From: Gemmatimonadota bacterium
Lineage (GTDB): Bacteria > Gemmatimonadota > Gemmatimonadetes > Palauibacterales > Palauibacteraceae
DNA length: 13,994 nucleotides
Assembly: GCA_046758745.1 (NCBI GenBank)
Contig: JBHIAV010000061.1
Span: forward strand, 1 to 13,994
Reading direction: 5' to 3'
In this document: in pieces, positions 1-13,994 of the stretch
Layout of the letters: every line of letters begins with the position of its first letter
Position numbering within the stretch: the first letter of the stretch is position 1
Position numbers and translations under genes: made by a program
The notes under the pieces: model-generated
Database searches by the model: none
What the model was told of the DNA's origin: nothing
What the model saw: only the letters and a program-made list of their open reading frames with translations

Positions 1-50
1 CCGGGCTGGGGATGACCCGCAGGGCGATGGTGCCGCCGCCCGGGGCGGTC

Positions 51-80
51 GGGGCCGGCGGAGGCCGGCCCCTTCTCGTT
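51..80 (+). terminator. Putative intrinsic terminator
   Basis: Perfect 9-bp stem GGGGCCGGC-ggag-GCCGGCCCC (51-72) followed by TTCTCGTT. It lies downstream of the minus-strand Rrf2 gene, with the T-rich tail on the plus strand, consistent with a convergent gene ending near the window start (possible TGA at 13-15). Confidence 0.6.
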
Positions 81-167
81 GCTCGCCGGGGGACGCGTGG
101 TGGCCGTCGCCGGCGTGGAGATGTAGCTGCCAGGAGGGCGGACGCGGTGGGATCGATGGCTACTCGT

Positions 168-620
168 TCACGCCCTGTCCGCGCCCTGCTTCGCGGCGAT
201 GAGGGCCCGCTTCCTAGCCACGCCTTCGGCCATGTCGGCGAGGGTCGTGCGCTTCAGATACTCCTTCAGCGCCGTGCGCAGTGATTTCCAGGTCTCATGC
301 AGCGGGCAGGGGGTCTCGTCGGAGCAGGGGTCCAGGCCGACGGCACAGGCCTCGAGATCCTCGGTGCCGTCCAGAGCCGCTCTGATGTCCAGCAGGCTGA
401 TCTCGGACGCCGGCCGGGCCAGCACGAACCCTCCCATCGGCCCCCTGGCCGAGCGCAGCAATCCCGCCCGCACCAGGCGCCCCAACACCTTCCCGAGGAA
501 CGGGTGCGGAAGATCCTCGGCAGCGGCGATCTCAGCGAGCGGCGTGCGCCGTTCGGCGGGGCGTTGTGCCAGGAAGGTCATGGCACGGATGGCGTTCTCG
601 CACGCGCTGGAGTAGAGCAT
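168..620 (-). CDS. Rrf2-family transcriptional regulator, probably Fe-S binding (150 aa)
   Basis: Starts MLYSSACENAIRA; winged-helix signature LVRAGLLRSARGPMGGFVLARPASEISLLDI; C92-x6-C99-x5-C105-x2-H108 ligand set similar to IscR; C-terminal TTLADM. ATG 620 chosen over 671 because family homology begins there. Confidence 0.93.
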   Translation of the reverse strand: MLYSSACENAIRAMTFLAQRPAERRTPLAEIAAAEDLPHPFLGKVLGRLVRAGLLRSARGPMGGFVLARPASEISLLDIRAALDGTEDLEACAVGLDPCSDETPCPLHETWKSLRTALKEYLKRTTLADMAEGVARKRALIAAKQGADRA

Positions 621-630
621 AGGGTTGCTT

Positions 631-650
631 TTCGGATATAAAGATCCTAA
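631..650. promoter_or_regulatory. Candidate Rrf2 operator (imperfect inverted repeat)
   Basis: TTCGGAT-ataaag-ATCCTAA, with 6/7 arm symmetry, in a conspicuously AT-rich patch 10 nt upstream of the Rrf2 start codon, between the divergent rrf2 and cox genes. Confidence 0.55.
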
Positions 651-836
651 TCTCTGTATATGCCGGGCCATACCCGCGCGGTCGCCGGGGATCCGTCGAT
701 CAAGTCAACGCGAGCGCCCGGCCGCACGACACAACCTGTCGGGCTCGAAGGTGAACGGGCGGACGCCGTTTGGCGTCGCCTTCGGCCACGGTAGGCCCCC
801 GGCGACCGCAGAGCTGCCAGTCATTTCGGGAGCGCC

Positions 837-1661
837 ATGCACGAGGATCGACAGACCCCCGAGCTGATCGCCCTCATCCTCCTCTTCCTCGGCATCACGA
901 CCTTCACCGTCGTCGGCTTCGCCACGAAGGAGTGGCTGCCCGTCGCCGCCTCGCGACACGCGGCCGGCGTGGATGGGGTGATCCGATATCTGCTCCTCAC
1001 CACGGGGGCCATCCTCGTGCTCGGGACATTGGCACTCACCGCCTTCCTGTGGCGATACGGCAGGGGGCGGCCGACGCGCTCGCCACGGACGACCCCGAGG
1101 GCGGAGCGCTGGTGGTCGCTCATTCCGGTGCTCGGCATGGCCCTCATCGCCGAAGCGGGCGTGCTCCTCAAGGGCCTCCCGGTGTGGGAGCAGGTGTACG
1201 GCCCGCCGCCCGAGGACGCGCTCGTCGTCGAGGTGACCGGGAAGCAGTTCGAGTGGATCGTCCGCTACCCGGGCCGGGACGGCGCGTTCGGCCGCACGGC
1301 TCCCGCTCTCATCGATGACCGGACCAACCCCGCCGGACTCGACGAGGACGACCCGGCGGGGCGTGACGATGTGGTATTTCGAAAAGCGCTCCACCTACCC
1401 GTCGGGCAAACCGTCCACCTGAGGCTTCGCGCCCGCGACGTGCTGCACAGCTTCACGGTCCCTGCCTTCCGTGTCAAACAGGACGTCGTTCCGGGCATCG
1501 TGACGAGGACCGTGTTCGTCCCGACGCGACCCGGCGAGTACGCGATGGGGTGCGCTGAGCTATGCGGCATGGGTCACTACCGGATGGGCGGCACCGTGTT
1601 CGTGCACTCGCCGGAGGACTTCGAACGGTGGCTCGATCAGCAGACCGGGTGGTTCGAATGA
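837..1661 (+). CDS. coxB: Cytochrome c oxidase subunit II (CuA type, no fused cytochrome c), 274 aa
   Basis: N-terminal TM helices; VEVTGKQFEW aromatic loop; CuA ligands DVLHSF...CAELCGMGHYRM; GGGAG RBS upstream; stop overlaps the next start (ATGA, 1658-1661). Confidence 0.97.
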   Translation: MHEDRQTPELIALILLFLGITTFTVVGFATKEWLPVAASRHAAGVDGVIRYLLLTTGAILVLGTLALTAFLWRYGRGRPTRSPRTTPRAERWWSLIPVLGMALIAEAGVLLKGLPVWEQVYGPPPEDALVVEVTGKQFEWIVRYPGRDGAFGRTAPALIDDRTNPAGLDEDDPAGRDDVVFRKALHLPVGQTVHLRLRARDVLHSFTVPAFRVKQDVVPGIVTRTVFVPTRPGEYAMGCAELCGMGHYRMGGTVFVHSPEDFERWLDQQTGWFE

Positions 1662-3412
1662 GCGCGGCACACGCTCCGCAGGGCTTCTGGAGAAGGTACG
1701 TCTTCAGCACGGACCACAAGACGATCGGGAAGCAGTACCTGCTGACCGGCCTCCTCATGGGAATCTTCGGCGTCGCGTGGTCGATCCTCATCCGCCTGCA
1801 GCTCGCCTGGCCGGACGCCACCTGGCCTGTGCTGGGAAGGCTCCTCCCCGGCCTGTTCGAAAGCGGGGTGCTGCTGCCGGAGCGCTACCTGAGCCTGGTC
1901 ACCATGCACGGGACGGTCATGATCTTCTTCGTGGTCTCCTTCGCGCTGGTGAGCGGGTTCGGCAACTTCATCATCCCGCTCCACGTCGGGGCGCGGGACA
2001 TGGCGTACCCCTTCCTCAACATGCTCTCCTACTGGATCATCGTGCCGGCCTGCCTCCTCATGCTCGGCTCGTTCTTCGTCCCGGACGGGGCGGCGGCGGC
2101 CGGCTGGACCGTCTACCCGCCCCTCTCCGCCCTACCGGAGGCGGTGCCCGGATCGGGGGCCGGACAGACGCTGTGGCTGCTGGCGATGGCGCTGTTCATC
2201 GTCTCCTTCACCATGGGGAGCCTCAACTTCGTCACCACGATCCTCAACCTCCGCACCCGCGGGATGTCGATGTTCCGGATGCCGCTGACCGTGTGGACGC
2301 TGTTCATCGCGTCGATCCTCGGCCTCCTGGCCTTCCCGGCCATCACCGCGGCGGCGATCATGCTGCTGCTGGATCGCCTCGGGGGGACGAGCTTCTTCCT
2401 GCCCGAGGGGCTGGTGCTCGGGGGACGCCTCCTGGAGACCGGGGGCGGGACGCCTCTCCTCTTCCAGCACCTCTTCTGGTTCATGGGGCATCCGGAGGTG
2501 TACGTGCTCGTCCTCCCGGCGGTGGGGATCGCCTTCGACGTGCTGGCGGCCTTCGGGCGGCGGCCGGTGTTCGGGTACCGGACGTCGGTTTGGTCGCTGG
2601 TCGTGATCGCCTTCCTAAGCATGATCGTGTGGGGGCATCACATGTTCACCAGCGGGATGAACCCCTACCTCGGCGAGTACTTCTCGATCGCCACCGTCGC
2701 GATCACCGTGCCGTTCGCCGTGCTGGGGATGAACCTCATCGCGAGCCTGTGGCGCGCGCGGATCCGGCTGACCTCGGCGATGCTCTTCGCCCTCGGCATC
2801 GTGGCCGCCATCGGCATCGGCGGGCTCGGTGGACTGTGGCTCGGGACGGCGACGTCGGACATGTACCTGCACGACTCGTACTTCGTCGTCGGCCACTTCC
2901 ACTTCATGATCGGCACGGTGACGCTCTTCGGCGTGTTCGCCGCCAGCTACTACTGGTTCCCGAAGATGTTCGGGCGGTTCATGAGCGAGAGGCTGGGCAA
3001 GATCCACTTCTGGCTGACCGCCGCGACGGTCTTTCCGGCATTTGTCTCCATGCACTACCTGGGCCTTGCCGGGCACCTGCGGCGCCTGTACGACCCGACG
3101 GCATACGGGTACGCCGAGCCGACCCAGTGGCTGAACGTCTTCATCACGATCGCGCTGCTCGCCGCCATCGCCGGCCAGCTCGTCTACCTGGCGAACTTCT
3201 TCTGGAGCCTGTTCCGCGGCGAGCGGGCGGGGGCCAACCCCTGGGAGGCCGCGTCGCTGGAGTGGACGGCTGCCTCGCCGGCGCCGCATCTGAACTGGGA
3301 GGAGCTGCCTGCGGTGTACCGGGGGCCTTACGAGTACCGGGTGGACGGGCTGCGGGACGGGTACCGCCCGCAGGCGGCGCCGCCGGCCGAGGTTGAGGCG
3401 ACGGTGCGGTGA
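1658..3412 (+). CDS. coxA: Heme-copper oxidase subunit I, A1 type (584 aa), with atypical K-channel
   Basis: STDHKTIG, TMHGT (heme a His), GFGNF and ARDMAYPFLN (D-channel Asn/Asp), GWTVYPPLS, FWFMGHPEVY (A1 Glu, crosslink Tyr), VWGHHMF (CuB), LHDSYFVVGHFH, LRRLY. Start taken at the ATGA overlap with coxB. Confidence 0.97.
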   Translation: MSAAHAPQGFWRRYVFSTDHKTIGKQYLLTGLLMGIFGVAWSILIRLQLAWPDATWPVLGRLLPGLFESGVLLPERYLSLVTMHGTVMIFFVVSFALVSGFGNFIIPLHVGARDMAYPFLNMLSYWIIVPACLLMLGSFFVPDGAAAAGWTVYPPLSALPEAVPGSGAGQTLWLLAMALFIVSFTMGSLNFVTTILNLRTRGMSMFRMPLTVWTLFIASILGLLAFPAITAAAIMLLLDRLGGTSFFLPEGLVLGGRLLETGGGTPLLFQHLFWFMGHPEVYVLVLPAVGIAFDVLAAFGRRPVFGYRTSVWSLVVIAFLSMIVWGHHMFTSGMNPYLGEYFSIATVAITVPFAVLGMNLIASLWRARIRLTSAMLFALGIVAAIGIGGLGGLWLGTATSDMYLHDSYFVVGHFHFMIGTVTLFGVFAASYYWFPKMFGRFMSERLGKIHFWLTAATVFPAFVSMHYLGLAGHLRRLYDPTAYGYAEPTQWLNVFITIALLAAIAGQLVYLANFFWSLFRGERAGANPWEAASLEWTAASPAPHLNWEELPAVYRGPYEYRVDGLRDGYRPQAAPPAEVEATVR

Positions 3413-4053
3413 GCGGCATCGGAGGGGACGGGGAGGCGCTTCCAAGGAGCACGGCCGGCGGGGCTCAGGGGGATGGGATATCGGCCGGAGCGGTAGTAGC
3501 GCTCGGGCACGCCCCGCCGGCCCCCGGACCGTACCCGATCGGGCTGGCGGCGATCCTGGCCACCGTCGGCATGCTCTTCGCCGCCTTCACGGCAGCGCTG
3601 CTGGTGCGCCGGACCGGCGCGGATTGGGTCCCGGTGCGCCTTCCGGGCATCGTGTGGCTGAACACCGCGCTGCTCGTCGCCTCGAGCGCCGCGGTCCAGC
3701 GGGCGCGGGGCGTGATGCGCCGTGGTGCCTCGGGGCCGGCAGTCCGCTGGCTGGCGGCCGGCAGCGTCCTGGGGCTTCTCTTCCTGGCCGGCCAGCTCGT
3801 CGCGTGGCGCATGCTCGCGGCCCGCGGCGTGTTCCTGCCGACCAACCCCCACGCCGCCTTCTTCTACACCCTCTCGGCGGTGCATGGGGCGCACGTGCTC
3901 GGGGGGCTGGGGGCTCTCGGCTGGACCCTGCGCCGGGCGGCCGGAGGCGCGTACACCGCCGCCCGGCACATCGGCCTCTCCCACGCCGCCATCTTCTGGC
4001 ACTTCGTAGGCGGCGTGTGGGTGTACCTTCTGACCCTGCTTTCGACCCTGTAG
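3409..4053 (+). CDS. coxC: Cytochrome c oxidase subunit III, first short copy
   Basis: MLFAAFTAA, WLNTALLVASS, FLAGQLVAW, FFYTLSAVHGAHVLGG and FWHFVGGVWVYL motifs; GTGA overlap with coxA. The true start may lie somewhat downstream. Confidence 0.9.
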   Translation: MSGIGGDGEALPRSTAGGAQGDGISAGAVVALGHAPPAPGPYPIGLAAILATVGMLFAAFTAALLVRRTGADWVPVRLPGIVWLNTALLVASSAAVQRARGVMRRGASGPAVRWLAAGSVLGLLFLAGQLVAWRMLAARGVFLPTNPHAAFFYTLSAVHGAHVLGGLGALGWTLRRAAGGAYTAARHIGLSHAAIFWHFVGGVWVYLLTLLSTL

Positions 4054-4061
4054 GAGGACCG

Positions 4062-4673
4062 ATGGCGAGTGTGGACGTACCGGCGGCCGAGGTTCACTGG
4101 CAGGGCGGGGTGTCGCCCTTCGGGGTGTCGTGGCAGAAGCTGATGATGTGGCTGTTCCTCATCACCGATGCCCTGCTCTTCGCCGGGTTCCTCGCCGCCT
4201 ACGGCTTCGAGCGGCTGGCGAGCGCCGCGTGGCCGGAGCAGGGCGATGTCTTTCCGATGCTCAAGATCGGGACCATGACGTTCGTCCTCATCACCTCGAG
4301 CGCCACCATGGCCACGGCGGTGGGGGCGGCGCACCGCGGGGACCTCGCGCGGGCCGCCCGGTTCGTGCTCCTCACCGCGCTGGGCGGGCTCACCTTTCTC
4401 CTCTTCCAGGCGAGCGAGTGGACGAGCGTGATCCGGGAAGGGGCGCGTCTGACCCACAACCCGTGGGGCGTCCCGGCCTTCTCGGCCTTCTTCTTCACGA
4501 TCACCGGCTTCCACGGCACTCACGTCCTGATCGGCGTGATCATCCTGTCGGTGGTGGTGGCGCGCCTGCGGGCCGGCCGCACGTCGGGGTCGGGGGTGGA
4601 GCTGGCGGGCCTCTACTGGCACTTCGTGGACCTGGTATGGGTCTTCATCTTCACCTGCTTCTATCTGATCTGA
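4062..4673 (+). CDS. coxC: Cytochrome c oxidase subunit III, second short copy (203 aa)
   Basis: AGGAGG RBS at 4052-4057; WQGGVSPFGVSWQKLMMWLFLITDALLF, TFVLITSSATM, FFFTITGFHGTHV, GLYWHFVDLVWVFIFTCFYL. Confidence 0.95.
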   Translation: MASVDVPAAEVHWQGGVSPFGVSWQKLMMWLFLITDALLFAGFLAAYGFERLASAAWPEQGDVFPMLKIGTMTFVLITSSATMATAVGAAHRGDLARAARFVLLTALGGLTFLLFQASEWTSVIREGARLTHNPWGVPAFSAFFFTITGFHGTHVLIGVIILSVVVARLRAGRTSGSGVELAGLYWHFVDLVWVFIFTCFYLI

Positions 4674-4711
4674 AGAAAGCGTTCACCCCGATTCCAGGGA
4701 GAGTGAGTGTG

Positions 4712-5005
4712 ATGGAAGGAGCCACGTCGTACCGCAGCTACTGGTTCGTGTGGGTCGTCCTCCTGATCCTGACCCTTTTCATGATCGCCGTGGAAGCGTC
4801 CGGACTGGCGCGGGCCGCGGCGGTGCTCATCCTGGCCGGGGCGATGCTGACGAAGGCGACGCTGATCGCCGGCTGGTTCATGCACCTGCGATACGAGCGG
4901 ATGGCGCTGGTGGCGTGTGTGGCGGTGGGAATCCTGGCGACGGCGGCTTTTCTCTTCTTCCTCATCGCCACGGACGGCGTTTCGATGGCTCGGCTCGCCG
5001 CCTGA
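4712..5005 (+). CDS. Cytochrome c oxidase subunit IV family protein (97 aa)
   Basis: Three TM segments with YWFVWVVLLILT...KATLIAGWFMHLRYE (prokaryotic subunit IV FMHL motif); last gene of the cox cluster; purine-rich RBS upstream. Confidence 0.88.
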   Translation: MEGATSYRSYWFVWVVLLILTLFMIAVEASGLARAAAVLILAGAMLTKATLIAGWFMHLRYERMALVACVAVGILATAAFLFFLIATDGVSMARLAA

Positions 5006-5054
5006 CCGCTCACCGCCGCACCCCGCCGAGTGGCCGGTGGCACGATGGCGAACG

Positions 5055-5312
5055 CTATGGCCGGGGGGGCGACTTCCTCCGGAAGTAGAAACGCCGCACC
5101 TCGTCGCCCCGGCTCCCCCCGCCGATCATGGTGAGGCGGTAGCCGAGCTCCGACATCACCGCGACCAGCTCACTCTCGTGCGAGAGGTCGGCCGGGAGCG
5201 CGGGCGCGCCCTCCGCGGAGGTGTCTAGCGAGAAGCGGCGGGCTCCCTCCTCGGCCGGCCGGCTGGTCACCACGACGACGCCCTCCGAGCCCTCGCGCTC
5301 TCCCTCTCGCAT
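5055..5312 (-). CDS. Small hypothetical protein (about 85 aa), weak DUF4177-like C-terminus
   Basis: GGAGGT Shine-Dalgarno just upstream of ATG 5312; same strand as, and 90 nt downstream of, the FDH catalytic gene; C-terminal half ELVAVMSELGYRL...RRFYFRR. Confidence 0.6.
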   Translation of the reverse strand: MREGEREGSEGVVVVTSRPAEEGARRFSLDTSAEGAPALPADLSHESELVAVMSELGYRLTMIGGGSRGDEVRRFYFRRKSPPRP

Positions 5313-5401
5313 CCGTTCCACCTCCGACAAGGCAGCCGGGGGTTGCGGGCCTTCGGGTCAGTCGGCCGGCGGGGCCGCCGGACCGAGCCGCCGTCGCCCG
5401 G

Positions 5402-7738
5402 TCACTCTGCCGCGGTCGCCGGGCCGATCCGCACCGCGCAGAACTTGAACTCCGGGATCTTCCCGAACGGATCGAGCTCGTCGATGGTGAGGACGTTGGC
5501 GCCGGCCTCCCGGAAGTGGAAGGGGATGAAGAGGGAGCCCGGGCTCACCTGCGTGGAGCTGCGGGCACGCAGGATGATGCTTCCGCGGCGCGACGCCACC
5601 TCGACCATGTCACCGTCGGCCAGGCCGTGGGCCGAGAGATCATCCGGGTGGATCTCCACGCTGGCCTCCGGCTCGATCGCGTCCAGGATGCGGGCCCGCC
5701 GGGTCATCGTCCCGGTGTGCCAGTGCTCGAGGAGGCGGCCGGTGTTGAGGACGAGCGGATACTCCTCATCGGGAAGCTCCTTGGCCGGGGCGAAGACGGC
5801 CGGAACGAACTTCCCGCGGCCGCTCGGTGTGGGGAAGCCGTCCCCGAACAGGACCTGGATCCCATCCCCGCTCTCCGGCTCGGGGCAGGGCCACAGCTTG
5901 CCCGTGAGGCCGAGGTTCCGATGGGTGAGGCCCGCGTAGGACGGCGCGAGGGAAGTGAACTCGTCGAACACGTCGGAAGGAGAGTCGTAGCGCATCGGAT
6001 AACCCATGCGGGTCGAGATCTCGCAGATGATCTCCCAGTCCTGCCTCGCCTGTCCCGGCGGGTCCAGCGCCCTCCGCCCCACCTGAACCCGCCGGTCCGT
6101 GTTCGTGTACGTGCCGGTCTTCTCGAAGAAGCTCGCGGCGGGGAGGATGACGTCGGCGAACTCGGCCGTCTCGGTGAGGAAGATGTCCTGCACGACGAGG
6201 AACTCGAGGCTCGACAGGGCCTTCCGCACCTTGTTCGTGTTGGGGTCGGAGAGGAAGGGGTTCTCCCCCATCATGTACATTCCGCGGATCTCGCCGCTGA
6301 GCGCGCCGGACATGATCTCGACCACGGTGAGACCGGCTTTCGGGTCGAGGGACGCGCCCCACGCCTTCTCGAACTTCGCGCGCACGTCCGGACTCTCCAC
6401 GCTCTGGTAGTCGGGGTACACCATCGGGATGAGCCCGGCGTCGGAGGCGCCCTGCACGTTGTTCTGCCCGCGGAGCGGGTGGAGGCCCGTCCCCGGCCGT
6501 CCGACGTTTCCGGTGAGCAGCATGAGGGAGATGAGGCCGCGCGCGTTGTCGGTGCCGTGCGTGTGCTGCGAGATCCCCATCCCCCAGAAGACGATCGCGG
6601 CCTCCGCGCGGCCGAACAGGCGTGCCGCCTCGACGATCCTCTCCTCCTCCACCCCGCAGAGGCGCGACGCCAGCTCGGGCGGGTAGTCCGCCACCACCTT
6701 CCGGAGCTCCTCGAACCCCTCGGTTCGCGTCTCGATGAAGCGGCGGTCTACCAGGTTCTCCTCGATCAGCACCTTCATCCACGCGTTGTACAGAGCCACG
6801 TCGGTGCCCGGGTTGATCTGGAGGAAGTGCGCCGCGTGATCTGCCATGTCGTGGCGGCGCGTGTCCACCACGACGAGCTTCGTGCGGCCGGACTTCGCCG
6901 CCTGCTTCATGAAGGTGGCGGCCACCGGGTGGTTGGCCGTCGTGTTCGAGCCTGCGATGAGCGCCACGTCGGCGTTCTTCACATCCGCGAAGACGTTCGT
7001 CACGGCGCCGGAGCCGATCGTCTCGAGCAGGGCGGCCACGGAGGAGGCGTGGCAGAGTCGGGTGCAGTGGTCCACGTTGTTCGTGCCGAAGACCGCCCGC
7101 ACCAGCTTCTGGAAGAGGTAGGCCTCCTCGTTGCTGCACTTCGCGCTCCCGAAGCCGGCGAGCGCGCCGGGGCCGTGCCGATCGCGGATCTCATTCAGGC
7201 GGGACGCCGTGAGGTCGAGCGCCTCCTCCCATGTCGCCTCTCGGAAGTGGGGGAGGACGTCGGCATAGTCCACCAGCCCGCCAGGCTTCCTTCCGCTCCC
7301 GGGACCCGTCGAGCCCCGTACCTCCGGGGAGAGAGGACCCTTGGGGTAGGCGGACTCGCGACGGATGAGAGCGGCGGTGAGGCGCTGCGGGTGCGTGGCG
7401 TACTCGAAGCCGAACCTCCCCTTCACGCACAGCCGCTCCCGGTTGACCGGACTGTCCCGGCCGTCGGCGTACGCGATTCGCCCCGATGCCTCGTCCACGA
7501 AGTAGCGGATCGCGCAGCCGACGCCGCAGTACGGGCACACCGAGTCGACGCGTCCAAGCTGGCCTTTGGGCGTGGAGAGGCGGAGCTGTCGCAGCAGCTC
7601 GGAGCGGTGCTCACGGATCGAGGCGCGCAGCTCCGGGGTCAGCGCGCCGTTCGGGTCGCGCAGGGCCAGGCTGTCGCCGCTCGGTCGGAGCTCGACGCCT
7701 CGCTGGCGAAGCTCCGCCAGCAGGGTCGTCGTGGTCAT
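5402..7738 (-). CDS. fdhA: Formate dehydrogenase catalytic Mo/W-bis-PGD subunit (Cys ligand, 778 aa) with N-terminal TubC_N-like domain
   Basis: [4Fe-4S] motif SVCPYCGVGC...LCVKGRFG, GSAKCSNEEAY, active-site NNVDHCTRLCH (Cys, not Sec), PLRGQNNVQGA, LNTGRLLEHWHTG, C-terminal PEFKFCAV. GGGAGGTG RBS and ATGA overlap at 7735-7738. Confidence 0.96.
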   Translation of the reverse strand: MTTTTLLAELRQRGVELRPSGDSLALRDPNGALTPELRASIREHRSELLRQLRLSTPKGQLGRVDSVCPYCGVGCAIRYFVDEASGRIAYADGRDSPVNRERLCVKGRFGFEYATHPQRLTAALIRRESAYPKGPLSPEVRGSTGPGSGRKPGGLVDYADVLPHFREATWEEALDLTASRLNEIRDRHGPGALAGFGSAKCSNEEAYLFQKLVRAVFGTNNVDHCTRLCHASSVAALLETIGSGAVTNVFADVKNADVALIAGSNTTANHPVAATFMKQAAKSGRTKLVVVDTRRHDMADHAAHFLQINPGTDVALYNAWMKVLIEENLVDRRFIETRTEGFEELRKVVADYPPELASRLCGVEEERIVEAARLFGRAEAAIVFWGMGISQHTHGTDNARGLISLMLLTGNVGRPGTGLHPLRGQNNVQGASDAGLIPMVYPDYQSVESPDVRAKFEKAWGASLDPKAGLTVVEIMSGALSGEIRGMYMMGENPFLSDPNTNKVRKALSSLEFLVVQDIFLTETAEFADVILPAASFFEKTGTYTNTDRRVQVGRRALDPPGQARQDWEIICEISTRMGYPMRYDSPSDVFDEFTSLAPSYAGLTHRNLGLTGKLWPCPEPESGDGIQVLFGDGFPTPSGRGKFVPAVFAPAKELPDEEYPLVLNTGRLLEHWHTGTMTRRARILDAIEPEASVEIHPDDLSAHGLADGDMVEVASRRGSIILRARSSTQVSPGSLFIPFHFREAGANVLTIDELDPFGKIPEFKFCAVRIGPATAAE
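7580..7738 (-). other. TubC_N / beta-hairpin docking domain-like segment (aa 1-53 of the FDH catalytic subunit)
   Basis: MTTTTLLAELRQRGVELRPSGDSLALRDPNGALTPELRASIREHRSELLRQLR fits the remembered pattern LLxELxxxGIxLxxxGxxLxxxAPxGALTxELxxxIxxHKxELLxxL of TubC/EpoB N-terminal docking domains. Confidence 0.8.
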
Positions 7739-8583
7739 ATCACCTCCCACCCGTCGCGCATCGCGCCGGGGCCGGCGGGCGCGGCCGGCTCGAAGAGGTC
7801 CTGCAGGGTGAGCGCCCCGGTGGGACACACCTTCTCACACTCCCCGCACGCGACGCACGTGCTGCGGCCCATCGGGTCGTCGAGGTCGAAGCCGATCCGC
7901 GTGGCGTACCCTTTTCCGGTGCGCCCGATCACCTGGTTCACCTGGATGTCGTCGCACGCCCGGATGCACCGGTCGCAGAGGATGCATGCCTGATGGTCCA
8001 CCCGGATGACCGGCGAGGAGGGGTCGATCGGCCGCCCGCCGCCCGCCGGGATCCCTCCGACCGGCCGGGTGCGCCCGCCGAGCGCGAGCTCGGCGACCGG
8101 CGGTCCGCCCACACCCCCGGGCGCCCTCTCGGGGCGCCTGCCGTCACGGTCCCCGCGGGCCGGCACGCTACCGGGGTGGGCGTCCCCGCCCGCGCGGTCG
8201 TGCGCGATCCCGTAGCGACGCGCCAGCTCGAGAAGCTCGTCCGCACCCGTCTTGAGCCTCGCCTCTCCATCGACCGGATAGTCGGAGAGAAGGAGCTCGA
8301 CGAGCCCGCGCCGGCACGCCTCGATCTTCTCGCTGGTCGTCTCTACGGACATGCCGGCCTCGGCCTTCCGGATGCAGGCGGCGGTGAGCCGCTTCTCGCC
8401 GACATCGACGAGGCAGAGCCGACATACCCCGACGGGGGCCAGTCGCGGATCGTGGCACAGCACGGGGATGTCGATCCCGAGGGCCCGCGCCGCATCCCAG
8501 ATCGTGGAGCGGGCGGACACGTCGACCTCCCGCCCGTCCACCGTCAGGCGGATGGTCTCCCTCGCCGTCGGGCTATCGCTCAT
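7735..8583 (-). CDS. FDH iron-sulfur subunit ([2Fe-2S] plus 2x[4Fe-4S]); detached N-terminal part of an FDH1/FdsA-type alpha subunit, 282 aa
   Basis: IPVLCH...GVCRLC...AAC [2Fe-2S] motif (C43, C54, C57, C70); CILCDRCIRAC and STCVACGECEKVCPTGAL. The NuoG N5-type HxxxCxxC motif is absent, as I recall for Methylorubrum FDH1 alpha. ATGA overlaps at both ends. Confidence 0.93.
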   Translation of the reverse strand: MSDSPTARETIRLTVDGREVDVSARSTIWDAARALGIDIPVLCHDPRLAPVGVCRLCLVDVGEKRLTAACIRKAEAGMSVETTSEKIEACRRGLVELLLSDYPVDGEARLKTGADELLELARRYGIAHDRAGGDAHPGSVPARGDRDGRRPERAPGGVGGPPVAELALGGRTRPVGGIPAGGGRPIDPSSPVIRVDHQACILCDRCIRACDDIQVNQVIGRTGKGYATRIGFDLDDPMGRSTCVACGECEKVCPTGALTLQDLFEPAAPAGPGAMRDGWEVI

Positions 8584-10256
8584 GGCGTACCTTGCGGCGC
8601 GCCTTCCCTCGTCCGCGTCGCCAGCGTGGTGCCGGGGTCCGGACCCTCACGGCGGGGAACCTCCTCGGGCCAGTGCTCCGCTGCGGAGAGGAGCGGGTTG
8701 AGCGCCACGTAGCCCAGCCCGCAGATCGACGTCTCGGAGAGGAGGAGGTCGAGCTTCTCGATCGTCTCCCAGTCCAGCGGCTCGCCGGACTCCATCGTCT
8801 GCGTCAGCATGGCGACGGCCTTCGCGGTTCCGTCGCGACACGGGACGCACTTTCCGCACGACTCGTTTCGGAAGAAGCGAACCACGTTGGCGGCGAGCGG
8901 GAGCATGGGCGTGCCCTCGGCGACCACCACGAGGGCGCCCGATCCCATCATGCTCCCCGCGTCGGCCAGCGACCCGAAGTCGATCGCCACGTCGGCCCGG
9001 TCGGCCGGGAGGAAGCGGGAGGAGGCGCCGCCGGGCGCGAACGCCTTCAGCGTCCGTCCACCGCTCACCCCACCCGCCACATCGATGAGCTCCGCGACCG
9101 GCGTGCCCATCGGGATCTCGTATACCCCCGGTCGCTCGACGTGGCCCGAGACGGCCATGAACTTGAGGCCCGCGTGGCCGTTCTTCCCCTGCGCCATCCA
9201 CCACGATGCGCCGCGCAGCGAGATGGCAGGCACGAAGGCGAAGGTCTCGACGTTGTTCATGAGGGTGGGCCGGCCCCACAGCCCGTGCTGGCCCGGGAAG
9301 GGAGGCTTGTTGCGGGGCTCGCCCCGGCGGTCCTCGAGTGCCTCGAGGAGGGCCGTCTCCTCACCCAGGATGTAGCCGCCCGGCGAGACGAAGATGTCGA
9401 GCTCGAAGTCGAAGCCGGAGCCCAGGATGTCCCGGCCGATGAGGCCGGCCTCCTCGACCCGGGCGAGCTCGGCCTCCAGAGCCTCGCGCGCGGACCGGTA
9501 CTCGTGCCGCACATAGATCGTCCCCCGGGAAGAGCCCACGGCGAAGCCGCCCAGAAGCATGCCCTCGATCACCAGGTGAGGGAGCTCCTCGAGGATGACC
9601 CGATCCTTGAAGGTGCCGGGCTCGCTCTCGTCTGCGTTGCAGATCACGTACTTCGGGCTCGCCGCCTCCGCCCGCACCAGCTCCCACTTGCGTCCCGTCG
9701 GGAAGCCGGCACCCCCCATCCCGCGTAGCCCGCTCTCCGTGAGAGCCGCCAGGAGGGCCTCGAGGGCTTCGGTGCGATCGGGGGTCTCGAGGAGCGCCCG
9801 CAGCGCCCCGTATCGCTCGCCGGGGCCGGCGTACGGGTCGCACCTCCACCGGCGGGTGGGCGGAGCCGCGCGTTCGAATCGGCCGCCACGCACCCGGGCG
9901 GCGAGGACGGACGGGTCGTCGGCCCTCGCCGGGGTTCCGTTCACGCGCACCGCCGGGGCGAGCTCGCAGCAACCGAGGCACGACGCCTCCTCCAGGCGGA
10001 CATCGGGTGAAGACCGGAGCGCAGAGCGGATCCGGGCGGCGAGCCCCTCTCCGCCGTTGAGGAAGCAGCTCATGTCGCGGCACACCGAGACGGTGATCGG
10101 CGCCGGAGGCTCGGTGAGGAAGTGAGGGTAGAAGGAGACGAGCTCCTGGAGTCGGTAGAGGGGAGCTCCCAGGCGCGCCGCAAGCTCTTGCAGGGAGTCG
10201 CTGTCCAGGAATCCCTGCTCGGCCTGCCGCGCCTCCAGCTCGTGGATTAGCCTCAT
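8580..10256 (-). CDS. NAD+-dependent FDH beta/diaphorase subunit, NuoE-NuoF fusion (558 aa)
   Basis: NuoE-like LVSFYPHF, CRDMSC...CLGCC [2Fe-2S]; NuoF-like SGLRGMGGAGFPTGRKW, CNADESEPGTFKDR, YILGEETAL, NNVET; [4Fe-4S] motif ESCGKCVPCRDG...SICGLG. Confidence 0.95.
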   Translation of the reverse strand: MRLIHELEARQAEQGFLDSDSLQELAARLGAPLYRLQELVSFYPHFLTEPPAPITVSVCRDMSCFLNGGEGLAARIRSALRSSPDVRLEEASCLGCCELAPAVRVNGTPARADDPSVLAARVRGGRFERAAPPTRRWRCDPYAGPGERYGALRALLETPDRTEALEALLAALTESGLRGMGGAGFPTGRKWELVRAEAASPKYVICNADESEPGTFKDRVILEELPHLVIEGMLLGGFAVGSSRGTIYVRHEYRSAREALEAELARVEEAGLIGRDILGSGFDFELDIFVSPGGYILGEETALLEALEDRRGEPRNKPPFPGQHGLWGRPTLMNNVETFAFVPAISLRGASWWMAQGKNGHAGLKFMAVSGHVERPGVYEIPMGTPVAELIDVAGGVSGGRTLKAFAPGGASSRFLPADRADVAIDFGSLADAGSMMGSGALVVVAEGTPMLPLAANVVRFFRNESCGKCVPCRDGTAKAVAMLTQTMESGEPLDWETIEKLDLLLSETSICGLGYVALNPLLSAAEHWPEEVPRREGPDPGTTLATRTREGAPQGTP

Positions 10257-10305
10257 CGCGCCCCGCTCGTCGGACGGATGCCCGGCTCATTGCTGATGCC
10301 CGTGC

Positions 10306-10334
10306 ATCTTAGAAGACGGGGGACGCCTTCACAA
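10306..10334 (-). promoter_or_regulatory. Putative sigma70 promoter of the fdh operon
   Basis: Minus strand TTGTGA-N17-TAAGAT, about 50 nt upstream of ATG 10256 and immediately after a terminator-like hairpin. Confidence 0.6.
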
Positions 10335-10357
10335 CGTCGGCTGTGGAGCTCCTTCGG

Positions 10358-10410
10358 AAAAGCAGGAAGGGCCGCCACCCCGGCGAGCCGACGGCTCGTC
10401 CGGGCGGTCC
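10358..10410 (-). terminator. Putative intrinsic terminator after the small ORF
   Basis: Extended GC hairpin centred on CGAGCC-N3-GGCTCG (10384-10398) with flanking CCGG/CCGG pairing, followed on the minus strand by TTCCTGCTTTT. Confidence 0.5.
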
Positions 10411-10435
10411 TATGCCTCCCGCACCGGGATCCTGA

Positions 10436-10588
10436 TCAGAACCGGCGCAAGACCTCGCGCCACCCCGCGAGCCCGTATCTGAACGGAGTGGGGAAGCTCT
10501 CCCCCTCCGCAGCGGATCGCTGCCGACGTGCCGGCCTCAGGGCCGCAAGGATCGCGAGCGTCGCGATGACCGTCAGCGCGTCCAGCAT
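10436..10588 (-). CDS. Putative 50-aa small protein with hydrophobic N-terminus (not in ORF track)
   Basis: Translated by hand: MLDALTVIATLAILAALRPARRQRSAAEGESFPTPFRYGLAGWREVLRRF. Strong GGAGGAGGT Shine-Dalgarno upstream and a terminator-like hairpin downstream. Confidence 0.55.
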   Translation of the reverse strand: MLDALTVIATLAILAALRPARRQRSAAEGESFPTPFRYGLAGWREVLRRF

Positions 10589-10661
10589 CTCACCACCACC
10601 TCCTCCGTTCCTCCCCGACTCCGTGCGGGGGCAGCCACGCCTCTACTCTTCTCTCAACCTC

Positions 10662-10690
10662 TTAACGGGTTCCGGGAGCCCCCGGTTTCC
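10662..10690 (-). promoter_or_regulatory. Possible ECF-sigma promoter for the small ORF
   Basis: Minus strand GGAAAC-N17-CGTTAA resembles the ECF AAC...CGT consensus, about 75 nt upstream of ATG 10588. Confidence 0.35.
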
Positions 10691-10810
10691 ACCCTCAACG
10701 CGTTCAAGCCGCCTTGTCGTAATGGCGCCTGCACTTGACAGGTCGGCGGACGCACGACCGACCGATCCGTCCCTTATGCAGGCATGGGCGGGCCGCTCGG
10801 CCGGGGACCC

Positions 10811-11725
10811 TCACGGCTCGACGCGAAGACCGAGACCGAGGAAGTCCTCGTCCTCCGCACGCAGCTGGCCGATCGGCGAGGGGCCGAAGTGACCCCGAGC
10901 CTCGAGGCGAAGCGCGGTCCCGCCGATCCGGAAGGCGACTCCCGCCGTCCCGGTTCCGGCCACGCGCTCCGCCTCCGTGGTGACCTGGAAATCGGTCGCC
11001 GCGAAGGGCCATGCGAAGCCGCGCTCCGCCCCGAAGCCGGGATTCCACTCGAGGCCGAAGCGGCCGGCCGCCCGCTCCACCCCGGAATTCGCGTGGAAGT
11101 TGTAGTCGGCACCGCCGTACAGCCGGAGCGAGGGGCCGAACCGAAGGGCCAGGAGCCCCTCGAAGCCGTCCCGGGTCACCTGCTGCTGCGGCCTGGGGAA
11201 CCGGGCGATGAACTCGTCCCCGATGTGGGAGCTGACGTGCAGGATCGTCGCCCGTCCCTCCCATCTGCCGCCACGCAGGGAGAGAGGGACGCCCACGCGG
11301 AAGTCGGTGTTGATCAGGTCCTTCTCCGAGGTCTCCATGGAGAAGCGCGAGAACATTCCCACCTCGAAGCCGATCACCACGGCGGCTCGGCCCGGGGCCT
11401 CGCCCTGAAGGCGCACCACGGGGATGCGGTGACCGATCGCCACCTCCGCCTCGACGCTCCTGCCCTCGAAGTCCGAGTCCGGCCGATCGGCGAGCAGGAT
11501 GGAGCCGCGGAACCCGACCTCACGGGGGGCGGCGAGAACGGGGGCGAAGGCGGCGGACTGCGGGAACCACCGCACCCCGGCGGAGGCCGCGGGTTCCTCC
11601 GATTCCGAGTGGCCCGCCCCCCTGGGCGCGTGCGCTTCCTGCTCGGCCTCGGCGCTGGACGCACGGATCAGGAAGGCGAGGGCGACGATCGACGCGCGCG
11701 CCGCGGTTCGTCGGGGGCAGGTCAT
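10811..11725 (-). CDS. DUF1207-family exported / probable outer-membrane protein (304 aa)
   Basis: Signal-peptide-like N-terminus (RRTAARASIVALAFLIRASSAEA); family-like motifs FAPVLAAPRE, DLINTDFRVG, HVSSHIGDEF; alternating amphipathic beta strands ending FLGLGLRVEP. Confidence 0.8.
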   Translation of the reverse strand: MTCPRRTAARASIVALAFLIRASSAEAEQEAHAPRGAGHSESEEPAASAGVRWFPQSAAFAPVLAAPREVGFRGSILLADRPDSDFEGRSVEAEVAIGHRIPVVRLQGEAPGRAAVVIGFEVGMFSRFSMETSEKDLINTDFRVGVPLSLRGGRWEGRATILHVSSHIGDEFIARFPRPQQQVTRDGFEGLLALRFGPSLRLYGGADYNFHANSGVERAAGRFGLEWNPGFGAERGFAWPFAATDFQVTTEAERVAGTGTAGVAFRIGGTALRLEARGHFGPSPIGQLRAEDEDFLGLGLRVEP

Positions 11726-11820
11726 AGGCAGGTTCCCGTTGGGCGTGCCACTTGTGCGGGCGCGAGAATGTGGGGAGTGTACCGCGCGTCCACAACGCCT
11801 CGCGGAGTCATCGCGTGCGC

Positions 11821-13464
11821 ATGACTGCAAACCACGGATCCCGATCGACGAGCCCGGCCCGGGCCGGCTCCCTCGCGGAATGGTTGCTCCGACAGGGGCT
11901 GCTCCGTGGCCCGTTCCTCTTCGTCGACTACTGGGCGAGCGTGCTCCGTTTCGCCGGAGCCGTTCCGGAGGAACAGATACGGGTCGGGCTGGTGGATGAG
12001 ACGCTCTTCCGTCTCGGGCTCGACCGACCGGACCTCGAGGTGCCGCGGCTGCGCTACTACCTCCTCCTCTTCCTCGTCGGCCCGCTGCTCCTGCCCTTTC
12101 GTTTCTTTCGACGGCTCGGCCGCTACCGGATCCGCTTCCGTCGCGCGGTCGGGGACGAGGTGCTGAGCGCCCTTCGACGCTATCGGCTCTCTCTCGTGCC
12201 GTCGGGACGCGGGCGGGTGGATGTGAGCAAGGACGGGATCGAGCTGGCCGATGACGTCCTCGACCCCTACCTCATCGCCGGCTTTGCCAGCCCCTTCTTC
12301 GCGGCGTACAAGCTCCCGCTGGCCTCGCTGTCGGGGATCCTCCTCGTGGCGGCGCTCGTCCTCCTTCTCGGCTCGACCGGATCGCTCGGCCCCGTCGGCG
12401 ATCACCTGCTGCTCGCGGGCTTCCCTCTCCTGGTGATCGCGCTGTACGCGGTATATCGGGAGTGGGTCACCGCGGTCCTCGGAGCCACGCCGGTCCTCCT
12501 CGGGGCGGTGCTCGTCGATGTCCTCCGCTTCGACGTCTCGCAGGATTGGGTCCCCTTCCTCGGAGCGCTCGGCGGCCTCTTCGCCGTCTATCTGCTGATC
12601 GATTGGTTCTTCATGCCACGGCCGGTGCCGCCGGTGCTCTTCCTGTACTGTGCAGACGGGCCCGGACGGCCGTACCGGCGACAGGGCGACGCTCCCTACT
12701 GGCTGACGGGGAGGGTGTACTGGGTGTGGCGGTACCTCATGCTGACCCCGGCCGAGCTGAATAAGTTCTGGGAGCGCGACTGGGAGCGCGTGGAGCTGTG
12801 GATCCGGGCTGATGGCCCGACGGCGGGCGCCCTCGAGTGGGTGGTGACCGATGCCCACTATCGCGAGCTCTGGATTCCGTACGAGAAGCTCGGCTTCGAG
12901 CCTTCGTTGGCTCGCAACCGCATCGCGGCCGTGCGGGCCGCGCAGGATGCGAGCGCGGGGACGTGGCTGTTGGAGGTCGACGCGAACCAGCTCTTCCACT
13001 CGCCGTTCTTCCGCGCGGTCTCCTTCCTCCCGGAGAGGGGACGGATCCCCGTGCGCCGCGTGGGACACATGGTGAAGGCCCTGTGGAAGCAGGCCCGTGA
13101 CGATCGAGTGGACGACTACCTGGAGATCCTCGAGCGGCTGCAGGTGAGGGAAGGGGTCGACATCCTGGAGGACGTGCCGGAGCTGATCGCGCACCTCACG
13201 GCGCGTCACATGCTCTCTCAACCGTGGCGGTACTGGCGTTACCCGCTGGGCGCGAACCGCCGGCTCGAGAGCCGGCTCTACGAGGGGCCGGGAACACGGG
13301 AGCGGGCGCCAGCCGCCGCGCCGGAGCTCCAGATCAAGGCGATGGTCGGCGTCGGACCGCCGGGCCGGGAGGCCGTCGATGACGGGATGGGTGGTGCCGG
13401 CCGTGCGCAGGGGGCGGAGCTAGCCGAGCCGACGGCGAAGCGGCCGGGGCAGGAGGAGCGATGA
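11821..13464 (+). CDS. Hypothetical multi-pass membrane protein (547 aa) with C-terminal Trp-rich DWE-motif domain
   Basis: Long ORF with typical high-GC3 codon use; about 5 hydrophobic segments in the N-terminal half; soluble domain with YWVWRY...ERDWERVELWI...WVVTDAHY; stop overlaps the lrp start (ATGA). Start codon uncertain. Confidence 0.85.
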   Translation: MTANHGSRSTSPARAGSLAEWLLRQGLLRGPFLFVDYWASVLRFAGAVPEEQIRVGLVDETLFRLGLDRPDLEVPRLRYYLLLFLVGPLLLPFRFFRRLGRYRIRFRRAVGDEVLSALRRYRLSLVPSGRGRVDVSKDGIELADDVLDPYLIAGFASPFFAAYKLPLASLSGILLVAALVLLLGSTGSLGPVGDHLLLAGFPLLVIALYAVYREWVTAVLGATPVLLGAVLVDVLRFDVSQDWVPFLGALGGLFAVYLLIDWFFMPRPVPPVLFLYCADGPGRPYRRQGDAPYWLTGRVYWVWRYLMLTPAELNKFWERDWERVELWIRADGPTAGALEWVVTDAHYRELWIPYEKLGFEPSLARNRIAAVRAAQDASAGTWLLEVDANQLFHSPFFRAVSFLPERGRIPVRRVGHMVKALWKQARDDRVDDYLEILERLQVREGVDILEDVPELIAHLTARHMLSQPWRYWRYPLGANRRLESRLYEGPGTRERAPAAAPELQIKAMVGVGPPGREAVDDGMGGAGRAQGAELAEPTAKRPGQEER

Positions 13465-13916
13465 CCTACAAGGACCTGGACGTTCGCCTCATCGAGGCCC
13501 TCAAGGCGGATGGCCGGCGCTCACTGCGTCAGCTCGCCTCGCTCCTCGGCGTCTCGATCAGCACGGTGGGCCACCACCTGAAGGACTTGCAGGAGCGCGG
13601 AGTCATCAAGGGGTTCAAGCCCGTGATCGACTACGGTGAGCTGGGCTTCGGTCTGCTGGCCGTCACGCGGATCAAGGCGCGAGGGGAGGCGCTGCCGGCG
13701 ATCGTAGCGTCACTCGTCAAGCACCCTCATCTCACACACGTGTACGAGATCACCGGCGAGTTCGACGTGATGGTGATCGGTCGGTTCCGGGACGAGACAG
13801 AGATGAACCTCGAGATCAAACGCATGCTCAATCTCCCGGGTGTGGAGGGGACGAACACCTCCGTCGTCCTGTCCGCTCCGAAGGAGCAGGTGGACGTGGA
13901 GCTCACCGCGGAGTGA
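13461..13916 (+). CDS. lrp: Lrp/AsnC-family transcriptional regulator (151 aa)
   Basis: HTH LDVRLIEALKADGRRSLRQLASLLGVSISTV...GVIKGF; RAM domain VYEITGEFDV...TNTSVVL; AGGAGG RBS. Confidence 0.95.
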   Translation: MTYKDLDVRLIEALKADGRRSLRQLASLLGVSISTVGHHLKDLQERGVIKGFKPVIDYGELGFGLLAVTRIKARGEALPAIVASLVKHPHLTHVYEITGEFDVMVIGRFRDETEMNLEIKRMLNLPGVEGTNTSVVLSAPKEQVDVELTAE

Positions 13917-13952
13917 AGGCGGCGGGTCGAGGTGCAGCTCACGGGCGAGTGG
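13881..13952 (+). repeat. Degenerate 36-bp tandem duplication of the lrp 3-prime end
   Basis: 13881-13916 (KEQVDVELTAE*) versus 13917-13952 (RRRVEVQLTGEW): 25/36 nt identical by hand alignment, 20/27 in the core. Confidence 0.55.
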
Positions 13953-13994
13953 GGGCGGTCGGCACCCCAGCGCAGCCGGCCGGTGCCCGAGTGG

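Follow-up and report, generated by a model that had tools for sequence, protein, structure and literature searches.

The lysine of the K-pathway is the textbook essential residue of mitochondrial-type oxidases, and the R. sphaeroides mutation K362M nearly abolishes turnover. The alternative K-channel of the ba3-type enzymes is built from Thr, Ser and Tyr. Natural lysine-less enzymes are known from sequence catalogues, and we know of none with a mechanism. In solved A-type oxidases the K-pathway entry point is on helix II of subunit II (PMC6778200). Many lysine-less family-A lineages were tabulated by Degli Esposti et al. 2021 (PMC8239418, supplementary Table_3), where the lysine-less COX1 subclades were classed as 'KC-channel', 'modified' or 'hybrid' (supplementary Table_3 and Data_Sheet_2). 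The examples given are the rus-operon oxidases of Acidithiobacillus, Acidimicrobium, the CyoCAB subtype and, for the A1 type, Elusimicrobia, Calescamantes HR19, Methylacidiphilum and Halobacteriovorax. The 'KC-channel' class is defined by a non-ionisable residue at K354 and by protonatable or hydroxyl residues on helix VII, aligning with S240, S244, H247 and Y255 of V. cholerae CcoN (PMC8239418). The K-channel of the 'Gemmatimonadetes' subclade was scored as 'generally yes' in the same source, and every Gemmatimonadetes or Acidobacteria row of its table has Lys, unlike the clade described here. The table tracks only the entry Glu of subunit II (E78) and has no column for a mid-helix carboxylate.

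The window, which is the whole stretch of 13,994 nucleotides that was analysed, contained a cox operon with the following features (subunit I positions named by substitution follow R. sphaeroides numbering):

837..1661, + strand: coxII (274 aa), subunit II with CuA but no cytochrome c domain (Pfam COX2, 6e-16)
1104..1106, + strand: CoxII E90, equivalent to R. sphaeroides E101(II), the K-pathway entry Glu (HMMER alignment)
1140..1154, + strand: insertion of five residues (ALIAE) within transmembrane helix 2 of CoxII, the last of which is the invariant Glu E106 (codon 1152-1154)
1658..3412, + strand: coxI (584 aa, P0005), A1-type heme-copper oxidase subunit I (Pfam COX1, 5.6e-132)
2534..2539, + strand: helix VI, S299 to Phe (2534-2536) and H300 to Asp (phmmer alignment to 1m56_A)
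2585..2620, + strand: helix VII hydroxyls S310, S313 and S321 at the R. sphaeroides M316, A319 and G327 positions
2705..2737, + strand: helix VIII, A356 to Thr (2705-2707), T359 to Phe (2714-2716), K362 to Leu (2723-2725), Asn at the S365 position and W366 to Leu (2735-2737)
3409..4053, + strand: coxIII-a, first subunit III gene (Pfam COX3, 3.8e-12; same position in related operons)
4062..4673, + strand: coxIII-b, second subunit III gene (Pfam COX3, 2.2e-17 on its reading frame)
4712..5005, + strand: coxIV, prokaryotic subunit IV family (Pfam COX4_pro, 4.7e-07; downstream position conserved)

The initial annotation had described the operon as complete, and this was borne out by the identification of all five cox genes: coxII, coxI, two coxIII genes and coxIV. 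The gene order coxII-coxI-coxIII-coxIII-coxIV is conserved in the lysine-less clade and in its sister. An operon type with two COX3 genes is labelled 'a-III (2 COX3)' in PMC8239418 (Table S1), and trees and gene order of the sequences sampled here place the locus in such an 'a-III'-like group. The query clade is nested in this two-COX3 group, for which the K-channel is given as 'yes' in PMC8239418. The coxI reading frame (1562-3412) gave a translation that includes HPEVYVLVLPAVGIAFDV and ATVAITVPFAVLGMNL, and its likely start is the ATG at 1658, overlapping the coxII stop. A GGAGGA motif precedes the coxIII-b ATG at 4062, and coxIII-b is 59-81% identical among the listed lysine-less clade loci with a match. 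The putative start of coxIV is the ATG at 4712.

CoxI scored 441 bits against Pfam COX1 (cut-off 34.8), and its top match among PDB chains in phmmer was R. sphaeroides subunit I (1m56_A, E 1.4e-113), with P. denitrificans 1AR1/1QLE also among the best matches (E 6.6e-108). The phmmer alignment to 1m56_A was without gaps across query residues 294 to 512. CoxII matched 1m56_B, the subunit II of R. sphaeroides, at 2.3e-26; all of its CuA ligands (H, C, E, C, H and M) are retained, and H204, C239, C243, H247 and M250 were unchanged across 32 CoxII sequences. The CuA ligands, including the backbone E, and the K-pathway entry Glu identify it as a CuA-type subunit II. Three predicted helices (6-30, 40-74 and 87-121) are followed by the cupredoxin domain, and the AlphaFold2 model had a mean pLDDT of 87.5. 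The electron-entry Trp of R. sphaeroides CoxII, which we take to be W143, corresponds to Phe in the query, a near-invariant Phe across the alignment.

With the canonical A1-type aa3 oxidases (R. sphaeroides 1M56 and P. denitrificans 1AR1/1QLE), the query shares the 12-helix core, the six His, the cross-link Tyr, E286, the D-channel entry, the Mg-site H411/D412, the RR pair, a CuA subunit II with the entry Glu, and subunit III. It differs from them in hydrophobic residues at S299, T359, K362 and W366, in hydroxyls at M316, A319, G327 and A356, in Phe at the D-channel positions S197 and S201, and in an operon that carries a second subunit III gene and also a gene for subunit IV. The modelled CoxII further differs in a predicted extra N-terminal helix and in the helix 2 insertion of five residues with a putatively buried Glu.

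Replacement of S299, T359 and K362 by Phe, Phe and Leu, as first reported in the initial annotation, was confirmed by gap-free alignment to 1m56_A. Alignment likewise supported its statements that the six His ligands, the cross-link Tyr, the equivalents of E286 and of D132/N121/N139, and the RR pair are intact, and that the subunit II entry Glu is retained (CoxII E90 aligns to R. sphaeroides E101). In R. sphaeroides numbering, CoxI retains the six His, Y288, E286, D132, N121, N139, N207, S142, W172 and R481/R482. The cross-link Tyr is query Y282 and the E286 equivalent is E280, both within GHPEVY. From the K-channel set K354, T351, S291 and Y280 (P. denitrificans), the Tyr alone is present, with Leu, Phe and Phe at the other positions. 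CoxI nevertheless lies inside family A by phylogeny, despite the missing K-channel residues. The six His of the heme-copper superfamily, of which two bind the low-spin heme, one the high-spin heme and three CuB (H102, H284, H333, H334, H419 and H421 equivalents), and the family-A pair of Tyr-I and the PEVY Glu were each found in 120 of 120 clade members. According to PMC3084760, B-family (ba3-type) enzymes have a lysine-less path below the active-site Tyr that starts at a subunit II residue, as is proposed here. B-family enzymes are without the D-channel and E286; the query, a family-A enzyme by phylogeny, keeps E286 and most of the D-channel residues.

Lys was found at the K362 position in none of the best 120 CoxI homologues, whose source names were Gemmatimonadota, Acidobacteria/Terriglobia and Planctomycetes. 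Two trees (FastTree with 97 rows and IQ-TREE under a mixture model with 47 rows) agreed on the lysine-less clade, which was monophyletic with a support of 100, had a lysine-bearing clade as its sister (support 98 and 96), and formed one group, nested among lysine-bearing oxidases, with members in Gemmatimonadota, Planctomycetota and Acidobacteriota. Lysine loss is a trait of this whole clade and the query genome is no exception, which answers a question that the initial annotation had raised. The program mafft with --add --keeplength placed false helix VIII gaps in 10 lysine-less and 2 lysine-bearing loci, and these sequences were read directly instead.

Among the 120 clade members, the K362 position was Leu in 73, Ile in 36, Val in 10 and Phe in 1, the S299 position was Phe in 108, Leu in 11 and Cys in 1, and the W366 position was Leu in 110 and Met in 10. 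The T359 position was Phe in 92 and Ser in 28, so that the bulky Phe/Phe/Leu set holds for the query and does not hold for the clade as a whole. Hydroxyl residues occupied the A356 position (Thr in 118, Ser in 2) and the M316 position (Ser in 70, Thr in 48), which are Ala and Met, respectively, in 5/5 sister sequences; query T350 is the A356 position. At the A356, T359, K362, S365 and W366 positions, the residues of the sister clade are A, S, K, N and W, and Ser is found at S299 in the sister clade and in the paralogues of the query genome. Periplasmic-side changes new to the clade were Glu at R. sphaeroides 346 (118/120) and Tyr at 343. The comparison showed that, on one branch of family A, S299, K362, W366 and mostly T/S359 became hydrophobic, with hydroxyls at M316 and A356 and the E106 insertion gained. 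The coincidence of the loss at S299, T359 and K362 with these hydroxyls and with the subunit II Glu insertion looks like re-routing.

Two features near helix VI were rejected as part of this change. An 11-residue insertion before the helix (nt 2408-2440) is also present in the lysine-bearing L037, L043, L042, L015 and L046, and is therefore unrelated to lysine loss. Asp at the H300 position was dismissed as a new group, as canonical paralogues carry Glu there.

The genome contains three further oxidases, two of A type and one of B type (the latter on contig C15), and the copy studied here could be redundant and in decay. The probability of this is negligible: dN/dS was 0.05-0.17 (0.11-0.17 among pairs with dS of 0.8-1.2), there were no stops or frameshifts, and the catalytic residues are invariant across the 120 homologues, the six His, Y288, E286, D132, N121, N139, N207, S142 and W172 being kept in 117-120 of 120 and the RR pair in 118/120 (R481) and 105/120 (R482). 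Because the trait is clade-wide, dN/dS is low and the catalytic residues are kept, the lysine-less state is supported as a selected one, and on this point the initial annotation stands. The enzyme is best read as an accessory paralogue beside the canonical lysine-bearing oxidase of the same genome.

Selection had been taken further in the initial annotation, to a closed K-channel and a D-channel-only oxidase. Under this explanation all protons would pass through the D-channel, or a slow reductive phase would be tolerated. It accords with the hydrophobic Phe, Phe and Leu at S299, T359 and K362 and with the invariant D-channel entry and E286, and is set against by the polar gains at M316, A356 and E106(II) that accompany the loss, by Ser at the T359 position in 28/120, and by the entry Glu E90(II), present in 28/30 lysine-less loci (L005 has Ala and L010 Gln) and pointless in a closed channel. 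The D-channel itself proved canonical only in its lower part. Phe replaces S197 and S201, and Thr replaces I202, in 119-120 of the 120 clade members, and 5/5 lysine-bearing sister sequences show these changes too. The definition of family A (A1 type) by Pereira 2001 / Sousa 2011 (PMC3084760) lists, for P. denitrificans, the D-channel residues D124, N199, N113, N131, Y35, S134, S193 and E278; seven of these eight residues are present, and the eighth, S193 (R. sphaeroides S201), is replaced by Phe in 120/120. The upper D-channel is thus narrowed, which makes an extra proton load there less likely and also counts against closure. Closure is not the best reading, given the hydroxyls and the subunit II Glu gained alongside the loss, and we regard it as improbable. 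The two Phe substitutions were considered as part of the lysine loss and rejected: they are common to the lysine-bearing sister and are therefore unrelated to it.

In subunit II, the insertion with a core acidic residue was found in 30 of 30 lysine-less loci versus 0 of 45 lysine-bearing loci. The distance from the entry Glu to the periplasmic Trp was 27-28 residues in the former, compared with 22 residues and no acidic residue in the latter. Loss of Lys and gain of Glu in the main clade are a single event, so the 30-versus-0 count does not stand for 30 independent trials; independent replicates of Lys loss with a subunit II acidic residue number about three. In the AlphaFold2 model of CoxII the insertion lies inside the continuous predicted helix 87-121, with pLDDT of 84-90 over residues 91-110. 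E106 is 11 residues before W117 and 16 above E90. It could instead be located closer to the periplasmic third of the membrane, or be turned towards lipid or a different subunit, which would count against a rebuilt pathway.

We see about an even chance that the operon encodes a working, proton-translocating aa3-type oxidase of cytochrome c (or a cupredoxin) in which the K-pathway has been rebuilt and not shut, as the residue patterns suggest. Protons of the reductive phase would enter near E90(II) and would be relayed by waters, the new helix VII hydroxyls and the buried carboxylate of E106(II), which would be the mid-membrane titratable group in place of K362. They would then pass on to T350 and S321 and finally reach the cross-linked Tyr. 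The D-channel, with the E286 and D132/N121/N139 equivalents, would still serve pumping and the oxidative phase. On the side against such a pathway, the middle of the old path is mostly hydrophobic (Phe at the T359 position in 92/120; Leu, Ile, Val or Phe at K362), the two loci L005 and L010 are without the entry Glu, and the lysine-less L181 (K362 to Phe) is without a clear mid-TM2 carboxylate.

Acidic residues in subunit II were also found in other lysine-less lineages. The Kryptoniota loci L034/L035 form a separate lysine-less branch, sister to the lysine-bearing L036/P0125 (support 99-100), and in their CoxII a Glu lies 12 and 8 residues ahead of the periplasmic Trp. The P0127 lineage is unrelated; there, 41 of 43 CoxII carry an acidic residue 10-13 residues before PxW, and a further Gemmatimonadota lineage outside the trees (L174 and L180, K362 to Leu) has Asp 11 residues before the periplasmic Trp. 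It is conceivable from these patterns, if short of probable, that the titratable group of the K-pathway has moved repeatedly from the helix VIII Lys of subunit I to a helix 2 carboxylate of subunit II, each of four lineages (this clade, Kryptoniota, P0127 and the second Gemmatimonadota lineage) having made the change. If this is so, an A-type oxidase would need a mid-membrane titratable site of either charge sign rather than lysine itself, the opposite charge would alter how the reductive phase depends on pH and membrane potential, and the change could be an adaptation of accessory oxidases to particular oxygen or pH regimes.

The alternative of a pathway made of hydroxyls and water only, in the B-family or 'KC' style, would give the subunit II Glu another role, such as packing of the longer helix, a periplasmic-side proton exit or contact with another subunit. 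In its favour, there are conserved hydroxyls at M316, A319 and G327 (Ser or Thr) and at A356 (Thr), the Glu at 346 and Tyr at 343 are new on the periplasmic side, and B-type enzymes function with a Lys-less alternative K-channel (PMC3084760). The signature Y-F-L-F-N-D / G-S-S-S would be KC-channel-like under the scheme of PMC8239418. Residues G312/M316/A319/G327 are G, S, S, S in the query versus G, M, A, G in the canonical paralogue (C5), which assigns it to the 'KC-channel' class, a sequence category whose positions were mapped from the table rows of PMC8239418. This alternative leaves unexplained the mid-helix carboxylate that recurs in separate lysine-less lineages and in 0/45 lysine-bearing loci, and it faces the 8-residue gap between helix VII S313 and S321, where there is no polar side chain; we hold it to be unlikely. 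Two of the hydroxyls do not follow the lysine loss closely, which also speaks against a rebuilt pathway: Ser at G327 (113 of 120) is older than the loss, being already present in the lysine-bearing sister, and the A319 position is Ser in only 81/120 (Ala in 38).

Lysine-less enzymes are widespread in the family. K362 had been called nearly invariant in family A, a view that did not hold: Lys was absent from 44 of the 129 complete-signature family-A representatives nearest the query, and the table of PMC8239418 lists many such lineages. Ser or Thr at A356 was found in 32/44 lysine-less versus 1/85 lysine-bearing representatives, and Ser at G327 in 34/44 versus 17/85. The lysine-less types of PMC8239418 have, like the query, a non-ionisable residue at K354/K362, the Tyr and Ser/Thr at the helix VII 'KC' positions, and its A1 types also retain PEVY. 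The HR19 row has F, T and F at S291, K354 and T351, and the query is near to it with F, L and F. Lysine-less oxidases are thus already catalogued, and what is added here, by sequence comparison, is the accompanying subunit II Glu of this clade. A search of a literature collection with few subscription journals gave no paper in which lysine-less oxidases have a subunit II carboxylate in mid-membrane, and none on this clade; passages of PMC5317091 held nothing pertinent.

A role with NO or peroxide as the main substrate, in place of respiratory O2 reduction, had also been suggested. In its favour, the operon of L005 is flanked by narI/narK-like genes and by nosZ/nosD, Crp/FNR-type, Rrf2-type, radical-SAM or FeoB genes adjoin the operon in other relatives, and no norB-type gene was among the four PF00115 matches of the 87%-complete genome. 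Pfam scans of the flanking ORFs of 12 related loci showed nothing conserved beyond the five cox genes, outside which the neighbours vary; the nar/nos, FNR-type, Rrf2, radical-SAM, FeoB and 2-hydroxyacyl-CoA dehydratase types each occurred in one to three loci only, so no function was drawn from them. A further point against this role is that in L016 the heme A synthesis genes ctaA/ctaB are directly downstream. New NO reductase families reportedly alter active-site residues; the query clade shows no variation in the CuB His (all three), the cross-link Tyr, E286 or CuA. The NO reductase motifs given in PMC3084760 are H-X-Arom-X-E and H-H-X-Arom-Arom-X17-E, with no Tyr-I and no CuA, and the query has Tyr-I, CuA and HPEVY in helix VI instead of the motif. 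No evidence for a peroxide or NO role was found in these comparisons, and the invariant residues make it very unlikely.

The clade is a clean natural experiment, having a lysine-bearing sister with the same operon, few branch substitutions and a candidate replacement in E106(II) with T350 and S/T310. If E106 works as proposed, proton delivery to the O2-reducing site would be re-engineerable across the subunit interface, and the residue could be a marker for annotation pipelines; the present NCBI name is 'cbb3-type'. No RNA sequencing run was found to contain the region 837-5005. Four DNA runs, all from a single study and labelled hydrothermal vent metagenome, do contain it, and one of them may be the source of the sequence.

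Contig C61, which is the window, belongs to a 3.08-Mb assembly (68% G+C, 87% complete), and the closest homologues of the window protein were Gemmatimonadota according to their source names. The oxidase operon contained the following genes:

837-1661, +, coxII
1658-3412, +, coxI
3409-4053, +, coxIII, first of two
4062-4673, +, coxIII, second of two
about 4712-5005, +, coxIV

The top PDB-chain match of the window CoxI in phmmer was R. sphaeroides subunit I (1m56_A, E 1.4e-113), gap-free over query residues 294-512, and the alignment showed S299 to Phe, H300 to Asp, A356 to Thr, T359 to Phe, K362 (the K-pathway lysine) to Leu, and W366 to Leu (R. sphaeroides numbering). The Phe/Phe/Leu replacement of S299, T359 and K362 described in the initial annotation was thereby borne out; its codon coordinates were right and both peptides it quoted were present in the translation. 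The heme and CuB histidines, Y288, E286, D132, N121, N139, N207, S142, W172, H411/D412, and R481/R482 were all kept, so that its account of intact metal ligands, cross-link tyrosine, E286, D132/N121/N139 and arginine pair also stood. CoxII retained the CuA ligands and, as had been supposed, the entry glutamate, with E90 aligned to R. sphaeroides E101. Under the family-A definition in Sousa et al. 2011 (PMC3084760), the window CoxI carried the active-site features, 7 of 8 D-channel features, and only 1 of 4 K-channel features. Beside such an active site, the reading that the enzyme uses a different substrate is very improbable.

A search of a 5.8-billion-protein collection gave 8000 scored candidates (7994 at E 1e-50 or better). 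Position counts were made on the best 120 of these, which were 63-100% identical to the window CoxI and were named by their sources as Gemmatimonadota, Acidobacteria/Terriglobia, and Planctomycetes. At the K362 position none had lysine (L 73, I 36, V 10, F 1), so the substitutions are not private to this genome; the S299 position had F 108, L 11, and C 1, the T359 position F 92 and S 28, and the A356 position T 118 and S 2. Compared pairwise with five Gemmatimonadota orthologues, the window coxI had dN/dS 0.05-0.17 (0.11-0.17 where saturation was lowest, dS 0.8-1.2). The classical K-pathway side chains have been replaced clade-wide under selection, as first proposed, and decay has next to no chance of being the explanation.

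The window's own genome carried three further COX1 genes:

C31, fused I+III A-type COX1 with the lysine
C5, A-type COX1, 51% identical to the window CoxI, with canonical S, S/T, K
C15, B-type COX1

The B-type gene lies about 5 kb from nosZ (G000:C15:32290-33642 (-), G000:C15:38820-39035 (-)), and NirK/NirS family searches of the same genome gave a below-cut-off match (86.9 vs 296.3 bits) and weak partial matches. Of 151 genomes sampled evenly across the phylum, 7 had an orthologue with at least 71% identity (G000, the window's own, G060, G086, G039, G043, G139, and G044, the last as a fragment; G057 and G097 count in the denominator only), and 6 of the 7 also had a paralogue at about 50% identity; the window oxidase is therefore an accessory oxidase of patchy distribution.

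The initial statement of near-invariance for K362 in family A does not hold. Lysine was absent from 44/129 complete-signature representatives drawn from the best 150 hits of an exhaustive representative search, and the tables of Degli Esposti et al. 2021 (PMC8239418) list many lysine-less family-A COX1, including rus-operon oxidases, Acidimicrobium, the CyoCAB subtype, Elusimicrobia, Calescamantes HR19, Methylacidiphilum, and Halobacteriovorax. These are classed there as "KC-channel", "modified", or "hybrid" on the basis of the helix VII positions matching the cbb3 channel in alignment. At the G312/M316/A319/G327 positions the window CoxI has G, S, S, S, whereas the canonical paralogue has G, M, A, G, and on these residues the window CoxI would be "KC-channel"-like under that scheme. 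The Gemmatimonadetes and Acidobacteria rows of those tables have lysine in all, with a K-channel score of "generally yes" for the "Gemmatimonadetes" subclade; therefore the window clade is not singled out in them.

The channel signature was read in 80 named loci from a one-genome-per-species collection, and trees were built with FastTree (97 rows; the partial or frameshifted L018, L044, L070, and L075 left out) and IQ-TREE under LG+C20 (47 rows). Both bore out the suggestion of a clade sharing the pattern: the query's lysine-less sequences formed one clade with support 100 and members in Gemmatimonadota, Planctomycetota, and Acidobacteriota. Its sister was a group of lysine-bearing Acidobacteriota (L037-L043; support 98 and 96) with the same coxII-I-III-III-IV order, and the pair lay within lysine-bearing oxidases in both trees. 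Rooting on a distant fused paralogue gave a single lysine loss, on the stem of the query clade; the lysine state changes at least 6 times on the FastTree tree and at least 3 times on the IQ-TREE tree. Upstream of one lysine-less operon, a 671-aa ORF (L025:203-2218) had a weak COX1 match (4.6e-08, below cut-off) and may encode a very divergent oxidase-like protein.

Branch-specific CoxI changes of the clade relative to its sister were S299 to F/L, M316 to S/T (118/120), A319 to S (81/120), A356 to T/S (120/120), S359 to F (92/120), K362 to hydrophobic residues, and W366 to L/M. The lysine-bearing sister already has Ser at G327, Phe at S197 and S201, and Thr at I202, so these four changes are older than the lysine loss; an 11-residue insertion before helix VI was likewise older and was ruled out as a lysine-loss change. 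Among family-A representatives, the strongest correlate of lysine loss was a hydroxyl at A356 (32/44 lysine-less vs 1/85 others). In the upper D-channel (window 2195-2209, CoxI residues 180-184), the two Phe and the Thr at positions 197, 201, and 202 were found in 119-120/120 clade members and also in the sister, so the D-channel of the whole group is non-canonical.

The CoxII alignment covered every locus with CoxII, with 30 lysine-less rows (the window, 27 main-clade loci, and 2 Kryptoniota). The helix 2 span from the entry Glu to the periplasmic Trp had grown from 22 to 27-28 residues in 30/30 of these, and the added segment held an acidic residue in 30/30, while 0/45 lysine-bearing rows had the insertion or an acidic residue in the helix 2 core. 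The main-clade insertion motif was [A/S]-E-[A/G/V/I/L]-G, in the window ALIAE with E106, 11 residues before W117. An AlphaFold2 model of CoxII (32-sequence alignment as input, mean pLDDT 87.5) predicted a single continuous helix over residues 87-121, which would place E106 near its middle. A third, N-terminal helix was predicted at residues 6-30 (window 852-926), and Phe (HSF, window 1446-1454) occupies the R. sphaeroides electron-entry Trp position, nearly invariant over 32 relatives.

K-pathway replacement is coupled to hydroxyl gains on helices VII and VIII and to the gain of a carboxylate at mid-membrane depth in subunit II helix 2. "Closure" of the channel, as initially proposed, is probably the wrong word, since the lysine loss comes with these gains, and a truly closed channel with protons supplied through the D-channel only seems quite unlikely. 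The K-pathway's entrance in solved A-type oxidases is on subunit II helix 2, according to PMC6778200. There is about an even chance that the candidate carboxylate of E106 stands in for the lysine as a titratable group that passes protons from the entry Glu to the Thr350/Ser321/Tyr282 region of CoxI, with waters that would bridge the gaps. A path of hydroxyls and water, with another role for the subunit II Glu, is rather unlikely. No description of the coupling of lysine loss to a subunit II carboxylate was found in the literature searched. What the analysis adds is that lysine loss is tied, strictly and repeatedly, to a buried carboxylate in subunit II, which makes proton supply in lysine-less A-type oxidases open to direct mutational test.

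The combination recurred elsewhere. Kryptoniota L034/L035 were lysine-less on a separate branch, sister to the lysine-bearing L036/P0125 (support 99-100), and in their CoxII Glu precedes the Trp by 12 and 8 residues. The unrelated P0127 lineage, sampled through 80 metagenome loci, carried I, V, or L in place of the lysine in 78/80 (one row with Lys, one fragment without the region); its gene order differs from that of the window operon, with coxII downstream, and in 41/43 of its CoxII rows an acidic residue preceded the P-x-W anchor by 10-13 residues. A further Gemmatimonadota lineage, L174 and L180, had K362 replaced by Leu next to a Glu at position 361, and in its CoxII an Asp lay 11 residues ahead of the Trp. 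Among the lysine-bearing L175-L179 read from the same phylum sample, the TM2 segments printed for L176 and L177 had no mid-helix acidic residue. Lysine-less L181 (L181:2652-5119) had K362 to Phe with W366 kept, and its CoxII had no entry Glu and no clear mid-helix carboxylate; from its sequence it is a possible exception that counts against the coupling. The L174/L180 oxidases (L174:2726-5149, L180:2749-5220) form a second lysine-less lineage in the same taxonomic class, with VPIAEL in helix VIII, HHQF in place of HHMF, and CoxII with the helix 2 Asp and without the entry Glu.

No conserved genes beyond the five cox genes were found among 12 related loci, and some neighbours there were typical of low-oxygen metabolism. 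L006 and L091 had Crp/FNR-type, Rrf2-type, and radical-SAM genes, L090 and L092 had FeoB and 2-hydroxyacyl-CoA dehydratase genes, and ctaA/ctaB occurred at one locus (L016); no function is assigned to the oxidase from these neighbours. In the Gemmatimonadota relative L005, the lysine-less operon was flanked by narI, two MFS (NarK-like) genes, and an alginate-export-type porin (L005:387-6097), with nosZ and nosD on the opposite flank (L005:10751-15080); azurin/plastocyanin-type and cytochrome c genes lay near some relatives' operons. Four sequencing runs contained the window DNA, all from a single study with the label hydrothermal vent metagenome; no RNA runs were listed in that search. Single in-frame TGA/TAG codons were reported within COX1 matches of three genomes, closed or nearly so, from a single family (G080:C1:633214-634881, G071:C1:1866079-1867746, G123:C1:45225-46892).

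Long ORFs overlapped one another on the two strands of window 10278-13464 (10784-11824 +, 10811-11830 -, 11752-13464 +, 11722-13221 -), none with a Pfam match at E 0.01 or below. A molybdopterin oxidoreductase (5402-7828, -) had Fe4S4, Molybdopterin, and Molydop_binding domains in Pfam and an odd N-terminal TubC_N docking domain match (2.9e-12). Together with a fused NuoE-like/NuoF-like protein (8580-10256, -; 2Fe-2S thioredoxin-like, Complex1_51K, SLBB, NADH_4Fe-4S), it looks like an NAD-linked formate-dehydrogenase-type module.

What the first reader, a model, noticed from the sequence alone, without database searches (positions are those of the whole stretch)
7560..7800. Split formate dehydrogenase alpha subunit apparently re-joined by an NRPS/PKS-type docking pair (SLiM plus TubC_N beta-hairpin domain)
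Seen: the Fe-S module (7735-8583) and Mo/W catalytic module (5402-7738) are separate genes with a clean RBS and ATGA overlap. After CPTGAL the upstream protein adds a Pro/Ala/Gly tail ending PAAPAGPGAMRDGWEVI*, and the downstream protein adds about 53 aa (LLAELRQRGVELRPSGDSLALRDPNGALTPELRASIREHRSELLRQL) before VDSVCPYCGVGC. Known: in Methylorubrum FDH1 and FdsA-type enzymes, CPTGAL and CPYCGVGC lie in one chain joined by a short linker. TubC_N/beta-hairpin docking domains (TubC, EpoB) bind short C-terminal linear motifs of the upstream assembly-line protein; as I recall, EpoA ends in a DWEIIAL-like peptide. Inference: a docking cassette (peptide-stop/start-docking domain) sits exactly in the interdomain linker, turning a covalent link into a modular non-covalent one. 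I know of no description of this in a respiratory or CO2-reducing enzyme. It could allow exchange of electron-transfer modules and is relevant for FDH engineering. Caveats: WEVI* is also what the RBS/overlap sequence TGGGAGGTGATATGA must encode, and TubC_N-like domains also occur outside NRPS.
Basis: partly seen in the sequence, partly recalled or inferred. Interest (0 to 1): 0.9.

Follow-up and report, generated by a model that had tools for sequence, protein, structure and literature searches.

The report
Split formate dehydrogenase with docking pair
A Gemmatimonadota formate dehydrogenase has its large subunit cut into two genes in the linker between its two modules, and the two halves carry a docking domain and a matching tail peptide of the kind so far known only from antibiotic assembly lines.

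Summary
On the minus strand, an Fe-S subunit (7735-8583) ends in a variable Gly/Pro/Ala spacer plus W-E-V-I*. It overlaps by ATGA the Mo subunit gene (5402-7738). Residues 1-55 of that subunit match Pfam TubC_N (47 bits, cut-off 26). They fold as alpha-beta-beta-alpha-alpha, and the 11 best PDB fold matches are all NRPS/PKS beta-hairpin docking domains.

In the same bacterial family, 16 of 26 FDH loci are fused single chains. Eight are split and carry both the domain and a W-E-x-[ILV]* tail. One is split and lacks both. One is cut by a contig end. Metagenome Fe-S subunits tell the same story: 23 end in W-E-x-[ILV]* after a hypervariable spacer, and 70 other stand-alone ones have no such tail.

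NRPS junctions of the same phylum use R-E-E-[IF]-x-[LV]* tails, and their docking domains differ from the FDH type on strand beta2, where the tail binds in solved systems.

My best reading (about 0.65) is a natural split-and-dock cassette that replaces the covalent linker. Binding itself is untested. The ribosome-binding-site overlap explains part of the motif only. One lineage keeps the split without the cassette, so the cassette is dispensable there. My paper searches found no description of this.

The parts
8580..10256 (-). Diaphorase subunit, 558 aa. A NuoE-like [2Fe-2S] thioredoxin-like domain is fused to a NuoF-like FMN/NADH-binding and 4Fe-4S domain (the counterpart of FdsG plus FdsB in one chain). 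It overlaps the next gene by 4 bases.
   Evidence: translation. Complex1_51K 1.5e-41, 2Fe-2S_thioredx 7.8e-21, NADH_4Fe-4S 1.6e-20; nuoF_fam 1.6e-130.
7735..8583 (-). Fe-S subunit, 282 aa. It is the N-terminal module of an FdsA/NuoG-type alpha subunit: one [2Fe-2S] domain and two Cys4 [4Fe-4S] motifs. It has no His-ligated cluster motif and carries a Gly/Pro/Arg-rich insertion at about aa 128-185.
   Evidence: (Fer2_4 1.8e-19, Fer4_Nqo3, Fer4_7).
7738..7809 (-). C-terminal tail of the Fe-S subunit (aa 259-282, after CPTGAL). A spacer that varies in sequence and length is followed by the conserved end motif.
   Evidence: In the 23 W-E-x-[ILV] clusters the tail is 15-29 residues long. No spacer column is conserved, while W and E are invariant.
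7738..7749 (-). Putative short linear docking motif W-E-V-I (family pattern W-E-x-[ILV] at the very C-terminus).
   Evidence: Found in 8 of 8 domain-bearing genome loci and in 23 stand-alone Fe-S clusters. None of the 70 other stand-alone Fe-S subunits listed ends W-E-x-[ILV] (65 have no W in the last six residues; 5 end SLTILI....).
7735..7748 (-). Translational coupling signals: GGGAGG (7748-7743) and the ATGA stop/start overlap (7738-7735).
   Evidence: The same 4-base overlaps (ATGA, GTGA, TTGA) are seen in all relatives. NRPS junctions of the phylum have stops within 17 bases of the domain's match start, several as GTGA or ATGA overlaps.
7574..7738 (-). Beta-hairpin docking (TubC_N) domain, aa 1-55 of the Mo subunit.
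   Evidence: PF18563, 47 bits.. (AerJ bHD 1.8e-7, EpoB 2.1e-6, TubC 1.2e-4, 6cgo 1.8e-4). (pLDDT 88; H3-12 E16-20 E23-27 H35-43 H45-55). (top 11 PDB matches are all bHD domains).
7550..7573 (-). Short variable linker (aa 56-63) between the docking domain and the FDH body.
   Evidence: this stretch is not conserved among relatives.
5402..7549 (-). Catalytic Mo/W-bis-PGD module (aa 64-778): a [4Fe-4S] CPYCGVGC motif at 7537-7514, a molybdopterin domain with a Cys-His pair at aa 229-230, and a dinucleotide-binding domain.
   Evidence: (Molybdop_Fe4S4, Molybdopterin 3e-77, Molydop_binding 5e-33). (TIGR01591 789.8 bits). The role of the Cys-His pair is assigned from recalled knowledge of FdhF/FdsA.

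Best explanation
This is the operon of a cytoplasmic, NAD-linked (FdsABG-like) molybdenum or tungsten formate dehydrogenase from a Gemmatimonadota bacterium. Its alpha subunit has been cut into two polypeptides inside the flexible linker between the Fe-S module and the catalytic module.

The cut is occupied by a cassette with the layout of an NRPS/PKS subunit junction. The Fe-S subunit ends in a disordered-looking spacer and a four-residue C-terminal motif, W-E-x-aliphatic. Its stop codon overlaps the start codon of the next gene. That gene begins with a beta-hairpin docking (TubC_N) domain, followed by a short linker and the FDH body.

Proposed mechanism (inferred): the C-terminal peptide adds as a strand to the hairpin of the docking domain. 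This tethers the two halves non-covalently where the ancestral chain was covalent. Tethering raises their local concentration so the large Fe-S/Mo interface can form and bring the clusters into electron-transfer distance. The 4-base overlap gives coupled, equimolar synthesis.

Shown here: the domain's identity and fold; the split; the conservation of the tail; the joint presence and joint absence of tail and domain.

Inferred: that the two bind each other, and that binding helps assembly. One lineage has lost both parts and kept the split, so the pair is probably an assembly aid and not strictly required.
For: 1. Domain identity.
- Pfam TubC_N scores 47 bits against a cut-off of 26.
- Sequence matches to solved bHD domains: AerJ, EpoB, TubC, Bamb_5915.
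- The AF2 model has pLDDT 88 with alpha-beta-beta-alpha-alpha topology.
- The 11 best Foldseek PDB hits are all bHD docking domains; TMq is 0.77-0.87 for ten of them and 0.53 for TubC 2jug.

2. Canonical layout. The tail-bearing protein is encoded immediately upstream with a 4-base overlap. This matches 21 of 23 NRPS/thioesterase junctions of the same phylum, where the upstream gene ends at or within 17 bases of the docking domain's match start.

3. Co-occurrence. The family sample held 61 genomes, and 26 had an FDH locus. Of those 26, 16 are fused, 8 are split with both domain and W-E-x-[ILV]* tail, 1 is split with neither (tail ...IDEAT*, Mo subunit starting 13 residues before the Cys motif), and 1 is cut by a contig end.

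4. Wider sample. Among the 120 listed relatives of the Fe-S subunit, 93 are stand-alone. 23 of them end in W-E-x-[ILV]*. 5 are of the cassette-less type. 65 others have no W in the last six residues. 44 of the 120 listed relatives of the Mo subunit carry PF18563.

5. Selection on the peptide. The spacer varies in length (15-29 residues) and sequence, while W(-4) and E(-3) are invariant in 23 of 23 and position -1 is always L, V or I. In the 8 genome loci, Val(-2) uses all four codons and the last residue uses six different codons.

6. Matching divergence. FDH-type domains read L-[AL]-L-[RS]-D on strand beta2, where NRPS/thioesterase-type domains of the phylum read mostly L-R-C-[NT]-A. Beta2 is the strand that binds the motif in solved systems (review PMC9113145, passages read).

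7. Evolution. Split forms group together: 44 rows with SH-like support 96, and 15 rows with SH-aLRT 93. The cassette-less ones are nested beside a cassette-bearing sister (98 and 99). A single clade of all split forms including the window's is not rejected (p-AU 0.21). The simplest reading is joint loss of tail and domain.
Against: - No binding has been measured and no structural model of the pair was obtained.
- The tail differs from the phylum's own NRPS motifs. It has no conserved basic residue, and W-E stands where they have E-[IF], so it is not a typical motif of this class.
- TGG-GAG-GTN also spells a strong ribosome-binding site at a short spacing (4 bases in the window) before the overlapping start codon. 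Part of the conservation, certainly of E and possibly of V, may be at the RNA level.
- A lineage with the split but without the cassette exists, and many stand-alone Fe-S subunits in other phyla have no such tail. Docking is therefore not needed for a split FDH to work.
- In one recently studied assembly line the bHD domain grips the globular upstream domain and the tail motif is dispensable (PMC13324335, passages read). The tail need not be the main contact.
- The window's own sequence is not resolved as sister to the other split forms.
- Relatives are kin, so the co-occurrence counts are few independent events, perhaps one gain and one loss.
Confidence: 0.65

Rival explanations
1. The N-terminal domain is a real beta-hairpin docking fold, but the W-E-x-aliphatic tail is not its ligand. 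The domain instead grips the globular Fe-S module or another partner, or makes the enzyme dimerise. The tail is conserved because it encodes the ribosome-binding site for coupled translation, or because it packs elsewhere on the Mo subunit.
For: - TGGGAGGT is a near-perfect ribosome-binding site upstream of the overlapping start.
- A bHD domain can bind the upstream globular domain directly while the tail motif is dispensable (PMC13324335).
- The TubC domain entry holds two chains.
- The tail lacks the charge pattern of NRPS motifs.
- About 125 of the 150 nearest TubC_N proteins have no NRPS domain, so the fold has other uses.
Against: - A ribosome-binding site does not need Trp or a terminal aliphatic residue. 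The cassette-less split uses GAGG within ...IDEAT* and NRPS junctions use GAGGAG.
- W is found in 23 of 23 clusters and 8 of 8 loci, although Arg or Gly codons would serve a binding site equally well.
- Tail and domain are lost together.
- The strand that differs from the NRPS type is the motif-binding strand.
Confidence: 0.22
2. The cassette is a neutral relic. A piece of an NRPS junction recombined into the FDH linker, split the gene, and has been carried along without any role in assembly.
For: - One lineage lost it without losing the split gene pair.
- Split FDH alpha subunits without any docking parts are common in other phyla.
- The docking domain evolves faster than the catalytic body: 54-61% identity against about 76% for the whole protein.
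Against: - The domain keeps an open frame, 20 invariant positions and a confident fold across at least three genera.
- The four-residue end is invariant in pattern while the spacer next to it drifts freely.
- 44 of the 120 listed protein clusters retain it.
- The tail is not a copy of the NRPS motif but a distinct conserved one.
Confidence: 0.1
3. The split is an artefact: a sequencing or assembly frameshift, or a pseudogene of a normally fused alpha subunit.
For: Most relatives in the family are fused (16 of 26 loci).
Against: - The same split, overlap and inserted 55-residue domain are found in 7 other species genomes and in 44 of the 120 listed protein clusters from several sources.
- A contig from another sample covers 7511-7795 without a difference, and no indel is listed.
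- The insert is a folded domain, not a frameshift product.
Confidence: 0.01

Closest known systems
SLiM / beta-hairpin docking (bHD, Pfam TubC_N) pairs of NRPS and PKS-NRPS assembly lines (TubB-TubC, EpoA-EpoB, Kj12B-Kj12C, Bamb_5917-Bamb_5915)
   Same: - The same domain family and fold at the N-terminus of the downstream protein.
- A short motif at the very C-terminus of the protein encoded just upstream, after a disordered-looking spacer.
- A flexible linker after the domain.
- Stop/start overlap at the junction.
   Different: - The partners are the halves of a redox enzyme of primary metabolism, not a carrier protein and a condensation-type domain.
- No NRPS or PKS gene is in the window, and no other TubC_N is in the genome.
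- The motif is W-E-x-aliphatic, not the R-E-E-[IF]-x-[LV] type of the phylum's NRPS junctions, and strand beta2 differs.
- The review lists downstream partners C, E, Cy, TE, MT, reductase and halogenase only (PMC9113145).
FdsABG(D)-type NAD-dependent Mo formate dehydrogenases with a single-chain alpha subunit (Rhodobacter capsulatus, Cupriavidus necator, Methylorubrum FDH1; recalled)
   Same: - TIGR01591 catalytic module.
- A NuoG-like Fe-S module.
- A NuoE/NuoF-like diaphorase.
- 16 relatives in the same family have the two modules in one chain, joined by a roughly 20-40 residue linker.
   Different: - The alpha subunit is split in that linker and the docking cassette is inserted there.
- The NuoE-like and NuoF-like subunits are fused.
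- The Fe-S module lacks a His-ligated cluster motif.
- No FdsD or FdhD homologue was recognised in the window.
Split FDH alpha subunits without docking parts (stand-alone '2Fe-2S iron-sulfur cluster-binding protein' next to a Mo subunit; also HylA/FdhF2-type complexes, recalled)
   Same: A separate Fe-S polypeptide ends shortly after CPTGAL. This covers 65 clusters from several phyla plus 5 Gemmatimonadota clusters, and locus L052.
   Different: These have short tails without W-E-x-aliphatic, and where the partner was seen (L052, P0051, P0053) there is no N-terminal domain on the Mo subunit.
Engineered splitting of an NRPS by inserting natural docking domain pairs (PMC7496407; search listing and abstract start seen)
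   Same: The principle is the same: a single chain is cut between modules and the halves are re-associated by a SLiM/bHD pair.
   Different: That work is man-made and within an NRPS. Here the same operation seems to have happened naturally in a respiratory-type oxidoreductase.

Membership tests
Beta-hairpin docking domain (Pfam PF18563 TubC_N) | Match to the family HMM above the curated cut-off | tested here: met
   47.0 bits against 26, E 2.7e-12, aa 5-53 covering profile positions 3-51 of 52. The six-frame genome search gives 50.1 bits.
Beta-hairpin docking domain (Pfam PF18563 TubC_N) | [quoted passage not shown] | tested here: met
   AF2 model with pLDDT 88.1: H3-12, E16-20, E23-27, H35-43, H45-55. 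Foldseek top 11 are all bHD domains, e.g. 5t81 TMq 0.85 rmsd 0.9 and 8aqq TMq 0.87.
Beta-hairpin docking domain (Pfam PF18563 TubC_N) | N-terminal position, joined to the downstream domain by a flexible linker | tested here: met
   The domain starts at residue 1. An unconserved stretch of 8-10 residues precedes the Cys motif. This is shorter than the roughly 20 residues quoted in the review.
SLiM/bHD docking pair | Partner protein ends in a short C-terminal motif after a disordered region, and is encoded just upstream | tested here: met
   W-E-x-[ILV]* follows a 15-29 residue variable spacer in 23 clusters and 8 loci. Disorder is inferred from composition and variability only.
SLiM/bHD docking pair | Charged residues on strand beta2 and in the motif that form salt bridges (stated to be ubiquitous in the review) | tested here: inconclusive
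   The motif keeps one invariant Glu. Beta2 reads L-[AL]-L-[RS]-D where NRPS-type domains read L-R-C-[NT]-A. The usual Arg position is hydrophobic, and an Arg or Ser lies two residues later. A re-coded pairing is possible but not shown.
SLiM/bHD docking pair | Motif binds as a strand against beta2 of the domain | not testable with these tools
   This needs ITC, NMR or a structure of the pair.
SLiM/bHD docking pair | Context: subunit junction of an NRPS or PKS-NRPS assembly line | tested here: not met
   The flanking genes are FDH subunits and cytochrome oxidase genes. This is the only TubC_N match in the 3.08 Mb genome, which is 87% complete.
Formate dehydrogenase alpha subunit (TIGR01591), FdsA type | Match to the equivalog model above the cut-off | tested here: met
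   789.8 bits against 666.25.
Formate dehydrogenase alpha subunit (TIGR01591), FdsA type | Fe-S module and Mo module in one chain | tested here: not met
   They are two genes with an ATGA overlap. 16 of 26 family loci are fused.
Formate dehydrogenase alpha subunit (TIGR01591), FdsA type | Metal-ligand Cys (or Sec) followed by His, and the N-terminal [4Fe-4S] motif | tested here: met
   C229-H230 and CPYCGVGC at aa 68-75 are read, and both are invariant in 20 relatives. The assignment of their roles is recalled, not tested.
FdsABG-type NAD-linked FDH complex | NuoF-like FMN/NADH subunit and NuoE-like [2Fe-2S] subunit encoded alongside | tested here: met
   One 558-aa protein carries both.

The most novel reading that the evidence does not exclude
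The tail-stop/start-docking-domain unit is a portable 'split-and-dock' cassette. It left the natural-product world and was inserted into the linker of a core redox enzyme. It was then re-coded to a private specificity: W-E-x-aliphatic against an altered beta2 strand. It now holds the two halves of formate dehydrogenase together. More broadly, beta-hairpin docking domains would be general-purpose protein connectors, used well beyond NRPS/PKS. The roughly 125 small non-NRPS proteins among the 150 nearest relatives hint at this.
Probability: 0.4. Interest if true: 0.8.

Novelty: new variant of a known kind. Interest (0 to 1): 0.68.

Why it matters
Docking domains of this class have been treated as a speciality of antibiotic assembly lines. 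Here is a natural case in which one appears to re-join the halves of a CO2/formate-converting metalloenzyme. This matters in three ways.

- It would show that evolution can split a multi-cluster redox enzyme at a linker and keep it working with a small, transferable connector.
- It would supply a ready-made pair, probably orthogonal to the NRPS type, for modular assembly of electron-transfer enzymes and FDH engineering.
- Nature has already provided the controls for an experiment: fused forms, split forms with the cassette, and split forms without it, all within one bacterial family.

Tried and rejected
- Complex prediction of the tail region (Fe-S subunit aa 236-282, 23-row alignment) with the docking domain (aa 1-62): scores 0.22 and 0.23, under the mark of 0.32. 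No verdict, so it is no evidence either way.
- AF2 model of the whole Fe-S subunit: mean pLDDT 48, with residues 130-282 all low. It cannot say whether the tail in particular is disordered.
- Third homologue search restricted to aa 1-62: only one hit, an NRPS. The word index is too coarse for this short domain.
- RNA evidence: no RNA holder was listed for the stretch, so nothing can be said on expression.
- PHROGs scan of the 150 nearest TubC_N proteins: no phage family beyond NRPS-like ones.
- Earlier notes of this scan: none for this genome.
- Paralogue-specificity idea (docking to pick the right partner among several FDHs): the genome has one FDH of this type and only one other Fer2_4-like gene. 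No support.
- Co-variation between tail position -2 and domain residues: the pattern follows phylogeny, and pairs could be matched only by equal contig length for six pairs. I did not pursue it.
The same table was then computed from the stored loci.
- Literature. The searches were 'TubC_N', 'docking domain' + 'formate dehydrogenase' (24), 'hairpin docking' with and without 'short linear motif', 'Gemmatimonadota' + 'formate dehydrogenase' (49), and 'EpoB' + 'EpoA' + 'docking domain' (65). None returned a paper describing such a domain in FDH or any respiratory enzyme. Supplements were closed. The HMM survey of Kosol et al. 2019 (known to me only through the review and PMC13324335) may list odd architectures that I could not see.

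Full report
**What is in the window**

Three overlapping minus-strand genes form one operon.

- Gene 8580-10256 encodes a 558-aa fusion of a NuoE-like [2Fe-2S] domain and a NuoF-like FMN/NADH/[4Fe-4S] domain.
- Gene 7735-8583 encodes a 282-aa Fe-S protein with a Fer2_4 domain and two Cys4 ferredoxin motifs.
- Gene 5402-7738 encodes a 778-aa formate dehydrogenase alpha protein (TIGR01591, 789.8 bits against a cut-off of 666.25).

The Fe-S protein runs 24 residues past CPTGAL and ends ...AMRDGWEVI*. Its stop (7737-7735) overlaps the ATG (7738-7736) of the next gene, and GGGAGG lies at 7748-7743. The FDH protein has 63 residues before VDSVCPYCGVGC. The plus strand carries cytochrome oxidase genes (COX1, COX3, COX4_pro). 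Names given by sources to close relatives place the organism in Gemmatimonadota.

**The N-terminal extension is a beta-hairpin docking domain**

- Pfam TubC_N matches aa 5-53 at E 2.7e-12, 47 bits against a cut-off of 26.
- Against PDB sequences, the best matches are the docking domains of AerJ (1.8e-7), EpoB (2.1e-6), TubC (1.2e-4) and the enacyloxin condensation protein 6cgo (1.8e-4).
- An AlphaFold2 model from eight FDH-type domains has pLDDT 88 and the order helix, strand, strand, helix, helix.
- Its 11 best Foldseek matches in the PDB are all docking domains of this class. They include EpoB (TMq 0.85, rmsd 0.9), AerJ (0.87) and the three rhabdopeptide domains.
- It is the only TubC_N match in the 3.08 Mb genome, which is 87% complete.

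**The split and the cassette recur, and fused relatives are the background**

- 44 of the 120 listed relatives of the Mo subunit carry PF18563 in front of the FDH domains (75-77% identity). The nearest other relatives (about 79% over the shared part) are single chains of 930-996 aa with the Fe-S module attached.
- In a sample of 401 genomes of the phylum (including this one), a match to aa 1-70 was found in 33. The FDH-linked ones were this genome and four others, all in its own family.
- In a sample of 61 genomes of that family, 26 had an FDH locus. I read each junction:
  - 16 are fused.
  - 8 are split with the domain: this genome, six of six in one genus, and one of two in another genus.
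  - 1 is split without the domain (L052).
  - 1 is cut by a contig end (L057).
- A contig from a sample not flagged as the source covers 7511-7795 without a difference, and no indel is listed.

An assembly error is therefore excluded.

**The tail**

In all 8 domain-bearing loci the upstream protein ends in W-E-[VL]-[ILV]*. Among the 120 listed relatives of the Fe-S protein:

- 27 are fragments of fused forms and 93 stand alone.
- 23 of the stand-alone ones end in W-E-x-[ILV]*, where x is V, Y, R, I, A, L or W.
- 5 end ...SLTILI and four more residues, like L052.
- 65, mostly 47-55% identical and named from several phyla, have short tails with no W in the last six residues. One of these, P0130, is a close relative that its source marks as partial.

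In the 23 clusters the stretch between CPTGAL and the end is 15-29 residues long with no conserved column. W(-4) and E(-3) are invariant, and position -1 is always L, V or I.

**Is the tail only a ribosome-binding site?**

TGG-GAG-GTN does spell GGGAGGT a few bases before the overlapping start (4 in the window), so RNA-level constraint on E, and on V where it is present, is real. It does not explain the whole pattern.

- The cassette-less split L052 keeps the ATGA overlap and a GAGG site while encoding ...I-D-E-A-T*.
- Position -2 is free in the wider sample.
- Arg or Gly codons would serve a binding site as well as Trp, yet only Trp is seen.
- The last residue stays aliphatic through six different codons, and Val(-2) uses all four of its codons in the 8 loci.

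**Comparison with real NRPS junctions of the same phylum**

The other matches fall into three groups.

- 13 thioesterase-like proteins and 10 condensation-domain proteins. For 21 of these 23, the upstream gene ends at or within 17 bases of the domain's match start. The tails are R-[EV]-E-[IFV]-x-[LV]* (13 of 13 thioesterase type) or close variants (8 of the 10 condensation type). Two have no upstream gene end nearby.
- Two small zinc-ribbon proteins.

The layout of the FDH junction is thus that of an NRPS junction, but its motif is distinct. The domains differ in step with this. On strand beta2 the FDH type reads L-[AL]-L-[RS]-D, where the others read mostly L-R-C-[NT]-A.

According to the review PMC9113145 (section on beta-hairpin docking domains, passages read):

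- The last five residues of the motif pair with beta2 through two salt bridges and a hydrophobic face.
- The downstream partners known are C, E, Cy, TE, MT, reductase and halogenase domains, all in natural-product pathways.

A 2026 paper (PMC13324335, passages read) adds that the domain can also grip the globular upstream domain, and that the motif can be dispensable.

**Evolution**

- On a tree of the catalytic part (119 rows of the 121 relatives considered; rows without the Cys motif, with under 650 residues after it, or identical were dropped; FastTree), 41 domain-bearing rows, one more domain-bearing row that my filter mislabelled, and the two cassette-less rows form a group with support 96. 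The cassette-less pair is sister to a domain-bearing sequence of the same genus (support 98).
- A second tree of 38 chosen rows (IQ-TREE quick, LG+G4) agrees: 93 for the group and 99 for the sister pair.
- The window's own protein sits in an unresolved fork with this group, one fused sequence and the main fused clade. Holding all split forms together costs 8.0 log-likelihood units and is not rejected (p-AU 0.21).

The simplest history is one insertion of the cassette into a fused ancestor, followed by one later loss of tail and domain together. The root and the order of events are not proven. The cassette-less Mo subunit still begins with the same first five residues as its domain-bearing kin, which fits an internal deletion.

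**Reading**

The comparative evidence supports a docking pair that replaces the covalent linker, made in equal amounts by coupled translation. I put this at about 0.65. Four things hold it back:

- There is no binding evidence.
- The motif is atypical.
- The motif overlaps the ribosome-binding site.
- The independent evolutionary events are few.

The cassette is not essential for a split enzyme, as the cassette-less lineage and the many tail-less split forms elsewhere show. I therefore expect an assembly or stability aid, not an obligatory connector. Nothing supports swapping of electron-transfer modules: the genome has one such domain, one such FDH and one other Fer2_4-type gene.

**Wider context of the domain**

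A profile of the eight FDH-type domains finds 2114 representatives at E up to 0.001 among 1.84 billion proteins. Among the best 150:

- 149 match TubC_N.
- 19 carry a condensation domain.
- 2 are FDH fragments.
- About 125 are 60-260 aa proteins with no other Pfam family. Many of these may be fragments.

**Novelty**

Six searches of the paper library gave no description of this domain in a formate dehydrogenase or any respiratory enzyme. The nearest idea in print is the engineered splitting of an NRPS with inserted docking pairs (PMC7496407, listing and abstract start). Supplements were closed, so large surveys of this domain class may hold cases that I could not see.

Noticed in passing
window 8170-8310 (Fe-S subunit aa ~92-128), minus strand; also relatives P0044, P0094, P0108, P0201 and others: NuoG/FdsA-type modules usually carry a His-ligated [4Fe-4S] motif after the [2Fe-2S] domain. 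This protein has a Cys-free helical segment there (LLLSDYP...). So did all 18 relatives printed, fused and split, from several phyla. The trait belongs to the whole subfamily, not to the split.
   Followed up: partly
window 8029-8202 (Fe-S subunit aa ~128-185), minus strand: There is a Gly/Pro/Arg-rich insertion between the two halves of the Fe-S subunit. It is longer here than in any of the 22 aligned relatives and has low confidence in the model.
   Followed up: no
L035, L036, L037, L040 and proteins P0137-P0154 (tails of the Fe-S subunit): In one genus the tail has a second W-[ED]-[ETG] motif directly after CPTGALSL-x-x (with G, V or A before the W). It lies about 17 residues before the terminal W-E-V-L. 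Some fused relatives also have SLW at that place. It may be a second contact or a duplicated motif.
   Followed up: no
L016:1480-1761 and L020:1498-1761; proteins P0249, P0255, P0296, P0364, P0374 and others: These are small proteins made of a TubC_N domain followed by a CxxC...CxxC zinc-ribbon-like end, with no NRPS gene beside them. The gene upstream in L020 has weak DUF1643 and DUF3987 matches. About 125 of the 150 nearest TubC_N representatives have no other Pfam domain.
   Followed up: partly
L007-L012, L014, L015, L017, L019, L021-L023: A family of roughly 350-500 aa thioesterase-like proteins with an N-terminal docking domain. Each follows an NRPS gene that ends R-[EV]-E-[IFV]-x-[LV]*, and the stop lies within 11 bases of the domain's match start (a GTGA or ATGA overlap is visible in several). 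The motif's codons (GAGGAG...) double as a ribosome-binding site.
   Followed up: partly
window 8580-10256, minus strand: The NuoE-like and NuoF-like subunits are fused into one 558-aa chain, while the alpha subunit next to it is split. So there is one fusion and one fission in the same operon.
   Followed up: no
window 1562-5005, plus strand: Cytochrome c oxidase genes (COX1 616 aa, COX3-like 426 aa, COX4_pro) converge on the FDH operon.
   Followed up: no
window 10278-13464, both strands: Long ORFs (204, 346, 570 and 499 aa) have no Pfam match at E up to 0.001. In this G+C-rich DNA some may not be genes.
   Followed up: no
window 7512-7546 and 7942-7986 (runs X1-X3): Contigs of other organisms in the same samples match only the two conserved Cys-motif stretches. 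They have 186 letters between these stretches where the window has 395. They are probably relatives with a plain short linker living alongside.
   Followed up: no
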